Source: Escherichia coli (GTDB lineage Bacteria; Pseudomonadota; Gammaproteobacteria; Enterobacterales; Enterobacteriaceae). Taken from it: DNA of 64,000 nucleotides. The translations under genes and the position numbers were made by a program. This document shows positions 1-64,000 of the stretch, piece after piece; within the stretch, counting starts at the first letter, position 1, and every line of letters starts with the position of its first letter. Below the pieces are notes generated by a model. It searched no databases. It was not told the DNA's origin and saw only the letters and a list, made by a program, of their open reading frames with translations. Where the stretch lies: NCBI RefSeq assembly GCF_030013595.1, contig NZ_CP122768.1, one strand, 5' to 3'.

Positions 1-73
1 TATCTTTTTGCCCGACAGGATAAGCATGAAGAACGGGAATATCTGCCAGCTCGCGTGATTCTATTTCAATCAT
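1..73 (-). CDS. yjfP: Partial CDS (first 24 codons only, runs off window start): YjfP-like esterase
   Basis: Reverse-strand ATG at 71-73 translates MIEIESRELADIPVLHAYPVGQKD and continues past position 1; matches remembered YjfP N-terminus and expected position next to bsmA. Confidence 0.5.
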   Translation of the reverse strand, partial: MIEIESRELADIPVLHAYPVGQKD

Positions 74-254
74 CTGTCTCTCCTTTTTGTCTGGTATGAC
101 ATGAAGAAATCCTTAGCACAAGTTTCTGCTGGCGGTATTAGTTCATAATGTTGAGATGTGGGTTACGCTTTCGTCACGTTTTCATTCGAAAATCGCGTAC
201 CAGGTAACAATTCGGGAACATTCCCCCAAAGTTAAATTAATAAGGCACTACACT

Positions 255-584
255 ATGGTTAGCAGGAAACGTAATAGCGTTATTTACCGGTTTGCCAGTT
301 TATTATTGGTGTTAATGTTAAGTGCCTGTAGCGCACTGCAAGGTACGCCACAGCCAGCACCGCCAGTAACGGACCATCCGCAAGAGATTCGCCGCGACCA
401 GACGCAAGGGTTACAGCGAATAGGTAGCGTAAGCACGATGGTTCGGGGTTCTCCGGATGACGCATTAGCAGAAATCAGAGCGAAAGCTGTCGCTGCAAAA
501 GCTGATTATTACGTTGTCGTCATGGTGGACGAAACCATCGTGACAGGACAGTGGTATTCACAAGCCATTTTGTACCGTAAATAA
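255..584 (+). CDS. bsmA: DUF1471-family lipoprotein BsmA (YjfO), 109 aa
   Basis: ORF 156..584 trimmed to ATG at 255 (MVSRKRNSV...); signal peptide with lipobox LSAC; length matches remembered K-12 protein. Confidence 0.8.
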   Translation: MVSRKRNSVIYRFASLLLVLMLSACSALQGTPQPAPPVTDHPQEIRRDQTQGLQRIGSVSTMVRGSPDDALAEIRAKAVAAKADYYVVVMVDETIVTGQWYSQAILYRK

Positions 585-732
585 ATCAGACAACTTACAT
601 AGTCAGCTTTACATTGCTTTGCGTCCCTATGCGTTTACCTGTGCACAATAAATTACCGGCTGGAAGCTCGGGCGTTTATTACCGCGATGGAATGCCCTGC
701 AACATGTGGGGAAACGAAAAATGGAGCTGACG

Positions 733-1008
733 ATGAAACAATTACTTGCCTCACCCTCGCTGCAATTAGTGACTTATCCTGCGAGCGCCACGGCACAGTC
801 TGCAGAATTCGCCAGTGCTGACTGCGTGACGGGCCTGAATGAAATAGGTCAGATCTCAGTTAGCAATATTTCAGGGGATCCGCAGGACGTGGAACGTATC
901 GTGGCGTTAAAGGCCGATGAACAAGGTGCGTCATGGTACCGCATTATTACCATGTACGAAGACCAGCAGCCTGATAACTGGCGCGTACAGGCGATACTGT
1001 ATGCATGA
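733..1008 (+). CDS. yjfN: DUF1471-family small periplasmic protein YjfN, 91 aa
   Basis: ORF 706..1008 trimmed to ATG at 733 (MKQLLASPSL...); paralogue of adjacent bsmA; convergent with aidB as expected. Confidence 0.8.
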   Translation: MKQLLASPSLQLVTYPASATAQSAEFASADCVTGLNEIGQISVSNISGDPQDVERIVALKADEQGASWYRIITMYEDQQPDNWRVQAILYA

Positions 1009-1033
1009 GTATCATCTACAGCAAATGAACAAT

Positions 1034-1067
1034 GCCGGATGCGGCGCGAGCGCCTTGTCCGGCCTAC
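1034..1067. repeat. REP (repetitive extragenic palindrome) element
   Basis: gccggatgcggcgcgagcgccttgtccggcctac, imperfect palindrome of the enterobacterial REP type, between convergent yjfN and aidB. Confidence 0.6.
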
Positions 1068-1124
1068 AATTTTCACATATTTCATTGAGTTAATTGAAAC
1101 CAGCGTTGCATCAGTCGTATACGC

Positions 1125-2750
1125 TTACACACACACTCCCCCCGTCGCCCGCAGCAATAAATCATTCTGGATCTGCTCTGACAACCGTACGCCGCCGCGC
1201 GTATCTAACATCACCTGACACCACGCCTGCGCCATTGGCGGAGAGGCATATTTCAACATTTGCGCACCGCAGCCCAGCAGGAATAGCTGATGAGTAATCT
1301 CTCGCCCCAGTTCTTCAGCTGGCTTACGCAGCTGCTGTTGTAAACGACGTACCGCGCGATCAAAATAGCGATCCTGCCCTTTCACTTCCACAAATGCTTC
1401 CGATAATAAGTCGTATACACCCGCTTGCTTATTGAGCACGCGCAGTACATCCAGGCACATAATATTACCGGAACCTTCCCAAATACTGTTTACCGGCATC
1501 TCCCGGTAAAGCCGCGGCAGCTCGCTCTCCTCGCTATAACCAATGCCGCCCAGCACCTCCATCGCTTCGGCCACAAACGGCATACCTCGTTTGCAGATCA
1601 CAAATTTCGCCGCAGGCGTAAATAAACGCGCCCACAGGGCTTCTTTGGCATCGGCACGCCGGTCCCACGCTCGCGCAAGACGAAACAGCAACGCCGTTTG
1701 CCCTTCAAGCTGAAGTGCCATGCGACTTAAGACATGACGCATAAGGGGCTGTTGGATCAATGGATTACCAAAAACATGGCGTTGATGGGCATGATAAATC
1801 GCCAGCGAAAATGCACGGCGCATCATGGCATGGCTACCCAGGGCGCAATCAAAACGCGTCATCCCACCCATTTTCAGGATCAGACGAATTCCTTCCCCTT
1901 CCTGCCCCAACAACCAGCCAATGGCATCCTGAAACTCCACTTCGCAGCTGGCGTTAGAGCGATTACCCAGCTTATCTTTCAGCCGCTCGAGGCGAATCGC
2001 GTTGCGTTGCCCGTCAGGCAAAAAGCGCGGCACAAAAAAGCAGGACAAACCGCCCGTAGTCTGCGCCAGCACCAGATGCGCATCGCTTTGCGGCACCGAG
2101 AAAAACCATTTATGCCCCACCAGCCGATAAGAGCCATCTTCCAGGCGCTCTGCGCGGGTGGTGTTGCTCATGACATCGGAACCGCCCTGCTTTTCCGTCA
2201 TTCCCATGCCAATCAACAAACCGCGTTTTTGCCCACCTGGCAATAAGTGAGAATCGTAGCGATCGCTCAACAGCGGCGTGCTCCAGTCCTGAAACGGCGC
2301 GGGTAACATCTGTAACAGCAATGGCGTGGCGGCAAAGGTCATCGTTATCGGACATAACGACCCTGCCTCAACCTGTGCGTGCAACATCAAACGCGCCGCG
2401 CGCGCCACAAATGCGCCGGAGCGAGCGTCTTCTTCCCAGGCAAGATTGTGCACCCGATTGGTACATAGCGCCTGCATCAATAGGTGCCAGGCGGGGTGAA
2501 AACGCACATCGTCCAGACGCCGCCCCTGGGCATCGTAGCGCAATAATTCAGGCGGATTCACATTCGCCAGCCGCCCCAGTTCAAGGGATTCAGCCGTTCC
2601 TAACTGCTGACCAATACTGGCTAGAAAATCGCTATCCCAGCCAGCACCTTCACGCGTTACCGCTTCGCAGAGCGCGCCATCAGACAGGTATAAGTTGCTG
2701 TTATTTAATGGTATAGGTTGATTAAAAACGGTGTGAGTTTGCCAGTGCAC
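1125..2750 (-). CDS. aidB: Isovaleryl-CoA dehydrogenase-like adaptive-response protein AidB (acyl-CoA dehydrogenase fold), 541 aa
   Basis: ORF 1125..2768; probable GTG start at 2750 (VHWQTHTVFNQPIPL...); acyl-CoA dehydrogenase-like sequence throughout. Confidence 0.9.
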   Translation of the reverse strand: MHWQTHTVFNQPIPLNNSNLYLSDGALCEAVTREGAGWDSDFLASIGQQLGTAESLELGRLANVNPPELLRYDAQGRRLDDVRFHPAWHLLMQALCTNRVHNLAWEEDARSGAFVARAARLMLHAQVEAGSLCPITMTFAATPLLLQMLPAPFQDWSTPLLSDRYDSHLLPGGQKRGLLIGMGMTEKQGGSDVMSNTTRAERLEDGSYRLVGHKWFFSVPQSDAHLVLAQTTGGLSCFFVPRFLPDGQRNAIRLERLKDKLGNRSNASCEVEFQDAIGWLLGQEGEGIRLILKMGGMTRFDCALGSHAMMRRAFSLAIYHAHQRHVFGNPLIQQPLMRHVLSRMALQLEGQTALLFRLARAWDRRADAKEALWARLFTPAAKFVICKRGMPFVAEAMEVLGGIGYSEESELPRLYREMPVNSIWEGSGNIMCLDVLRVLNKQAGVYDLLSEAFVEVKGQDRYFDRAVRRLQQQLRKPAEELGREITHQLFLLGCGAQMLKYASPPMAQAWCQVMLDTRGGVRLSEQIQNDLLLRATGGVCV

Positions 2751-2833
2751 TGTGTCTCCCTCCATCAATGGCAGTCACCCTTAGTATGGTCACTGCCATG
2801 GATTCCTGACAGAAAGAGATTGCTAAAACATTC

Positions 2834-3997
2834 TTATCCAGCAATGTAATGCGGAACGAAACGTGAGGTGTCTTTGGTGATCAGCGTGTTATCTTCACGG
2901 ATCCCCATTCCGCACGCTTCATCATCGACAATCCAGCTACCGATGAGTGTGTAGCTATCGCCAAATCGCGGCAGAGGTTGAAGCGCCTGGTAGATCATCG
3001 GTTCATCGGCGTAATCACCATCAGCGTGGTCAACGACGTTATTCTGACCGTCGAAAATGGTGACGTTTCCGCCTTCGCGTGAGTAGATCGGTTTACGCAC
3101 ATAGCTTTCGCCAGCGGCAATCTGCGGTTTTTCGCCCTCAAACCAGGATGCAAGAAGGTTAGGATGACCAGGAAAGAAACGCCAAAGCAGCGGCATTAAC
3201 CCTTTGTTGCTCAAGATACTTTTCCATAACGGCTCCACCCATTGCTCGCGGCGCTTGCGCAGCAGCGGACCGTTATCGTCACGCATCATCCACTCCAGCG
3301 GATACAGCTTAAATGCACGCTGGATGACATTATCATCAAGATCGGTCAGCACACCGCCGACGCCCAAACCGAGATCTTCAATGTAGATAAACCGCGACTC
3401 CTGCCCTGCCTGCTGGGCGCAGTCCTGCAAGTACAGCACGGTACTCCTGTCTTCATCGGTGTCCTGACAGCAGCAAAAATAAAACGGTTCCCGACTGTAA
3501 AGCTCACTAAAGCGCGAAATCAGGCGTTCCTGAATAGCATTGTACTGATCGGCATCACGCGGAATAATGCCGCTGCGCCGGGCATCCTCCAGCCACAGCC
3601 ACTGGAAATAAGCCGATTCATACAACGAGGTTGGCGTATCGGCGTTGTACTCCAGCAGCTTCACCGGCGCATTGCCACACCAGGCAAAATCCATCCGGCC
3701 ATAGAGCGAAGGATCGCGTGCGCGCCAGCTTTCGGCGATCACATCCCAGTACAACGGCGGGATCGCCAGTTGCGTCAGGATCTCTTCGTCTTTAACCGCG
3801 CGATCCACCACCTCAAGGCACATCTGATGCAGTTCCGCAGTTGGTTTTTCGATCTGCTCTTCAATCTGACGCAGGGTAAAGCGGTAAGCCCGACTCTCAT
3901 CCCAATAGATTTCATTGTCGATGATATGAAAGTCGAAACCGTTGTCAGCGGCGATCTGGTCCAGATCCCACCGTACAGGAACGTTGTGTCTCAGCAT
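2834..3997 (-). CDS. yjfC: Glutathionylspermidine-synthase-like ATP-grasp protein YjfC, 387 aa
   Basis: ORF 2834..4012 trimmed to ATG at 3997 (MLRHNVPVRW...); last gene of the co-directional yjfI-C cluster. Confidence 0.85.
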   Translation of the reverse strand: MLRHNVPVRWDLDQIAADNGFDFHIIDNEIYWDESRAYRFTLRQIEEQIEKPTAELHQMCLEVVDRAVKDEEILTQLAIPPLYWDVIAESWRARDPSLYGRMDFAWCGNAPVKLLEYNADTPTSLYESAYFQWLWLEDARRSGIIPRDADQYNAIQERLISRFSELYSREPFYFCCCQDTDEDRSTVLYLQDCAQQAGQESRFIYIEDLGLGVGGVLTDLDDNVIQRAFKLYPLEWMMRDDNGPLLRKRREQWVEPLWKSILSNKGLMPLLWRFFPGHPNLLASWFEGEKPQIAAGESYVRKPIYSREGGNVTIFDGQNNVVDHADGDYADEPMIYQALQPLPRFGDSYTLIGSWIVDDEACGMGIREDNTLITKDTSRFVPHYIAG

Positions 3998-3999
3998 GA

Positions 4000-4638
4000 T
4001 TAGCCTCCCCAATGCCCACGGGCGCTGGAAGAACGACCATAGCCGCCGCGAGAAACGGTTGACGCTTTTTTGGTGGTAAAGCCGCCCGAAGAATAGGACT
4101 CTTTTTTGCCAGAACCGGAGCGCCAGGAGTAATCACCGGAAGTGTTGCGCCAGACGGGGCGCGAAGCAAAAGAGGAACCGCCGCTGTTATACACAAACTG
4201 CTCGTCGCGATCTTTACGAATAACCCGGCTTAACAAAAATCCAGAAACAACCGGGATCCAACTCTGTTCAACGTTGTCGTAGTAACAATTTTCATACTTA
4301 GACTGACAATTCTGCTGAGTCATATTCTTCGGAACATCGGCATAAAACGCCGCTTTGGCGTTGTTCCAGCCATGAGCACAGATATCTGAATTATTACCGT
4401 CATCAATACAATCCTGCACAGTCGAGTAAAACGTTCCGTCGCCGTCGTTATCGACATCGCCACTATCGCCACAACCTTTCAATACGAAAAAAGCGGCACC
4501 GCCCATTAGCGCCAACGTTAAGTATTTTTGTGCGTAACGATTGCGACGCGGTTCAAAAGGATTATTCGGTCTACCAATGCGACTGATCGCTCCGTGACCA
4601 ATTTTACTGTTATTTCTTGATTTGCGTTTTCTGGCCAT
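4000..4638 (-). CDS. yjfM: Uncharacterised protein YjfM (DUF1190 by recollection), 212 aa, Gly/Ser-rich C-terminus
   Basis: Intact ORF in yjf operon; stop within 3 bp of yjfC start. Confidence 0.8.
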   Translation of the reverse strand: MARKRKSRNNSKIGHGAISRIGRPNNPFEPRRNRYAQKYLTLALMGGAAFFVLKGCGDSGDVDNDGDGTFYSTVQDCIDDGNNSDICAHGWNNAKAAFYADVPKNMTQQNCQSKYENCYYDNVEQSWIPVVSGFLLSRVIRKDRDEQFVYNSGGSSFASRPVWRNTSGDYSWRSGSGKKESYSSGGFTTKKASTVSRGGYGRSSSARGHWGG

Positions 4639-4647
4639 GATCGTCCA

Positions 4648-5046
4648 TTACCATGTCATACAAGCTGCGTTAAAAATACCGCCAGCCAGTGCGGCGGTTC
4701 CCATAAACATTCCTGCTGCGGTATTGTGATTAATAATTTTTTCGCTTAATGCGGGCATATAAAGTCTGACGCCAGCAAAAACGAGTAACTGAATCACCAG
4801 TGCGATCCCGCCCCAGGCGAAATAGTCTGGAATACTCACCGCATTGATTGCCGCACTGGATAAGGGGATCACGTAACCCAACAATGTACCGCTGAACGCC
4901 AGTGACGCCGCGGTATTATTGTTTTTGATTAACTGCCATTCGTTGTGCGGTGTAATTTTAGAATAGATAAACAGAAAAATAATCACCATAGCCACGCCAA
5001 TAAAAAAATAGGCACTAAAGGCAAGAAGAGAATCCAGTATATGCAT
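4648..5046 (-). CDS. yjfL: Small inner-membrane protein YjfL (DUF350-like), 132 aa
   Basis: ORF 4648..5127 trimmed to ATG at 5046 (MHILDSLLAFSAYFFIGVAMVII...); hydrophobic throughout. Confidence 0.8.
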   Translation of the reverse strand: MHILDSLLAFSAYFFIGVAMVIIFLFIYSKITPHNEWQLIKNNNTAASLAFSGTLLGYVIPLSSAAINAVSIPDYFAWGGIALVIQLLVFAGVRLYMPALSEKIINHNTAAGMFMGTAALAGGIFNAACMTW

Positions 5047-5063
5047 TGTAAACGTCCTTGTAA

Positions 5064-5723
5064 TTAACCAATAATATGAAGTGATGTCAGCGGGATATCG
5101 ACACCCAACGCGCGCGAAAATAACCACTCTGGCTCGCCGAGATCGTTAAAAGATTCCTCACCATTTAGCAGCAAATATTCGTAAGTATCTTCGGTTACTT
5201 GCCGTTGGTAGCCCATGGTAAAATTATGTACTTCCCATTTGGCATGGTTTTGATTTTCTACTTTTTCCAGCATGTAGACGGGTTCGATATTTCCCGGTTC
5301 TTCGCTGTTAAAAAATCGCTGCCAGCGTTTTTCCTGCCAGTTTAAGGTCATTGCCCCCATCGCTTTGGCATTGATCGTCTCGCGCCAGTGACTCTCTTTA
5401 CTGATACCGTAGCTCTCTTCATAGACAAAGAGCTTGATATCATCAATGTCATCAATATTTTCGCCGCCGGTGGTATTGATTTGCAGAAACTCATCGCCTG
5501 AAGTGTAGTAGCGGAAAATCTGGCTACCGCCGCCCAGATCGATGTGACTGACAGCGGCTACCGTAAATTCCTCACCCGGCAGCGCAATCAGCAATTCATC
5601 TTCCAGCAAACGAAATGCTAACGTGTCGAGCGTAAAGCCACTATTGAGATGCAGACCCAGCGGACCGCGAGCGATAGCAGGCTTATTATCCTTGCCAAAG
5701 AGACGCTGGAAAAAACCAGACAT
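5064..5723 (-). CDS. yjfK: Uncharacterised protein YjfK (DUF2491 by recollection), 219 aa
   Basis: Intact ORF (MSGFFQRLFGKDNKPAIARGPLGL...); yjf operon position. Confidence 0.8.
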   Translation of the reverse strand: MSGFFQRLFGKDNKPAIARGPLGLHLNSGFTLDTLAFRLLEDELLIALPGEEFTVAAVSHIDLGGGSQIFRYYTSGDEFLQINTTGGENIDDIDDIKLFVYEESYGISKESHWRETINAKAMGAMTLNWQEKRWQRFFNSEEPGNIEPVYMLEKVENQNHAKWEVHNFTMGYQRQVTEDTYEYLLLNGEESFNDLGEPEWLFSRALGVDIPLTSLHIIG

Positions 5724-5772
5724 ATTTTATCCTTAAAATAGTTGCCAGCCTTGCAGTGAGGCTGGCAAAAAA

Positions 5773-6471
5773 TTACTCGCCCTGTTGGCGTTGCAGTCTT
5801 GCTAATACATCCTGGGCGCTACTTTTATTGCTACCGCCTATTCCGGCTTCCGCCAGCTTTTCATCAAGATCGCGACCGTCTGCGACTTTTTCCAACTGTG
5901 CAGCAGCATCCAGGCGAGCCTGACGTTCGGCCTGACGCGTTTGCAGGCGTTTTAAGGATTCTGCCGCTGTCGAAACGCTGGAAGATGCGCCAACGGTAGA
6001 GGTCGTTACAGCCTGTTGTGCACGCTGCATGGCTTCAGTAGCTTTAACGACTTCCATTTGCTGCTCAAACTGAGCGATACGCTGCGCTGTCGCTGTAACT
6101 GCTTTTTCCACGCCATCACGAGAGACTTCCAGATTCGACAACACTTGCTCTTCAGCGGTAATGAGATTCTCAAGGCGCGCGATTTCTTCAGCAACTTCGT
6201 TAATCAACGACGGATTAACGTTCTTGCTTAACGCTTCCAGCGCACGGGCTTCCAGACTGGCTTTGCGCTCACGTAAATCTTTCAGCTTATCGTGACTTAA
6301 TTTCACCCGCGCCAGCAGATCAACGCGAGATTTTCCGGCTTTATCGAGTTCAGCTTTAGCGTCACGAATATGCTGTTCCAGCATGCGCACGCCCTGGGTT
6401 TCTTCAATGGATTCTTCCGCCTGAGAGATAAACGATTTCCCCAGCGTAAATAAACTTTTTAAAATTCCCAT
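5773..6471 (-). CDS. yjfJ: PspA/IM30-family coiled-coil protein YjfJ, 232 aa
   Basis: Intact ORF; long heptad-like Ala/Glu/Arg/Leu/Gln-rich helices typical of the PspA/Vipp1 family. Confidence 0.85.
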   Translation of the reverse strand: MGILKSLFTLGKSFISQAEESIEETQGVRMLEQHIRDAKAELDKAGKSRVDLLARVKLSHDKLKDLRERKASLEARALEALSKNVNPSLINEVAEEIARLENLITAEEQVLSNLEVSRDGVEKAVTATAQRIAQFEQQMEVVKATEAMQRAQQAVTTSTVGASSSVSTAAESLKRLQTRQAERQARLDAAAQLEKVADGRDLDEKLAEAGIGGSNKSSAQDVLARLQRQQGE

Positions 6472-6489
6472 AAATACCCGTCCTTGTAA

Positions 6490-6891
6490 TTAGAGTGAAT
6501 ATTCTTCTGTAATTTCAGCCAGATCCAATGCGTTATCTACCAGCGAGGTTATCTCAAGCAGGATATCTTCAAGAGAAGATTTAAGCGATAACGCCCCGAA
6601 AACAATGTAATACTCTTCATGTTGCACGCTGGAGATCCCTACCGATGACAACGGCATCATCTTCTGATTTCTTAATAAGAAGGTATTAAATTCATCTGGA
6701 TTGCTGATACTACTTACCGGACAAATAAAGGTTTCGATAATCATTTGGCGGGAAGTAAATAGAATATTGATTTGCAAATCGCCATAATCATTCATTTTAA
6801 TAATTAATGCGTTCTCGCCATTTGTTACATCAATATTTTGTTCAGGTACAGTTTGCAGCGCCGTCGCCAGCGCCAACGGATTCCATGTCAT
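6490..6891 (-). CDS. yjfI: Uncharacterised protein YjfI (DUF2170 by recollection), 133 aa
   Basis: Intact ORF, ATG at 6889-6891; first gene of yjfIJKLMC; AT-rich promoter-like sequence upstream at 6892-6970. Confidence 0.8.
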   Translation of the reverse strand: MTWNPLALATALQTVPEQNIDVTNGENALIIKMNDYGDLQINILFTSRQMIIETFICPVSSISNPDEFNTFLLRNQKMMPLSSVGISSVQHEEYYIVFGALSLKSSLEDILLEITSLVDNALDLAEITEEYSL

Positions 6892-6971
6892 ATATTATTC
6901 CATATAAATTAAGTTTAAATATTAATAAAATGAATATTTGCAGTACGTAATTATCTTACCAGCTATAGACA

Positions 6972-7680
6972 AATAAATATCCTCCGGCATAGCCGGAGGT
7001 TTTTCAAATGCGCCTGTAAGGCTCTGTTACCAGCCGCGCCCTAACAGGCGCATACGATCTGACATTTGCATTCAACTTCGTTACTTACGGCCCGTAAACG
7101 GGCTGCCCGGATATGGAATCGATAACTGCTCCCCCATTTTATCCTCTTCAAGCTGGTGCTTTATGTAGTCCTGTATCTTCGCCGTGTTCTTACCCACCGT
7201 ATCGACATAGTACCCTCGGCACCAGAACTCCCTGTTTCTGTATTTGAATTTCAAATCCCCAAACTGCTCGTAAAGCATCAGACTGCTTTTCCCTTTCAGA
7301 TATCCCATAAAGCCGGATACGCTCATTTTGGGTGGGATTTCCACAAGCATATGGATATGATCTGCGCAGCACTCTGCTTCCAGAATCCGTACGCTTTTCC
7401 ACTCACACAGCTTTCTCAAAATACTGCCTATCGCCCTACGCTTCTCTCCGTAAAACGCCAGTCTTCGGTATTTCGGCGCAAAAACTATGTGATATTTACA
7501 GTTCCAGCGGGTGTGCGCTAAGCTCTTTTCGTCCCCCATTGGGACCCCCTTTTGATTTCTTGTTTGACACTTGCAGTTGCCAGACCGCAAGGTGTTTTAA
7601 CAAATCAAAAGGGGTTTTAATAACTGGCTCAAAGCTGAAAGCTTTCCGGAACCCCCAGCCTAGCTGGGGGTTTTCTGTGC
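6972..7680 (-). mobile_element. IS200 insertion sequence (IS200/IS605 family), about 707 bp; ends estimated to within roughly 10 bp
   Basis: Contains tnpA (7081-7539); subterminal hairpin 7652-7670 (cccccagc/gctggggg); stem-loop 7546-7614 pairing the Shine-Dalgarno sequence; hairpins 6981-6999 and 7008-7053 at the other end; rlmB-to-yjfI spacing is about 710 bp longer than I expect for the native intergenic region. Confidence 0.8.
7081..7539 (-). CDS. tnpA: IS200 transposase TnpA (Y1/HUH single-strand transposase), 152 aa
   Basis: ORF 7081..7590 trimmed to ATG at 7539 (MGDEKSLAHTRWNCKYHIVFAPKYRR...HIHMLVEIPPK...); HxH motif and catalytic Tyr region recognisable. Confidence 0.9.
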   Translation of the reverse strand: MGDEKSLAHTRWNCKYHIVFAPKYRRLAFYGEKRRAIGSILRKLCEWKSVRILEAECCADHIHMLVEIPPKMSVSGFMGYLKGKSSLMLYEQFGDLKFKYRNREFWCRGYYVDTVGKNTAKIQDYIKHQLEEDKMGEQLSIPYPGSPFTGRK

Positions 7681-7682
7681 AC

Positions 7683-7709
7683 AAAAAAAAACCATCCAAA
7701 TCTGGATGG
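7683..7709 (-). terminator. Rho-independent terminator downstream of rlmB
   Basis: Minus strand reads gccatccagatttggatgg followed by nine T, about 20 nt after the rlmB stop. Confidence 0.6.
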
Positions 7710-7729
7710 CTTTTCATAATTCAGAGGAA

Positions 7730-8461
7730 CTAGCTGCGCTGTCGCACCGCTTCAAATAAGCAAATCCCTGTCGCCACAGAAACGTTCAGGGAAGAAACGC
7801 TTCCTGCCATTGGGATGCTGATCAACTCGTCGCAATGTTCACGAGTCAGGCGACGCATACCTTCACCTTCCGCGCCCATCACCAGTGCCAGCCGTCCGGT
7901 CATTTTGCTCTGATAAAGTGTATGATCCGCCTCACCTGCCGTACCGACGATCCAGATATTCTCTTCCTGCAACATACGCATGGTGCGCGCAAGGTTAGTC
8001 ACCCGAATCAGCGGAACACTTTCTGCCGCGCCGCAGGCTACTTTTTTCGCCGTGGCGTTGAGCTGTGCGGAGCGATCTTTCGGCACAATCACCGCATGAA
8101 CACCAGCGGCGTCCGCGCTACGCAGGCACGCGCCGAGGTTGTGCGGATCGGTTACGCCGTCGAGGATCAGCAGGAACGGTTGATCGAGCGAAGCGATCAG
8201 ATCCGGCAGATCGTTTTCCTGATACTGCCGTCCTGGCTTCACACGGGCGATAATGCCCTGATGCACGGCACCGTCGCTTTTCTCGTCGAGATACTGACGG
8301 TTCGCCAACTGGATAACCACGCCCTGGGACTCAAGGGCGTGAATCAGCGGTAACAGACGTTTATCTTCACGGCCTTTTAAAATAAAGACTTCCTGAAAAC
8401 GTTCAGGGGCGCGCTCCAGCAGGGCCTGCACTGCGTGGATGCCGTAAATCATTTCGCTCAT
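7730..8461 (-). CDS. rlmB: 23S rRNA (Gm2251) 2'-O-methyltransferase RlmB, 243 aa
   Basis: Intact ORF ([26 protein letters not shown]...); SpoU/TrmH-type sequence; downstream of rnr. Confidence 0.9.
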
Positions 8462-8551
8462 TAATGTACTCGTTGTTTACGTTTTGCCGGGAGCGCCACG
8501 CTTGCCCGGCCTACGGATAATTCACCCTCTTCTGTTTGAAGAGGGTTATGA

Positions 8552-10993
8552 TCACTCTGCCACTTTTTTCTTCGCCGCACGCTTCGCTTTGGTCGCTGCA
8601 GCTATTTTCTGCGTTTTCGCCGATGGCTTTTTCGCTTTTCTCGCGTCTTTCTTCGCCGCTTTCGGCTTCGTTTTTTTCTCGCCGCGGAAGGCGCTGTCTG
8701 GCTCAAAGTTTACCTTTTTACCGACCTGACGACGCTTGCCGCCTTTTTTGCCTGCATCGCCTTTTTTCGCTTTCTCGCGCGCCGTTTTACCGACGTTGCG
8801 CGGTGCGCGTTCGCTGGAGATCAGGCTAAAGTCGATTTTACGCTCGTCCATATTAACCGCTTCGACGCGAACTTCCACGCGATCGCCCAGGCGATAAGTC
8901 TGGCCGCTGGATTCACCCATCAGGCGTTGCCCTACCTGGTCAAAGCGATAGTAGTCATTGTCCAGCGAAGAGACATGGACCAGACCATCAATGAACAAGT
9001 CGTCCAGACGGACGAAGAAGCCAAAGCCAGTGACGCTGGAAATTACGCCTTTAAAGACGTTACCTACCTGGTCGAGCATGAAGTCACACTTCAGCCAGTC
9101 AGCTACATCGCGTGTTGCTTCGTCGGCACGACGTTCCGCCATCGAACAGTGCTGACCCAGTTGCAGCATCTCTTCCATCGAATAATGGTAACCGCCGGTT
9201 TCAGTAGTGTTGCCCTGATGCCCCTGCTCTTTCGCCAGCAGATACTTAATGGCGCGGTGCAGCGTCAGGTCAGGATAACGACGAATCGGCGAAGTAAAGT
9301 GCGCATAGGACTGCAATGCCAGACCGAAGTGACCACGGTTTTCCGGATCGTAAATCGCCTGTTTCATCGAGCGCAGCAGCATGGTTTGCAGCATTTCTGC
9401 GTCAGGACGATCGGCAACCGACTCCAGCAGCTCCGCGTAGTCACGCGGTTCCGGCTTGTTACCGCCCGGCAATTCCAGCCCCAGCTCCGCCAGCACTGAA
9501 CGGAAAGAGGTAATTGCTTCGGTGCTCGGCTTGTCGTGAATACGGAACAGTGCTGGTTCCTTGGCTTTCTCAACGAAACGCGCCGCCGAGATATTCGCCA
9601 GAATCATACACTCTTCAATTAATTTGTGTGCGTCGTTACGCTGGGTCTGTTCGATACGTTCAATACGGCGTTCAGCGTTGAAAATGAACTTCGCTTCTTC
9701 GCTCTCAAATGAGATCCCACCGCGTTCTTCACGGGCTTTATCCAGCACTTTATAGAGGTTATGCAACTCTTCGAGATGCTTAACCAGCGGGGCGTACTGC
9801 TCGCGCAGATCCTGATCGCCCTGCAGAATATGCCAGACTTTGGTGTAGGTCAGACGTGCGTGAGAGCTCATTACCGCTTCATAGAATTTGTAGCCAGTCA
9901 GGCGGCCTTTCGACGAAACCGTCATCTCGCACACCATACACAGGCGGTCTACCTGCGGGTTGAGCGAACACAGACCGTTAGAGAGCACTTCCGGCAGCAT
10001 CGGGATAACCTGCGAAGGGAAGTACACCGACGTACCACGGTTACGCGCTTCTCTGTCCAGCGGTGTTGGCGGACGCACATAGTAGCTGACGTCGGCAATC
10101 GCGACCCATAAACGCCAGCCGCCGCCGCGTTTTTTCTCGCAGTAAACTGCATCGTCAAAGTCACGGGCGTCTTCGCCATCAATGGTGACCAGCGGTAAAT
10201 CGCGCAGATCGACACGGCCCGCTTTTGCTTCTTCCGGCACTTCTTCTTTCAGCCCGGCAACCTGTTGCTCAACGGCCTGCGGCCAGATATACGGAATTTC
10301 ATGGGTACGCAGAGCGATATCAACCGCCATGCCGGTGCCCATATTGTCGCCAAGTACTTCGACGATTTTACCCACCGCTTTGGTACGGCGAGTCGGGCGT
10401 TGGGTCAGTTCAACTACGACCACAAAGCCCATCCGCGCGCCCATGATCTGATCGGGCGGGATTAAGATATCGAAGCTCAGACGGCTATCGTCAGGAACCA
10501 CAAAGCCGACGCCCGCTTCGGTAAAGTAGCGACCAACAATCTGGCTGGTTTTTGGCACCAGTACGCGGACAATACGCGCTTCACGACGACCTTTACGGTC
10601 AGCACCCAGCGGCTGCGCCAGCACCTGATCGCCATGAATGCAGGTTTTCATCTGCTCGCTGGAGAGATACAAATCATCTTTACGCCCTTCAACCCGCAGA
10701 AAGCCGTAGCCATCACGGTGGCCAATAACGGTACCTTTCACCAGGTCGAGGCGTTCCGGCAGCGCATAGCACTGACGACGAGTGAAGACCAGTTGACCAT
10801 CGCGCTCCATCGCGCGCAGGCGGCGACGCAGGCCTTCAAGCTGCTCTTCGCCTTCAATGTGCAGTTCTACCGCCAGCTCATCACGGCTGGCCGGTTTTTC
10901 ACGTTTGGTTAAATGTTCGAGGATAAATTCCCGACTAGGGATGGGATTCGCGTATTTTTCAGCTTCGCGTTCCTGGAATGGATCTTGTGACAT
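8552..10993 (-). CDS. rnr: Ribonuclease R (RNase II family exoribonuclease, Lys-rich C-terminal tail), 813 aa
   Basis: ORF 8552..11035 trimmed to ATG at 10993 ([20 protein letters not shown]...); S1 domain and basic tail. Confidence 0.9.
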
Positions 10994-11031
10994 CTCGGTT
11001 CCTCCGTTGTCATCTCTGATGAAGATTTTCG

Positions 11032-11457
11032 TCACTCCACCAGCAATAATTTATAAAGCGGTTGATTCTCTTCAACCAAATCGGCAAGCGTGTAGTTATC
11101 CAGTTCCGTAAGAAAACTTTGCACGGCCTTAGAAAGCGCCTGTTTCAACCGACAGGCAGGTGTAATGTGGCAAAACTCACTGCTGCAATTCACCAGCGAT
11201 AAGGGCTCCAGCTCGCGCACCACATCACCAATACGTATCGCACTCGCCGGTTTACCCAGACGAATGCCGCCATTTTTTCCACGAACAGCAGTCACGTAGC
11301 CGGCACGACTAAGTTGATTGATTATTTTGACCATATGATTACGGGAGACGCCGTAGACGTCAGTCACTTCAGAAATACTGGTCATCCGCCCTTCTGGCAA
11401 TGACGCCATGTAGATCAGCGCACGTAATCCGTAATCAGTGAAACTCGTTAACTGCAC
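11032..11457 (-). CDS. nsrR: Nitric-oxide-sensing Rrf2-family repressor NsrR, 141 aa
   Basis: Intact ORF ([20 protein letters not shown]...); three Cys near C-terminus; overlaps rnr start. Confidence 0.9.
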
Positions 11458-11661
11458 ATCAACCTCAAAAGGGAAATCGGGAAAAAATACATTTATATTG
11501 ATGATAAACCAGCCACAAGCTGTGTCGCTAATTTATTTCAGTTCGGGGAAGGAAAAAAGCGAGGATTTAACACTGTGTCGGATAGCGTAATGGCTTACCC
11601 GACACAGCAATGTATCACACTGTTAGCCCGGCAGGCAAAATATCTGCCAGGCGTACCAGAA

Positions 11662-12963
<1,302 letters not shown>

Positions 12964-13063
12964 TCAAAATCACCGTTTGCTTAAAAATGGATTCTACCAT
13001 CGCTTTTTCAGAGTTACAGCACTTTTTGCACTCAAAAATGACCTCGATCAGTCTGTTTTTTGT

Positions 13064-13261
13064 TCAGCCAATCGTTTTCCTCAACATGTAGTAGACCACA
13101 ACGCCCGCAACCACAAGTCCACCGCCAAAACGACGTAAAATATTATCAGGCAAATTGGTCATCGCAGAGATCATCTTCTTCCATGCCTTCGGGTAAAGCA
13201 TCGGCACTAAACCTTCGAGCACCAAAACCAGGGCAAGCGCCAGCCAGATTGTCGAATTCAT
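13064..13261 (-). CDS. yjeT: Small membrane protein YjeT (DUF2065 by recollection), 65 aa
   Basis: Intact short hydrophobic ORF between hflC and purA. Confidence 0.75.
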   Translation of the reverse strand: MNSTIWLALALVLVLEGLVPMLYPKAWKKMISAMTNLPDNILRRFGGGLVVAGVVVYYMLRKTIG

Positions 13262-13342
13262 TGATTATCCTTATAGAAAAAGAAAACCACCGACATCCCT
13301 GAGGATGCGGTGGCTTTATTGACCTGTACCGCAGTCGTTATA

Positions 13343-14347
13343 TTAACGCGTTGCGGAAGTCGGCGTCTTCATGTAGCGGAAGAAATCGCTATCCGGGCTC
13401 ATGACCATCACGTCCTGATTGCCAGAGAAGCTGTTCTCATAAGCACGCAGGCTACGGATGAATGCGTAGAAGTCCGGATCTTTACTGAATGCATCAGCAA
13501 ACAGTTTGGCTGCTTCGGCATCGCCTTCACCACGCATGATGCGGCCCTGACGCTCAGCTTCTGCCAGCGTTCTGGTCACTTCATAGTCGGCAGTCGCGCG
13601 CAGTTTTTCCGCTTCTTCCTGACCTTGTGAACGGTGACGACGCGCTACCGCTTCACGCTCGGCGCGCATACGGTTGTAGATCGCTTCAGACACTTCGGTC
13701 GGCAGGTTGATCTGCTTGATACGCACATCGACAACTTCAATACCCAGCGCCGCCATACTGTTCGGGTTGATGACCGGAACTTTGCCCTTCGTCTCAGCCG
13801 TTACGCGCTCTGCCGCTTCGGCAATGGCGTTATCTGCTGCCGGGGTAGTAACTTCATCTTCTGTACCCGCAGAACCGGAGTTCAGCGCGTCACGTACTTC
13901 GAGGGTCAGACGACCACGGGAATCGGTGACGATGTCTTTCACGTCCAGGCGACCAATTTCAGAACGCAGACGGTCAGAGAACTTACGTTTCAACAGCACT
14001 TCCGCTTGCGAAATGTCGCCACCACCCGTTGCCAGGTAGTAACGGCTGAAATCGCTGATGCGCCATTTGATGTAAGAGTCGACGATCAGGTCTTTCTTCT
14101 CTTTGGTCACAAAGCGGTCGGCCTGGTTGTCCATGGTCTGAATACGTGCGTCGAGCATTTTCACCGTTTCAATGAACGGTATCTTGAAATGCAGACCCGG
14201 CTCATAAACCAGAGGTTTGTTGTCATCGTCACGCAGTACCTTACCAAAACGCAGCGTAATACCGCGCTCACCTTCTTTGACGACAAAGACAGACATGTAA
14301 AGCACTACCAGCACGATGATGATAATCGCGATAACTGACTTACGCAT
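13343..14347 (-). CDS. hflC: FtsH protease modulator HflC (SPFH/band-7), 334 aa
   Basis: Intact ORF; N-terminal TM helix then SPFH-like region; immediately after hflK. Confidence 0.95.
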   Translation of the reverse strand: MRKSVIAIIIIVLVVLYMSVFVVKEGERGITLRFGKVLRDDDNKPLVYEPGLHFKIPFIETVKMLDARIQTMDNQADRFVTKEKKDLIVDSYIKWRISDFSRYYLATGGGDISQAEVLLKRKFSDRLRSEIGRLDVKDIVTDSRGRLTLEVRDALNSGSAGTEDEVTTPAADNAIAEAAERVTAETKGKVPVINPNSMAALGIEVVDVRIKQINLPTEVSEAIYNRMRAEREAVARRHRSQGQEEAEKLRATADYEVTRTLAEAERQGRIMRGEGDAEAAKLFADAFSKDPDFYAFIRSLRAYENSFSGNQDVMVMSPDSDFFRYMKTPTSATR

Positions 14348-14349
14348 CG

Positions 14350-15609
14350 TTATTCCCCCTGACGCTGGTAGTCGTTACGCTGCGCGTTGGCGCGGCGTTG
14401 GTCCATAATATCGCCCTGACTGGTGGACGACGTGTTGCTTGCTCCACTGGTTGTGGAGGAAGAGGCTGGCGGCAGACGCAGCAGATTGCTGGCACCGTTA
14501 TCGCTCTTCGCCGCAGGGGCGTTACCACCTTTCAGCATCTGGTCTAACGGCAGAACCATCAGGTTGCCACCTTTATCGTTAACCAGCACTTTGCGGGTGT
14601 TGCCCAACACTTTTTCCATCGTCTCGATATACAGACGCTCGCGAGTAATTTCCGGCGCGGCTTTATATTCCGGCAGAAGTTTAGCAAAGCGCGCCACTTC
14701 ACCCTGAGCTTCCAGGATGGTCTGGGCCTTGTACGCACGCGCCTCTTCGAGGATACGTTGCGCCTGACCGTTCGCACGCGGCTGAACTTCGTTGGTATAC
14801 GCTTCTGCTTCACGAATGTATTGCTGTTCGTTTTCACGCGCGGCAATCGCATCGTCAAACGCCGCTTTTACTTCTTCCGGCGGACGAGCTGCCTGGAAGT
14901 TGACGTCCAGCAGAGTGATACCCATGTCATACGGACGAATCGTCTCTTCCAGTTCGCGCTGAGTATCGCTACGAATCACGGTACGACCTTCCGTCAGAAT
15001 GCGGTCCATGGTGTATTTACCGATAACCCCACGCAGGGCACTGTCGGTAGCCTGACGCAGGCTGTCATCCGGGCTGGTCACGCTATACAGATATTTTTCC
15101 GGATTGGTGACGCGGTACTGCACGTTCATCTCAACGCGCACTACGTTCTCGTCCGACGTCAGCATCACACCAGAAGCGGCCAGTTCACGCACGGCTTCCA
15201 CGTTCACCGGTTTGACTTCGTCGATAAACGTCGGTTTCCAGTTCAGACCCGGCTCAACCAGATGGCTGAATTTACCAAAGCGTGTTACCACGCCACGTTC
15301 GGCTTCTTTAATGGTATAGAAACCACTGGCCGCCCAGATAATGACAATCGCTGCCGCTGCGATGGTAACGACACGACCGCCAAGCTGCGGGCGCGGGCCT
15401 TGCGATGAACTGCCACCGCCAGATCCAGTGCCTTTACCGCCGCCCAGACCACCAAGCTTTTTGCTCAGCTTGCGGAAGATATCATCTAAATCAGGTGGCC
15501 CTTGATCGCGACCGCCTTTGTTTCCATTTCCCTCAGAGTTGCCGCCAGGTTTGCTGCTTCCCCACGGGTCGCGGTCTTGTCCGTTATTACCGGGCTGATT
15601 CCACGCCAT
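14350..15609 (-). CDS. hflK: FtsH protease modulator HflK (SPFH/band-7), 419 aa
   Basis: Intact ORF (MAWNQPGNNGQDRDPWGSS...); Gly-rich N-terminus. Confidence 0.95.
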   Translation of the reverse strand: MAWNQPGNNGQDRDPWGSSKPGGNSEGNGNKGGRDQGPPDLDDIFRKLSKKLGGLGGGKGTGSGGGSSSQGPRPQLGGRVVTIAAAAIVIIWAASGFYTIKEAERGVVTRFGKFSHLVEPGLNWKPTFIDEVKPVNVEAVRELAASGVMLTSDENVVRVEMNVQYRVTNPEKYLYSVTSPDDSLRQATDSALRGVIGKYTMDRILTEGRTVIRSDTQRELEETIRPYDMGITLLDVNFQAARPPEEVKAAFDDAIAARENEQQYIREAEAYTNEVQPRANGQAQRILEEARAYKAQTILEAQGEVARFAKLLPEYKAAPEITRERLYIETMEKVLGNTRKVLVNDKGGNLMVLPLDQMLKGGNAPAAKSDNGASNLLRLPPASSSTTSGASNTSSTSQGDIMDQRRANAQRNDYQRQGE

Positions 15610-15694
15610 GTTTGTGCTCCATATTTGTTATGCGGTGATCCCTGTTGTCTTTCGACGCCAGAGGATATGACTCCACGCTTCAGACGCTACGCCG

Positions 15695-16975
15695 TTAGAT
15701 CAGGTAATCGATCAACGCCGGTTCTTGTTTACAGAGGCGACGCCAGTCAACGATCGGCATACGAACTTGCAGACTTACGCTGCCGTCCTCCTCCATCCAC
15801 TCTTTTTCTATTGCCTGAAGCTGATAAAAACGACTTCTCAGACGCCCTTCCTGCGGTGGCAGACGCAATGTATGCTGCGCCACCTCGCCGGAAAGCCGCT
15901 CCGTCAAAGCCTGAAAAAGCTGTGGTATCCCCGCTCCGGTCTGTGCGGAAAGCCAGACACGGATCGGTTTGTTCTCTTCGTCCCGATCAATACGCGGTTC
16001 GAAATCTTCCAGCATATCGATCTTGTTCATCACCAGCAGGGTTGGGATCTCGTGAGCGTCGATCTCTTCAAGAACCGTATTCACCGCTTCGATGTTTTCT
16101 TGTACACGTACATCCGCCGCATCAATGACGTGCAGCAGCAATGTGGCTTGCCGCGTCTCTTGTAACGTGGCTTTAAATGCCGCCACCAGATCGTGCGGCA
16201 GGTGGCGAATAAACCCTACGGTATCTGCCAACACGGTTTCACCGACATCCGCGACGTCAATACGCCGCAACGTCGGGTCGAGGGTGGCAAACAACTGGTC
16301 TGCCGCGTAGACCCGCGCTTCGGTGATGCGATTGAAAAGGGTAGATTTACCGGCGTTGGTATATCCCACCAGCGAAACAGTAGGAACGTCGGCTTTGATA
16401 CGCGATTGCCGCCCCTGCTCACGCTGCTTTTCAACTCTTTCCAGGCGCGACTGTATCTGCACGATGCGATTACGCAACAAACGACGGTCGGTTTCGAGCT
16501 GGGTTTCACCCGGACCACGCAAACCTATCCCGCCTTTCTGTCTTTCAAGGTGGGTCCAGCCACGCACCAGACGCGTAGCCAGATGGCGCAGCTGCGCCAG
16601 CTCAACCTGCAACTTACCCTCATGGGTACGGGCACGTTGGGCGAAAATATCTAAAATAAGGCCGGTGCGGTCGATGACACGACACTCGCACAAACGCTCC
16701 AGGTTACGCTCTTGCGCCGGGCTCAGGGCATGGTCAAAAAGAACGACCGAAGCACCCGTCGCTTTGACAGCTTCCGCAATTTCAACTGCTTTACCTTCAC
16801 CTACAAAATACTTTGGGTGCGGCGCTTTACGGCTACCGGTAATCACCTGCAATGCTTCGACACCGGCGGAAGAGACCAGAGATTCAAACTCCTGGAGGTC
16901 TTCCATATCTTTGTCTTGCGTAAAATAGATGTGTACCAGTACCGCCTGCTCACCAGCATCATAACGGTCAAACAA
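15695..16975 (-). CDS. hflX: Ribosome-associated GTPase HflX, 426 aa
   Basis: Intact ORF; GxxxxGKS P-loop ([12 protein letters not shown]). Confidence 0.95.
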
Positions 16976-17050
16976 GCGTATAACCCTCTAAATAGATCAG
17001 CGGGGAACGCAGGATCGCTGGCTCCCCGTGTAAAAAAACAGCCCGAAACC

Positions 17051-17371
<321 letters not shown>

Positions 17372-17444
17372 TTATATGCTTATTTGTACTTTGAACCTTT
17401 CGATTCTGAAAAAATTGCGCACGATACGTCTCAATTGTACACAT

Positions 17445-18395
17445 TCAGCCTGCGATAGCACCAACAACCTGTAATACTTCGTCACGCGCTTGTTCTGGTT
17501 TTTCACTGCCAAGCCAGTGAACCCCTTCCCAACCACGCAGCCAGGTTATCTGCCGCTTCGCCAACTGTCTCGTGGCGCAAACACCTCGATAAACCATTTC
17601 ATCGTATGAGATTTCGCCTTCAAGGTAAGACCACATCTGGCGATAACCCACGCAACGAATGGAAGGCAAGTCCGTATGCAAATCTCCTCGGGCAAAAAGC
17701 GCCCGGACTTCTGCTTCAAAACCTGAAGCCAACATCTGATGAAAACGCTGCTCAATTCGTTGATGGAGCAGTTCACGGCTCGCCGGGGCGATGGCGAACT
17801 GATGCACCTGATACGGTAGAGCGTCTCCTGACGTTTGCGTCAGTTCCGTTAAAGTTTTACCCGAAATGAAAAAAACTTCCAGTGCCCGGGAAAGCCTTTG
17901 TGGATCATTTGGATGAATCCTTGCTGCCGCAACCGGATCGATCTCCTGAAGTTGACGATGCAATGACTCCCAACCTTGCTCTGCCGCCTGTTGCTCAATT
18001 CTGGCCCGCACTTCCGGGTCTGCCGACGGTAGCGGCGACAACCCTTCCAGCAATGCCTTGAAATACAACATCGTACCGCCCACTAACAGTGGGATCCGCC
18101 CCGCCGCGGTGATATCGGCCATTTCCGCCAGCGCATCGCGGCGAAAATCAGCAGCCGAGTAAGCCTGCGACGGATCGCGAATATCCAGCAATCGGTGCGG
18201 CGCGGCGAGTAACTCTTCAGCGTTCGGCTTCGCCGTCCCGATATCCATCCCTTTGTAAATAAGGGCAGAATCAACGCTTATCAACTCTACTGGTAAAATT
18301 TTACGCAGCTCAATGGCTAACGCCGTTTTACCGGAGGCCGTCGGCCCCATCAAAAAAATCGCCTTAGGCAGGCTCGCCTTACTGATATCACTCAT
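17445..18395 (-). CDS. miaA: tRNA dimethylallyltransferase MiaA, 316 aa
   Basis: Intact ORF; P-loop GPTASGKT; start overlaps mutL stop. Confidence 0.95.
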
Positions 18396-20235
18396 CTTTC
18401 AGGGCTTTTATCGCCGGATGTAAATCAACAGATTGTAACAGACCACCCGGCGGCGTTTTCACAAGTTGCGGACATAACCGTTCCACGTCCGCCAGCAGGG
18501 TTATGGCCTGTGCCATTGACCACTGCACATGTTCGCTCATCAGATTTCGTGCAATCCACTGCGCAATATTGCCAGGTTCGAATACGGACTGCTTCGCCAG
18601 GTAGCCTATCAGTTCAGGAATCAAGATTTGTAAATTTTGTTGGCGTAAGGGTAAAGGCACGGCCCTGATGGTCACATGCTGCGCATCGGACTGGAAATCA
18701 ATACCCAATTCCGCCAGGGCAGACTGCGCTTTTTCTAATGCCGATTTTTCTTCGCCAGAAACTTTTAGCCGCAGCGGAATCAGCAACGGCTGGGCGCAAA
18801 CTGGCGCTTCACCCGGCGTCAGTTGCGCCTGACGCAGCCAGCGTTCTGCCACTGGCAAGGCTAAAAGTGAAATGTTGCCGTCGCGCTCCAGCAACGCACA
18901 GTCGGAATGGACGATAGTCAGTACCCGACCAAAGCTTTGACTGTTTGCCGCAAGTGCAGGTTCCTGCGGTTCTGGCGCTTTTGGTTTTTGCATCGGCGCG
19001 GGCGTTTGCAAAAGCTGGCGATACACTTCACCTTGCTGTTTCTGGTAACCTGGCTGCGCATTCGGCCAAGGGGCAGCCGGACGACTGCCTGAGGCGGGCG
19101 CAGGAGTGTAACGCGGAGCTACTGGCTCACGAACTGCCGGTTCAGCAAAATGATTGCGCCCCGCCGCCACGCGGTTTTCCGGGATGGCGCGCGGTGCAGG
19201 TTGTGGTTCATCGTCCAGCGGTAGCGGCGTTTCCAGTTGCTGTTGTAGCACGCTCAGCACGCCCTGATAGATAAAATCATGCACCAGACGCGACTGATGG
19301 AAACGCACTTCGTGTTTGGCAGGGTGCACGTTGACGTCCACCTGATGTGGGTCGATCTCCAGATACAGCACAAATGCCGGTTGCTGATCGGCCCCCAGTT
19401 TGTCTTCACAGGCCTGGCGGATCGCGTGATTGATCAGGCGATCGCGCATCATGCGACCATTCACATAGCAATACTGAATTTCCGCCAGTGCGGGCGTGGT
19501 GTGATTCGGATCTGCCACCCAGCCGCGCAGCGTAAGATCGCCGTGTTGCCATTCAATCGCCAGCGCTTGTTCGAGAAAAGCGGTGCCGCAAATCGCGCCT
19601 AAGCGCCGTTCTTTTTGCCCGCCTTCCGGCACTGCGCGGTACTGACGCACAATTTTACCGTTATGCGACAGGTTGATCGTGACGTCGAAACGCGCCAGCG
19701 CAATGCGGCGAATAATTTCATCGATATGGTTAAATTCGGTTTTCTCGGTGCGCAGGAATTTGCGCCGCGCCGGGGTGTTGTAGAACAGATCCAGCACCTC
19801 CAGCGTCGTTCCCACCGGATGCGCCGCCGGTTTAACCGTTACGTCCATATCGCGCCCTTCGGCATAGGCCTGCCAGGCTTCCTGCTGTTCTGCGATGCGT
19901 GAAGTGAGCGTCAGGCGCGAAACCGAACTGATACTCGCCAGCGCCTCACCGCGAAAGCCAAGGCTGATAATGGCTTCGAGATCGTCCAGAGAGGCGATTT
20001 TACTGGTGGCATGACGAGCCAGCGCCAGCGCCAGCTCATCTTTTTTGATACCGCAGCCGTTATCACGAATGCGGATAAGTTTCGCCCCACCGCGTTCGAT
20101 ATCAATATCGATACGCGTCGCACCTGCATCGAGGCTGTTTTCCACCAGTTCTTTGACTACCGACGCAGGTCGCTCGACCACCTCACCTGCGGCAATCTGG
20201 TTCGCCAGTTGTGGCGGTAAGACCTGAATTGGCAT
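18388..20235 (-). CDS. mutL: DNA mismatch repair protein MutL, 615 aa
   Basis: ORF 18388..20238 trimmed to ATG at 20235 ([23 protein letters not shown]...); GHKL ATPase motifs. Confidence 0.95.
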
Positions 20236-20244
20236 CAATCGTCC

Positions 20245-21582
20245 TTAGTTTGGCAGCGTGCGATCTGGCGTCGTCACCGTACTGGCAGTTTGTGCCGTTG
20301 CACCCTGCGGCGCAGATTGCATCGGATGCGCAAGGAAATAATTACGCAGGCCTTTGTAAATGGCTTCTGCCAGCTGTTGTTGGTAATCGTCGCTCGCCAG
20401 CAAACGTTCTTCGCTGTTGTTGCTGATAAAACCGGTTTCGACCAGTACTGATGGGATATCCGGCGAACGCAGAACGCCAAGGCTGGCGTGTTCTGGTCGA
20501 CGTTTATGTATTTCGCCAATGCGTTGCAACTGGCTGATCATACTGGTCGCTACATCATACCCTACACGCTGGGAATGACCGAACTGTAAATCCAGCACCG
20601 CCTGGCTTAAATAGGGGTCAGACTGGCTGTTCGCCAGCACATCGCCCGCTCCGCCCAATAGCTCCGACTGTTTCTCATGCTGTTCCAGCCAGCTTGCCAT
20701 CTCGCTGTTTGCACGACGGTTAGAGAGCACCCATACGGAAGCGCCAGTCGCACTGCGGTTCGGTGCGGCATCAGCGTGAATCGACACGAGGAAATTGGCG
20801 TTTTGCTTACGTGCCACATCGCTGCGCCCCATCACCGAAATAAAGTAATCCCCATCACGAGTTAAAACGCCTTTAAACATCGGATCGTCATTGAGCAAGG
20901 TACGTAATTTACGCGCAATGGCGATGGTGACATTTTTCTCCCGCGTACCGCCGGGGCCGATAGCGCCAGGATCCTGACCGCCGTGTCCGGCATCAATAGC
21001 GATGATAATTTTATCGCCAGTGTTAGCCGTCGCGCGCGCTGCCGGACGCGTTACCGTATTACTGCTGATAACCCCCGTAGTGCGGTTACTTTCGGTTTTA
21101 AACGGATTGCGCGCCGGTTCGCTGACGCGCGGTGCGACAACCGCAGGTGTTTCAACGCGTTTCGCAACCACGGGCGGCGGAGGAGGCGGTGGCGGCGCAT
21201 CGGCGTTAATCGTAAAGACGACAGTGTAATTGCTGCCATTCTGCCGCTTCACCGCTTCGGTTTTACCATTTTCGGTAAGCTCGACCACCAGCCGTAGCGT
21301 TTGTGCATCTTTAGGCGTTCCAGAGCGAATCGCCTTCACCAGATTATTGCCGCTGAACAACAATGGCAGTCCCTGAATCACGCCCGTTTGTTTGATATCG
21401 AGCGCCACGGTGCGTTTGCTTTGATGGCTAAACGCATAATCAGGATCGCCAATAAAACTCAACGTTATCCGCGCCTGTTGGTTGCCGTTAGAAACCTGAA
21501 TATCAGAGAGCGTCGCGGCGCCCACCTGCGCGCACAGCAGCAGCAACGTCGCTACCAACCAATTTCTGATGCGATACATCAT
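20245..21582 (-). CDS. amiB: N-acetylmuramoyl-L-alanine amidase AmiB, 445 aa
   Basis: ORF 20245..21597 trimmed to ATG at 21582 ([19 protein letters not shown]...); signal peptide; eight consecutive Pro codons at 21172-21195. Confidence 0.9.
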
Positions 21583-21600
21583 CCCGCCACCTTTCAAAGG

Positions 21601-23579
<1,979 letters not shown>

Positions 23580-23581
<2 letters not shown>

Positions 23582-24719
23582 GTCAGAGCCCCTCGATCTC
23601 AATCAGTTAGCGCAAAATATTAAACAGTGGGGGCTGGAACTGGGCTTTCAGCAGGTAGGTATTACCGATACCGATCTCAGCGAGTCCGAGCCCAAACTGC
23701 AAGCATGGCTGGACAAACAATACCACGGCGAAATGGACTGGATGGCGCGTCACGGTATGCTGCGCGCTCGCCCCCATGAGTTATTGCCCGGTACGCTGCG
23801 CGTGATCAGCGTGCGGATGAATTACCTTCCTGCTAACGCCGCATTTGCCAGCACGCTGAAAAACCCTAAGCTCGGCTATGTGAGCCGTTATGCGCTGGGC
23901 CGTGACTACCACAAACTTCTGCGCAACCGACTCAAAAAGCTGGGCGAGATGATTCAGCAACATTGTGTTTCGCTGAATTTTAGACCGTTTGTCGATTCTG
24001 CGCCTATTCTCGAGCGCCCGTTAGCTGAAAAAGCAGGACTTGGCTGGACAGGTAAGCACTCACTTATCCTCAATCGCGAGGCCGGTTCGTTCTTCTTTTT
24101 AGGCGAATTGCTGGTCGATATTCCTCTGCCCGTGGATCAACCAGTCGAGGAAGGATGCGGTAAATGCGTGGCCTGTATGACGATTTGCCCGACCGGAGCC
24201 ATCGTCGAGCCATATACCGTCGATGCTCGCCGCTGTATCTCTTATCTCACCATCGAACTGGAGGGGGCGATCCCGGAAGAGTTGCGACCGTTAATGGGAA
24301 ATCGTATTTATGGTTGCGATGACTGCCAGCTTATCTGCCCGTGGAATCGCTATTCGCAACTCACTACAGAAGACGATTTCAGCCCGCGTAAGCCGCTACA
24401 CGCACCGGAACTCATTGAGTTATTCGCCTGGAGTGAAGAGAAGTTTTTAAAAGTCACGGAAGGTTCGGCGATTCGCCGTATAGGTCACCTGCGTTGGCTG
24501 CGTAATATTGCCGTAGCCTTAGGCAATGCGCCCTGGGATGAAACGATTCTGGCGGCGCTGGAAAGTCGTAAAGGTGAGCACCCACTTCTTGATGAGCACA
24601 TAGCGTGGGCGATTGCGCAGCAAATCGAGAGACGAAATGCGTGCATAGTCGAAGTGCAATTGCCGAAAAAACAGCGTCTGGTTCGGGTAATTGAAAAAGG
24701 GTTACCGCGTGATGCCTGA
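23580..24719 (+). CDS. queG: Epoxyqueuosine reductase QueG (YjeS), 4Fe-4S protein, 379 aa
   Basis: ORF 23472..24719 trimmed to ATG at 23580 (MSEPLDLNQLAQNIKQWG...); CxxCxxC ferredoxin-type motifs. Confidence 0.9.
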
Positions 24720-24988
24720 TTCATCCACAGCTTGTGAATAAAAATAAAAACGCATTGCAATTCAAGACGAATAAAATCGTCAAGTGATCGACTCGACAAA
24801 ACGAAATCTTAATTTTTAACTTATCTATCAATAGATTAAAAAAATACTATTCACCGTGCGAAGTTTCTTTGAAATTAAGATTACGGCCTGAGGCTGTGGA
24901 TAACTCTGTTTACAAGAGTTTGTCAGAGACAACAAAAACCAGCAATAACGCATCGTGTCGCTGTGGATATTTTATTGAGAGAAGAATT

Positions 24989-25064
<76 letters not shown>

Positions 25065-25099
25065 TTGGGTGGTCTGTGCTTTACAGCACTTTCAAATTT

Positions 25100-25175
<76 letters not shown>

Positions 25176-25332
25176 TTAATCTTCGTCTTTCGAACCGCTA
25201 CTGCCTTGGCTGCCTTCACTCACCTTAGTCACTTACTTTTGTAAGCTCCCAAGGATTCGTTCAGTTGCCGCCTTGTCGCAATTCGAAATACTGCGATTGG
25301 GTGGTCTGTGCTTTGCAGCACTTTTCAAATTT

Positions 25333-25408
<76 letters not shown>

Positions 25409-25465
25409 GTACTACTTAATTTTGCTTTCGTAATTTTCGCATTTCTGCGTCGTTACGGGAGGCGC

Positions 25466-25493
25466 ATTATACGAGAAATCTTTCCCTCTGCAA
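25466..25493 (-). promoter_or_regulatory. Putative sigma-70 promoter of the glyVXY tRNA operon (stringent type)
   Basis: Minus strand reads TTGCAG, 16 nt, TATAAT, then GC-rich discriminator GCGCCTCCC, with an A/T-rich UP-like tract upstream; about 50 nt before the glyV 5' end. Confidence 0.5.
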
Positions 25494-25618
25494 CCCCCCT
25501 AAAAAATTTTTTTTGAGTTTTTATCTCAAGTGCTGAAATTATCAGCAAGGCGTTCAATTTAGCGTCAAAATCACGCCGCCGCAAGTGGATTCCGACGCTT
25601 ACGTGACCAGGAAAAATT

Positions 25619-26164
25619 TTACAGCTTGATAAAATGCTCGCGGTAGTAAGCCAGCTCCGCCACCGATTCACGGATATCATCCATCGCCTGATGCGTCCCC
25701 TGCTTGGTAAAACCATCCAGAATTTCCGGCTTCCAGCGGCGCGCCAGCTCTTTCAGGGTGCTGACATCGAGATAACGGTAGTGGAAGTAGGCTTCCAGCT
25801 CCGGCATATATTTAAACAGGAAGCGACGATCCTGGCCGATGCTGTTACCGCAAATCGGCGATTTTCCCGCAGGCACCCACTGTTTTAAAAATTCGAGCGT
25901 TGCCAGTTCAGCTTCACGATCGCCCATCGTGCTCGCTTTCACGCGCTCTACCAGCCCGCTGGCGGTATGGGTGCGCACGTTCCAGTCATCCATCAGCGCC
26001 AGTTGCTCATCAGACTGATGTACTGCAATGGTTGGCCCTTCTGCCAGAATATTCAGGTTGGCATCGGTCACCAGCGTGGCAATCTCAATAATGCGATCGC
26101 GCTCGGGATCCAGACCGGTCATCTCAAGATCGATCCAAATCAGGTTGTTTTCATTGGCACTCAT
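25619..26164 (-). CDS. orn: Oligoribonuclease Orn (DEDDh 3'-5' exonuclease), 181 aa
   Basis: ORF 25619..26308 trimmed to ATG at 26164 ([27 protein letters not shown]...). Confidence 0.9.
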
Positions 26165-26258
26165 GCTATTTTCCACCCATTCACAGTGACTATATTGATC
26201 CACAATTGCGTGTATCATAGATGTTTTGCCCATCAGGGGCGACCAGGAGTCTGTACGA

Positions 26259-27311
26259 TTGAGTAAAAATAAACTCTCCAAAGGCCAGCAGCGCCGCGTG
26301 AACGCCAATCACCAGCGTCGTCTTAAAACGTCTAAGGAGAAGCCCGACTACGATGACAATCTGTTTGGCGAGCCTGATGAAGGTATCGTCATCAGCCGCT
26401 TTGGTATGCACGCTGATGTGGAATCCGCCGATGGCGACGTTCACCGCTGCAATATTCGCCGTACCATCCGTTCGCTGGTGACCGGCGACCGCGTAGTCTG
26501 GCGTCCGGGTAAACCGGCGGCGGAAGGCGTAAATGTCAAAGGGATCGTCGAAGCGGTGCATGAGCGCACCTCGGTGTTAACGCGCCCGGACTTCTACGAT
26601 GGCGTGAAACCTATTGCCGCCAACATCGACCAGATTGTCATTGTCTCCGCCATTTTGCCGGAGCTGTCGCTCAATATTATCGACCGTTACCTGGTGGCCT
26701 GCGAAACCTTGCAGATTGAGCCGATTATTGTGCTCAACAAGATAGACCTGCTGGACGACGAAGGCATGGCATTCGTCAACGAGCAGATGGATATCTACCG
26801 CAATATCGGTTATCGCGTATTGATGGTTTCCAGCCATACTCAGGATGGGCTGAAACCGCTGGAAGAGGCGCTGACCGGGCGCATCAGCATTTTTGCCGGG
26901 CAGTCTGGCGTCGGTAAATCCAGCCTGCTGAACGCGTTGCTGGGGCTGCAAAAAGAGATCCTGACCAACGATGTCTCTGACAACTCGGGGCTTGGTCAGC
27001 ACACCACGACCGCCGCTCGGCTGTATCACTTCCCGCACGGCGGTGATGTGATTGACTCCCCAGGTGTGCGTGAGTTCGGCCTCTGGCACCTGGAGCCGGA
27101 ACAAATCACTCAGGGCTTTGTCGAATTCCATGACTACTTAGGTCTGTGTAAATATCGCGATTGCAAACACGATACCGATCCGGGCTGCGCTATCCGGGAA
27201 GCGGTTGAGGAAGGGAAAATCGCGGAAACCCGTTTCGAAAACTATCACCGTATTCTGGAAAGCATGGCGCAGGTAAAAACGCGTAAAAACTTTTCTGATA
27301 CGGATGACTGA
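26259..27311 (+). CDS. rsgA: Ribosome small-subunit biogenesis GTPase RsgA (YjeQ), 350 aa
   Basis: ORF 26226..27311; probable TTG start at 26259 giving (M)[12 protein letters not shown]..., with AGGAG about 10 nt upstream; GKSS P-loop and C-terminal Zn-finger Cys residues. Confidence 0.85.
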
Positions 27312-27407
27312 CAATTAAGCTAACCGTCGTTAGAATCGTCCCCTTTTTTTCAGGATCCGGCATGTAGGCCGGATCAGGAACGACAAAACAATGGCCTGGA
27401 GGCTACC

Positions 27408-28376
27408 TTGTTAAATTCATTTAAACTTTCGCTACAGTACATTCTGCCGAAACTATGGCTTACTCGCCTGGCGGGTTGGGGCGCAAGCAAGCGGGCAGGA
27501 TGGCTGACAAAACTGGTTATCGATCTGTTCGTTAAATACTACAAGGTCGACATGAAAGAGGCGCAAAAGCCGGATACCGCCAGCTACCGCACCTTTAACG
27601 AATTCTTTGTCCGTCCGCTGCGTGACGAAGTACGCCCAATCGATACCGATCCGAATGTACTGGTTATGCCTGCCGATGGCGTTATCAGCCAGTTGGGTAA
27701 AATCGAAGAAGATAAAATCCTGCAAGCCAAAGGCCACAACTACAGCCTCGAAGCCCTGCTGGCAGGCAACTATCTGATGGCGGACCTGTTCCGCAACGGT
27801 ACGTTTGTGACCACTTACCTCTCCCCGCGTGACTACCACCGCGTACACATGCCGTGCAACGGTATTCTGCGTGAGATGATCTACGTGCCAGGCGATCTCT
27901 TTTCCGTTAACCATCTCACCGCTCAGAACGTGCCGAATCTGTTTGCCCGTAACGAACGCGTGATCTGCCTGTTCGATACCGAATTTGGCCCAATGGCGCA
28001 GATTCTGGTCGGGGCGACGATTGTAGGCAGCATTGAGACGGTCTGGGCGGGCACCATTACGCCGCCGCGCGAAGGTATCATCAAGCGCTGGACCTGGCCT
28101 GCCGGGGAAAACGACGGTTCTGTGGCACTGCTGAAAGGCCAGGAAATGGGCCGCTTTAAACTCGGTTCCACCGTTATCAACCTGTTTGCACCGGGTAAAG
28201 TGAATCTGGTTGAGCAACTGGAAAGCCTGTCTGTCACGAAAATTGGCCAGCCGCTGGCAGTATCTACCGAAACCTTTGTTATGCCAGACGCTGAACCCGC
28301 CCCGCTTCCTGCTGAAGAGATCGAAGCAGAACACGACGCCAGCCCATTGGTTGACGACAAAAAAGACCAGGTCTAA
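27408..28376 (+). CDS. psd: Phosphatidylserine decarboxylase proenzyme Psd, 322 aa
   Basis: Intact ORF ([24 protein letters not shown]...). Confidence 0.95.
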
Positions 28377-28397
28377 TCCATCAAAGGAAACGCTGAC

Positions 28398-31300
28398 GTG
28401 CGCCTGATTATCACTTTTCTGATGGCCTGGTGCCTCAGTTGGGGGGCGTACGCCGCGACGGCCCCCGATAGCAAACAAATCTCACAAGAACTGGAGCAGG
28501 CAAAAGCGGCGAAACCCGCGCAACCGGAAGTCGTAGAGGCGCTCCAGTCTGCCTTAAATGCGCTTGAGGAACGGAAAGGTTCCCTTGAGCGCATCAAGCA
28601 ATATCAAGAAGTTATTGATAATTATCCGAAACTCTCCGCTACTCTGCGCGCGCAATTAAACAACATGCGTGACGAGCCGCGCAGCGTGTCACCGGGAATG
28701 TCTACCGACGCGCTGAATCAGGAAATTCTCCAGGTCAGCAGCCAGTTGCTGGATAAAAGCCGTCAGGCCCAGCAAGAGCAGGAACGCGCCCGCGAGATTG
28801 CCGATTCGCTGAATCAACTGCCGCAACAGCAAACCGATGCCCGCCGTCAGTTAAATGAAATCGAGCGCCGCCTGGGGACGCTTACCGGCAATTCCCCGCT
28901 CAATCAGGCACAAAATTTCGCGTTGCAGTCTGACTCCGCACGCCTGAAAGCGCTCGTCGATGAACTGGAACTGGCGCAGCTGTCCGCCAATAACCGCCAG
29001 GAATTAGCGCGCTTACGCTCAGAGCTGGCGGAAAAAGAGAGCCAGCAGCTGGATGCGTATTTGCAGGCCTTACGTAATCAGTTGAACAGCCAACGTCAGC
29101 TTGAGGCGGAGCGGGCGCTGGAAAGTACCGAATTGCTGGCAGAAAACAGCGCCGATTTGCCGAAAGACATCGTCGCGCAATTCAAAATTAACCGCGAACT
29201 ATCGGCGGCTTTGAATCAACAGGCGCAGCGGATGGATCTCGTTGCCTCGCAACAGCGTCAGGCTGCCAGCCAGACGTTACAGGTCCGGCAGGCGTTGAAT
29301 ACGCTGCGTGAACAGTCGCAATGGCTGGGCTCGTCCAACCTGCTCGGCGAAGCGTTGCGGGCGCAGGTGGCACGGCTGCCGGAAATGCCAAAACCACAAC
29401 AGCTTGATACCGAAATGGCGCAGTTACGTGTGCAACGGTTACGTTATGAGGATCTGCTTAATAAACAGCCGCTGCTACGGCAAATCCATCAGGCCGACGG
29501 TCAGCCGCTGACCGCTGAGCAAAACCGTATTCTGGAAGCACAGCTACGCACTCAGCGTGAGTTGCTGAACTCATTGTTGCAGGGTGGCGACACGCTACTG
29601 CTGGAGCTGACCAAGCTGAAAGTCTCCAACGGGCAACTGGAGGATGCGCTGAAAGAGGTGAATGAAGCGACGCACCGCTATCTGTTCTGGACCTCTGACG
29701 TGCGCCCGATGACCATCGCCTGGCCGCTGGAAATCGCCCAGGATCTGCGTCGTCTCATTTCGCTGGACACCTTCAGTCAGTTGGGCAAAGCCAGTGTGAT
29801 GATGCTGACCAGTAAAGAGACAATTTTACCGCTGTTTGGCGCGTTGATTCTGGTCGGTTGCAGTATTTACTCACGCCGCTATTTCACCCGTTTTCTTGAA
29901 CGTTCGGCGGCGAAAGTCGGCAAAGTGACTCAGGATCACTTCTGGCTGACGTTACGCACTCTTTTCTGGTCGATTCTCGTCGCGTCACCGCTACCGGTGC
30001 TGTGGATGACGCTGGGTTACGGCTTGCGCGAGGCGTGGCCTTATCCGCTGGCGGTAGCGATTGGTGATGGCGTAACAGCCACCGTACCGCTGCTATGGGT
30101 AGTGATGATTTGCGCTACCTTTGCCCGCCCGAACGGCTTATTTATCGCTCATTTTGGCTGGCCGCGCGAACGGGTTTCCCGTGGGATGCGCTACTACCTG
30201 ATGAGCATTGGGCTTATCGTGCCGCTGATTATGGCGCTGATGATGTTCGATAATCTCGACGACCGCGAGTTTTCCGGTTCGCTGGGACGGCTTTGCTTTA
30301 TCCTCATTTGCGGTGCGCTGGCGGTGGTCACTCTCAGTCTGAAAAAGGCCGGGATCCCGCTGTATCTCAACAAAGAAGGCAGCGGCGACAACATTACCAA
30401 CCATATGCTGTGGAACATGATGATTGGCGCACCGCTGGTTGCCATTCTGGCGTCGGCGGTGGGTTATCTGGCAACGGCGCAGGCACTGTTAGCGAGGCTT
30501 GAAACCTCGGTTGCCATCTGGTTCCTGCTACTAGTGGTTTATCACGTTATCCGCCGCTGGATGCTGATCCAGCGCCGCAGGCTGGCGTTTGACCGGGCGA
30601 AGCATCGCCGGGCAGAGATGTTAGCGCAACGTGCGCGTGGCGAAGAGGAAGCTCATCATCACAGTAGCCCGGAAGGGGCAATTGAAGTCGATGAAAGCGA
30701 AGTCGATCTCGATGCCATCAGTGCGCAATCCTTGCGGCTGGTGCGCTCAATTTTGATGTTGATCGCCCTGCTTTCGGTCATTGTGCTGTGGTCAGAAATC
30801 CATTCCGCTTTCGGCTTCCTCGAAAATATTTCGCTGTGGGATGTCACCTCCACGGTACAGGGCGTAGAAAGTCTGGAGCCGATTACCCTCGGTGCGGTGC
30901 TGATTGCCATTCTGGTGTTTATCATCACCACGCAGCTGGTGCGCAACCTGCCCGCGCTGCTGGAACTGGCGATTTTGCAGCACCTGGATTTAACGCCGGG
31001 TACAGGTTACGCCATCACCACCATCACCAAATATCTGCTGATGCTGATTGGCGGGCTGGTCGGCTTCTCAATGATTGGTATTGAGTGGTCGAAATTGCAG
31101 TGGCTGGTCGCCGCGCTCGGTGTTGGTCTCGGTTTTGGTTTGCAGGAAATTTTCGCCAACTTTATCTCTGGCCTGATCATCCTGTTCGAAAAACCGATTC
31201 GCATTGGCGATACGGTAACGATCCGCGATCTTACTGGTAGCGTGACGAAAATTAACACCCGCGCCACCACCATCAGCGACTGGGACCGTAAAGAGATAAT

Positions 31301-31721
31301 CGTGCCGAACAAGGCGTTTATTACCGAGCAGTTTATCAACTGGTCGCTCTCTGACTCGGTCACGCGCGTGGTGTTGACGATTCCGGCCCCTGCCGATGCC
31401 AACAGTGAAGAAGTGACGGAAATCCTGCTCACCGCAGCGCGTCGCTGCTCGCTGGTGATCGACAACCCGGCACCGGAAGTCTTCCTGGTGGATCTGCAAC
31501 AGGGGATTCAGATTTTCGAGCTGCGTATTTACGCCGCTGAGATGGGTCACCGTATGCCGCTACGCCATGAGATCCACCAGCTAATTCTGGCAGGCTTCCA
31601 TGCCCACGGTATCGATATGCCATTCCCGCCCTTCCAGATGCGTCTGGAAAGCCTCAACGGTAAACAAACGGGGAGAACATTAACTTCTGCGGGCAAAGGT
31701 CGTCAGGCGGGAAGTTTGTAA
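28398..31721 (+). CDS. mscM: Miniconductance mechanosensitive channel MscM (YjeP), MscS/MscK family, 1107 aa
   Basis: Intact ORF with GTG start; signal peptide, long Gln-rich coiled-coil periplasmic region, multi-TM region and MscS-like C-terminal domain. Confidence 0.9.
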   Translation: MRLIITFLMAWCLSWGAYAATAPDSKQISQELEQAKAAKPAQPEVVEALQSALNALEERKGSLERIKQYQEVIDNYPKLSATLRAQLNNMRDEPRSVSPGMSTDALNQEILQVSSQLLDKSRQAQQEQERAREIADSLNQLPQQQTDARRQLNEIERRLGTLTGNSPLNQAQNFALQSDSARLKALVDELELAQLSANNRQELARLRSELAEKESQQLDAYLQALRNQLNSQRQLEAERALESTELLAENSADLPKDIVAQFKINRELSAALNQQAQRMDLVASQQRQAASQTLQVRQALNTLREQSQWLGSSNLLGEALRAQVARLPEMPKPQQLDTEMAQLRVQRLRYEDLLNKQPLLRQIHQADGQPLTAEQNRILEAQLRTQRELLNSLLQGGDTLLLELTKLKVSNGQLEDALKEVNEATHRYLFWTSDVRPMTIAWPLEIAQDLRRLISLDTFSQLGKASVMMLTSKETILPLFGALILVGCSIYSRRYFTRFLERSAAKVGKVTQDHFWLTLRTLFWSILVASPLPVLWMTLGYGLREAWPYPLAVAIGDGVTATVPLLWVVMICATFARPNGLFIAHFGWPRERVSRGMRYYLMSIGLIVPLIMALMMFDNLDDREFSGSLGRLCFILICGALAVVTLSLKKAGIPLYLNKEGSGDNITNHMLWNMMIGAPLVAILASAVGYLATAQALLARLETSVAIWFLLLVVYHVIRRWMLIQRRRLAFDRAKHRRAEMLAQRARGEEEAHHHSSPEGAIEVDESEVDLDAISAQSLRLVRSILMLIALLSVIVLWSEIHSAFGFLENISLWDVTSTVQGVESLEPITLGAVLIAILVFIITTQLVRNLPALLELAILQHLDLTPGTGYAITTITKYLLMLIGGLVGFSMIGIEWSKLQWLVAALGVGLGFGLQEIFANFISGLIILFEKPIRIGDTVTIRDLTGSVTKINTRATTISDWDRKEIIVPNKAFITEQFINWSLSDSVTRVVLTIPAPADANSEEVTEILLTAARRCSLVIDNPAPEVFLVDLQQGIQIFELRIYAAEMGHRMPLRHEIHQLILAGFHAHGIDMPFPPFQMRLESLNGKQTGRTLTSAGKGRQAGSL

Positions 31722-31749
31722 GGTTTTGTGCCGGATGAACCCATCCGGC

Positions 31750-32064
31750 TCACAAACAAAACTGATAGCGCAGAAAAAACTGCCACAGCCAGTAGCCGAA
31801 AATAGCCAGCGCGGTGGCGTACATAAACCAGCCGCGTTTTTTTCGCCACAAAGCGAACCAGAGAAAAGGGAAAAAGAGCGGTAACGTCATTATCACACCG
31901 ACATCGCGAGTATCGTCATCTTCGAGATACATCAAAACATCACAGACGTTGTTAATCCCGCGTCCATCAATCATCCACTCTTTGTCCAGCGCGGAGGTAA
32001 TGGTTATCCAGAGGAACGCCACAATGAACCAGATGCAGCACAAGACAAACATGCGCGCACTCAT
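31750..32064 (-). CDS. yjeO: Small inner-membrane protein YjeO, 104 aa
   Basis: Intact hydrophobic ORF between mscM and yjeM. Confidence 0.75.
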   Translation of the reverse strand: MSARMFVLCCIWFIVAFLWITITSALDKEWMIDGRGINNVCDVLMYLEDDDTRDVGVIMTLPLFFPFLWFALWRKKRGWFMYATALAIFGYWLWQFFLRYQFCL

Positions 32065-32161
32065 GAGATAACCCGTAGTTTAATTTCGCTATAGCACATA
32101 CGAAATCCCACTAATTCCCTGTCATTGCGCCCTATCGTCAGACAGACGATAGGGCATCGGG

Positions 32162-33664
32162 TTATTCCACCACCCACTGCGGATTTTTTGCCACTCTGCT
32201 GCAATAGTTCTGGTAAATCGCCATCGCTAACAGCGAGAAGAAGACAGGGCCGCCAATCATCCACAATGTGCTGTCCCAGTCTCCGGCTTCAACCACAGGT
32301 TGAATGATGGTGAAGACGTTCGCAAATGTCACAACCAGTACGACAACCACCGTCGCAATCATTGCCGACATACGCGTTTTGAAAATCACAAACGGTCTGT
32401 CGAGATCCTGACGTGCTTTAAAGAATGGGAAAGCCAGCGCGAGGAACAAGTAAGGAAGCGTCATAGACACGTTCGCCATCAGAGTCAGTTTGTTAAAGAA
32501 CGCCGATGCGGTGCCACCGCCAAACGAAACCAGCAGGATGAAGACAGTAACCAGCCCGCACTGCATCCACATGGCGATAGACGGCATACCCATCGTATTC
32601 AGGCGCGTCATCGGTTCCGGCCACAATGCTTTCGGCGTTCCCTGGATGATGGCTTTCAGCGGTGAATAGCAAAGCGTAAAGAACGCACCGGTATAAGCGA
32701 GGAACATCGAAAGCCCGGTAATACGCGCAAACCATACGCCCAGCGACAATGACGCTTCTGGTGACAAATGCAGTGCGTTACCCAGCGTCACCCCGAGGCT
32801 CTTCATCAGCACATAGGTAATATTGCCGAGGTTAACGGAACCATTACTTAATACCTGCTGCCAGTTTGTGCTGACGCCCCATAAAAATATTGCCAGCGAA
32901 TAACCGATTGAAATAACAATAGCGGCAAAAACAATACCTTTGGCAAAGTTCTTTTCTGGATTTTCCGTTTTATCGACCAGACCACCAACCGCTTCAATTC
33001 CGCCATAGGCAAAAATAGCAAATACCACAAACGATAGCATTGCCAGACCGGACTGATAACCCGGGTTCGGTGATGCAAGGAAATTAATATCCTGCGCGAA
33101 ATGCCCACCATTTAATAACAAAATAGTAATGCTTACTAACAGCAATACTAAATTCAGACACATTACTGCAATACCGCCCACCGCAGTAATGCGGGCAATT
33201 TTATTAATCCCTTTTGAAGCAACGACGGTGACCAGAATCATCCATGCCACTGCCAGCAGACCAACCACCTGCGTAGGCTCCAGTCCGGCAATATGCCAGT
33301 GCTGGGTCATGTCGCTACCATAGAGGAATGTTGAGAACGGTACCCAAACTTTCGCGGAGGTACTCACCATCCAGATGATATAAGAGGAAAACCACATAAA
33401 CGTACCAATGAAGGCAAAACGTGGTCCGACACTATTATTCATCCAGGAATAGATACCGCCTTCTTCTTTGCGATAAGCAGCTCCCATTTCAGCCATCATT
33501 AAGGCGAATGGAATAAAGAATAACAATGCAGAAAATATATAAAAGGGAATCGCACTATAACCCATTAAGTAATAAGCCGATGGGCTATTGGCAAATCCAA
33601 ATACGGAAGTAAAGATCATCAATATGAGTCCTATCAGACTCATCTTTTTTATCGTGTGAGGCAT
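32162..33664 (-). CDS. yjeM: Amino-acid/polyamine (APC-superfamily) transporter YjeM, 500 aa
   Basis: ORF 32162..33706 trimmed to ATG at 33664 (MPHTIKKMSLIGL...); polytopic membrane protein. Confidence 0.85.
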   Translation of the reverse strand: MPHTIKKMSLIGLILMIFTSVFGFANSPSAYYLMGYSAIPFYIFSALLFFIPFALMMAEMGAAYRKEEGGIYSWMNNSVGPRFAFIGTFMWFSSYIIWMVSTSAKVWVPFSTFLYGSDMTQHWHIAGLEPTQVVGLLAVAWMILVTVVASKGINKIARITAVGGIAVMCLNLVLLLVSITILLLNGGHFAQDINFLASPNPGYQSGLAMLSFVVFAIFAYGGIEAVGGLVDKTENPEKNFAKGIVFAAIVISIGYSLAIFLWGVSTNWQQVLSNGSVNLGNITYVLMKSLGVTLGNALHLSPEASLSLGVWFARITGLSMFLAYTGAFFTLCYSPLKAIIQGTPKALWPEPMTRLNTMGMPSIAMWMQCGLVTVFILLVSFGGGTASAFFNKLTLMANVSMTLPYLFLALAFPFFKARQDLDRPFVIFKTRMSAMIATVVVVLVVTFANVFTIIQPVVEAGDWDSTLWMIGGPVFFSLLAMAIYQNYCSRVAKNPQWVVE

Positions 33665-33882
33665 GAAACCATCCTTCATTTCAGCGCGTGTATAAAACGC
33701 GCCCACTGAACTGCACTGCCCAACATTGAGCGGGCAGCGTAAAAACCAATACAGAATTGATACCTGGATGATATCAAATATCCAGTCTTAAATTGTGGCC
33801 TTTAGCGGAAAAATGAAAACATATGCTACAGAATGGCGCTTATCACGCCATTCTTCGCGGTTAATTCAGTAATTTTTCAGAA

Positions 33883-34860
33883 TTATGCCCGGTCAACGCT
33901 AAAGGCGATGACTTCAGCCAGTGTCTCCGCGCCCAGCGCCAACATCACCAGACGATCAACACCTAATGCCACGCCGGAACAGTCAGGCATACCGACTTTC
34001 AAGGCTTCAATCAGATTCTGGTCAATGGGGTGCTGCGGCAAACCGCGCGCCGCGCGCTTACGGTTATCTTGTTCAAAGCGTTGTTGCTGCTCACGGGCAT
34101 CCGTCAATTCATGGAAACCATTCGCCAGCTCAATACCTTTATAATAAACCTCAAAGCGTTCAGCGACCCGATGATCTTCGGTACTGATTTGCGCCAGTGA
34201 TGCCTGGCTGGCTGGAAAGTGGTACACAAAGGTCGGTTTTTCTTTGCCAATATTTGGCTCTACGCCAAAGGTAAACAGCAATTGTAGAAGCGTGTCGCGG
34301 TCTTCTTCAGTATCGGCAACGTTGCTCAAATCCAGTTTCGCTGCCACTTCCCGCAGTTGCGTTTTGTCGGCAGAGAGTGGGTCAATTTCCAGATAACGCA
34401 AGAAAGCTTGTTGATAAGAAAGGCTTTCTGCTGCCGGGCAGTCCAGCACTTGTTGTAAGAGATCGTCCACCTCGTTCATCAACCGGTACATATCATAGTG
34501 CGGTCGATACCACTCAAGCATAGTGAACTCAGGGTTGTGATAACGCCCCATCTCTTCATTACGGAAGCTGCGGCACAGCTGGAATACCGGCCCACAACCG
34601 GCAACCAGCAGGCGTTTCATATGGTATTCCGGGCTGGTCATTAACCAGAGATTCATCCCCTGCGAATGCCCAGGGCCAACGAAACGTGTCTCAAACGGGA
34701 CCAAATGAATATCGGTTACCGTCGCCTGGCTCATACAAGGCGTCTCCACCTCCAGCACTCCACGATCGGCAAAGAAACGACGGATCTCCGCCATAATCGC
34801 CGCGCGTTTTAATAAGTTAGGAATGGATGCGCTCGGCTGCCAGGATGCCGTTTCGCTCAT
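33883..34860 (-). CDS. epmA: EF-P lysine-34 beta-lysyltransferase EpmA (PoxA/YjeA/GenX; class II LysRS paralogue), 325 aa
   Basis: ORF 33883..34905 trimmed to ATG at 34860 ([30 protein letters not shown]...). Confidence 0.9.
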
Positions 34861-35035
34861 AGTTAAATCTCCAGTTTTTGACAAGGGCACGAAGTCTACT
34901 CGCAACGCGACGGCGAGACAAATTTTACGCAGGAATCAAACAAGGGTGGGCAGTGACTAAAAAAAGCACGATCTGATGGTTTAGTAATTAAATTAATCAT
35001 CTTCAGTGATAATTTAGCCCTCTTGCGCACTAAAA

Positions 35036-35079
35036 AAATCGATCTCGTCAAATTTCAGACTTATCCATCAGACTATACT
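35036..35079 (+). promoter_or_regulatory. Putative frdABCD promoter: FNR-type half-sites plus -10
   Basis: aaatcGATCtcgTCAAa at 35036-35053 resembles TTGAT-N4-ATCAA; TATACT at 35074-35079 sits about 30 bp downstream, consistent with a class II activator. Confidence 0.45.
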
Positions 35080-35184
35080 GTTGTACCTATAAAGGAGCAG
35101 TGGAATAGCGTTCGCAGACCGTAACTTTCAGGCACTTACCCTGAAGTACGGGGCTGTGGGATAAAAACAATCTGGAGGAATGTC

Positions 35185-36985
35185 GTGCAAACCTTTCAAG
35201 CCGATCTTGCCATTGTAGGCGCCGGTGGCGCGGGATTACGTGCTGCAATTGCTGCCGCGCAGGCAAATCCAAATGCAAAAATCGCACTAATCTCAAAAGT
35301 ATACCCGATGCGTAGCCATACCGTTGCTGCAGAAGGGGGCTCCGCCGCTGTCGCGCAGGATCATGACAGCTTCGAATATCACTTTCACGATACAGTAGCG
35401 GGTGGCGACTGGTTGTGTGAGCAGGATGTCGTGGATTATTTCGTCCACCACTGCCCAACCGAAATGACCCAACTGGAACTGTGGGGATGCCCATGGAGCC
35501 GTCGCCCGGATGGTAGCGTCAACGTACGTCGCTTCGGCGGCATGAAAATCGAGCGTACCTGGTTCGCCGCCGATAAGACCGGCTTCCATATGCTGCACAC
35601 GCTGTTCCAGACCTCTCTGCAATTCCCGCAGATCCAGCGTTTTGACGAACATTTCGTGCTGGATATTCTGGTTGATGATGGTCATATTCGCGGCCTGGTA
35701 GCAATGAACATGATGGAAGGCACGCTGGTGCAGATCCGTGCTAACGCGGTCGTTATGGCTACCGGCGGTGCAGGTCGCGTTTATCGTTACAACACCAACG
35801 GCGGCATCGTTACCGGTGACGGTATGGGTATGGCGCTAAGCCACGGCGTTCCTCTGCGTGACATGGAATTCGTTCAGTATCACCCAACCGGTCTGCCCGG
35901 TTCCGGTATCCTGATGACAGAAGGCTGCCGCGGTGAAGGTGGTATTCTGGTCAACAAAAATGGCTACCGTTATCTGCAAGATTACGGCATGGGCCCGGAA
36001 ACTCCGCTGGGCGAGCCGAAAAACAAATATATGGAACTGGGGCCACGCGACAAAGTTTCTCAGGCCTTCTGGCACGAATGGCGTAAAGGCAACACCATCT
36101 CCACGCCGCGTGGCGATGTGGTTTATCTCGACCTGCGTCACCTCGGCGAGAAAAAACTGCATGAACGTCTGCCGTTCATCTGCGAACTGGCGAAAGCGTA
36201 CGTTGGCGTCGATCCGGTTAAAGAACCGATTCCGGTACGTCCGACCGCACACTACACCATGGGCGGTATCGAAACCGATCAGAACTGTGAAACCCGCATT
36301 AAAGGTCTGTTCGCCGTGGGTGAATGTTCCTCTGTTGGTCTGCACGGTGCAAACCGTCTGGGCTCCAACTCCCTGGCGGAACTGGTGGTCTTCGGTCGTC
36401 TGGCCGGTGAGCAAGCGACAGAGCGTGCAGCAACTGCTGGTAATGGCAACGAAGCGGCAATTGAAGCGCAGGCAGCTGGCGTTGAACAACGTCTGAAAGA
36501 TCTGGTTAACCAGGATGGCGGCGAAAACTGGGCGAAGATCCGCGACGAAATGGGCCTGGCTATGGAAGAAGGTTGCGGTATCTACCGTACGCCGGAACTG
36601 ATGCAGAAAACCATCGACAAGCTGGCTGAGCTGCAGGAACGCTTCAAGCGCGTGCGCATCACTGACACTTCCAGCGTGTTCAACACCGACCTGCTCTACA
36701 CCATTGAACTGGGCCACGGTCTGAACGTTGCTGAATGTATGGCGCACTCCGCAATGGCACGTAAAGAGTCCCGCGGCGCACACCAGCGTCTGGACGAAGG
36801 TTGCACCGAGCGTGACGACGTCAACTTCCTCAAACACACCCTCGCCTTCCGCGATGCTGATGGCACGACTCGCCTGGAGTACAGCGACGTGAAGATTACT
36901 ACGCTGCCGCCAGCTAAACGTGTTTACGGTGGCGAAGCGGATGCAGCCGATAAGGCGGAAGCAGCCAATAAGAAGGAGAAGGCGA

Positions 36986-36993
<8 letters not shown>
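35185..36993 (+). CDS. frdA: Fumarate reductase flavoprotein subunit FrdA, 602 aa
   Basis: Intact ORF with GTG start ([21 protein letters not shown]...); FAD dinucleotide-binding motif. Confidence 0.97.
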
Positions 36994-38126
<1,133 letters not shown>

Positions 38127-38136
38127 GGAGCCTGAG

Positions 38137-39692
<1,556 letters not shown>

Positions 39693-39780
39693 AATTTCAT
39701 CGGGTCCGAATTTTTGGACCTTTTCTCCGCTTTTCCTTGCTGTCATCTACAATTAGAAAAAAACCAGTAAGGAAACATTT

Positions 39781-40314
39781 ATGCGCCTGCTCCCTCTCGT
39801 TGCCGCAGCGACAGCTGCATTTCTGGTCGTTGCCTGCAGTTCTCCTACGCCGCCCCGTGGCGTGACCGTAGTGAATAATTTCGATGCTAAACGCTATCTC
39901 GGTACCTGGTATGAGATTGCCCGTTTTGATCACCGCTTTGAACGTGGACTGGAAAAAGTCACCGCAACATACAGCCTGAGGGATGATGGCGGCCTGAATG
40001 TCATTAATAAAGGCTATAACCCTGACAGAGAAATGTGGCAGCAGAGTGAAGGGAAAGCGTACTTTACCGGCGCACCAACTCGCGCTGCGCTGAAAGTGTC
40101 ATTCTTTGGTCCTTTCTATGGCGGTTATAACGTTATTGCACTCGATCGGGAATACCGCCATGCGCTGGTTTGCGGCCCGGACCGCGACTACCTGTGGATA
40201 CTCTCCCGCACGCCAACCATTTCTGACGAAGTGAAACAGGAGATGCTGGCAGTCGCGACCCGGGAAGGGTTTGATGTCAGTAAGTTTATTTGGGTACAAC
40301 AGCCCGGTAGTTAG
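39781..40314 (+). CDS. blc: Outer-membrane lipocalin Blc, 177 aa
   Basis: Intact ORF; lipobox VVACS; lipocalin GTWYEIA motif. Confidence 0.9.
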
Positions 40315-40628
40315 TGAGTGCTGAGTTTCAGACCAATAATCCCCAATACGATTAACGCCAGACTCGCCAGGCGCATCGGGTTAGCGGACTCGCCGAGCAG
40401 CACAATGCCGGTGATGGCCGCGCCGACTGCGCCAATACCCGTCCACACGGCATAAGCCGTCCCTACTGGTAACGATTTCATCGCCCAGGCAAGTAGCGCC
40501 ATACTGACAATCATCGCCGTCACGGTAATAACACTTGGCGTCAAACGACTAAAGCCGTGGGTATATTTCAGGCCAACGGCCCATACCACTTCCAGCAGAC
40601 CAGCAATAACTAAGATAATCCAGGACAT
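40311..40628 (-). CDS. gdx: SMR-family guanidinium exporter Gdx (SugE), 105 aa
   Basis: ORF 40311..40691 trimmed to ATG at 40628 ([22 protein letters not shown]...); four-TM SMR protein. Confidence 0.9.
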
Positions 40629-40644
40629 ATCAGGCTCCGGAGAA

Positions 40645-40691
40645 TTGGGGCCGTCCCCGGTGAAAAGAGGCGTTTGCAGGTCGTCCTGCAA
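40645..40691 (-). ncRNA. Guanidine-II riboswitch (mini-ykkC motif) in the gdx 5' leader
   Basis: Minus strand reads two GC-stem hairpins with ACGR loops, gcagg-ACGA-cctgc (40676-40689) and gggg-ACGG-cccc (40647-40658), joined by a 15-nt linker, about 20 nt upstream of the gdx ATG. Confidence 0.7.
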
Positions 40692-40802
40692 AGCTGATGG
40701 TTGAACGGATATTTTGCCAGGTGGCAGGGGAATTTCAACTATTACCTTTGTGACTATCGCAAAAAAACAAACGGCACGACATAACTGTCGTACCGTTATT
40801 GC

Positions 40803-40949
40803 TTACTGCTGCGCTTTCGTTGCTGCGCCAGAAATCGCGTTACCGCCATCAGAAATGTCTTCACCAACGCCACGCGTGGTGTTGCAGGCAGTTAATACTG
40901 TTGAAAGCACCAGAACAGAAAAGATCGCTGCAATTGTCTTCTTCACCAT
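40803..40949 (-). CDS. ecnB: Entericidin B small lipoprotein, 48 aa (below the ORF-track length cutoff)
   Basis: Hand translation of the minus strand: [48 protein letters not shown]; lipobox LTAC. Confidence 0.85.
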
Positions 40950-41059
40950 AACGTCTTCCTTTTAGGTAATGTTATTTATGTTTGCCTATAGCAAATTAAT
41001 AATAGACAACATCACCAAAAATGATGGAAATCTGATGATTTTTCGGAAGAGAAGAAAAA

Positions 41060-41185
41060 TTAGCTGGCAGCGCGGGAGATGGAATTACCGAGATGTTTAA
41101 TGTCTTCACCAAAACCGCGAGCGGTGTTACAGCCCGTGAGCAGCGCACTGGCAAGCAAAACAAGAACGATAAGGCGTTTCATCAT
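41060..41185 (-). CDS. ecnA: Entericidin A small lipoprotein, 41 aa (below the ORF-track length cutoff)
   Basis: Hand translation of the minus strand: MMKRLIVLVLLASALLTGCNTARGFGEDIKHLGNSISRAAS*; lipobox LTGC; paralogue of ecnB. Confidence 0.85.
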   Translation of the reverse strand: MMKRLIVLVLLASALLTGCNTARGFGEDIKHLGNSISRAAS

Positions 41186-41236
41186 CTCTGACCTGAATAA
41201 GTGATGGTGCAGCCTGCAGGCCGCACCACAACCGCA

Positions 41237-41803
41237 TTACTTCACGCGAGAGACGTATTCACCAGAGCGGGTATCCACTTTGATGACTTCGCCGATTTGT
41301 ACAAACAGCGGAACTTTAACCACAGCGCCAGTAGACAGGGTAGCCGGTTTGCCGCCAGTACCTGCGGTATCACCTTTCAGGCCCGGATCGGTATCCACGA
41401 TTTCCAGTTCAACGAAGTTCGGCGGAGTAACGGAGATCGGCTGACCATTCCACAGAGTTACGATACACTCTGCCTGATCCAGCAGCCATTTCGCGTTGTC
41501 GCCAATTGCTTTTGCATCAGCAGACAGCTGCTCGAAAGTTTCGTTGTTCATGAAGTGCCAGAACTCACCGTCGTTGTACAGGTAAGTCAGGTTCATATCG
41601 ACAACATCAGCGCCTTCAGCGGAATCAGTAGATTTGAAGGTTTTTTCTACACGAGTACCGGTCAGCAGACGACGCAGTTTAACGCGAGCAAATGCCTGGC
41701 CTTTACCCGGTTTTACGAATTCACTCGCTTCAACCGCGTAAGGTTCGCCGTCTAACATGATTTTAAGACCAGCACGAAAATCGTTGCTATAGTACGTTGC
41801 CAT
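41237..41803 (-). CDS. efp: Translation elongation factor P, 188 aa
   Basis: Intact ORF ([49 protein letters not shown]...) with the modified-Lys loop KPGKG. Confidence 0.97.
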
Positions 41804-41844
41804 AAGGCCCTCTGAAATTTGTTAATTGGTAGCTAAGCCACAAA

Positions 41845-42873
41845 ATGGCGCATATTGTAACCCTAAATACCCCATCCAGAGAAGATTGGTTAACGCAACT
41901 TGCCGATGTTGTGACCGATCCTGATGAACTTCTGCGTCTTTTGAATATAGACGCGGACGAAAAACTGTTGGCCGGACGCAGCGCCAAAAAGCTTTTTGCC
42001 CTGCGTGTGCCCCGCTCATTTATCGATCGCATGGAGAAAGGCAATCCGGACGATCCTCTTTTGCGTCAGGTACTTACCTCGCAAGATGAGTTTGTCGTCG
42101 CGCCCGGATTCTCCACCGACCCACTGGAAGAACAGCACAGCGTAGTGCCTGGTTTGTTGCATAAATACCACAACCGGGCGCTTTTGCTGGTCAAAGGCGG
42201 CTGCGCGGTAAATTGCCGCTATTGCTTCCGTCGCCACTTCCCCTATGCCGAAAATCAGGGCAACAAGCGTAACTGGCAAACTGCACTTGAGTATGTTGCT
42301 GCGCATCCGGAACTGGACGAGATGATTTTCTCCGGCGGCGATCCGCTGATGGCGAAAGATCACGAGCTGGACTGGTTGCTCACACAACTGGAAGCCATCC
42401 CGCATATCAAACGTCTGCGGATTCACAGCCGTCTGCCGATTGTGATCCCGGCACGCATCACAGATGCGCTGGTTGAACGCTTTTCACATTCTACGCTGCA
42501 AATCTTGCTGGTGAATCACATCAACCATGCCAATGAGATAGATGAAACATTCCGTCAGGCGATGGCTAAGTTGCGCCGGGTCGGCGTTACTTTGCTCAAC
42601 CAGAGCGTTCTGTTACGTGGCGTGAACGATAACGCGCAAACGCTGGCAAACCTGAGTAATGCGTTGTTCGATGCCGGCGTGATGCCGTATTACCTGCATG
42701 TGCTCGATAAAGTACAGGGCGCGGCGCATTTTATGGTGAGTGATGACGAAGCACGGCAGATTATGCGTGAGTTGCTGACACTGGTGTCGGGATATCTGGT
42801 GCCTAAACTGGCGCGAGAAATTGGCGGCGAACCCAGCAAAACGCCGCTGGATCTCCAGCTACGCCAGCAGTAA
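41845..42873 (+). CDS. epmB: EF-P lysine 2,3-aminomutase EpmB (YjeK; radical SAM), 342 aa
   Basis: Intact ORF; radical-SAM CxxxCxxC (CAVNCRYCFRRHF); divergent from efp. Confidence 0.95.
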   Translation: MAHIVTLNTPSREDWLTQLADVVTDPDELLRLLNIDADEKLLAGRSAKKLFALRVPRSFIDRMEKGNPDDPLLRQVLTSQDEFVVAPGFSTDPLEEQHSVVPGLLHKYHNRALLLVKGGCAVNCRYCFRRHFPYAENQGNKRNWQTALEYVAAHPELDEMIFSGGDPLMAKDHELDWLLTQLEAIPHIKRLRIHSRLPIVIPARITDALVERFSHSTLQILLVNHINHANEIDETFRQAMAKLRRVGVTLLNQSVLLRGVNDNAQTLANLSNALFDAGVMPYYLHVLDKVQGAAHFMVSDDEARQIMRELLTLVSGYLVPKLAREIGGEPSKTPLDLQLRQQ

Positions 42874-43107
42874 CTGATTAAACAGGGAAGTTTAATCTTT
42901 GCACGTTGCATAACCTTTAATTATTCATATACATTGCTGTTATTACTTTTTATATAACCAACACCAATAATTAACCTTTCTTTTCTGTTTATATAGAGTG
43001 AGCACGGCTATTTATGTTATTTTAACAACTATTACTACCAAGCCCATTTATCTGGCTTATAAATTAAAATTAATTATTTAATTGAGAAATGGTTAGGGAG
43101 AACCTAC

Positions 43108-43977
43108 ATGGCCATAAGCATCAAGGGTGTTAATACCGGTGTTATTCGCAAGAGCAATAATTTCATTGCACTGGCGCTGAAAATTAAAGAGCCTCGCAAT
43201 AAAGAATCGTTGTTCTTTCTGTCTGTCATGGAACTGCGCGACCTTCTGATTGCGCTGGAAAGCCGTCTGCATCAAAAGCATAAACTGGATGCTGCTGCAC
43301 GCCTTCAGTATGAGCAAGCTCGCGATAAAGTCATTAAGAAAATGGCAGAAAACATCCCAGAAATTCTGGTTGATGAGCTTAAAAATGCCGATATTAATCG
43401 TCGGGTTAACACGCTGGAACTTACCGATAATCAAGGCGAAAATCTTACCTTCGTATTAACGCTACATGACGGTAGCAAATATGAGTTAGTCGTCAATGAG
43501 TTGCAGATTGAAATGCTGGCGCGAGCAATCATTCATGCAATTAATAATGCGGAAATGCGTGAACTGGCATTACGTATTACCTCACTGTTAGATTTCCTGC
43601 CGTTATATGACGTTGACTGCCAGGAAAATGGCAATCTGGAATATGACACCTATTCCCAACCGGAATGGAAACATAACTTGTTCGACCATTATCTGGCGGT
43701 GCTTTACCGCTTTAAAGATGAAAGTGGCAAAGAACAATTTAGCGGCGCAGTGGTGAAAACGCGTGAAGCAACGCCGGGTAAAGAAATAGAGGCGATCACT
43801 CGCCGAATGCTTGATTTCAGCCCACGACTGAAAAAACTCGCGGGTGTACCATGTCAGGTCTATGTTCGCACCGTAGCGGCAAATAACGCCCAACCGCTAA
43901 CCCAGGATCAATGCTTACGCGCGCTGCATCACTTACGTGTTCAATCCACCAGCAAAACTGCACCACAGGCGAAATAA
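43108..43977 (+). CDS. yjeJ: Uncharacterised protein YjeJ, 289 aa
   Basis: Intact ORF; gene and its 234-bp upstream region are visibly AT-rich compared with neighbours. Confidence 0.75.
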   Translation: MAISIKGVNTGVIRKSNNFIALALKIKEPRNKESLFFLSVMELRDLLIALESRLHQKHKLDAAARLQYEQARDKVIKKMAENIPEILVDELKNADINRRVNTLELTDNQGENLTFVLTLHDGSKYELVVNELQIEMLARAIIHAINNAEMRELALRITSLLDFLPLYDVDCQENGNLEYDTYSQPEWKHNLFDHYLAVLYRFKDESGKEQFSGAVVKTREATPGKEIEAITRRMLDFSPRLKKLAGVPCQVYVRTVAANNAQPLTQDQCLRALHHLRVQSTSKTAPQAK

Positions 43978-44026
43978 TCCCATCTGTTTTACTACGAGGC
44001 TGGAAGTATCCAGCCTCTGGATCCCA

Positions 44027-44380
44027 TCAGTTCGGGCACTTATATACCTGGCCGATAATCTGGCTATCCGTCGGGACAAAACTGGACAACATCCCCTGCG
44101 ACGGGCTGCTGATGCCATAAATCACGTTACCGCCCATTGCAGCCGCCTGGTTGCGCAGATCGTTTGCTGCGCCGCGCATAGAACCGCCCTCTTCACCGTG
44201 TTGCCCGGAAAGCCAGTTGCTTTGCTTACCTGTCGCAGTACCAATCAGCTGGCACTCTGCGCCTGGCTGCTCGTCCACAATGCGTACACTCTGACCGGCA
44301 GCACTCAATTCGTTGCTGGAGCTACAACCCGCCATCAGTAGCGCGGCACCGACAATCCCTGCTAAGTATTTTACGTGCAT
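44027..44380 (-). CDS. yjeI: Putative lipoprotein YjeI, 117 aa
   Basis: ORF 44027..44413 trimmed to ATG at 44380 (MHVKYLAGIVGAALLMAGCSSS...); lipobox MAGC. Confidence 0.8.
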   Translation of the reverse strand: MHVKYLAGIVGAALLMAGCSSSNELSAAGQSVRIVDEQPGAECQLIGTATGKQSNWLSGQHGEEGGSMRGAANDLRNQAAAMGGNVIYGISSPSQGMLSSFVPTDSQIIGQVYKCPN

Positions 44381-44461
44381 GTTATTCCCCATAATCAATG
44401 AGCTGGACGCCACTCGCGTCGTCCGTGTCTGAATCTTATACTAGAAAGATGACCAAAAGAA

Positions 44462-44490
44462 AAACCCCCAGACATTTCTGCCCGGGGGTT
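44462..44490 (-). terminator. Putative terminator downstream of groL
   Basis: GC hairpin (ccccc...ggggg) flanked by T-runs, immediately after the groL stop. Confidence 0.45.
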
Positions 44491-44517
44491 TGTTTATTTC
44501 TGCGAGGTGCAGGGCAA

Positions 44518-46176
<1,659 letters not shown>

Positions 46177-46207
46177 TTAAATTCGTATGTTCAGTGTCGT
46201 GCGCGGA

Positions 46208-46552
<345 letters not shown>

Positions 46553-46579
46553 TTACGTGGTTTCCCGGCTGGTGACCAG

Positions 46580-46614
46580 AGAAATGGGGATGAGGCTTCG
46601 CCCCTTCAAGGGGG
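46580..46614 (-). promoter_or_regulatory. Sigma-32 (heat-shock) promoter of groSL
   Basis: Minus strand reads CCCCCTTGAA (-35) ... CCCCATTTCT (-10), matching the sigma-32 consensus, about 80-110 nt upstream of groS. Confidence 0.7.
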
Positions 46615-46775
46615 AAAAAGAAAAAAATTCTGATCAGCACAAAATCGGGTGAAAACCCTGATTCACCTCACATTTCATCGCAATTTCTTCATCACCGTCA
46701 TAAGCGAATCTGATTGTGCTACCATCGAAAATCTACGCAGTTGCCCATAATTTGGGCGCAATCGGACATCAACCC

Positions 46776-48032
46776 ATGAGTGGACTCAAACAAGAACTGG
46801 GACTGGCCCAGGGCATTGGCCTGCTATCGACGTCATTATTAGGCACTGGCGTGTTTGCCGTTCCTGCGTTAGCTGCGCTGGTAGCGGGCAATAACAGCCT
46901 GTGGGCGTGGCCCGTTTTGATTATCTTAGTGTTCCCGATTGCGATTGTGTTTGCGATTCTGGGTCGCCACTATCCCAGCGCAGGCGGCGTCGCGCACTTC
47001 GTCGGTATGGCGTTTGGTTCGCGGCTTGAGCGAGTCACCGGCTGGCTGTTTTTATCAGTCATTCCCGTGGGTTTGCCTGCCGCACTACAAATTGCAGCCG
47101 GATTCGGCCAGGCAATGTTTGGCTGGCATAGCTGGCAACTGTTGTTGGCAGAACTCGGTACGCTGGCGCTGGTGTGGTATATCGGTACTCGCGGTGCTAG
47201 TTCCAGTGCTAATCTACAAACAGTTATTGCCGGACTTATCGTCGCGCTGATTGTCGCTATCTGGTGGGCGGGCGATATCAAACCTGCGAATATCCCCTTC
47301 CCTGCACCTGGTAATATCGAACTTACCGGGTTATTTGCTGCGTTATCAGTGATGTTCTGGTGCTTTGTCGGTCTGGAGGCATTTGCCCATCTTGCCTCGG
47401 AATTTAAAAATCCAGAGCGTGATTTTCCTCGTGCTTTGATGATTGGTCTGCTGCTGGCAGGATTAGTCTACTGGGGCTGTACGGTAGTCGTCTTACACTT
47501 CGACGCCTATGGTGAACAAATGGCCGCGGCAGCATCGCTTCCAAAAATTGTAGTGCAGTTGTTCGGTGTAGGAGCGTTATGGATTGCCTGCGTGATTGGC
47601 TATCTGGCCTGCTTTGCCAGTCTCAACATTTATATACAGAGCTTCGCCCGCCTGGTCTGGTCGCAGGCGCAACATAATCCTGACCACTACCTGGCACGCC
47701 TCTCTTCTCGCCATATCCCGAATAATGCCCTCAATGCGGTGCTCGGCTGCTGCGTGGTGAGCACGCTGGTGATTCATGCTTTAGAGATCAATCTGGACGC
47801 TCTTATTATTTATGCCAATGGCATCTTTATTATGATTTATCTGTTATGCATGCTGGCAGGTTGTAAATTATTGCAAGGACGTTATCGACTACTGGCGGTG
47901 GTTGGCGGGCTGTTATGCGTTCTGTTACTGGCAATGATCGGCTGGAAAAGTCTCTATGCGCTGATCATGCTGGCGGGGTTATGGCTGTTTCTGCCAAAAC
48001 GAAAAACGCCGGAAAATGGCATAACCACATAA
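46776..48032 (+). CDS. yjeH: APC-family inner-membrane transporter YjeH, 418 aa
   Basis: ORF 46716..48032 trimmed to ATG at 46776 (MSGLKQELGLAQGIGLLSTSLLGTGVF...). Confidence 0.85.
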   Translation: MSGLKQELGLAQGIGLLSTSLLGTGVFAVPALAALVAGNNSLWAWPVLIILVFPIAIVFAILGRHYPSAGGVAHFVGMAFGSRLERVTGWLFLSVIPVGLPAALQIAAGFGQAMFGWHSWQLLLAELGTLALVWYIGTRGASSSANLQTVIAGLIVALIVAIWWAGDIKPANIPFPAPGNIELTGLFAALSVMFWCFVGLEAFAHLASEFKNPERDFPRALMIGLLLAGLVYWGCTVVVLHFDAYGEQMAAAASLPKIVVQLFGVGALWIACVIGYLACFASLNIYIQSFARLVWSQAQHNPDHYLARLSSRHIPNNALNAVLGCCVVSTLVIHALEINLDALIIYANGIFIMIYLLCMLAGCKLLQGRYRLLAVVGGLLCVLLLAMIGWKSLYALIMLAGLWLFLPKRKTPENGITT

Positions 48033-48047
48033 TCCGGCGTTTCGACA

Positions 48048-48524
48048 TTAATCCTGGCGATCGTCTTTATGATCAAGGCGGTCGCGGTCATCATCCTTTC
48101 GCTGGTACTCACCATCAAAAGTATTACCGCCACCGGTCCCGGCGCTAAAACCGCCGCCTGGCATGCGAGAAAAGCGCAAATGCGGCATCAACTTCACTGT
48201 CAGATGCTTTTGCACCGGCGGCAATAAAAGCAGAAGACCGAGGAAGTCGGTGAAAAAGCCCGGTAATAAAAGCAGCAAACCGGCAATGATCAGCGAAACA
48301 CTTTTAATCATCTCCGCCGCTGGGTTTTCACCCGCCGCCATTTTTTGCTGCATCAGCACGAAATTCTTAAAGCCCTGGTTGCGTACCAGTGACATACCGA
48401 TAACTGACGTGAATATAACCAGCACGAGGGTCAGCAATACCCCCAATACATGGGCAACCTGAATAAAGATTGAAATCTCAATATAGACATAAAGGAAAAT
48501 GGCAATAAAAGGTAACCAGCGCAA
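48048..48524 (-). CDS. fxsA: Inner-membrane protein FxsA, 158 aa
   Basis: Intact ORF; hydrophobic N-terminal half, acidic C-terminus. Confidence 0.85.
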   Translation of the reverse strand: MRWLPFIAIFLYVYIEISIFIQVAHVLGVLLTLVLVIFTSVIGMSLVRNQGFKNFVLMQQKMAAGENPAAEMIKSVSLIIAGLLLLLPGFFTDFLGLLLLLPPVQKHLTVKLMPHLRFSRMPGGGFSAGTGGGNTFDGEYQRKDDDRDRLDHKDDRQD

Positions 48525-48659
48525 GGGTTTCTCCTGTAATAGCAGCCGGTTAACCCCGGCTACCTGAATGGGTTGCGAATCGCGTTTAGCTTATATTGTG
48601 GTCATTAGCAAAATTTCAAGATGTTTGCGCAACTATTTTTGGTAGTAATCCCAAAGCGG

Positions 48660-48673
48660 TGATCTATTTCACA
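48660..48673 (+). promoter_or_regulatory. Putative CRP/FNR-type site in the aspA promoter region
   Basis: TGATCtatttCACA palindrome-like motif about 190 bp upstream of the aspA ATG. Confidence 0.35.
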
Positions 48674-48860
48674 AATTAATAATTAAGGGGTAAAAACCGA
48701 CACTTAAAGTGATCCAGATTACGGTAGAAATCCTCAAGCAGCATATGATCTCGGGTATTCGGTCGATGCAGGGGATAATCGTCGGTCGAAAAACATTCGA
48801 AACCACATATATTCTGTGTGTTTAAAGCAAATCATTGGCAGCTTGAAAAAGAAGGTTCAC

Positions 48861-50297
48861 ATGTCAAACAACATTCGTATCGAAGAAGATCTGTTGGGTA
48901 CCAGGGAAGTTCCAGCTGATGCCTACTATGGTGTTCACACTCTGAGAGCGATTGAAAACTTCTATATCAGCAACAACAAAATCAGTGATATTCCTGAATT
49001 TGTTCGCGGTATGGTAATGGTTAAAAAAGCCGCAGCTATGGCAAACAAAGAGCTGCAAACCATTCCTAAAAGTGTAGCGAATGCCATCATTGCCGCATGT
49101 GATGAAGTCCTGAACAACGGAAAATGCATGGATCAGTTCCCGGTAGACGTCTACCAGGGCGGCGCAGGTACTTCCGTAAACATGAACACCAACGAAGTGC
49201 TGGCCAATATCGGTCTGGAACTGATGGGTCACCAGAAAGGTGAATATCAGTACCTGAACCCGAACGACCATGTTAACAAATGTCAGTCCACTAACGACGC
49301 CTACCCGACCGGTTTCCGTATCGCAGTTTACTCTTCCCTGATTAAGCTGGTAGATGCGATTAACCAACTGCGTGAAGGCTTTGAACGTAAAGCTGTCGAA
49401 TTCCAGGACATCCTGAAAATGGGTCGTACCCAGCTGCAGGACGCAGTACCGATGACCCTCGGTCAGGAATTCCGCGCTTTCAGCATCCTGCTGAAAGAAG
49501 AAGTGAAAAATATCCAACGTACCGCTGAACTGCTGCTGGAAGTTAACCTTGGCGCAACAGCAATCGGTACTGGTCTGAACACGCCGAAAGAGTACTCTCC
49601 GCTGGCAGTGAAAAAACTGGCTGAAGTCACTGGCTTCCCATGCGTACCGGCTGAAGACCTGATCGAAGCGACCTCTGACTGCGGCGCTTATGTTATGGTT
49701 CACGGCGCGTTGAAACGCCTGGCTGTGAAGATGTCCAAAATCTGTAACGACCTGCGCTTGCTCTCTTCTGGTCCACGTGCCGGCCTGAACGAGATCAACC
49801 TGCCGGAACTGCAGGCGGGCTCTTCCATCATGCCAGCTAAAGTAAACCCGGTTGTTCCGGAAGTGGTTAACCAGGTATGCTTCAAAGTCATCGGTAACGA
49901 CACCACTGTTACCATGGCAGCAGAAGCAGGTCAGCTGCAGTTGAACGTTATGGAGCCGGTCATTGGCCAGGCTATGTTCGAATCCGTTCACATTCTGACC
50001 AACGCTTGCTACAACCTGCTGGAAAAATGCATTAACGGCATCACTGCTAACAAAGAAGTGTGCGAAGGTTACGTTTACAACTCTATCGGTATCGTTACTT
50101 ACCTGAACCCGTTCATCGGTCACCACAACGGTGACATCGTGGGTAAAATCTGTGCCGAAACCGGTAAGAGTGTACGTGAAGTCGTTCTGGAACGCGGTCT
50201 GTTGACTGAAGCGGAACTTGACGATATTTTCTCCGTACAGAATCTGATGCACCCGGCTTACAAAGCAAAACGCTATACTGATGAAAGCGAACAGTAA
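48861..50297 (+). CDS. aspA: Aspartate ammonia-lyase AspA, 478 aa
   Basis: ORF 48816..50297 trimmed to ATG at 48861 ([30 protein letters not shown]...); fumarase/aspartase [10 protein letters not shown] signature. Confidence 0.97.
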
Positions 50298-50322
50298 TCG
50301 TACAGGGTAGTACAAATAGAGA

Positions 50323-50349
50323 AGGCACGTCAGATGACGTGCCTTTTTT
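50323..50349 (+). terminator. Rho-independent terminator after aspA
   Basis: aggcacgtc / gacgtgcct stem followed by TTTTT. Confidence 0.6.
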
Positions 50350-50414
50350 CTTGTGAGCAGTAACTTAAAAATAACAATCTAATATCAACTTGTTAAAAAA
50401 CAAGGAAGGCTAAT

Positions 50415-51716
50415 ATGCTAGTTGTAGAACTCATCATAGTTTTGCTGGCGATCTTCTTGGGCGCCAGATTGGGGGGAATAGGTATTGGTTTTGCAGGCGG
50501 ATTGGGGGTGCTGGTTCTTGCCGCTATTGGCGTTAAACCCGGTAACATCCCGTTCGATGTCATTTCCATTATCATGGCGGTTATCGCCGCTATTTCTGCC
50601 ATGCAGGTTGCTGGCGGTCTGGACTATCTGGTTCATCAGACAGAAAAGCTGCTGCGCCGTAACCCGAAATACATCACGATCCTCGCACCGATCGTGACCT
50701 ATTTCCTGACAATCTTTGCTGGTACTGGCAACATCTCTCTGGCGACACTGCCAGTTATCGCTGAAGTTGCGAAGGAACAAGGCGTTAAACCTTGCCGTCC
50801 GCTGTCTACTGCAGTGGTATCCGCGCAGATTGCGATCACCGCATCGCCAATCTCAGCGGCAGTGGTTTACATGTCTTCCGTAATGGAAGGTCATGGCATC
50901 AGCTACCTCCATCTGCTCTCCGTGGTCATCCCGTCCACCCTGCTGGCGGTTCTGGTGATGTCCTTCCTGGTCACTATGCTGTTCAACTCCAAACTCTCTG
51001 ACGATCCGATTTATCGCAAGCGTCTGGAAGAGGGCCTGGTTGAACTGCGCGGTGAAAAGCAGATTGAAATCAAATCCGGTGCAAAAACGTCCGTCTGGCT
51101 GTTCCTGCTGGGCGTAGTTGGCGTGGTTATCTATGCAATCATCAACAGCCCAAGCATGGGTCTGGTTGAAAAACCGCTGATGAACACCACCAACGCAATC
51201 CTGATCATTATGCTCAGCGTTGCAACTCTGACCACCGTTATCTGTAAAGTCGATACCGACAACATCCTCAACTCCAGCACCTTCAAAGCAGGTATGAGCG
51301 CCTGTATTTGTATCCTGGGTGTTGCGTGGCTGGGCGATACTTTCGTTTCCAACAACATCGACTGGATCAAAGATACCGCTGGTGAAGTGATTCAGGGTCA
51401 TCCGTGGCTGCTGGCCGTCATCTTCTTCTTTGCTTCTGCTCTGCTGTACTCTCAGGCTGCAACCGCAAAAGCACTGATGCCGATGGCTCTGGCACTGAAC
51501 GTTTCTCCGCTGACCGCTGTTGCTTCTTTCGCTGCGGTGTCAGGTCTGTTCATTCTGCCGACCTACCCGACGCTGGTTGCTGCGGTACAGATGGATGACA
51601 CGGGTACTACCCGTATCGGTAAATTCGTCTTCAACCATCCGTTCTTCATCCCGGGTACTCTGGGTGTTGCCCTGGCCGTTTGCTTCGGCTTCGTGCTGGG
51701 TAGCTTCATGCTGTAA
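50415..51716 (+). CDS. dcuA: Anaerobic C4-dicarboxylate antiporter DcuA, 433 aa
   Basis: Intact polytopic membrane ORF (MLVVELIIVLLAIFLGARLGGIGIGF...) downstream of aspA. Confidence 0.95.
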   Translation: MLVVELIIVLLAIFLGARLGGIGIGFAGGLGVLVLAAIGVKPGNIPFDVISIIMAVIAAISAMQVAGGLDYLVHQTEKLLRRNPKYITILAPIVTYFLTIFAGTGNISLATLPVIAEVAKEQGVKPCRPLSTAVVSAQIAITASPISAAVVYMSSVMEGHGISYLHLLSVVIPSTLLAVLVMSFLVTMLFNSKLSDDPIYRKRLEEGLVELRGEKQIEIKSGAKTSVWLFLLGVVGVVIYAIINSPSMGLVEKPLMNTTNAILIIMLSVATLTTVICKVDTDNILNSSTFKAGMSACICILGVAWLGDTFVSNNIDWIKDTAGEVIQGHPWLLAVIFFFASALLYSQAATAKALMPMALALNVSPLTAVASFAAVSGLFILPTYPTLVAAVQMDDTGTTRIGKFVFNHPFFIPGTLGVALAVCFGFVLGSFML

Positions 51717-51725
51717 TGATCAATC

Positions 51726-51752
51726 GCGGGGCGTTCACGCCCCGCTTTCTTT
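51726..51752 (+). terminator. Rho-independent terminator after dcuA
   Basis: gcggggcg / cgccccgc stem followed by a T-rich tract. Confidence 0.6.
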
Positions 51753-51831
51753 CCCGCCGACTAACATCCTTCCCCCGTCCGTTGTATAGTGACCTCTCTC
51801 TTGCGGTTCCATCTGTTCTTGCGAGGTGTTT

Positions 51832-52170
51832 ATGCTTGATGAAAAAAGTTCGAATACCGCGTCTGTCGTGGTGCTATGTACCGCACCGGATGAAGCGACA
51901 GCCCAGGATTTAGCCGCCAAAGTGCTGGCGGAAAAACTGGCGGCCTGCGCGACCTTGATCCCCGGCGCAACCTCTCTTTATTACTGGGAAGGTAAGCTGG
52001 AGCAAGAATACGAAGTGCAGATGATTTTAAAAACTACCGTATCTCTCCAGCAGGCACTGCTGGAATGCCTGAAGTCTCATCATCCATATCAAACCCCGGA
52101 ACTTCTGGTTTTACCTGTTACACACGGAGACACAGATTACCTCTCATGGCTCAACGCATCTTTACGCTGA
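51832..52170 (+). CDS. cutA: Divalent-cation tolerance protein CutA, 112 aa
   Basis: ORF 51826..52170 trimmed to ATG at 51832 ([25 protein letters not shown]...); 3' end overlaps dsbD start. Confidence 0.9.
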
Positions 52171-53843
52171 TCCTGCTACTTTGCAGCACTTCCGTTTTTG
52201 CCGGATTATTCGACGCGCCGGGACGTTCACAATTTGTCCCGGCGGATCAAGCCTTTGCTTTTGATTTTCAGCAAAACCAACATGACCTTAATCTGACCTG
52301 GCAGATCAAAGACGGTTACTACCTCTACCGTAAACAGATCCGCATTACGCCGGAACACGCGAAAATTGCCGACGTGCAGCTGCCGCAAGGCGTCTGGCAT
52401 GAAGATGAGTTTTACGGCAAAAGCGAGATTTACCGCGATCGGCTGACGCTTCCCGTAACCATCAACCAGGCGAGTGCGGGAGCGACGTTAACTGTCACCT
52501 ACCAGGGCTGTGCTGATGCCGGTTTCTGTTATCCGCCAGAAACCAAAACCGTTCCGTTAAGCGAAGTGGTCGCCAACAACGCAGCGTCACAGCCTGTGTC
52601 TGTTCCGCAGCAAGAGCAGCCCACCGCGCAATTGCCCTTTTCCGCGCTCTGGGCGTTGTTGATCGGTATTGGTATCGCCTTTACGCCATGCGTGTTGCCA
52701 ATGTACCCACTGATTTCTGGCATCGTGCTGGGCGGTAAACAGCGGCTTTCCACTGCCAGGGCATTGTTGCTGACCTTTATTTATGTGCAGGGGATGGCGC
52801 TGACTTACACGGCACTGGGTCTGGTGGTTGCCGCCGCAGGGTTACAGTTCCAGGCGGCGCTACAGCACCCATACGTGCTCATTGGCCTCGCTATCGTCTT
52901 TACCTTGCTGGCGATGTCAATGTTTGGCTTGTTTACTCTGCAACTCCCCTCTTCGCTGCAAACACGTCTCACGCTGATGAGCAATCGCCAACAGGGCGGC
53001 TCACCTGGCGGTGTGTTTGTTATGGGAGCGATTGCCGGACTGATCTGTTCACCATGCACCACCGCACCGCTTAGCGCGATTCTGCTGTATATCGCCCAAA
53101 GCGGGAACATGTTGCTGGGGGGCGGCACGCTTTATCTCTATGCGTTGGGCATGGGCCTGCCGCTGATGCTAATAACCGTCTTTGGTAACCGCCTGCTGCC
53201 GAAAAGCGGCCCGTGGATGGAACAAGTCAAAACCGCGTTTGGTTTTGTGATCCTCGCACTGCCGGTCTTCCTGCTGGAGCGAGTGATTGGTGATATATGG
53301 GGATTACGCTTGTGGTCGGCGCTTGGTGTCGCATTCTTTGGCTGGGCCTTTATCACCAGCCTACAGGCCAAACGCGGCTGGATGCGCGTGGTGCAAATAA
53401 TCCTGCTGGCAGCGGCATTGGTTAGCGTGCGCCCACTTCAGGATTGGGCATTTGGTGCGACGCATACCGCGCAAACTCAGACGCATCTCAACTTTACACA
53501 AATCAAAACGGTAGATGAGTTAAATCAGGCGCTCGTTGAAGCCAAAGGCAAACCAGTGATGTTAGATCTCTATGCCGACTGGTGCGTCGCCTGTAAAGAG
53601 TTTGAGAAATACACCTTCAGCGACCCGCAGGTGCAAAAAGCGTTAGCAGACACGGTCTTACTTCAGGCTAACGTCACTGCCAACGACGCCCAAGATGTGG
53701 CGCTGTTAAAGCATCTTAATGTCCTTGGCCTACCGACAATTCTCTTTTTTGACGGACAAGGCCAGGAGCATCCACAAGCACGCGTCACGGGCTTTATGGA
53801 TGCTGAAACCTTTAGCGCACATTTGCGCGATCGCCAACCGTGA
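52146..53843 (+). CDS. dsbD: Thiol:disulfide interchange protein DsbD (DipZ), 565 aa
   Basis: ORF 52065..53843 trimmed to ATG at 52146 ([23 protein letters not shown]...); C-terminal thioredoxin CVAC motif. Confidence 0.95.
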
Positions 53844-53879
53844 ACGACACTTGCAGTGGGAAAGACGGAGGAAAATAGC

Positions 53880-54455
53880 GTGCAACGTGAAGATGTACTG
53901 GGAGAAGCCCTGAAATTATTAGAATTACAAGGGATTGCCAACACCACGCTGGAGATGGTTGCTGAACGTGTGGATTATCCACTGGACGAGCTACGCCGCT
54001 TCTGGCCAGACAAAGAGGCAATCCTCTACGATGCGCTGCGTTATCTTAGCCAACAGATAGATGTCTGGCGTCGTCAGCTGATGCTGGACGAAACGCAAAC
54101 CGCCGAACAAAAGTTGCTGGCACGTTATCAGGCGTTATCGGAGTGCGTTAAAAACAACCGCTATCCGGGCTGTCTGTTTATCGCTGCCTGTACGTTTTAT
54201 CCCGATCCTGGCCACCCTATTCATCAACTGGCCGATCAGCAAAAAAGCGCGGCCTACGATTTCACCCACGAACTGTTAACCACACTGGAAGTTGACGATC
54301 CGGCGATGGTAGCAAAGCAGATGGAACTGGTGCTGGAAGGCTGTTTAAGCCGAATGCTGGTGAATCGTAGCCAGGCGGATGTCGACACCGCACATCGGCT
54401 GGCGGAAGATATCCTGCGCTTCGCCCGCTGCCGCCAGGGTGGTGCTTTGACCTGA
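53880..54455 (+). CDS. yjdC: TetR-family transcriptional regulator YjdC, 191 aa
   Basis: ORF 53856..54455; probable GTG start at 53880 ([31 protein letters not shown]...); N-terminal helix-turn-helix. Confidence 0.8.
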
Positions 54456-54561
54456 CAGAAACACAGAAAAGAAGCGATTTGCCGCAATCTTAAGCAGTTG
54501 AATCGCTTTTACTGAAATTAGGTTGACGAGATGTGCAGATTACGGTTTAATGCGCCCCGTT

Positions 54562-54637
54562 GCCCGGATAGCTCAGTCGGTAGAGCAGGGGATTGAAAAT
54601 CCCCGTGTCCTTGGTTCGATTCCGAGTCCGGGCACCA
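54562..54637 (+). tRNA. pheU: tRNA-Phe (GAA)
   Basis: gcccggatagctcagtcggtagagcaggggattgaaaatccccgtgtccttggttcgattccgagtccgggcacca, 76 nt, followed by hairpin ggacctcc/ggaggtcc plus TTTTT at 54653-54678. Confidence 0.95.
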
Positions 54638-54834
54638 AATTCATATCAACGGACCTCCACGGAGGTCCGTTTTTCGTTTCAGAACACCATGATTTAAGTG
54701 TTCTTCCTCCAAATCAATTCTACCGAACTCAACCAAATTCTCCCCACATCAACCTCATTGTGTGGGTATAATTGCGGGTATACCCCAGTTCGACAGAATT
54801 TGTACCCTCTTTAACGCATTCAGAAGGCTGAACT

Positions 54835-56097
54835 ATGGCACTGACTGACGCAAAAATCCGGGCTGCAAAGCCCACTGACAAGGCTTATAAACTCACTGAC
54901 GGGGCCGGCATGTTCCTGCTGGTTCATCCTAATGGTTCCCGTTACTGGCGTCTCCGTTATCGTATTCTGGGTAAGGAGAAGACTCTGGCACTTGGTGTGT
55001 ATCCGGAAGTTTCTCTCTCCGAAGCTCGTACAAAACGGGATGAGGCCCGAAAACTGATTTCAGAGGGGATTGACCCTTGCGAACAGAAAAGAGTTAAAAA
55101 AGTTGTCCCTGATTTACAGCTCTCTTTTGAACATATTGCACGACGCTGGCATGCCAGTAATAAACAATGGGCACAATCACACAGCGATAAAGTACTCAAA
55201 AGCCTCGAGACACACGTTTTCCCCTTTATCGGCAACCGGGATATCACAACACTCAATACCCCGGACCTGCTTATCCCTGTTCGTGCTGCAGAAGCAAAAC
55301 AAATTTATGAAATCGCCAGTCGTCTGCAGCAAAGAATATCTGCTGTAATGCGTTATGCCGTACAGTCTGGCATCATCAGATATAACCCGGCTCTGGATAT
55401 GGCTGGTGCATTGACCACGGTAAAACGCCAGCATCGCCCTGCTCTGGATCTTTCACGCCTGCCTGAACTTCTGTCGCGTATTGACGGTTATAAAGGCCAG
55501 CCTGTCACCCGACTGGCAGTTATGCTGAATTTACTGGTTTTTATTCGTTCCAGTGAACTCAGATATGCCCGCTGGTCTGAAATTGATATTGACAATGCCA
55601 TGTGGACTATTCCAGCCGAACGCGAACCTCTGCCAGGCGTAAAATTTTCATACCGGGGCTCCAAGATGCGAACACCACATCTTGTGCCACTCAGCCAACA
55701 GGCTGTAGCCATACTGGCAGAACTTCAGACATGGGCAGGTGAAAATGGTCTGATCTTTACGGGAGCACATGACCCACGTAAACCAATCAGTGAAAACACC
55801 GTAAATAAAGCCCTGAGGGTTATGGGGTATGACACAACCCAGGATGTCTGTGGTCATGGATTCCGGGCGATGGCATGTAGTGCATTAATAGAATCAGGTT
55901 TGTGGTCCCGCGATGCTGTGGAACGCCAGATGAGCCATCAGGAGCGTAATGGTGTACGTGCTGCGTATATCCATAAAGCCGAACATCTGGAAGAACGTCG
56001 ACTTATGCTACAGTGGTGGGCAGATTTTCTGGATGCGAACAGAGAACAATGTATCAGCCCGTTTGAATATGCAAAGATTAACAATCCATTAAAATAG
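54835..56097 (+). CDS. int: P4-type tyrosine integrase of a tRNA-Phe-associated island, 420 aa
   Basis: Intact ORF (MALTDAKIRAAKPTDKAYKLTDGAGMFLLVHPNGSRYWRLRYRILGKEKTLALGVYPEVSLSEARTKRDEARK...) with C-terminal catalytic region (HGFRAMA...RLMLQWW); sits directly 3' of a tRNA. Confidence 0.85.
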   Translation: MALTDAKIRAAKPTDKAYKLTDGAGMFLLVHPNGSRYWRLRYRILGKEKTLALGVYPEVSLSEARTKRDEARKLISEGIDPCEQKRVKKVVPDLQLSFEHIARRWHASNKQWAQSHSDKVLKSLETHVFPFIGNRDITTLNTPDLLIPVRAAEAKQIYEIASRLQQRISAVMRYAVQSGIIRYNPALDMAGALTTVKRQHRPALDLSRLPELLSRIDGYKGQPVTRLAVMLNLLVFIRSSELRYARWSEIDIDNAMWTIPAEREPLPGVKFSYRGSKMRTPHLVPLSQQAVAILAELQTWAGENGLIFTGAHDPRKPISENTVNKALRVMGYDTTQDVCGHGFRAMACSALIESGLWSRDAVERQMSHQERNGVRAAYIHKAEHLEERRLMLQWWADFLDANREQCISPFEYAKINNPLK

Positions 56098-56282
56098 TAA
56101 TCATCCCGGGCAGCTAGCCCGGGAATTATTTTCTGAATATTTTTCTTTGTGAGTAACTGGAAAAAGGATAGCGAAGTAAATTACTTTAATGAATTATTCC
56201 AGGGGCTCATTAAAGTTCTTTCGTAATACTTTGTAGTCAAACACGTTATGGCTGGCATCAAAAACCAGGTAATGACTCCAAC

Positions 56283-56780
56283 TTATTGATAGTGTTTTAT
56301 GTTCAGATAATGCCCGATGACCTTGTCATGCAGCTCCACCGATTTTGAGAACGACAGTGACTTCCGTCCCAGCCTTGCCAGATGTTGTCTCAGATTATGT
56401 CGCTCAATGCGCTGAGTGTAACGCTTGCTGATAACGTGCAGCTTTCCCTTCAGGCGTGATTCATACAGCGGCCAGCCATCCGTCATCTATACCACGACCT
56501 CAAAGGCCGACAGCAGGCTCAGAATACGCTCCAGTGTGGCCAGAGTGCGTTCACCGAAGACGTGCGCCACAACCGTCCTCCGTATCCTGTCATACGCGTA
56601 AAACAGCCAGCGCTGACGTGATTTAGCACCGACGTAGCCCCACTGTTCGTCCATTTCAGCGCAGACAATCACATCACTGCCCGGTTGTATGCGCGAGGTT
56701 ACCGACTGCGGCCTGAGTTTTTTAAGTGACGTAAAACCGTGTTGAGGCCAACGCCCATAATGCGTGCACTGGCGCGACAT
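56283..56780 (-). pseudogene. insB: IS1 insB disrupted by an in-frame TAG stop; also appears to carry a 6-bp in-frame deletion
   Basis: Two ORF-track fragments (56487..56780 and 56283..56486) are separated only by TAG at 56487-56489 where canonical InsB has Trp (..VVIWMTDGW..); fragment 2 lacks two residues relative to my recollection of InsB (HNLNLRQ vs HNLRQ here). Confidence 0.7.
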
Positions 56781-56974
56781 CCGACGCCATTCATGGCCAT
56801 ATCAATGATTTTCTGGTGCTTACCGGGCTGAGAGGCGGTGTAAGTGAACTGTAGTTGCCATGTTTTACGGCAATGAGAGCAGAGATAGCGCTGATGTCCG
56901 GCAGTGCTTTTGCCGTTACGCACCACGCCTTCAGTAGCGGAGCAGGAAGGACATCTGATGGAAATGGAAGCCAC
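56699..56974 (-). CDS. insA: IS1 InsA (transposition inhibitor / N-terminal part of InsAB'), 91 aa
   Basis: GTG start; [42 protein letters not shown]... with Zn-finger Cys pairs. Confidence 0.9.
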
Positions 56975-57201
56975 GCAAGCACCTTAAAATCACCATCATA
57001 CACTAAATCAGTAAGTTGGCAGCATTACCGAAATCCCCATCCTTTAGGGCAGTGAGAATGTCAATAATAGCAGACCACATCATGAGTCATTTTGACCGAC
57101 ACATGCAGAAGCAGAGGCTCCATCCCATTTTATACCTACCCTATAACACTTAGAAAAACAACATGTTAAAAATGTCTATTGGAAACAATTTTATTTCCAA
57201 T

Positions 57202-57220
57202 TGTAATGATAACCATTCTC
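57202..57220 (+). promoter_or_regulatory. Fur box upstream of fecI
   Basis: tgtaatgataaccattctc matches the 19-bp Fur consensus GATAATGATAATCATTATC at 15 of 19 positions; about 45 bp upstream of fecI. Confidence 0.6.
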
Positions 57221-57264
57221 ATATTAATATGGCTACGTGATAATTAACTTTTGATGCACTCCGC

Positions 57265-57782
57265 ATGTCTGACCGCGCCACTACCACAGCTTCCTTAACG
57301 TTCGAGTCGCTTTATGGCACACATCACGGCTGGTTGAAAAGCTGGCTGACGCGCAAACTCCAGTCTGCTTTTGATGCAGATGACATTGCCCAGGACACTT
57401 TTTTGCGGGTAATGGTCAGCGAAACGCTCTCGACGATCCGCGATCCTCGCTCCTTCCTGTGCACTATCGCCAAACGCGTGATGGTGGACCTGTTTCGCCG
57501 AAACGCGCTGGAAAAAGCGTATCTGGAGATGCTGGCGCTTATGCCGGAGGGGGGAGCGCCTTCACCTGAGGAACGCGAAAGCCAACTCGAGACCCTACAA
57601 CTCCTCGACAGCATGCTGGACGGGCTAAACGGCAAAACACGTGAAGCGTTTCTGCTTTCGCAACTGGATGGTCTGACATACAGCGAGATTGCGCACAAAC
57701 TCGGTGTTTCCATCAGCTCCGTGAAAAAATACGTGGCGAAAGCCGTCGAGCACTGCCTGCTGTTCCGTCTGGAGTATGGGTT

Positions 57783-57786
<4 letters not shown>
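57265..57786 (+). CDS. fecI: ECF sigma factor FecI, 173 aa
   Basis: Intact ORF ([28 protein letters not shown]...). Confidence 0.95.
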
Positions 57787-61147
<3,361 letters not shown>

Positions 61148-61156
61148 TGTGTTAAC

Positions 61157-61177
61157 GCCCGGCTTGCCGGGCTTTTA
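61157..61177 (+). terminator. Hairpin between fecA and fecB (attenuator-like)
   Basis: cccggc / gccggg stem followed by a T-rich tract, between fecA stop and fecB start. Confidence 0.5.
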
Positions 61178-61191
61178 GCTGGAATGTGATT

Positions 61192-62094
61192 ATGTTGGCA
61201 TTTATCCGTTTTCTTTTTGCAGGCCTGCTGCTGGTGATCAGCCACGCCTTTGCCGCCACGGTTCAGGACGAACACGGCACGTTTACACTCGAAAAAACGC
61301 CACAACGGATTGTGGTGCTGGAACTCTCGTTCGCCGATGCGCTGGCCGCCGTGGACGTCAGCCCGATCGGTATTGCCGACGATAACGATGCAAAACGCAT
61401 CCTGCCCGAAGTGCGTGCGCACCTGAAACCGTGGCAGTCCGTCGGAACGCGCGCGCAGCCGAGCCTGGAAGCCATTGCCGCTCTGAAACCAGACCTGATC
61501 ATTGCCGACAGCAGTCGCCATGCGGGGGTTTACATCGCCTTGCAGCAAATCGCGCCGGTACTGCTGCTTAAGTCCCGCAACGAAACCTACGCTGAAAATT
61601 TGCAATCTGCGGCTATCATCGGCGAAATGGTGGGTAAAAAGCGAGAGATGCAGGCACGTCTGGAACAACATAAAGAGAGGATGGCGCAGTGGGCCAGCCA
61701 GCTTCCCAAAGGGACACGCGTGGCCTTTGGCACATCACGCGAACAGCAATTCAACCTGCATACTCAGGAGACCTGGACCGGCAGCGTGCTGGCCTCTCTG
61801 GGGCTGAACGTTCCCGCTGCGATGGCGGGTGCGTCCATGCCGTCCATCGGCCTGGAGCAACTGCTGGCGGTCAATCCTGCCTGGCTGCTGGTTGCCCACT
61901 ATCGCGAAGAGAGCATTGTTAAACGCTGGCAACAAGATCCGCTCTGGCAGATGTTAACCGCCGCGCAGAAGCAGCAGGTTGCTTCGGTCGACAGTAACAC
62001 CTGGGCGCGGATGCGCGGTATTTTTGCTGCAGAGCGTATTGCCGCTGACACGGTAAAAATCTTCCACCATCAGCCGCTTACCGTTGTGAAATGA
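61192..62094 (+). CDS. fecB: Periplasmic ferric-citrate binding protein FecB, 300 aa
   Basis: ORF 61186..62094 trimmed to ATG at 61192 (MLAFIRFLFAGLLLVISHAFAATVQDE...). Confidence 0.95.
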   Translation: MLAFIRFLFAGLLLVISHAFAATVQDEHGTFTLEKTPQRIVVLELSFADALAAVDVSPIGIADDNDAKRILPEVRAHLKPWQSVGTRAQPSLEAIAALKPDLIIADSSRHAGVYIALQQIAPVLLLKSRNETYAENLQSAAIIGEMVGKKREMQARLEQHKERMAQWASQLPKGTRVAFGTSREQQFNLHTQETWTGSVLASLGLNVPAAMAGASMPSIGLEQLLAVNPAWLLVAHYREESIVKRWQQDPLWQMLTAAQKQQVASVDSNTWARMRGIFAAERIAADTVKIFHHQPLTVVK

Positions 62095-63089
62095 CCGCGA
62101 TAAAACACCCGGTGCTGCTGTGGGGGCTTCCCGTTGCAGCACTTATTATTATTTTCTGGCTGAGTCTGTTTTGCTACTCGGCCATTCCTGTTTCCGGAGC
62201 AGATGCAACCCGCGCCCTGCTGCCTGGACACACGCCAACGCTACCAGAAGCGCTGGTGCAAAACCTTCGTTTGCCACGAAGCCTCGTCGCCGTTCTGATC
62301 GGCGCAAGCCTGGCGCTCGCGGGCACGCTGCTGCAAACCCTGACCCACAACCCAATGGCCTCTCCTTCACTGCTCGGCATTAACAGCGGCGCGGCGCTGG
62401 CTATGGCGCTTACCAGCGCGCTGAGTCCGACGCCGATTGCAGGCTATTCTCTGTCGTTCATCGCGGCATGCGGGGGCGGCGTGAGCTGGCTGCTGGTCAT
62501 GACCGCAGGAGGCGGATTTCGTCATACCCATGACAGAAACAAACTGATCCTCGCGGGTATCGCGCTGTCGGCCTTTTGTATGGGCCTTACCCGCATCACC
62601 CTGCTGCTGGCCGAAGATCATGCTTACGGCATCTTTTACTGGCTGGCAGGCGGAGTGTCCCACGCCCGCTGGCAGGATGTCTGGCAGCTCTTGCCGGTGG
62701 TGGTCACTGCAGTCCCTGTCGTGTTGCTGCTGGCGAATCAACTGAACCTGCTCAACCTCAGCGACAGCACCGCCCATACGCTGGGAGTGAACCTGACGAG
62801 GCTACGTTTGGTCATCAATATGTTAGTGCTGCTTCTGGTTGGTGCGTGCGTCAGCGTGGCAGGTCCGGTGGCATTTATCGGTCTGCTGGTGCCACATCTG
62901 GCGCGCTTCTGGGCAGGCTTCGATCAGCGCAACGTACTGCCAGTGAGCATGCTGCTGGGGGCCACGCTGATGCTGCTGGCAGATGTACTCGCACGCGCGC
63001 TGGCCTTCCCCGGAGATCTGCCCGCAGGCGCAGTGCTGGCGCTGATTGGCAGCCCTTGCTTTGTCTGGCTTGTGAGGAGGCGAGGATGA
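62091..63089 (+). CDS. fecC: Ferric-citrate ABC transporter permease FecC, 332 aa
   Basis: Intact ORF; ATGA overlap with fecB stop. Confidence 0.95.
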   Translation: MTAIKHPVLLWGLPVAALIIIFWLSLFCYSAIPVSGADATRALLPGHTPTLPEALVQNLRLPRSLVAVLIGASLALAGTLLQTLTHNPMASPSLLGINSGAALAMALTSALSPTPIAGYSLSFIAACGGGVSWLLVMTAGGGFRHTHDRNKLILAGIALSAFCMGLTRITLLLAEDHAYGIFYWLAGGVSHARWQDVWQLLPVVVTAVPVVLLLANQLNLLNLSDSTAHTLGVNLTRLRLVINMLVLLLVGACVSVAGPVAFIGLLVPHLARFWAGFDQRNVLPVSMLLGATLMLLADVLARALAFPGDLPAGAVLALIGSPCFVWLVRRRG

Positions 63090-64000
63090 AAATTGCGCTG
63101 GTTATTTTCATCACCCTTGCCCTGGCGGGCTGTGCGCTGTTATCACTCCATATGGGAGTGATCCCCGTGCCGTGGCGCGCGCTGCTGACCGACTGGCAGG
63201 CCGGACGCGAGCATTATTATGTATTGATGGAGTACCGACTGCCGCGCTTGCTGCTGGCACTGTTTGTCGGTGCAGCCCTCGCCGTGGCGGGTGTGCTGAT
63301 ACAGGGGATTGTGCGCAACCCTCTGGCATCACCGGATATTCTCGGCGTTAACCATGCCGCCAGCCTGGTCTCTGTGGGGGCTCTACTTCTTATGCCGTCA
63401 CTGCCCGTGATGGTGCTGCCGCTGCTGGCCTTTGCGGGCGGCATGGCGGGGTTGATATTGCTGAAGATGCTGGCAAAGACCCACCAGCCGATGAAGCTGG
63501 CGCTCACCGGCGTGGCGCTTTCTGCATGCTGGGCCAGCCTGACGGATTATCTGATGCTCTCGCGCCCGCAGGATGTGAACAACGCCCTGCTGTGGCTGAC
63601 CGGCAGCTTATGGGGCCGTGACTGGAGCTTTGTGAAGATTGCCATCCCGCTGATGATTTTATTTCTGCCGCTGAGCCTGAGTTTTTGCCACGATCTCGAC
63701 CTCCTTGCACTCGGCGATGCGCGCGCCACCACGCTCGGTGTGTCGGTGCCCCATACCCGATTCTGGGCTTTGTTACTAGCTGTCGCCATGACATCTACCG
63801 GCGTGGCCGCCTGCGGCCCGATTAGCTTTATTGGTCTCGTGGTGCCGCATATGATGCGTAGCATCACCGGTGGACGTCACCGCAGACTGCTGCCTGTTTC
63901 GGCCCTGACAGGTGCGTTGCTGTTGGTGGTTGCCGATCTGCTGGCGAGAATTATTTATCCCCCACTGGAGCTCCCGGTTGGCGTGCTGACCGCCATTATC
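63086..64000 (+). CDS. fecD: Ferric-citrate ABC transporter permease FecD, partial (runs off window end)
   Basis: ATG at 63086 overlapping fecC stop; translates MKIALVIFITLALAGCALLSLHMGVIPVPW...; no stop before position 64000, so absent from the ORF track. Confidence 0.9.
   Translation, partial: MKIALVIFITLALAGCALLSLHMGVIPVPWRALLTDWQAGREHYYVLMEYRLPRLLLALFVGAALAVAGVLIQGIVRNPLASPDILGVNHAASLVSVGALLLMPSLPVMVLPLLAFAGGMAGLILLKMLAKTHQPMKLALTGVALSACWASLTDYLMLSRPQDVNNALLWLTGSLWGRDWSFVKIAIPLMILFLPLSLSFCHDLDLLALGDARATTLGVSVPHTRFWALLLAVAMTSTGVAACGPISFIGLVVPHMMRSITGGRHRRLLPVSALTGALLLVVADLLARIIYPPLELPVGVLTAII

What the first reader, a model, noticed from the sequence alone, without database searches (positions are those of the whole stretch)
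26259..26261. Non-ATG start codons in several core genes
rsgA appears to start with TTG at 26259 (good SD 10 nt upstream); frdA (35185), aidB (2748-2750, minus), yjdC (53880), mscM (28398) and insA (56972-56974, minus) appear to use GTG. The ORF track's upstream-extended calls would mis-annotate most of these.
Basis: inference. Interest (0 to 1): 0.12.

Follow-up and report, generated by a model that had tools for sequence, protein, structure and literature searches.

The report
Known non-ATG start codons, E. coli

Summary
The window is a non-K-12 E. coli chromosome segment (yjfP-aidB ... hfq ... rsgA-psd-mscM ... frdABCD ... groSL ... dsbD-dicD-pheU, then an integrase/IS1/fec island). All six codons are at the stated coordinates: rsgA TTG 26259, frdA GTG 35185, aidB GTG 2750(-), yjdC/dicD GTG 53880, mscM GTG 28398, IS1 insA GTG 56974(-). 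Each equals the annotated start in both curated K-12 MG1655 and NCBI PGAP records. Each has a Shine-Dalgarno site. In 34-80 other Enterobacteriaceae the aligned codon is the same: rsgA TTG 80/80, mscM GTG 80/80, frdA GTG 67/67, and dicD GTG in five other genera. Codon-periodic variation begins right after it. For aidB, Salmonella and Citrobacter carry ATG at the same position. Corrections:
- The longest-ORF call is wrong for three of the six, not "most".
- insA belongs to a defective IS1, not a core gene.
- E. coli aidB has an in-frame ATG 15 nt upstream that could be a minor alternative start.
Ten non-ATG starts among 64 is the expected rate. Verdict: real, already known, ordinary.

The parts
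26259..26261 (+). rsgA TTG initiation codon (CDS 26259-27311, 350 aa)
   Evidence: Searches show the codon. It is the annotated start in PGAP and in K-12 b4161. The aligned codon is TTG in 80/80 Enterobacteriaceae. Entropy by codon position is 0.04/0.02/0.79 in codons 2-21 against 0.36/0.44/0.36 upstream.
26245..26249 (+). rsgA Shine-Dalgarno AGGAG, 9 nt before the TTG
   Evidence: Invariant in 80 species. SD:anti-SD pairing is -6.9 kcal/mol, against +0.4 for the upstream TTG at 26226.
35185..35187 (+). frdA GTG initiation codon (CDS 35185-36993, 602 aa); SD GGAGG at 35174-35178
   Evidence: GTG in 67/67 species with an invariant CTGGAGGAATGTC upstream. The FAD_binding_2 domain starts at residue 7. 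It is the first start-type codon of the ORF.
2748..2750 (-). aidB GTG initiation codon (CDS 1125-2750, 541 aa); SD GGAGGGAG at 2756-2763
   Evidence: Salmonella and 3 Citrobacter have ATG at exactly this aligned position with the same SD. AidB_N starts at residue 10. SD pairing is -9.8 kcal/mol.
2763..2765 (-). E. coli-specific in-frame ATG 15 nt upstream of the aidB GTG (possible minor alternative start)
   Evidence: This codon is AAG in Salmonella and Citrobacter. Its SD is weaker, -4.9 kcal/mol. It is not the annotated start.
53880..53882 (+). dicD (yjdC) GTG initiation codon (CDS 53880-54455, 191 aa); SD GGAGGA at 53867-53872
   Evidence: GTG and the SD are conserved in E. coli, Salmonella, C. 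rodentium, Kosakonia, Superficieibacter and Enterobacter. The upstream GTG at 53856 is not conserved, and Kosakonia has a 10-nt indel upstream.
28398..28400 (+). mscM GTG initiation codon (CDS 28398-31721, 1107 aa); SD AAGGA at 28384-28388
   Evidence: GTG in 80/80 species while the upstream sequence is highly variable, and most species have in-frame stops 9-48 nt upstream. In the window the psd stop codon lies in frame at -24.
56972..56974 (-). IS1 insA GTG initiation codon (ORF 56699-56974, 91 aa); SD AAGGTG at 56980-56985
   Evidence: It aligns to the GTG of K-12 IS1A insA1 b0022. The Zn_ribbon_InsA profile starts at residue 1.
56268..57029 (-). IS1 copy carrying insA (762 bp, 91% identical to IS1A); insB frame disrupted
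   Evidence: Alignment A3 shows TGG->TAG and a 6-bp deletion in insB. PGAP marks it as a pseudogene with 'programmed frameshift; internal stop'.
   Evidence: Annotated start in PGAP and K-12. The aligned codon is TTG in 77 and GTG in 3 of 80 species, with an invariant CCTGGAGGCTA upstream. SD pairing is -9.3 kcal/mol.
   Evidence: Annotated start. TTG in 34/34 species.
   Evidence: Annotated start in PGAP and K-12. SD pairing is -7.4 kcal/mol. The FxsA domain starts at residue 8.
   Evidence: Annotated start in PGAP and K-12. The Rrf2 domain starts at residue 3. SD pairing is -6.3 kcal/mol.

Best explanation
These are ordinary Shine-Dalgarno-led bacterial initiation sites that use the near-cognate codons GUG or UUG. 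The 30S subunit pairs its anti-SD sequence with a purine-rich SD 5-9 nt upstream. Initiator fMet-tRNA then reads the GUG or UUG in the P site, so the protein still starts with (formyl-)Met. Established work finds that such codons usually give several-fold lower translation than AUG. The positions are shown here by annotation, SD placement and conservation. The initiation chemistry itself is inferred from general knowledge, not tested. For rsgA, psd, mscM, frdA, hflX and dicD the specific non-ATG codon is fixed across Enterobacteriaceae. For aidB the start position is conserved, but E. coli has GTG where Salmonella and Citrobacter have ATG. insA uses the GTG that is standard for IS1.
For: - All six codons are present as stated.
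- They are identical to the annotated starts in K-12 MG1655 and in PGAP records.
- SD pairing is -4.0 to -9.8 kcal/mol at the annotated sites and +1.2 to -4.9 at every alternative. The background mean is -1.8.
- The aligned start codon is rsgA TTG 80/80, psd TTG 77 plus GTG 3, mscM GTG 80/80, frdA GTG 67/67 and hflX TTG 34/34. This is as invariant as the ATG control genes.
- Third-position-dominated variation begins immediately after the start codon, and there is no periodicity upstream.
- Upstream in-frame stops with no intervening start occur in many species. One example is a TAA at -6 of rsgA in Trabulsiella.
- aidB orthologues have ATG at the same aligned position. The dicD GTG and its SD are conserved in six genera, with an upstream indel in one.
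- Pfam domains begin 1-10 residues after the proposed starts for FrdA, AidB, InsA, NsrR and FxsA.
- PDB RsgA entries use the 350-residue sequence, and 5UZ4 models it from residue 6.
Against: I could retrieve no gene-level N-terminal proteomics or initiation-profiling data for these genes, so the support is comparative and annotation-based. The upstream TTG of rsgA at 26226 is itself invariant, being part of a conserved UUGCCC stem, and only 1 of 80 species excludes it by a stop codon placed between it and the annotated TTG. aidB in E. coli has an in-frame ATG at -15 with a moderate SD-like GGTGA. mscM has a conserved ATG at codon 9.
Confidence: 0.93

Rival explanations
1. The longest-ORF (upstream) start codons are the real ones: rsgA TTG 26226, aidB TTG 2768 and dicD GTG 53856.
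For: They are in frame with no intervening stop in the window. The rsgA upstream TTG is invariant in 80 species.
Against: - None has a strong SD: +0.4, -4.9 and +0.3 kcal/mol.
- The rsgA segment between 26226 and 26259 shows no codon periodicity. It contains a hypervariable 5-nt hairpin loop between invariant stem arms, and a TAA at -6 in one species.
- The dicD upstream GTG is absent in Salmonella, Citrobacter, Kosakonia and Superficieibacter, and Kosakonia has a 10-nt indel there.
- aidB upstream sequence diverges freely between genera.
- Neither annotation uses these starts.
Confidence: 0.03
2. aidB in E. coli initiates, wholly or partly, at the lineage-specific ATG 15 nt upstream (2765-2763). 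That would give a 546-residue proteoform, MEGDT + VHWQ..., alongside or instead of the GTG product.
For: The ATG is in frame and is present in both the window and K-12. A GGTGA motif lies 9 nt upstream and pairs at -4.9 kcal/mol. AUG is intrinsically a stronger start than GUG. Closely spaced alternative starts are reported to be common in E. coli (PMC13245402).
Against: The ancestral start position is the GTG site, which is ATG in Salmonella and Citrobacter with the same GGAGGGAG SD. That SD is twice as strong (-9.8) and overlaps the upstream ATG. K-12 and PGAP both annotate the GTG. From the likely -10 element, the putative SD for the ATG would sit at the extreme 5' end of the transcript (inference).
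Confidence: 0.12
3. Downstream in-frame codons are the true starts: rsgA GTG codon 14 or ATG codon 50, and mscM ATG codon 9.
For: The codons exist in frame. mscM Met9 is conserved.
Against: These sites have no SD: -3.2, +1.2 and +0.6 kcal/mol. Codons 2-13 of rsgA are conserved at the protein level with synonymous-type variation. RsgA residues from 6 onward are modelled on the 30S subunit in 5UZ4. Starting MscM at Met9 would remove Arg2 and half of the hydrophobic core of its predicted signal peptide (inference from the sequence).
Confidence: 0.02

Closest known systems
E. coli K-12 MG1655 reference annotation: rsgA b4161, frdA b4154, aidB b4187, dicD/yjdC b4135, mscM b4159, psd b4160, hflX b4173, fxsA b4140, nsrR b4178
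   Same: The start position, start codon and protein length are the same for every gene. The 120-nt start regions are 98-100% identical.
   Different: The window is from another strain. It has an IS200 between yjfI and rlmB, lacks yjeN, has an ERIC-like repeat in the glyVXY array, and carries an integrase/IS1/fec island at pheU. None of these touches the start sites.
Phylogenetically conserved near-cognate start codons such as cyaA UUG and tufA/fus GUG (PMC5499595)
   Same: A GUG or UUG start is fixed across Enterobacterales with a good SD. rsgA, psd, mscM, frdA, hflX and dicD behave this way.
   Different: No regulatory role of the start codon has been shown for the genes here. ATG-start neighbours are equally invariant at this divergence, so the conservation by itself does not single these genes out.
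IS1 insA / insAB' (K-12 IS1A, insA1 b0022)
   Same: The GTG start follows an (A/G)AGGTG SD just inside the left inverted repeat. The 91-aa InsA has a Zn ribbon and an HTH, and the A6C slippery motif is retained.
   Different: The window copy is 91% identical. Its insB frame has TGG->TAG and a 6-bp deletion, so the InsAB' transposase cannot be made.
infC AUU autoregulated start (IF3 discrimination)
   Same: It is a non-AUG initiation codon conserved across bacteria (PMC5499595).
   Different: AUU is non-canonical and is discriminated by IF3. GUG and UUG are treated as canonical. No autoregulatory logic is evident here.

Membership tests
SD-led initiation at a near-cognate (GUG/UUG) start codon | GTG or TTG in frame at the 5' end of the conserved coding region | tested here: met
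   rsgA, psd, mscM, frdA, hflX; aidB; dicD; insA.
SD-led initiation at a near-cognate (GUG/UUG) start codon | Shine-Dalgarno complementarity about 5-10 nt upstream, stronger than at competing codons | tested here: met
   -4.0 to -9.8 kcal/mol at annotated sites, against +1.2 to -4.9 at alternatives. The SD cores are invariant across species.
SD-led initiation at a near-cognate (GUG/UUG) start codon | Protein N-terminus is fMet/Met decoded from the GUG/UUG (experimental N-terminus or initiation-arrest footprint) | not testable with these tools
   Gene-level tables from TetRP, Ribo-RET, INRI-seq, REPARATION and TRAINSPOTTER could not be retrieved.
SD-led initiation at a near-cognate (GUG/UUG) start codon | Agreement with independent curated annotation | tested here: met
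   K-12 MG1655 and PGAP give the same starts for all genes.
Functional IS1 element (insA + insAB' by -1 frameshift) | Terminal inverted repeats, insA ORF with GTG start, A6C slippery site | tested here: met
   Alignment to IS1A. The InsA domains are present.
Functional IS1 element (insA + insAB' by -1 frameshift) | Intact insB' reading frame | tested here: not met
   TGG->TAG and a 6-bp deletion. PGAP marks a pseudogene with an internal stop.
Regulatory start codon (translation tuned through start-codon identity, as for cyaA or infC) | Start-codon identity conserved more than neutral expectation, with a demonstrated expression consequence | tested here: inconclusive
   The codons are invariant in 34-80 species, but ATG starts of neighbouring genes are just as invariant. 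No expression data are available.

The most novel reading that the evidence does not exclude
The family-wide fixation of weak start codons in the consecutive genes rsgA (UUG), psd (UUG) and mscM (GUG), and in the ribosome-associated GTPase gene hflX (UUG), might be a selected translational set-point. It could make these proteins' synthesis respond differently from AUG genes to ribosome availability, ppGpp or IF3. For rsgA this could act together with the invariant 5'-UTR hairpin just upstream of the SD.
Probability: 0.08. Interest if true: 0.3.

Novelty: already known. Interest (0 to 1): 0.05.

Why it matters
It matters only for annotation hygiene. A longest-ORF rule would add 6-11 spurious N-terminal residues to RsgA, AidB and DicD, and it over-extends many ATG genes in the window too. 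The check shows that the standard annotation is right and that nothing new is hidden at these coordinates. The one residual biological question is whether E. coli AidB also initiates at the lineage-specific upstream ATG.

Tried and rejected
- I looked for gene-level experimental start-site data in the supplements of TetRP (PMC4909307), TRAINSPOTTER (PMC13245402), Ribo-RET (bioRxiv 520783), INRI-seq (PMC9825163) and REPARATION (PMC5714196). Either no file was held or no gene name or accession was found.
- Literature searches for frdA/GTG, AidB/N-terminal and yjeQ/TTG gave nothing relevant. The 1994 aidB paper and the NAR 2017 start-codon paper are not held.
- Enrichment of non-ATG starts in the window is rejected: 10 of 63-64 against 10.7-12.2 expected.
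- The run of three non-ATG starts in rsgA-psd-mscM is not significant. The expected number of such runs per window is 0.3-0.45.
- A known RNA family in the rsgA leader is rejected: no Rfam hit.
- I ran no further search on tracing the rsgA TTG beyond Enterobacteriaceae, because the answer would not change the verdict.

Full report
**Identity of the window.** A 4-kb probe around the finding matches 5425 of 5426 complete E. coli genomes. It is 100% identical to strain HCP5S3_I2 and 95-99% identical to most others. The annotated records give the gene order yjfP-bsmA-yjfN-aidB-yjfCMLKJI-rlmB-rnr-nsrR-purA-yjeT-hflCKX-hfq-miaA-mutL-amiB-tsaE-nnr/queG-glyVXY-orn/rsgA-psd-mscM-yjeO-yjeM-epmA/frdABCD-ampC-blc-sugE-ecnBA-efp/epmB-yjeJ-yjeI-groLS/yjeH-fxsA/aspA-dcuA-cutA-dsbD-dicD-pheU. 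An integrase, an IS1 and fecIRABCD follow.

**The observation.**
- rsgA: TTG at 26259
- frdA: GTG at 35185
- aidB: GTG at 2750-2748 (minus strand)
- yjdC (now dicD): GTG at 53880
- mscM: GTG at 28398
- insA: GTG at 56974-56972 (minus strand)

I mapped 120-nt start regions from three PGAP-annotated E. coli records and from curated K-12 MG1655 onto the window. Every one of the six is the annotated start in both (insA through). For rsgA, AGGAG lies at 26245-26249, 9 nt before the TTG.

**Why these triplets are starts and not chance.** Start-type triplets are frequent: 2685 on one strand. Only 5.5% of them have an SD:anti-SD pairing of -6 kcal/mol or better. The annotated sites score -5.6 to -9.8, and insA scores -4.0 with AAGGTG. 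Every competing in-frame codon scores +1.2 to -4.9.

A single scan for rsgA relatives returned 80 Enterobacteriaceae loci with 10-kb flanks. The codon aligned to each window start was as follows:

| Gene | Aligned start codon |
|---|---|
| rsgA | TTG 80/80 |
| psd | TTG 77, GTG 3 |
| mscM | GTG 80/80 |
| frdA | GTG 67/67 |
| hflX | TTG 34/34 |

Variation becomes codon-periodic immediately after these codons. For rsgA, entropy by codon position is 0.04/0.02/0.79 in codons 2-21 and 0.36/0.44/0.36 in the 30 nt upstream. For frdA it is 0.19/0.02/1.00 against 0.44/0.65/0.37. Many species have in-frame stops just upstream with no other start codon between. These include a TAA at -6 of rsgA in Trabulsiella and stops 9-48 nt upstream of mscM. 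Pfam domains begin at residue 7 (FrdA FAD_binding_2), 10 (AidB_N), 1 (InsA zinc ribbon), 3 (NsrR Rrf2) and 8 (FxsA). PDB RsgA entries use the same 350-residue sequence, and 5UZ4 models it from residue 6.

**aidB and dicD.** I fetched orthologous DNA through protein look-ups.
- aidB: Salmonella and three Citrobacter species have ATG exactly where E. coli has GTG, behind the same GGAGGGAGACAC. The in-frame ATG that E. coli carries 15 nt upstream is AAG in all of them. So the start position is ancestral and E. coli has weakened the codon. The lineage-specific upstream ATG has a GGTGA SD at -4.9 kcal/mol and remains a possible minor alternative (about 0.12).
- dicD: the GTG and a GGAGGA SD are conserved in six genera. 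The upstream GTG at 53856, which the longest-ORF rule would pick, is not conserved. Kosakonia has a 10-nt indel there, which shows the region is non-coding.

**insA.** The GTG aligns with the annotated GTG of K-12 IS1A insA1. The window copy (56268-57029, 762 bp, 91% identical) keeps both ends, insA and the A6C slippery motif. Its insB frame has TGG->TAG and a 6-bp deletion. PGAP calls it a pseudogene. It is a decayed mobile element, not a core gene.

- The ORF track over-extends only rsgA (26226), aidB (2768) and yjdC (53856). For frdA, mscM and insA its call already is the GTG.
- Four further annotated non-ATG starts were missed: psd TTG 27408, hflX TTG 16975(-), fxsA TTG 48524(-) and nsrR GTG 11457(-).
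- The longest-ORF rule over-extends at least 18 ATG genes as well, so the problem is not specific to non-ATG genes.

**Is it unusual?** No. Ten of 63 mapped starts are non-ATG (6 GTG, 4 TTG), or 10 of 64 with IS200 tnpA, which is ATG. Expectation is 12.2 from the bacteria-wide frequencies of AUG 80.1%, GUG 11.6% and UUG 7.8% (PMC5499595). It is 10.7 from my recollection of K-12 usage. No tail probability is below 0.1. The three consecutive non-ATG starts in rsgA-psd-mscM are expected 0.3-0.45 times per window. Conservation of the non-ATG codons is no greater than that of ATG in the neighbouring genes orn, epmA, hfq, mutL, tsaE, queG and frdB. Phylogenetically fixed GUG/UUG starts are a described phenomenon (PMC5499595). 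Several-fold lower expression from GTG/TTG is likewise established (PMC11445065).

**Mechanism.** This is standard SD-led 30S initiation with fMet-tRNA reading GUG or UUG. The sites are shown by sequence, annotation and comparison. The decoding step and the N-terminal Met are inferred from general knowledge. I could not retrieve gene-level N-terminomics or initiation-profiling tables. From memory only, the FrdA N-terminus was determined when the gene was first sequenced.

**Verdict.** It is already known and of very low interest. The most novel reading still open is that the weak starts of rsgA, psd, mscM and hflX are a selected translational set-point, perhaps working with the invariant hairpin in the rsgA leader. 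It has low probability and modest interest.

Noticed in passing
window 26213-26249 (+): The rsgA leader has an invariant TATCAT, then an invariant stem UUGCCC / GGGCGA (26226-26242) around a 5-nt loop, ending just before the invariant SD. The loop is hypervariable across 80 Enterobacteriaceae. The hairpin appears in the MFE and centroid folds. There is no Rfam family and no covariation, because the stem never varies. It may be a 5'-terminal stabilising hairpin or a protein site shared with the divergent orn promoter.
   Followed up: partly
window ~6986-7680 (-): An IS200/IS605-family element sits between yjfI and rlmB. Its tnpA is 152 aa with an ATG start inside ORF 7081-7590, and it has an Rfam STnc490 hit at 7549-7672. 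It is found at this site in only 4 of 5426 complete E. coli genomes.
   Followed up: partly
window 54562-64000: A genomic island lies downstream of tRNA-Phe (pheU): integrase 54835-56097, a defective IS1 at 56268-57029, then fecIRABCD running off the window. K-12 and the otherwise closest strain have an integrase remnant and cadCBA here instead.
   Followed up: partly
window ~25176-25332: The spacer between the first and second tRNA-Gly(GCC) genes is about 157 nt, against 35-36 nt in K-12. The insert is a dispersed repeat with a median of 7 places per E. coli genome, present at this site in 1606 of 5426 genomes. From memory of the ERIC primer sequences, it resembles an ERIC/IRU element.
   Followed up: partly
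window 2763-2765 (-): E. coli aidB has gained an in-frame ATG 15 nt upstream (AAG in Salmonella and Citrobacter), while its ancestral ATG start became GTG. This could yield two N-terminal proteoforms.
   Followed up: partly
window 40646-40692 (-): A guanidine-II (mini-ykkC) riboswitch lies upstream of sugE/gdx (Rfam 50.4 bits). This is the known arrangement.
   Followed up: no
window 31722-32160 vs K-12 yjeN-yjeO: yjeN (K-12 b4157) has no counterpart in the window. The yjeO start region is only 92% identical to K-12, so this is a variable spot between mscM and yjeM.
   Followed up: no
window 53880-54455 (+): DicD/YjdC is annotated as a TetR/AcrR-like regulator, yet it gives no Pfam hit at E<=0.001. 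Only a few close homologues carry a precomputed PF00440 hit.
   Followed up: no
window 42874-43107 vs strain HCP5S3_I2: The closest strain over 25-29 kb carries an IS4-like ISVsa5 between epmB and yjeJ. The window lacks it, so the window is not from that strain.
   Followed up: no

Follow-up and report, generated by a model that had tools for sequence, protein, structure and literature searches.

The window, meaning the whole 64-kb stretch of E. coli chromosome that was analysed, carries the gene order ampC-blc-sugE(gdx)-ecnB-ecnA-efp-epmB according to RefSeq, and 5424 of the 5426 complete E. coli genomes share a 511-nt block around the sugE (gdx) leader. In this region, the following features were assigned on the minus strand:

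40311..40628, minus strand: coding sequence of gdx (sugE) for 105 aa, from the ATG (40628-40626) up to and including the stop codon (open reading frame list and RefSeq annotation of the identical locus)
40635..40638, minus strand: Shine-Dalgarno (SD) sequence GGAG (read from the sequence and marked as SD in Fig. 1 of PMC13064478)
40646..40692, minus strand: complete guanidine-II (mini-ykkC) riboswitch aptamer (RF01068 model positions 1-48 of 48)
40647..40658, minus strand: P2 hairpin, 4-bp stem GGGG/CCCC with an ACGG loop at 40654-40651 (sequence and Rfam alignment)
40659..40672, minus strand: linker CGCCUCUUUUCACC, 14 nt, pyrimidine-rich (sequence)
40673..40692, minus strand: P1 hairpin, 8-bp stem UUUGCAGG/CCUGCAAA with an ACGA loop at 40684-40681 (sequence, pairing probability ~1)
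40711..40738, minus strand: promoter-like site, TTGAAA, a 16-nt spacer and TG-n-CAAAAT (consensus scan 9/12, extended -10 TG)
40770..40797, minus strand: ecnB intrinsic terminator, a 12-bp stem followed by TGTTTTTTTG, just 3' of the ecnB stop codon

Read along the minus strand, the leader has the order CAUCAGC UUUGCAGG-ACGA-CCUGCAAA CGCCUCUUUUCACC GGGG-ACGG-CCCC AAUUCUCC GGAG CCUGAU AUG UCC UGG, with 6 nt between SD and ATG and 18 nt between P2 and ATG. P1 begins 19 nt downstream of the promoter-like site, from which a transcript start near 40704 with a leader of about 76 nt is predicted; the TTGAAA hexamer of this site is also kept in a Citrobacter-type plasmid copy of the locus. The strong ecnB terminator forms the upstream boundary of the gdx unit. 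It parts this unit from the entericidin pair ecnB/ecnA, which encodes a 48-aa and a 41-aa lipoprotein (toxin and antitoxin) at 40803-40949 and 41060-41185 on the minus strand, directly upstream of gdx. RefSeq/PGAP annotates no riboswitch feature at the identical locus (40311-40692) and uses an outdated gene name, "quaternary ammonium compound efflux SMR transporter SugE", in place of guanidinium exporter Gdx. The 47-nt structured RNA could be recognised from the raw sequence alone, though it is missing from this annotation.

The 105-aa product was assigned to the SugE/Gdx equivalog by the model NF008512 (193.5 bits against a cutoff of 126, residues 1-104) and contains the SMR domain (Pfam PF00893, 115.3 bits), and all Qac and EmrE models run against it scored far below their cutoffs. 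Tolerance phenotypes connected with Gdx cover guanidinium, quaternary ammonium compounds, ionic liquids and Cs+.

A search of the window with Rfam covariance models matched RF01068 (Guanidine-II) to 40692-40646 over the whole model, with 50.4 bits against a gathering score of 32 and an E-value of 5.2e-7 for 64 kb, both strands and 4227 families, or 3.2e-9 in a local search. The models for guanidine-I, -III and -IV gave no match at the gathering score in the window and none at E <= 1 in 40500-40900. Both ACGR loops are closed by G-C pairs (GGACGACC at 40686-40679 and GGACGGCC at 40656-40649), and the octamer GGACGRCC occurs only in these two places in the 64-kb window, at 3.3 expected occurrences. 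The arrangement GGACGRCC-N22-GGACGRCC has a single occurrence in the window, whereas no copy turned up in 100 shuffles, and the two-hairpin arrangement is therefore above chance level.

The original prediction had read the gdx leader as a guanidine-II riboswitch with two ACGR-capped GC-stem hairpins immediately before the SD and ATG, and this identity is upheld by the RF01068 match, the SugE/Gdx equivalog downstream, a leader identical to that of K-12 and a P1 identical to that of PDB 5NDI. Both hairpins, the SD and the ATG are in place, but the term GC-stem does not suit P1, in which four of the eight pairs are G-C and four are A-U (P2 consists of four G-C pairs), and "immediately" is an approximation for the 8 nt between P2 and GGAG. 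The region given, 40645-40691, was correct except that the model match lies one base off and that the minus strand had been omitted; the linker exists as proposed, but with 14 nt in the Rfam alignment (13-15 nt with other choices of the stem ends) instead of 15 nt. The leader was not found to fold into one long hairpin, as P1 forms with a probability of ~1 and P2 is one of two near-isoenergetic alternatives. Nothing was found against the identity of the element as a guanidine-II riboswitch, and we regard it as close to certain that it is one and acts as a translational ON switch.

This riboswitch class was reportedly predicted in 2007 and validated in 2017 by Sherlock et al. The 116-nt leader of the window is 100% identical to that of K-12 MG1655, and a 70-nt core is identical in 3160 genomes. 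A P1 oligonucleotide, UUUGCAGGACGACCUG(BrC)AAA, has been crystallised with guanidine (PDB 5NDI; PMC5486947), and this 20-mer exactly matches window positions 40692-40673. The 49-nt "Gdn49" studied by NMR and SAXS (PMC9300104) and the 47-nt construct studied by smFRET (PMC9094411) are both sugE aptamers with the native linker; these 47-49 nt RNAs retain the native P1-linker-P2 and differ from the window only by engineered 5' G substitutions. NMR detected two new G-C pairs upon ligand binding and ACGG was reported as the weaker ligand site (PMC9300104), and smFRET revealed an intramolecular kissing state dependent on the ligand (PMC9094411). The exact E. coli sequence is a model system of structural biology, and the riboswitch itself is already known down to atomic structure, with no new biology coming from this element. 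In comparison with the E. coli sugE/gdx representative of RF01068, all features match (ACGR hairpins, G-C closing pairs, 14-nt linker, SD and Gdx gene) and no difference was found; the loop combination ACGA/ACGG, with the weaker ACGG, might be a tuning feature. Guanidine-I (ykkC, RF00442), -III (RF01763) and -IV (mepA) respond to the same ligand and accompany the same kinds of gene (Gdx/SugE exporters and operons for guanidine carboxylase; PMC5558903, PMC12186494), but their folds and sizes are unrelated, -I and -IV acting on transcription termination and -III being a pseudoknot.

We were also interested in how far the element is kept among relatives. RF01068 scored above its gathering score (38-50 bits) in nine other Enterobacterales gdx leaders, those named being from E. 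albertii, two Citrobacter, E. cloacae, three other Enterobacter and Superficieibacter, and in the copy from a CMY plasmid. P2 is unchanged in all nine of these leaders and the GGAG SD is kept in 9/9 enterobacterial leaders. The linker stays pyrimidine-rich across the nine, with an unconserved sequence of 12-17 nt; within the family its length is known to vary, most linkers having at least 13 nt (PMC5486947). A scan of 100,044 species genomes with the pattern GGACGACC-N14-40-GGGACGGCCC gave at least 123 matches, which were sorted by the downstream gene alone. Among the matches listed (123), 38 precede a Gdx homologue and 12 the N-terminus of a urea/guanidine carboxylase of about 1200 aa, the two classic gene associations of the guanidine-II family. 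About 60% of the 123 matches listed were chance occurrences in G+C-rich genomes, having neither the P1 extension nor a related gene, and the unassociated matches served as an internal negative control. Among the matches listed, the three P1 pairs left unconstrained by the pattern form in 98%, 96% and 90% of the 50 gene-associated matches compared to 53%, 47% and 48% of the 73 unassociated ones, and show 5-7 pair types in the gene-associated set. In this set, again among the matches listed, the fourth P2 pair is formed in 50/50 with five pair types, and the flank between the fixed motifs measures 16-36 nt. For the 48 distinct gene-associated hairpins among the matches listed, the P1 covariation score was 0.632 compared to 0.164 in shuffles (reached by 0/500) and at most 0.23 with slid partners, and six of eight P1 pairs change on both sides; two inner pairs of P1 and three pairs of P2 were fixed by the search pattern.

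The Citrobacter-type blc-sugE module was located on 685 plasmids in PLSDB at 60-80% identity. In the copy from blaCMY plasmids, P1 and P2 are unchanged, with divergence in the promoter spacer, the linker and the P2-SD spacer. As blaCMY plasmids carry blc-sugE with an intact riboswitch, the exporter moves together with its guanidine control; a riboswitch on plasmids of this type has been described previously (PMC12186494). One example is plasmid NZ_CP023900, with an intact guanidine-II riboswitch at 1549-1593 of the locus extract (47.2 bits). On the CMY-42 plasmid, a sok antitoxin RNA (RF01794, 96.9 bits; 464-621 of the locus extract) was detected about 0.9 kb upstream of the sugE riboswitch, adjoining finQ.

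In the accepted model, guanidine-II RNAs are translational ON switches in which guanidinium bound by each ACGR loop and the pairing of the loops make the ribosome-binding site accessible (PMC5558903, PMC9300104, PMC12186494). Applied to this leader, scarce guanidinium would leave the SD GGAG and the AUG tied up in competing pairs, with little Gdx being produced. With abundant guanidinium, one ion would occupy each ACGR tetraloop, and the ion-bound loops would pair head to head via their C and G bases to form a P1-P2 kissing complex, which would lock both hairpins, block the inhibitory pairing and let ribosomes initiate translation of the exporter. For binding, loop dimerisation and in vivo induction we draw on the literature on this RNA, next to the architecture, family match, gene association, and conservation with covariation observed here. 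The bases that cover the SD, and any dependence of the large mRNA effect on the effect on translation, are inferred. In vivo, Gdx-dependent resistance to Cs+ was increased by guanidinium added to the medium, an effect taken by the authors as induction of gdx through the riboswitch, and the 20-bp deletion of strain ZX-1, AGAATTGGGGCCGTCCCCGG (plus strand, window 40641-40660 or equally 40639-40658), removes P2 and was associated with constitutive gdx mRNA at a log2FC of 6.08 (~68-fold, n=1), as reported in a 2025 paper (PMC13064478).

As the partner of the SD in the ligand-free state, the linker has been proposed and called a putative anti-SD (PMC9300104, PMC9094411). In K-12, however, linker and SD can form only 4 bp, CUCU with GGAG, and this pairing is weakened further by the variant C40669G. 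The P. aeruginosa riboswitch (Reiss and Strobel, 2017) belongs to the same family, has the same kissing-loop pocket and is likewise a proposed translational ON switch (PMC5558903); there, the proposed partner of the SD is the linker together with the 5' side of P1, whereas folding predictions for E. coli favour the strands of P2. With ViennaRNA, the two-hairpin state was calculated at -29.3 kcal/mol and an alternative with P2 unfolded at -29.9 kcal/mol, and P2 as one of two near-isoenergetic alternatives is expected for a switch. In this alternative fold, the 3' strand of P2 is predicted to pair with G's of the SD (40638, 40637 and 40635) and its 5' strand with the G of AUG and codons 2-3 (40626-40620). 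In the predicted free ensembles of the window leader and of 7/8 relatives, the SD is mainly bound to the 3' strand of P2, with a summed SD pairing probability of 2.6-3.0 of 4 nt compared to at most 0.22 with the linker.

It is thus possible, if still tentative, that the strands of P2 and not the linker mask the start site, GCCCC pairing with the SD (GG-G-CC) and GGGGAC with GUCCUGG, and that kissing would free both. Such masking agrees with ZX-1, in which P2 is lost and the linker retained and gdx is still derepressed (PMC13064478), a combination that fits repression by P2 strands better than a linker anti-SD, and also with a linker of unconserved sequence next to a P2 and a GGAGC that are kept. 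P2 would be conserved anyway for ligand binding, and its conservation is therefore uninformative on an anti-SD role. Moreover, the basis of the idea is purely thermodynamic prediction, the SD-P2 pairing is lacking in Enterobacter sp. Bisph1 (one of nine leaders), and when both hairpins are locked the predicted fold still has the SD paired, now to the early coding region, leaving a net difference of 0.8 kcal/mol in the cost of opening the ribosome-binding site between the free and the P1/P2-locked ensemble. Nearest-neighbour folding thus yields no clear switch, and its opening costs also separate the wild type neither from the derepressed ZX-1 nor from natural deletions described below. As the energy differences are small and wild type and ZX-1 are not separated, no new mechanism is claimed.

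That the main output of the riboswitch is mRNA abundance and not translation initiation alone, the untranslated leader being lost to Rho-dependent termination or RNase E, appears unlikely to us. The ~68-fold rise of gdx mRNA upon the P2 deletion in ZX-1 (PMC13064478), the report that guanidine-III riboswitches govern the access of RNase E (reviewed in PMC12186494), and a linker that is C/U-rich and G-poor all point in this direction. However, the RNA-seq data are of n=1 from strains with different plasmid backgrounds (PMC13064478), and in E. coli translation is itself expected to raise mRNA levels secondarily. As the ZX-1 effect was read on mRNA with n=1, control may or may not be purely translational, and its ~68-fold size would allow for a secondary layer of control by Rho or RNase E.

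A consensus scan also flagged P1 (40692-40673) followed by CGCCTCTTTT as terminator-like, and P1 with its U-rich tract could in principle be an intrinsic terminator or attenuator, which would imply transcriptional control. This is very improbable, since the T-run is short, interrupted and starts 4 nt past the stem, and P1 is folded in the ON state, the opposite of what a terminator in an ON switch requires. The reading was rejected because the U-tract is unconserved in relatives that retain the riboswitch, being absent from E. cloacae (GCGCAUCACUCAUC) and Enterobacter sp. Ag1 (GCGCAUCUCACACC). Finally, the chance of a fortuitous hairpin pair, or of a segment of an N-terminally extended Gdx starting at the in-frame TTG 40691 (126-aa ORF), is practically negligible: a covariance-model E-value of 5e-7 and a motif in 0/100 shuffles argue against the former, and the latter, despite an open frame from 40691 to 40311 in the ORF list, was dismissed as a mechanical artefact, because the SugE profile covers residues 1-104 of the product initiated at ATG 40628 (105 aa), the P2-to-SD spacers of relatives (4, 5, 8, 9, 11 and 18 nt) and their linkers of 12-17 nt are unlike a conserved frame, and the frame would be disrupted by the 14-, 16- and 29-nt natural deletions, which leave the gene intact.

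Across the sampled E. coli, P2 is intact, changed by one SNP (STB20-1) or deleted in four natural isolates. The four deletions, found among complete E. coli genomes, are independent and keep P1, SD and ATG in every case, and in three of the four almost nothing besides P2 is lost:

EC488: 16 nt removed, CACCGGGGACGGCCCC
EC5502: 14 nt removed, CCGGGGACGGCCCC
2020N21-110 and two derivative assemblies: 15 nt removed, ACCGGGGACGGCCCC
Strain 167: 29 nt removed, comprising linker, P2 and AATT

None of the four deletion alleles reaches the gathering score of RF01068. They resemble the 20-bp deletion of the laboratory-selected ZX-1, a further derepressing riboswitch mutation from such a selection (PMC13064478); derepressing riboswitch mutations in E. 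coli had also arisen in laboratory selections according to PMC12186494, which cites Higgins 2019. All four alleles (4/4) come from human urine, sampled in China (two), Taiwan and the USA. As a crude baseline, 37 spread records were used, 16 of them human, and urine was the source of 3/12 human-host genomes for which it was looked up, giving about 11-19% urine isolates overall. With p about 1e-4 to 1e-3 from a small sample with phylogeny uncontrolled, the urine origin of the P2 deletions is suggestive, and an enrichment is not claimed. A stronger reading, to which we give little credence, is that P2 may be a recurrent target of derepressing deletions in human urinary-tract E. coli, which would imply selection for constitutive Gdx export as well as repression by the P2 strands. 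If this were true, selection in the urinary tract might act, e.g., against guanidino compounds or excreted biguanide drugs, and the strands of P2 rather than the linker would repress translation. Together with the riboswitch carried on blaCMY plasmids, the natural P2 deletions could be of modest practical interest.

Single-base changes were observed as well. In STB20-1, the P2 strand GGGG is changed to GAGG (40657), by which one P2 pair is lost and the RF01068 score falls to 38.9 bits, and in FORC064 the SD GGAG is changed to GGTG (40636). The linker change C40669G is common (O157 and others), and a spacer change, C40642T, is also present in the E. coli population.

Elsewhere in the window, a full-length match to STnc490 (RF01405, an Hfq-binding sRNA family) was obtained at 7549-7672 on the minus strand, with 146.4 bits against a gathering score of 56. 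Three identical tRNAs with the anticodon GCC (Gly) are clustered on the minus strand at 24992-25064, 25103-25175 and 25336-25408, and a tRNA with the anticodon GAA (Phe) lies at 54562-54634 on the plus strand, the anticodons having been taken from the Rfam alignments. The Gly cluster and the Phe tRNA are consistent with the glyVXY and pheU loci of E. coli.

Follow-up and report, generated by a model that had tools for sequence, protein, structure and literature searches.

The minus strand of the window, a 64,000-nt stretch of Escherichia coli DNA, carries between gdx and efp two small ORFs that are predicted to encode paralogous lipoproteins of 41 and 48 aa, entericidin A (EcnA) and entericidin B (EcnB). 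The question raised by this locus is whether these ORFs are genes and, if they are, whether EcnB is a toxin that depends on EcnA as its antidote. The entericidin genes were first described in 1998, and the study reportedly covers lysis upon overproduction of EcnB, relief of this lysis by EcnA in cis, and plasmid maintenance. These results are positive evidence for a toxin/antidote model.

Both ORFs are present and intact (Table 1). When the ORFs of the minus strand between 40500 and 41600 are listed down to 20 aa, neither a frameshift nor an internal stop is detected in either of them, and the ends of the segment 40803-41185 coincide exactly with the ecnB stop and the ecnA start. They are absent from the ORF track because the track ends at 60 aa, as pointed out in the original prediction; 41 and 48 aa are both below this default of the ORF lister. 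The 41-aa protein matches NF007319, the NCBIfam equivalog model for entericidin A, with 112.7 bits (cut-off, 86) over residues 1-41 of 41, and the 48-aa protein matches NF007487, the corresponding model for entericidin B, with 121.9 bits (cut-off, 94) over residues 1-48 of 48. The two proteins also match PF08085 with 26.5 and 30.2 bits respectively (gathering score, 23.3). The predicted identity of the two proteins is borne out by these matches and by the RefSeq annotation.

The gdx-to-efp stretch (1551 nt) is matched in 5425 of 5426 complete E. coli genomes, of which 5421 hold at least 80% of it, and is 100% identical to that of E. coli strain HCP5S3_I2. The RefSeq gene order of this strain is blc, sugE, ecnB, ecnA, efp, epmB, and the products of ecnB and ecnA are named 'lipoprotein toxin entericidin B' and 'lipoprotein antitoxin entericidin A' respectively. 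The counterparts in K-12 MG1655 are annotated as b4410 (ecnA) and b4411 (ecnB). Thus, the locus is the known chromosomal entericidin pair of E. coli, which consists of two paralogous genes in tandem that encode very small lipoproteins. Both genes are already known and carry annotation in K-12 as well as in almost all E. coli genomes, and their detection is without discovery value.

Table 1. Positions of the ecnA/ecnB genes, their signals and neighbouring features in the window
Feature	Position	Strand	Details
efp, flanking gene	41237..41803	-	
Stem-loop directly after efp stop	41200..41233	-	no U-tract; RNA fold dG -22.6 kcal/mol
Weak ribosome-binding region of ecnA	41186..41194	-	AGG 41194..41192, 6 nt before first ATG
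ecnA (pre-entericidin A, 41 aa)	41060..41185	-	ATG ORF; NF007319; PF08085; RefSeq CDS at same place
Second in-frame ATG of ecnA	41182	-	sequence reading
ecnB promoter region	40985..41008	-	conserved core; elements of PMC5389655 tentatively placed
Extended sigma-S-type -10 of ecnB, TGTCTATTAT then TAA	41008..40999, with TAA to 40996	-	
-10-like element TGCTATAGG in initially transcribed region of ecnB	40993..40985	-	
ecnB Shine-Dalgarno sequence AAGGAAG	40955..40961	-	AGGA core 7 nt before ATG; SD/anti-SD duplex -5.6 kcal/mol
ecnB (pre-entericidin B, 48 aa)	40803..40949	-	ATG ORF; NF007487; PF08085; RefSeq CDS
Predicted MicA 5'-end pairing site, ecnB codons 1-11	40918..40948	-	RNAduplex
Intrinsic terminator of ecnB	40760..40797	-	12-bp stem, 4-nt loop, T7 run; terminator scan; dG -21.5 kcal/mol
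83-aa TTG ORF antisense to ecnB	40714..40965	+	no Pfam match
Guanidine-II (mini-ykkC) riboswitch upstream of gdx/sugE	40646..40692	-	RF01068, 50.4 bits (gathering score, 32)
Over-extended 126-aa TTG ORF containing the riboswitch	40311..40691		
gdx/sugE, flanking gene	40311..40628	-	annotated ATG start 40628; 105 aa

The locus of the window and that of K-12 share the neighbours epmB, efp, ecnA, ecnB, gdx, blc and ampC and are alike in spacing, terminator stem and promoter core. The EcnB proteins are identical, with one synonymous nucleotide difference between their genes, whereas EcnA of the window differs from that of K-12 by T14A in the signal peptide, together with six synonymous changes in the gene. 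Over 40630..41245 (616 nt), the two sequences differ by 13 substitutions, and beside the terminator T-run their lengths differ by 1 nt. The ecnB terminator accounts for two differences in the loop and for this one-base length difference, at about 40761. The divergence from K-12 is uneven, with 8 of 126 nt in ecnA and 1 of 147 nt in ecnB, and could arise from a recombination boundary or from differing constraint.

The EcnA precursor, as translated from its ORF at 41060..41185, is MMKRLIVLVLLASALLTGCNTARGFGEDIKHLGNSISRAAS. Its predicted signal peptide consists of residues 1-18 and is followed by Cys19 of the lipobox LTGC, so that the mature lipopeptide would be the 23-residue CNTARGFGEDIKHLGNSISRAAS. 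The predicted signal peptide of EcnB consists of residues 1-21 and is followed by Cys22 of the lipobox LTAC, which would leave a mature lipopeptide of 27 aa. Both precursors have a basic n-region and then a hydrophobic stretch up to the lipobox. The core lies directly after the lipobox cysteine, as CNTARGFGEDI in EcnA and in the RGVGEDI version in EcnB, with CNTxRGxGEDI as the common pattern. Thus, both proteins have the succession that defines the family, namely a lipoprotein signal peptide, a lipobox cysteine and an N-T-x-R-G-x-G-E-D core, and both the L-T-[AG]-C lipoboxes and the RG[FV]GEDI core are found as predicted. When a degenerate DNA pattern for C-N-T-x-R-G-x-G-E-D-I is applied to the window, it gives two matches, which are ecnA and ecnB; the chance expectation is 0.00 (no match in 100 shuffles of the window). 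The generic Pfam model for lipoprotein sites, LPAM_1, stays below its cut-off of 20 bits for both proteins (17.7 and 10.8 bits), and such scores are usual with profiles so short. EcnA and EcnB are 52% identical (BLASTP, E = 2e-13), in agreement with their predicted relationship as paralogues.

The helical hydrophobic moments of the mature peptides are 0.59 for EcnA and 0.41 for EcnB, and at most 1 in 1000 shuffled peptides gives a value as high (2000 shuffles). These values are compatible with amphipathic helices that would lie at the membrane surface, an idea already attached to the entericidin family. No sequence match in the PDB is detected at E up to 1 with either protein as the query.

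The lipoboxes suggest that both precursors would follow standard lipoprotein biogenesis. They would be exported by Sec, Cys19 and Cys22 would be diacylglycerylated by Lgt, and the signal peptides would be removed by LspA before the new N-termini are acylated by Lnt. The 23- and 27-residue lipopeptides would then be carried to the outer membrane by LolCDE, LolA and LolB, because both proteins have Asn at position +2 rather than Asp, the Lol avoidance signal. Lipidation of EcnB at Cys22 is asserted by UniProt curation, and the failure to detect intact EcnB by top-down mass spectrometry is attributed to lipidation by the authors of that study (PMC12529367). In the passages of the literature cited in PMC7296081, EcnB homologues are reported in vesicles of Klebsiella, Shigella, Acinetobacter and E. 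coli. A lipidated outer-membrane product, as predicted from the sequence, agrees with the vesicle reports and with the missed top-down detection.

The two genes appear to be expressed from separate signals. The 110-nt spacer between ecnA and ecnB contains the ecnB promoter. When 62 enterobacterial ecnB upstream regions among the matches listed are aligned, the promoter core TTGTCTAT..TTAA...GCTATA..CAAA and the Shine-Dalgarno stretch AAAGGAAGA are kept, and these are the best-conserved parts of the alignment. The promoter ecnB P serves sigma-38 RNA polymerase, whereas sigma-70 RNA polymerase uses it poorly; a -10-like pause element is located near +5, and a pause at +17/+18 overlaps an OmpR site (PMC5389655). 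The element TGCTATAGG probably corresponds to this promoter-proximal pause signal, and transcription of ecnB would start near 40991-40993. In E. coli, ecnB mRNA is repressed by the sRNA MicA, and this repression depends on the 5' end of MicA (PMC3551931). When nucleotides 1-24 of K-12 MicA are paired with the leader and the beginning of the coding region of ecnB by RNAduplex, the duplex has a dG of -18.9 kcal/mol, and 3 of 1000 shuffled targets are as good; the site given in Table 1 is the predicted position of this pairing. Thus, ecnB has its own conserved sigma-S-type promoter with the reported OmpR overlap, a predicted MicA site and its own terminator.

The Shine-Dalgarno sequences upstream of the two ATG codons, which the original prediction proposed as a check, are unequal. 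That of ecnB is good, but the best duplex of ecnA with the anti-Shine-Dalgarno sequence has a free energy of only -3.2 kcal/mol. No promoter-like site is found upstream of ecnA when the window sequence is scanned. The weak Shine-Dalgarno sequence and the absence of a recognisable promoter suggest that ecnA is probably transcribed by read-through from efp. The ecnA start lies 51 nt past the efp stop, behind the hairpin 41233..41200, which is not called by the terminator scan. This hairpin probably terminates transcription leakily or not at all; as a leaky terminator or a stabiliser of the mRNA, it may allow transcription to proceed into ecnA. The first 60 nt after efp also fold stably in the other enterobacterial loci among the matches listed, with a mean dG of about -23. 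A T-run of at least four after the last predicted stem is found in 1 of 49 ecnA-containing loci versus 1 of 11 loci lacking ecnA among the matches listed, a crude count because of extra downstream stems; by eye, T-runs directly follow the efp hairpin in three loci lacking ecnA, those of Pseudescherichia vulneris, Enterobacter asburiae and Escherichia sp. ESNIH1. A tie between a U-tract after the efp hairpin and the absence of ecnA is suggestive only. A literature search covering ribosome profiling and small-protein papers yields nothing that names ecnA and no direct evidence of EcnA translation or expression.

The conservation of the pair is examined in loci collected from species-representative genomes with a plain-DNA pattern scan (at least 120 loci), the small ORFs of which are then searched with the profile. 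Entericidin-family genes are detected in nearly all listed loci. Among the matches listed, ecnA is followed by ecnB in tandem in 52 of the 65 loci with efp or gdx synteny, and the stop-to-stop spacing of the tandem pairs is mostly about 250 nt. The core is invariant or nearly so over the 41 distinct EcnA and 55 distinct EcnB sequences listed, partly because the loci were selected for this pattern, which covers the first 11 codons of the mature part, in one or both genes. For the mature-peptide codons of these enterobacterial sequences, pN/pS (Nei-Gojobori) is 0.21 for EcnA and 0.12 for EcnB, with a pS of about 0.65-0.68 in these comparisons. Both EcnA and EcnB are under purifying selection as proteins, and this selection shows that ecnA does something useful wherever it is kept. 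Mature EcnB is almost invariant across genera among the matches listed, whereas EcnA is more variable.

The pair is not always complete. Among the matches listed, ecnA is absent from the whole efp-to-ecnB interval in seven enterobacterial species: Superficieibacter electus (L007), Pseudescherichia vulneris (L020), Enterobacter asburiae (L023), Escherichia sp. ESNIH1 (L031), Phytobacter massiliensis (L049), Enterobacter sp. ENT03 (L051) and Kluyvera genomosp. 3 (L093). The ecnA of Salmonella enterica subsp. arizonae (L118) has decayed to a pseudogene with a lost start and a disrupted core. In contrast, ecnB is kept in all eight loci and is intact in seven of them; in Kluyvera genomosp. 3, it runs on into a longer ORF of 79 aa. 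The promoter core of ecnB is kept in seven of the eight loci, the downstream TGCTATA element having diverged in Phytobacter massiliensis. These counts refer to the locus, and ecnA could be located elsewhere in the genomes that lack it here; in Budvicia aquatica, the A-like and B-like genes are on separate contigs (L054 and L053). Loss of ecnA with retention of ecnB is the new piece of evidence from this comparison. A toxin-antitoxin dependency predicts the opposite, and EcnA does not look like an obligate antidote because it is lost or decayed beside ecnB.

Entericidin-family genes are also found outside the enterobacteria. The Halomonadaceae have tandem entericidin-family pairs with sequence types of their own (L009, L017, L021, L045, L067, L079 and others), and E or D often replaces the conserved R in their second copy. 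The verrucomicrobial homologues (L003, L050, L059, L094, L109) have a C-terminal extension ending in PPQWPK.

The loci of Citrobacter, Salmonella and Enterobacter resemble that of E. coli in the order efp, ecnA, ecnB, gdx, blc, in the near-invariant mature EcnB and in the ecnB promoter core. They differ from it by a gene for a LuxR/RcsA-like regulator of about 199 aa, which lies between ecnB and gdx in the opposite orientation, in a gap of about 890 nt (for example, at 9775..10374 of L004 and 1678..2265 of L124), and which is called ecnR in the literature. This gene is absent from the window, in which the gap between ecnB and gdx is 174 nt (40629..40802) and contains the ecnB terminator and the guanidine-II riboswitch. 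The riboswitch has two hairpins with ACGR loops, the first of which is mis-called as terminator-like by the terminator scan.

The best overall explanation, for which a probability of roughly 0.9 is estimated, is that the locus is the known and annotated chromosomal ecnA/ecnB pair; nothing speaks against this identity. Overproduced EcnB is reported to be lytic and EcnA to counteract it; more likely than not, this lysis is the overexpression phenotype of an abundant, envelope-associated lipoprotein of the stationary phase, and EcnA is a paralogue with a modulating role, not an obligate antitoxin. Among the small proteins of E. coli, EcnB is one of the most abundant. It is also one of those most commonly detected by mass spectrometry, and in a clpP mutant its amount increases by a factor of more than 100, which fits control by RpoS (PMC12529367).

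A reading that goes further is that ecnAB is not a toxin-antitoxin system at all. EcnB would then be a highly conserved, abundant lipopeptide of the outer membrane or of vesicles with a structural or envelope-stress role under sigma-S, OmpR and MicA control, and EcnA a dispensable, faster-evolving paralogue that is repeatedly lost in the Enterobacteriaceae. The chances of this reading are about even. If it is true, the RefSeq names 'lipoprotein toxin' and 'lipoprotein antitoxin' are misnomers, and correcting an annotation so widely propagated would be of modest interest. The toxin/antitoxin label has its origin in an overexpression study and is not easily reconciled with the abundance of EcnB in healthy cells, the viability of the ecnA mutant and the repeated loss of ecnA with ecnB retained.

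The classical reading, in which the locus is a chromosomal toxin-antitoxin or programmed-cell-death module, EcnB a bacteriolytic lipopeptide that destabilises the membrane in stationary phase and EcnA its dedicated antidote, is rather doubtful. It is the reading expressed in the RefSeq and K-12 annotation and in the names of the NCBIfam models, and the original description of EcnB as bacteriolytic and of EcnA as its antidote is an accurate account of this annotation and of Bishop et al. (1998). According to the parts of that study quoted in PMC7296081 and 10.1101/505081, overproduction of EcnB raises lysis, and co-expression of ecnA with ecnB lowers it. The conserved tandem order and the amphipathic character of both mature peptides also speak for the classical reading. 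However, the Keio collection includes a viable ecnA deletion (PMC7296081), and growing cultures in minimal medium contain as many as about 70,000 copies of EcnB per cell with no lysis reported (PMC12529367). The loss or decay of ecnA beside a retained ecnB in eight species, as seen at this locus among the matches listed, likewise argues against a strict co-occurrence of toxin and antitoxin. EcnB is more conserved than EcnA, which is unusual for a selfish toxin. An association with mobile elements or plasmids is not apparent either, because the pair belongs to the core of the E. coli chromosome and ecnB is matched in only 17 of 72,556 plasmid records. Several of these records are chromosome-sized, and at least one is a hybrid plasmid with a chromosomal epmB-to-blc block; a plasmid-addiction role, considered for these matches, is rejected on these grounds.

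An analogy with mazEF was drawn when the ecn locus was named. The two systems are alike in that they consist of two small adjacent genes, of which the downstream one encodes a product reported to be toxic when overproduced and the upstream one a product that counteracts it. They differ in that mazEF-type modules encode a cytoplasmic toxin and a labile antitoxin, whereas ecnA and ecnB are predicted to encode exported paralogous lipoproteins and have separate transcription signals. Unlike mazEF, ecnA/ecnB is core-chromosomal, not mobile, and its 'toxin' can persist where the 'antitoxin' has been deleted or lost (PMC7296081; locus comparison).

It is improbable that EcnB is instead a bacteriocin-like factor exported against other bacteria, in vesicles or as a peptide of about 3 kDa, with EcnA providing self-immunity. 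Enterobacter sp. C6-6 is reported to secrete a 3-kDa EcnB homologue that lyses Flavobacterium psychrophilum (Schubiger et al. 2015, as cited in PMC7296081), and the vesicle-borne homologues mentioned above would also suit such a factor. In contrast, Atu8019 of Agrobacterium tumefaciens is neither lytic nor inhibitory towards cells or liposomes (PMC7296081). Atu8019 belongs to the Pfam family of the E. coli proteins and is, like them, a small lipoprotein with a lipobox and a mature peptide of similar size, but is encoded by a single gene without an ecnA partner and is shown by experiment to be surface-exposed, vesicle-associated, adhesive and non-lytic (PMC7296081). Moreover, the neighbours of the pair are efp, gdx and blc, with none of the export, processing or immunity genes that typify bacteriocin loci flanking it, and loss of ecnA with ecnB retained argues against a need for immunity.

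That the two ORFs are chance open frames, as their shortness and the weak Shine-Dalgarno sequence of ecnA might suggest, can be dismissed in view of the full-length equivalog matches of both, the core pattern expected 0.00 times, the purifying selection across genera, the detection of EcnB by mass spectrometry (PMC12529367) and the lack of any family match for the overlapping ORFs.

These overlapping ORFs, of 83 aa on the plus strand and 55 aa on the minus strand, are rejected as genes, since they match no family and the selection signal is in the ecn frames. The 83-aa ORF is probably spurious because it has no Pfam match and selection acts in the ecnB frame, yet it is shown on the 60-aa track in the place of ecnB. 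Thus, a cut-off of 60 aa hides real, highly expressed genes and displays a spurious antisense ORF instead.

The genomes of the window and of HCP5S3_I2 differ between epmB and yjeJ. In HCP5S3_I2, a gene for an IS4-like ISVsa5 transposase lies between them (5853..7061 of L001). In the window, a 289-aa ORF, which is yjeJ by its position, starts 235 nt after epmB, and the interval (42873..43108) is free of ORFs of at least 100 aa.

Follow-up and report, generated by a model that had tools for sequence, protein, structure and literature searches.

A fec-linked IS1F without a target duplication as the probable site of a rearrangement beside a tRNA-Phe integrase in Escherichia coli

The fec operon of Shigella flexneri is said, in work attributed to Luck et al. 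2001, to be carried on the SRL pathogenicity island, a tRNA-linked, integrase-bearing island, amid IS elements. Among the GI-pheV islands whose integrase is of the type intP4.2, including those of H10407 and ED1a, the fec cluster was described in a 2024 study as the only core cargo (PMC11537424); the term 'IS1' has 0 occurrences in the main text of that study, and the junction that is the subject of the present work is not discussed there. The IS1F element of K-12, for its part, departs from the IS1 consensus at 73 positions and is all but incapable of transposition (PMC12428005). With regard to insertion sequences in general, the lack of a target-site duplication (TSD) is an accepted signature of either an adjacent deletion or recombination between IS copies (PMC11708052).

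The locus described here was analysed within one continuous stretch of 64 kb of E. coli DNA (hereafter, the window), in which an IS1 copy stands between the integrase of a tRNA-Phe island and the fec genes for ferric-citrate uptake. An earlier note on this DNA had proposed that an IS1-mediated deletion or recombination put fec beside the integrase, and had suggested that both flanks be aligned to those of related genomes. This comparison supports the proposal: the left flank is that of the integrase island, as found in strain 23CRST025, and the right flank is that of fec, as found in approximately 2,750 genomes. In the IS-free relatives that were compared, the two flanks are not contiguous with each other; the left one continues as ept, a phosphoethanolamine-transferase gene, and the right one as a remnant of tnpB. 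It is thus very probable that the junction is a secondary one, with an original fec side and a derived integrase side. As such, it belongs to a known kind of ordinary IS scar, carried by an element that is itself known (the IS1F of K-12), and reveals no new mechanism; what is modestly new is limited to the recognition of an unoccupied site in IncF plasmids and of the tnpB remnant as the target first hit, together with a catalogue of outer junctions.

The IS1F element and its ends

The element is a 762-bp IS1 of the IS1F type, located at positions 56268..57029 on the minus strand, with its IRR end at 56268 and its IRL end at 57029; its transposase genes being encoded on that strand, IRR is on the left and IRL on the right. 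Its terminal inverted repeats occupy positions 56268-56290 (plus strand, GGTAATGACTCCAACTTATTGAT) and 57007-57029 (minus strand, GGTAATGCTGCCAACTTACTGAT), and both fit the degenerate IS1 repeat pattern with 0 mismatches, where 0 matches are expected by chance. A scan of the 64-kb window with this pattern yielded no other match, leaving a single IS1. The features by which members of the IS1 family are recognized are present, namely a length of approximately 768 bp with imperfect terminal inverted repeats of about 23 bp, and insA and insB' reading frames that are joined by an A6C -1 frameshift motif. The 762-bp sequence corresponds to the 768-bp IS1F of K-12 minus one tandem copy of TCAGAT, this 6-bp deletion being situated at 56389/56390.

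Within the element, the insA open reading frame is intact, as is the A6C frameshift motif (AAAAAAC, 56717-56723, minus strand); the insB' frame can be followed as well, but an internal TAG at 56487-56489 breaks it. Since insB' carries this stop codon, the window copy can make no transposase and is a transposase pseudogene, and the RefSeq annotation of the identical sequence reads, in the same sense, 'IS1 family transposase; programmed frameshift; internal stop', with the status of pseudogene. Intact IS1F alleles, which lack the stop codon, exist in CE10 and on the IncF plasmid pCFS3292-2. An alignment of the window element with IS1F and IS1A reveals 11 differing columns with respect to K-12 IS1F (98.6% identity) and 76 with respect to IS1A, and IS1A alone deviates in 67 columns. 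By this comparison the element is of the IS1F isoform, and not IS1A, along its whole length, and no IS1F/IS1A mosaic that would mark a crossover was detected in the alignment over the full window element. The differences that are specific to the window (column 19, the 6-bp deletion and column 264) all fall within the IRR-proximal third, a clustering that hints, though only weakly, at recombination or gene conversion.

The earlier observation that the 9 bp outside the two IS1 ends differ is borne out, both in sequence and in position. On the left lies CAAAAACCA (56259..56267), which is native ept sequence and not a target duplication, and on the right lies GAAATCCCC (57030-57038), the presumed original target of IS1F. 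The two share the same base at 5/9 positions, and random pairs of 9-mers drawn from the window reach at least 5/9 matches with P = 0.053 (5.3%); the agreement is at chance level. In addition, the 30-nt flanks of IS1 have no k-mer of 5 or more in common, also after the ends are shifted by +/-6. The 8-9 bp direct duplication of a simple insertion is thus absent around the window IS1F, a fact that bears on the history of this copy and not on its membership of the IS1 family. The possibility, also raised in the earlier note, that re-set IS1 ends would reveal a matching duplication is not borne out: the ends are not mis-set, because the breaks in homology to IS-free relatives coincide with both of them, at 56267/56268 on the left (in the comparison with intact ept) and exactly at 57030 on the right (in the comparison with IS1-free fec plasmids). 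Neither is the junction an artefact of assembly, since at least 81 complete genomes share it.

Provenance of the two flanks

To the left of the element, the attachment site of the island is the tRNA-Phe gene pheU (54562..54637, plus strand; identified by ARAGORN and from the annotation of matching genomes), which is preceded by dsbD and then by yjdC/dicD. ARAGORN also placed three tandem tRNA-Gly(GCC) genes elsewhere in the window (24989-25408, minus strand), a trio that resembles the glyV-X-Y cluster, which one would expect as core sequence in this part of the chromosome. The P4-type tyrosine integrase of the tRNA-Phe island occupies positions 54835..56097 (plus strand; annotation transferred from locus L001, which is 100% identical over the stretch), and beyond it a stump of 74 nt (56194..56267, minus strand) represents the 3' terminus of ept, a yjgX-like gene, as indicated by a partial-gene annotation and by alignment to the intact gene. 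In 23CRST025, the same integrase is found at pheV and is followed by an intact, 1,674-bp ept, which tracks the window up to position 56267 and then reads CGGATTTCCCC where the window has IS1; an intact ept next to the same integrase is found in ETEC4075 as well. Since tRNA-Phe, the integrase and full-length ept co-occur in 23CRST025, the left flank is native to the integrase island, and IS1 truncates ept. The remainder of the gene (its 5' 1.6 kb) is absent from the window, and each of the genomes that carry the window junction has one ept match, the stump only, with no further piece. The deleted side of ept (CGGATTTCCCC) and the tnpB side (CAGAAATCCCC) are alike at 8/11 positions; this likeness was rejected as a site of recombination because the joint sits at the IS1 terminus, outside the similarity.

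To the right, IS1F is followed by a remnant of the IS200/IS605 family (57030..57065, plus strand), which comprises the last 5 tnpB codons with the stop (GAA ATC CCC ATC CTT TAG) and the right-end hairpin. The annotated small ORF ykiE (57061..57128, minus strand) has its start adjoining the edge of this remnant, and a 1-nt deletion at alignment column 952 causes a frameshift in it in the window lineage. The genes fecI, fecR, fecA, fecB, fecC and fecD extend over positions 57265..64000 (plus strand; annotation of the identical L001), with fecD being cut by the end of the window. K-12, O145:H28, O55:H7, CE10, M21816 and one IncF plasmid all share the 235 bp from IS1 to fecI and the junction ...GCATTACC|GAAATCCCC, and ~2,750 of the 5,426 complete E. 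coli genomes, including that of K-12, have the right flank from its very first base onward. It is the identity of the IS1F|GAAATCCCC-fecI junction throughout these genomes that marks the right flank as native to the fec module.

The state of this region without IS1 is preserved on five IncF plasmids (e.g., NZ_OU342920.1), which carry the region upstream of fecI at 98% and lack the element. Across the insertion point, the IS1-free plasmids read ...GTATTGCAGTCTGACAGCA|GAAATCCCCATCCTTTAGGG (in L064, ...GACAGCA|GAAATCCCC...), and the DNA to the left of this empty site (L064 2590-3047) is a decayed tnpB that is recognized by the NCBIfam model IS200_TnpB at 1e-15, up to profile position 359/360; for Pfam PF07282 the E value is 7e-6, just above its cut-off. 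The body of this decayed tnpB is kept only on the five IncF fec plasmids. Comparison with the intact TnpB of the K. pneumoniae plasmid pC39-334kb (L072 448-1600) yields 60% identity through the last residues (AAGIPVL* vs TAEIPIL*), and the alignment of the DNA with the Klebsiella tnpB runs on through the right-end hairpin of the element. In the IncF plasmids, both the tnpB frame and this hairpin span the IS1 insertion point. The plasmids thus represent the unoccupied site, IS1F having gone in 15 nt ahead of the stop codon of tnpB, with GAAATCCCC as the presumed target and expected duplication of that original insertion. The empty site also serves to date the insertion of IS1F relative to the spread of fec.

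An exact 22-mer of the right flank gave 0 matches in the GTDB species representatives, that of E. coli evidently being one without this fec lineage, and no IS1 was found beside fecI in the FecI-based loci of 56 species. The nearest of these loci are those of Kluyvera and Citrobacter, at ~90% amino-acid identity; these were rejected as the empty site, their homology upstream of fecI fading 57-170 nt before the IS1 site. In Salmonella enterica subsp. diarizonae (L040 1961-2179), an integrase segment that is 77% identical to that of the window is located ~800 bp upstream of a fecI homologue, which suggests an independent association of integrase and fec.

Outer neighbours and distribution of the island

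At least four different neighbours are found on the IRR side of the element, all beside the same fec junction, none with GAAATCCCC and none with a duplication. In the window type, where the neighbour is the ept stump at pheU and pheV, the left flank ends in ...CATCAAAAACCA (at least 81 genomes); in the K-12 type it ends in ...AAACATGGTC, on the yjhU side (359 genomes); in the O55:H7 type, which is also that of the IncF plasmid pCFS3292-2, it ends in ...GTTCGGGAGGA (1,672 genomes); and in the CE10 type, directly after the leuX integrase, it ends in ...TTAACTGATG. The IRR end of the fec-linked IS1F has been a site of repeated rearrangement. At leuX, moreover, the IS1F-fec-IS3/IS911 block is found in both orientations relative to the integrase, the order in CE10 being int, IS1F, fecI to fecE, IS3 (L067), and that in DEC5A (O55:H7) being int, IS3, fecE to fecI, IS1F (L066/L071; cf. 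K-12, L002/L069). Dating of the rearrangements by means of the shared internal stop was considered and rejected, the distribution of the stop allele being independent of junction type: the IS1F of DEC5A has the stop, and the plasmid with the same junction is without it. Given this spread, gene conversion or recurrence is possible and the stop is unusable for dating.

In this type of island, the far edge of the fec module consists of a plain break 556 bp after fecE (L007 12526, corresponding to ~65366 in window numbering and thus outside the window). The break is followed by CTGGTCTGT, and not by CAAAAACCA or ept, and the module here borders on fragments of a hemagglutinin/ShlB two-partner secretion locus; in K-12 and CE10, a small ORF and IS911 come next at this point.

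A search for the missing halves of the duplication, as had been proposed earlier, found none. A chimeric query of tnpB+GAAATCCCC+IS1F-IRR gave 0 matches in the 5,426 E. coli genomes and 0 in the plasmid collection, so that the original left junction is lost everywhere sampled, and the combination IRL+CAAAAACCA+ept-rest, searched on both strands, gave 0/5,426. With neither half-junction in any genome searched, and no remainder of ept, the DNA in question was lost and not translocated. Were the junction GCAGCATTACC+CAAAAACCACGGATTTCC to exist somewhere, it would indicate an ept-resident IS1 and favour the models of recombination, inversion or cointegrate formation; CTGACAGCAGAAATCCCC+GGTAATGACTCC would stand for the original simple insertion.

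The order integrase, ept stump, IS1F, fec is found in at least 81 genomes and at both tRNA-Phe sites. The same breakpoint lies at pheU in the window, in O141:H4 P13-6 and in O103:H2 strains, and at pheV in ETEC1731, O145:H28 RM13514 and H10407; carriers of the window type include ETEC H10407 and STEC strains of O103, O121 and O145. That the breakpoint is identical at pheU and pheV points to a single origin, after which the island would have moved between the two tRNA-Phe genes, themselves identical. Among the 5,426 complete E. coli genomes, the best match to positions 50000-58029 of the window is that of O141:H4 P13-6 (99.4% over 8 kb), and the island part of the window is 100% identical to ETEC1731. 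The junction of integrase, ept stump, IS1F and fec could thus serve as a handy lineage marker for this type of island.

Formation of the joint and its known counterparts

Taken together, the comparisons show that IS1F was first inserted upstream of fecI, and that its IRL-side junction has been inherited unchanged with fec on islands and plasmids. The element was joined to fec long before the rearrangement, only its outer, IRR end being the rearrangement joint, where the terminal nucleotide of IRR is fused to the last 74 nt of ept. The window locus lacks the 5' 1.6 kb of ept, the body of tnpB and the copy of the original duplication that would have stood on the left. The account that is preferred here, albeit tentatively, is that the joint arose by intramolecular IS1 transposition, as a transposase-made adjacent deletion. 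The IRR end of IS1F would have reacted with a site within the ept gene of its own molecule, with loss of the DNA in between; by an alternative route, an inversion would have taken place, with subsequent decay of the distal product. Since the transposase of the window IS1F is dead, and the IS1F of K-12 is itself essentially immobile (PMC12428005), this requires either a then-intact IS1F allele or another IS1 acting in trans as the source of the enzyme. The finished island would then have spread between pheU and pheV, and among strains. What an adjacent deletion is expected to leave is what is seen, namely one old junction together with another end that abuts truncated DNA at the IS terminus, and absence of the deleted DNA without a reciprocal junction; recombination between two IS1 copies would lead to such a result just as well. 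No precursor island with both a full ept and IS1F-fec in cis was found.

A close rival, which ranks close behind the adjacent deletion and is itself a possibility to be taken seriously, is RecA-dependent recombination between an IS1F inserted in ept (and flanked by CAAAAACCA) and the fec-linked IS1F. Such a crossover could have taken place in cis between copies in direct orientation, or with an incoming fec plasmid or island, with one flank coming from each copy. No active IS1F transposase is needed at the crossover, which fits the internal stop, and recombination between IS copies is a recognised cause of missing TSDs (PMC11708052); the window-specific differences, furthermore, cluster in the IRR-proximal 264 bp. 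Related islands do contain extra IS1F copies. One of these, in the same orientation and without a TSD, is present in the intact-ept pheV island of 23CRST025 (L074 17045-17812), at a distance of ~15 kb from the integrase; it has csc sucrose genes on one side and a RelB/type I R-M block on the other, is flanked by CACTGCCCA and TGACCAAGC, and carries the same internal stop. However, the intermediate, an IS1 in ept at this very site, is absent from the 5,426 genomes and would itself still need a transposition into ept, and the element is IS1F-like throughout, without a crossover mosaic. On sequence alone, recombination between IS1F copies and adjacent deletion are not separable.

Fusion of replicons is an unlikely source of the joint. 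It would involve a plasmid with IS1F-fec that made an IS1 cointegrate in the ept of the island, giving the order ept stump, IS1F, plasmid with fec, IS1F, rest of ept, with the distal copy of IS1F, the backbone of the plasmid and what remained of ept deleted later. Such a fusion predicts a transposition joint on the left and a donor junction on the right, as seen, and the IS1F-fec module does occur on conjugative IncF plasmids, with an intact IS1F and neighbouring IS1 copies; the plain break after fecE, beside gene fragments, is also compatible with later decay. Nevertheless, several additional deletions must be assumed, and no remnant of a plasmid backbone, second IS1 or ept remainder is present in the 49-kb island. 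The absence of a second IS1 from the window and from 49 kb of island also weighs against insertion of IS1F and fec into ept as one transposon, be it composite or one-ended in the manner of ISEcp1. This is highly improbable even though it would agree with an IS end that is constant on the cargo side and has many different outer neighbours, in islands as well as in plasmids: the right edge is followed by CTGGTCTGT and not by CAAAAACCA or ept, the ept remainder is missing from these genomes, and neither the second bounding IS1 nor the TSD around the unit by which an IS1 composite transposon is recognized was found. The chance that a simple IS1 insertion has had its 9-bp duplication decayed by point mutation, or its ends mis-called, is negligible. 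The two 9-mers do agree at 5/9, but only at the chance level given above, and both breaks in homology fall at the IS1 ends; the flanks, moreover, are of separate origin, one being ept and the other the tnpB remnant, and each runs on into other sequence in IS-free relatives, which rules out a degraded TSD. A wider proposition, that IS1F is the working handle with which fec repeatedly changes place among conjugative IncF plasmids and the tRNA-linked islands of leuX, pheU and pheV, is also doubtful. If it were true, it would operate through IS1 cointegrates or intramolecular events, the outer junctions, at least four in number, would be scars of independent mobilisation, and fec would be the cargo of an IS1-driven unit and not a passive island gene.

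The value of the locus lies mainly in annotation and in island history, fec travelling with one fixed copy of IS1F. Its closest counterpart is the IS1F of K-12 (insA-7/insB-7, beside fecI in KpLE2 at leuX), in which both the element (98.6% identical) and its insertion point are the same, as are the IRL|GAAATCCCC-ykiE-fecI junction and the internal stop, and which likewise has no target duplication. The two differ in the outer neighbour, which is the yjhU side in K-12 and the ept stump beside the tRNA-Phe integrase in the window; the window copy, in addition, is without 6 bp, and fec faces the opposite way with respect to the integrase. The IS-associated deletions of the E. coli long-term evolution experiment (PMC11708052) also display a single IS with intact ends, one old and one new junction, a gene truncated by the new junction, no TSD, and loss of the intervening DNA; unlike these, the event in the window is ancient and fixed, has been reconstructed by comparative genomics, and involves an IS that is now a pseudogene. 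Finally, the GI-pheV islands of the intP4.2 type share with the window island the association of integrase and fec at a tRNA-Phe gene, and H10407 carries the identical junction at 99.8%, but these islands are located at pheV, whereas that of the window is located at pheU.

What the first reader, a model, noticed from the sequence alone, without database searches (positions are those of the whole stretch)
56283..56780. This IS1 copy cannot make its own transposase: premature TAG and a 6-bp deletion in insB
The insB frame has TAG at 56487-56489 where canonical IS1 has a Trp codon (TGG), splitting it into 97- and 67-codon pieces. The element is 762 bp rather than the usual 768, and two residues (NL) present in my recollection of InsB are missing here. 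insA, the A6C frameshift site and both inverted repeats look intact, so it could still be moved in trans.
Basis: partly seen in the sequence, partly recalled or inferred. Interest (0 to 1): 0.3.

Follow-up and report, generated by a model that had tools for sequence, protein, structure and literature searches.

The report
Defective IS1F copy beside fec operon
This is the well-known, already-annotated "IS1F" insertion sequence that sits next to the E. coli ferric-citrate (fec) genes: its transposase gene carries an inherited stop codon, and in this lineage also a small 6-bp deletion, so the finding is correct but ordinary.

Summary
Window 56268-57029 (minus strand) is a 762-bp IS1. Its insA gene, A6C frameshift site and both terminal repeats are intact. 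insB' is broken by TAG (56487-56489) where other IS1 elements have TGG (Trp), and one unit of an AATCTG-AATCTG tandem is missing (residues NL).

It is the ortholog of E. coli K-12 IS1F. It has the same junction with ykiE/fecI and differs by 5 SNPs plus the deletion. K-12 IS1F has the same TAG, and its insB7 (b4576) is annotated as a pseudogene. RefSeq annotates identical copies of the window's element as "IS1 family transposase; internal stop".

An IS1F-specific 89-mer carrying the TAG occurs exactly in 2305 E. coli records, so a base-call error is excluded. The 6-bp deletion is a minority allele (about 91-190 records), tied to one island layout: tRNA-Phe, integrase, IS1, fec.

Published 2025 experiments show that K-12 IS1F is immobile alone but moves when InsAB' is supplied in trans.

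Seen in passing: rare strains carry an intact TGG allele at the same fec-linked site, and one ETEC lineage has a further copy of it flanked by a target-site duplication.

Verdict: already known, low interest.

The parts
56268..57029 (-). Whole IS1 element of IS1F type, 762 bp
   Evidence: It aligns end to end with K-12 IS1F (5 SNPs plus one 6-bp gap) and with IS1A (75 differences). Copies 100% identical are present in at least 21 E. coli chromosomes.
57007..57029 (-). Left terminal inverted repeat (IRL), GGTAATGCTGCCAACTTACTGAT
   Evidence: It is identical to the K-12 IS1F IRL.
56268..56290 (-). Right terminal inverted repeat (IRR), ...ATCAATAAGTTGGAGTCATTACC
   Evidence: It is identical to the IS1A IRR and differs from the K-12 IS1F IRR at one base (alignment column 750).
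56699..56974 (-). insA, intact, 91 aa (zinc ribbon plus HTH; repressor and DNA-binding module)
   Evidence: Pfam Zn_ribbon_InsA and HTH_Tnp_IS1 match.
56717..56723 (-). A6C (AAAAAAC) -1 programmed frameshift site, intact
   Evidence: It lies at element positions 307-313 and is identical to IS1A and IS1F.
56487..56780 (-). insB' 5' piece (97 codons), ending in the premature TAG at 56487-56489
   Evidence: It covers Pfam DDE_Tnp_IS1 profile positions 1-61 of 131.
56487..56489 (-). Nonsense codon TAG, where other IS1 elements have TGG (Trp)
   Evidence: alignment columns 541-543. The TAG is shared with K-12 IS1F and all 12 other TAG-type copies examined.
   Evidence: It covers Pfam DDE_Tnp_IS1 profile positions 63-131.
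56391..56397 (-). Site of the 6-bp deletion: the single remaining AATCTG unit, with the junction at 56396|56397
   Evidence: IS1F has AATCTGAATCTG here. The exact position of the deletion within the repeat is ambiguous.
57030..57264 (.). Conserved junction with the fec locus: ykiE (57061-57129, minus strand) and the fecI upstream region; fecI starts at 57265
   Evidence: The 15-bp flank AAGGATGGGGATTTC is identical in all fec-linked copies examined. The junction is present in 2601 records from 2597 of 5426 genomes.
56194..56268 (-). 75-bp remnant of a phosphoethanolamine-transferase gene abutting the IRR; there is no target-site duplication
   Evidence: PGAP annotation of the identical locus, mapped onto the window. 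The flanks GGGGATTTC and TGGTTTTTG do not match each other.

Best explanation
This is a non-autonomous (transposase-defective) copy of insertion sequence IS1, of the IS1F subtype. It is the copy that travels with the ferric-citrate (fecIRABCDE) locus of E. coli.

How it works:
- Transcription from the IRL promoter and normal translation still give InsA, the 91-aa zinc-finger/HTH repressor.
- The rare -1 frameshift at A6C now gives a 162-aa InsAB' fragment. It stops at TAG in the middle of the DDE catalytic domain, so no active transposase is made in cis.
- The TAG is inherited, not a local event. It is shared with K-12 IS1F (insB7 pseudogene) and with most fec-linked copies.
- The 6-bp deletion is a later, lineage-specific loss of one unit of a tandem hexamer, most likely by slippage, in a reading frame that was already dead.
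- Both ends are intact, so the element remains a substrate for InsAB' supplied by another IS1 copy.

Shown here: the sequence lesions, the orthology with IS1F, and the distribution of the alleles. Shown by others, for the K-12 ortholog only: no self-mobility, and mobility in trans. Inferred: the slippage origin of the deletion, and trans-mobilisability of this particular copy.
For: Lesions and intact parts.

Orthology with K-12 IS1F: the ykiE/fecI junction is identical and the elements are 98.6% identical.

Existing annotation: K-12 insB7 (b4576) is marked as a pseudogene. PGAP marks the identical element in O103:H2 and a near-identical one in ETEC H10407 as 'IS1 family transposase; internal stop'.

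Distribution of the TAG allele:
- The TAG 89-mer matches exactly in 2305 E. coli records.
- The fec-IRL junction is found in 2601 records.
- Three of three randomly sampled TAG carriers were the fec-linked copy.

Pseudogene decay: further independent insB' lesions occur in other TAG lineages. These are C322T (an extra stop), a 1-bp deletion in H10407, and the 6-bp deletion here. insA is intact in 16 of 16 copies examined.

Experiments on K-12: a strain with only IS1B, C, D and F shows virtually no IS1 transposition. With InsAB' over-produced in trans, IS1F was the source of 44% of 48 insertions (PMC12428005, PMC12903888).
Against: No experiment exists on this exact allele (IRL of IS1F type combined with IRR of IS1A type, plus the 6-bp deletion).

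IS1 transposase acts strongly in cis. The trans effect in K-12 needed over-production, so natural trans-mobilisation may be negligible.

TAG-type copies found at non-fec sites on plasmids show no target-site duplications. They therefore do not prove simple transposition of a TAG copy in nature.

The two 2025 papers do not mention the stop codon. They attribute IS1F immobility loosely to 'mismatches'.
Confidence: 0.93

Rival explanations
1. The TAG, or the 6-bp gap, is a sequencing or assembly error in this window, and the element is really intact.
For: None was found. A single-base G-to-A change is the kind of difference an error could produce.
Against: The identical 762-bp sequence occurs in at least 21 independently sequenced complete genomes, and 91 records match at 99% or better. 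The TAG is in K-12 MG1655 and in 2305 records. The authors of PMC12428005 re-sequenced the K-12 IS1 copies.
Confidence: 0.01
2. The interrupted gene is still functional. Either the TAG is read through, or translation restarts at the ATG that directly follows it (TAGATG). In the second case a GAGG lies 11 nt upstream of the ATG. The result would be a two-piece transposase that reassembles.
For: The sequence shows TAG immediately followed by ATG, and a possible weak Shine-Dalgarno sequence (GAGG) upstream. Together the two pieces cover almost the whole DDE_Tnp_IS1 profile.
Against: K-12 cells retaining only IS1B, C, D and F gave no detectable IS1 insertions in two assays (PMC12428005). The break falls inside the catalytic domain. 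TAG lineages accumulate further disruptive lesions in insB' (an extra stop, a 1-bp deletion, a 6-bp deletion), as expected of a pseudogene. Intact relatives use TGG.
Confidence: 0.03
3. The defective copy is retained because it is useful. It could serve as an InsA-only module that represses other IS1 copies in trans, or as a fixed structural or regulatory boundary of the fec locus. This does not exclude the main explanation.
For: insA is intact in 16 of 16 copies while insB' decays. The full-length element and its fec-side junction are kept in about 48% of E. coli genomes. From established IS1 literature, as summarised in the introduction of PMC12428005, InsA represses the IS1 promoter and inhibits transposition.
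Against: The copies differ by only a handful of SNPs, so there is no statistical power to show purifying selection on insA. insA is short (276 nt), so it would often stay intact by chance. Recent horizontal spread of the fec island explains the conservation equally well. No experiment links IS1F InsA to any phenotype.
Confidence: 0.1

Closest known systems
IS1F of E. coli K-12 (NC_000913.3 4518472-4519239; insA7 b4294, insB7 b4576 pseudogene)
   Same: Same subtype. Both have the same TAG at the same codon, the same IRL, and the same junction with ykiE/fecI. Outside the deletion they differ at only 5 of 762 aligned positions.
   Different: The window copy lacks 6 bp (NL). Its IRR is the IS1A-type IRR (column 750 A instead of G). 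It keeps His in the InsA CSHC motif where K-12 has Pro. On its IRR side it abuts a P4-type integrase and tRNA-Phe island, not yjhU.
Canonical IS1 (IS1A/IS1E of K-12, the 'consensus' 768-bp element)
   Same: Same architecture: 23-bp terminal repeats, insA, the A6C frameshift and insB'. The same three Pfam domains match.
   Different: It differs at 75 positions (about 10%). The canonical element has TGG and a full 232-aa InsAB' and is autonomously mobile.
Intact IS1F-type elements (PGAP 'IS1-like element IS1F family transposase' WP_225379934.1; IS1X2)
   Same: The intact IS1F allele equals K-12 IS1F with the single change A542G. It occupies the same fec-linked site in strains 203740, S1-ZIM-01-A and ES5.
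   Different: These elements have TGG and no deletion. In the ETEC strains 203740 and ATCC 43886 a second identical copy lies next to malM, flanked in 203740 by a 9-bp target duplication. Strain 203740 has 21 places matching the IS1F-type 89-mer.

Membership tests
IS1 family insertion sequence | Length of about 768 bp, bounded by imperfect terminal inverted repeats of about 23 bp beginning GGTRATG | tested here: met
   The element is 762 bp (768 minus 6). IRL is at 57007-57029 and IRR at 56268-56290.
IS1 family insertion sequence | insA followed by insB' in the -1 frame, joined by an A6C slippery site | tested here: met
   insA is at 56699-56974, A6C at 56717-56723, and the insB' frame follows. 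The insB' frame is interrupted, so the architecture is present but the product is not.
IS1 family insertion sequence | Protein domains Zn_ribbon_InsA, HTH_Tnp_IS1 and DDE_Tnp_IS1 | tested here: met
   E-values were 9e-20, 9e-27 and 1.8e-70 (the last with the Trp codon restored). All scores are above the Pfam cut-offs.
IS1 family insertion sequence | 8-9 bp direct target-site duplication flanking the element | tested here: not met
   The flanks are GGGGATTTC and TGGTTTTTG. The IRR-side flank differs among fec-linked copies (three types), which indicates later rearrangement. This is a footprint of insertion history, not a condition of family membership.
IS1F subtype (type IV IS1 of K-12) | Near-identity to K-12 IS1F and about 10% divergence from consensus IS1 | tested here: met
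   The element is 98.6% identical to IS1F with gaps counted. It has 75 differences from IS1A against 73 for IS1F. PMC12428005 also reports 73 mismatches.
IS1F subtype (type IV IS1 of K-12) | Orthologous position next to ykiE/fecI | tested here: met
   The 15-bp junction sequence and the gene order are identical.
Autonomous (self-mobilising) IS | Encodes a full-length transposase | tested here: not met
   The first stop in InsAB' is at codon 163 instead of 233. Only 61 of 131 DDE profile positions are retained.
Non-autonomous element mobilisable in trans | Transposes when transposase is supplied from another copy | not testable with these tools
   This was shown experimentally only for the K-12 ortholog (PMC12903888). 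The ends of this copy are each identical to an end known to be functional.

The most novel reading that the evidence does not exclude
The fec-linked IS1F may be a dormant element only one base away from activity, rather than a dead one. On this reading, restoring TAG to TGG at the same chromosomal site re-awakened it, by back-mutation or by gene conversion from an IS1X2-like copy.

What the evidence shows: strains 203740, S1-ZIM-01-A and ES5 carry an intact TGG allele at this site. In the ETEC strains 203740 and ATCC 43886 an additional identical copy lies next to malM, flanked in 203740 by a target duplication. Strain 203740 has about 21 places matching the IS1F-type 89-mer.

Evidence on direction: the 3 kb of fec flank in strain 203740 is identical to K-12, whereas all more distant fec haplotypes carry TAG. 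Outgroup states at columns 156, 210 and 703 place the K-12/203740 haplotype as derived.

The window's own copy would additionally need to tolerate, or repair, the NL deletion.
Probability: 0.3. Interest if true: 0.35.

Novelty: already known. Interest (0 to 1): 0.1.

Why it matters
It matters little beyond correct annotation. The element should be labelled as a defective IS1F (insB pseudogene) linked to the fec island at tRNA-Phe.

It is useful as a lineage marker. The 6-bp deletion tags one particular layout (integrase, phosphoethanolamine-transferase remnant, IS1, fec), which is found at both pheU and pheV.

The only wider point is the side observation that intact and nonsense alleles coexist at the same fec-linked site. 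A population-scale analysis could use this to ask how often a 'dead' IS copy is revived by reversion or gene conversion.

Tried and rejected
1. Scan of GTDB species-representative genomes for the TAG-containing 38-mer. The only hit was a 547-bp contig in an Archangium violaceum assembly, 100% identical to IS1F and probably E. coli contamination. This says nothing about other species.

2. Search for natural proof that a TAG copy transposed. 27 plasmid records hold the exact TAG 89-mer, and I examined 10 of them.
   - Two are fec-bearing circles of 21-23 kb.
   - Eight are at non-fec sites: HicAB-adjacent IncF, IncK2/Z, an Enterobacter mcr-10 plasmid, an IncF site with two truncated copies, and one IS1A/IS1F mosaic.
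   - None has a target-site duplication. Transposition, cointegrate formation and homologous recombination therefore cannot be told apart.

3. The paper defining the IS1 D-D-E motif (Ohta et al. 2002, PMC151954) is not held. The assignment of catalytic residues rests on my recollection and on sequence context and is unverified: the D in WMTDGW just after the stop, and the E in RIERHNLNLRQ just before the deleted NL. Only the Pfam domain coordinates are a tool result.

4. Polarity of TAG versus TGG at the fec-linked site. Columns 156 and 542 fail the four-gamete test, so recombination or recurrent change has occurred. The direction cannot be settled from the few copies I could fetch.

5. The exact count of 6-bp-deletion carriers is only bracketed at 91-190 records, because the summary bands mix partial and joined alignments.

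Full report
**1. What is in the window**

Window 56268-57029 is an IS1 element on the minus strand.
- Its left end, GGTAATGCTGCCAACTTACTGAT, is at 57007-57029. This is the only match to the IS1 end pattern in the window, against 0.00 expected by chance.
- Its right end...ATCAATAAGTTGGAGTCATTACC, is at 56268-56290.
- The element is 762 bp long.
- insA (56699-56974, GTG start, 91 aa) is intact, and so is the A6C slippery site at 56717-56723.
- The insB frame is split. A 97-codon ORF (56487-56780) ends in TAG at 56487-56489. A 67-codon ORF (56283-56486) begins with the ATG immediately after that stop.

**2. Comparison with reference IS1 copies**

I took IS1A and IS1F from E. coli K-12 MG1655 and aligned them with the window element.
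- The window copy differs from IS1A at 75 positions. It differs from IS1F at only 5 positions plus one 6-bp gap.
- At the stop, IS1A reads TGG (Trp), while both IS1F and the window read TAG.
- The gap removes one unit of a tandem hexamer, AATCTG-AATCTG in IS1F and AACCTG-AATCTG in IS1A. This turns ERHNLNLRQ into ERHNLRQ. A repeat of this kind is a typical substrate for replication slippage, but that origin is inferred.
- After the programmed -1 frameshift the product would be 162 aa instead of 232.
- Pfam places the break between positions 61 and 62 of the 131-position DDE_Tnp_IS1 domain. The zinc-ribbon and HTH domains shared with InsA are complete.

**3. It is the fec-linked IS1F, and it is already annotated**
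- In K-12 the element next to ykiE/fecI is labelled 'insertion sequence:IS1F', with insA7 (b4294) as a gene and insB7 (b4576) as a pseudogene.
- The window has the same arrangement. fecI starts at 57265, and ykiE maps to 57061-57129.
- The 15 bp outside the IRL, AAGGATGGGGATTTC, are identical in K-12, the window and every other fec-linked copy I fetched.
- Copies 100% identical to the window's 762 bp occur in at least 21 complete E. coli chromosomes, including O103:H2, O121 and several ETEC strains. 91 records match at 99% or better.
- In O103:H2 FWSEC0007 (an identical 762-bp copy) and ETEC H10407 (99.9% identical, with one further 1-bp deletion) PGAP annotates the element as 'IS1 family transposase', a pseudogene with 'internal stop'.
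- The gene order there is tRNA-Phe, P4-type integrase, 75-bp phosphoethanolamine-transferase remnant, IS1, ykiE, fecIRA. The window has the same order: tRNA-Phe at 54562-54637 and the integrase at 54835-56097.
- Over 20 kb the window matches E. coli pheU-region chromosomes at 99.3-99.4% identity.

**4. A sequencing error is excluded, and the codon is not a special sense codon**
- An 89-base query specific to IS1F-type sequence shares no 28-mer with IS1A. With TAG it matches exactly in 2305 E. coli records. With TGG it matches exactly in 2889 records.
- The IS1F subgroup therefore normally has Trp at this codon, and the TAG is a common, heritable nonsense allele.
- Three of three TAG carriers sampled at even steps down the ranking were the fec-linked copy.
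- The ykiE/fecI-IRL junction is present in 2601 records from 2597 of 5426 genomes. This is close to the number of TAG records.
- The 6-bp deletion is much rarer: between 91 and 190 records have it, while 4952 records have undeleted IS1F-type sequence. In the copies I read it always goes with the same IRR-side flank, TGGTTTTTGATGCC.

**5. Signs of pseudogene decay**

Different TAG lineages carry different additional lesions in insB':
- a second stop, C322T, in ATCC 25922, Esc12 and a mosaic plasmid copy;
- a 1-bp deletion in H10407;
- the 6-bp deletion in the window, O103 and H10407 group.

insA is intact in all 16 copies compared. The sample is too small to claim selection on insA.

No copy has a target-site duplication. 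The IRR-side flank comes in three types: yjhU in K-12, TCCTCCCG..., and TGGTTTTTG.... The IRR side has therefore been rearranged repeatedly while the fec-side junction was kept.

**6. How it works**

- Shown by the sequence: InsA can be made and full-length InsAB' cannot.
- Shown by others for the K-12 ortholog: a strain keeping only IS1B, C, D and F gives essentially no IS1 insertions (PMC12428005). When InsAB' is over-produced in trans, IS1F supplies 44% of 48 sequenced insertions (PMC12903888).
- Inferred for this copy: it should behave the same way. Its IRL equals that of IS1F, and its IRR equals that of the mobile IS1A.
- Caveat: neither paper mentions the stop codon, and the trans effect required over-expression.
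- By my recollection of Ohta et al. 2002 (not readable here), the second Asp and the Glu of the catalytic triad lie in the lost C-terminal part. This assignment is unverified.

**7. Natural movement of TAG copies**
- 27 plasmid records contain the exact TAG 89-mer.
- Of the ten I examined, two are small fec-bearing circles and eight lie at non-fec sites.
- None has a target-site duplication, and one is an IS1A/IS1F mosaic.
- The allele has therefore reached new places, but the route cannot be determined. It could be transposition, cointegrates or recombination.

**8. Side observation: an intact allele at the same site**
- An element identical to K-12 IS1F except for TAG changed to TGG (A542G) occurs exactly in 13 records.
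- It occupies the same fec-linked site in strains 203740, S1-ZIM-01-A and ES5.
- In the ETEC strains 203740 and ATCC 43886 a second identical copy lies between a sopA-like gene and malM. In 203740 it is flanked by a 9-bp duplication, GAAATGAAG.
- Strain 203740 has 21 places matching the IS1F-type 89-mer.
- The 3-kb fec flank of 203740 is identical to K-12. The other TAG haplotypes differ from it by 5-11 bases.
- This is compatible with restoration of the Trp codon by reversion or gene conversion, followed by spread of the element.
- However, columns 156 and 542 conflict under the four-gamete test, so I leave the polarity open.

**9. Verdict**

This is the known and already annotated defective IS1F of the fec locus, carrying in addition a minor-allele 6-bp deletion. 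Novelty is 'already known' and interest is low.

Noticed in passing
L022 34416-35183 (NZ_CP025913.1 1824415-1825182); L024 and L025 1001-1768; L019 730-1497; L023 1001-1768: An intact (TGG) allele of the same fec-linked IS1F exists in rare strains and is identical to K-12 IS1F except for A542G. In the ETEC strains 203740 and ATCC 43886 an extra identical copy lies next to malM. In 203740 that copy (L019) is flanked by the 9-bp target duplication GAAATGAAG. This may be revival of a dead IS by reversion or gene conversion, but the polarity is unresolved.
   Followed up: partly
window 54562-56268: The IS1 lies at the inner edge of a tRNA-Phe (pheU) island: tRNA-Phe at 54562-54637, a P4-type tyrosine integrase at 54835-56097, then a 75-bp phosphoethanolamine-transferase remnant (56194-56268) cut by the IS1 IRR. 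The same module sits at pheV in ETEC H10407 (L002), so one island layout occupies two tRNA-Phe sites.
   Followed up: partly
window 56259-56267 and 57030-57038: There is no target-site duplication around the IS1 (GGGGATTTC against TGGTTTTTG in element orientation). Across strains the fec-side junction is constant, while the IRR side has three different neighbours. This suggests IS1-mediated adjacent deletions or rearrangements.
   Followed up: partly
L005 and L007 3030-3797; L002 4001-4761; L021 730-1497: Other IS1F-type copies carry independent extra lesions: C322T (a second stop) in ATCC 25922 and Esc12, and a 1-bp deletion at column 370 in H10407. An O157:H7 copy has TGG but a different stop (G382T).
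   Followed up: yes
L010 2530-3297 (plasmid pS65EC, NZ_CP036244.1): This is a mosaic IS1. The 5' third is IS1A-like and the 3' part is IS1F-like, including the TAG and the C322T stop. It is direct evidence of recombination between IS1 subtypes.
   Followed up: no
L008 (NZ_JPMI01000182.1, Archangium violaceum Cb vi76, 547-bp contig): The contig is 100% identical to the 3' 396 bp of E. coli K-12 IS1F, including the TAG. It is most likely E. coli contamination in a myxobacterial draft assembly.
   Followed up: no
L003 4473-5240, alignment column 156 (K-12 IS1F): K-12 IS1F InsA has Pro instead of His inside the second Cys pair of the zinc ribbon (CSPC against CSHC in the window and IS1A). The intact allele found at the fec site of strain 203740 and next to malM with a target-site duplication has the same Pro, so the substitution evidently does not abolish function.
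   Followed up: partly
window 24989-25408: Three tandem tRNA-Gly(GCC) genes lie on the minus strand. This is an ordinary E. coli tRNA cluster, unrelated to the finding.
   Followed up: no
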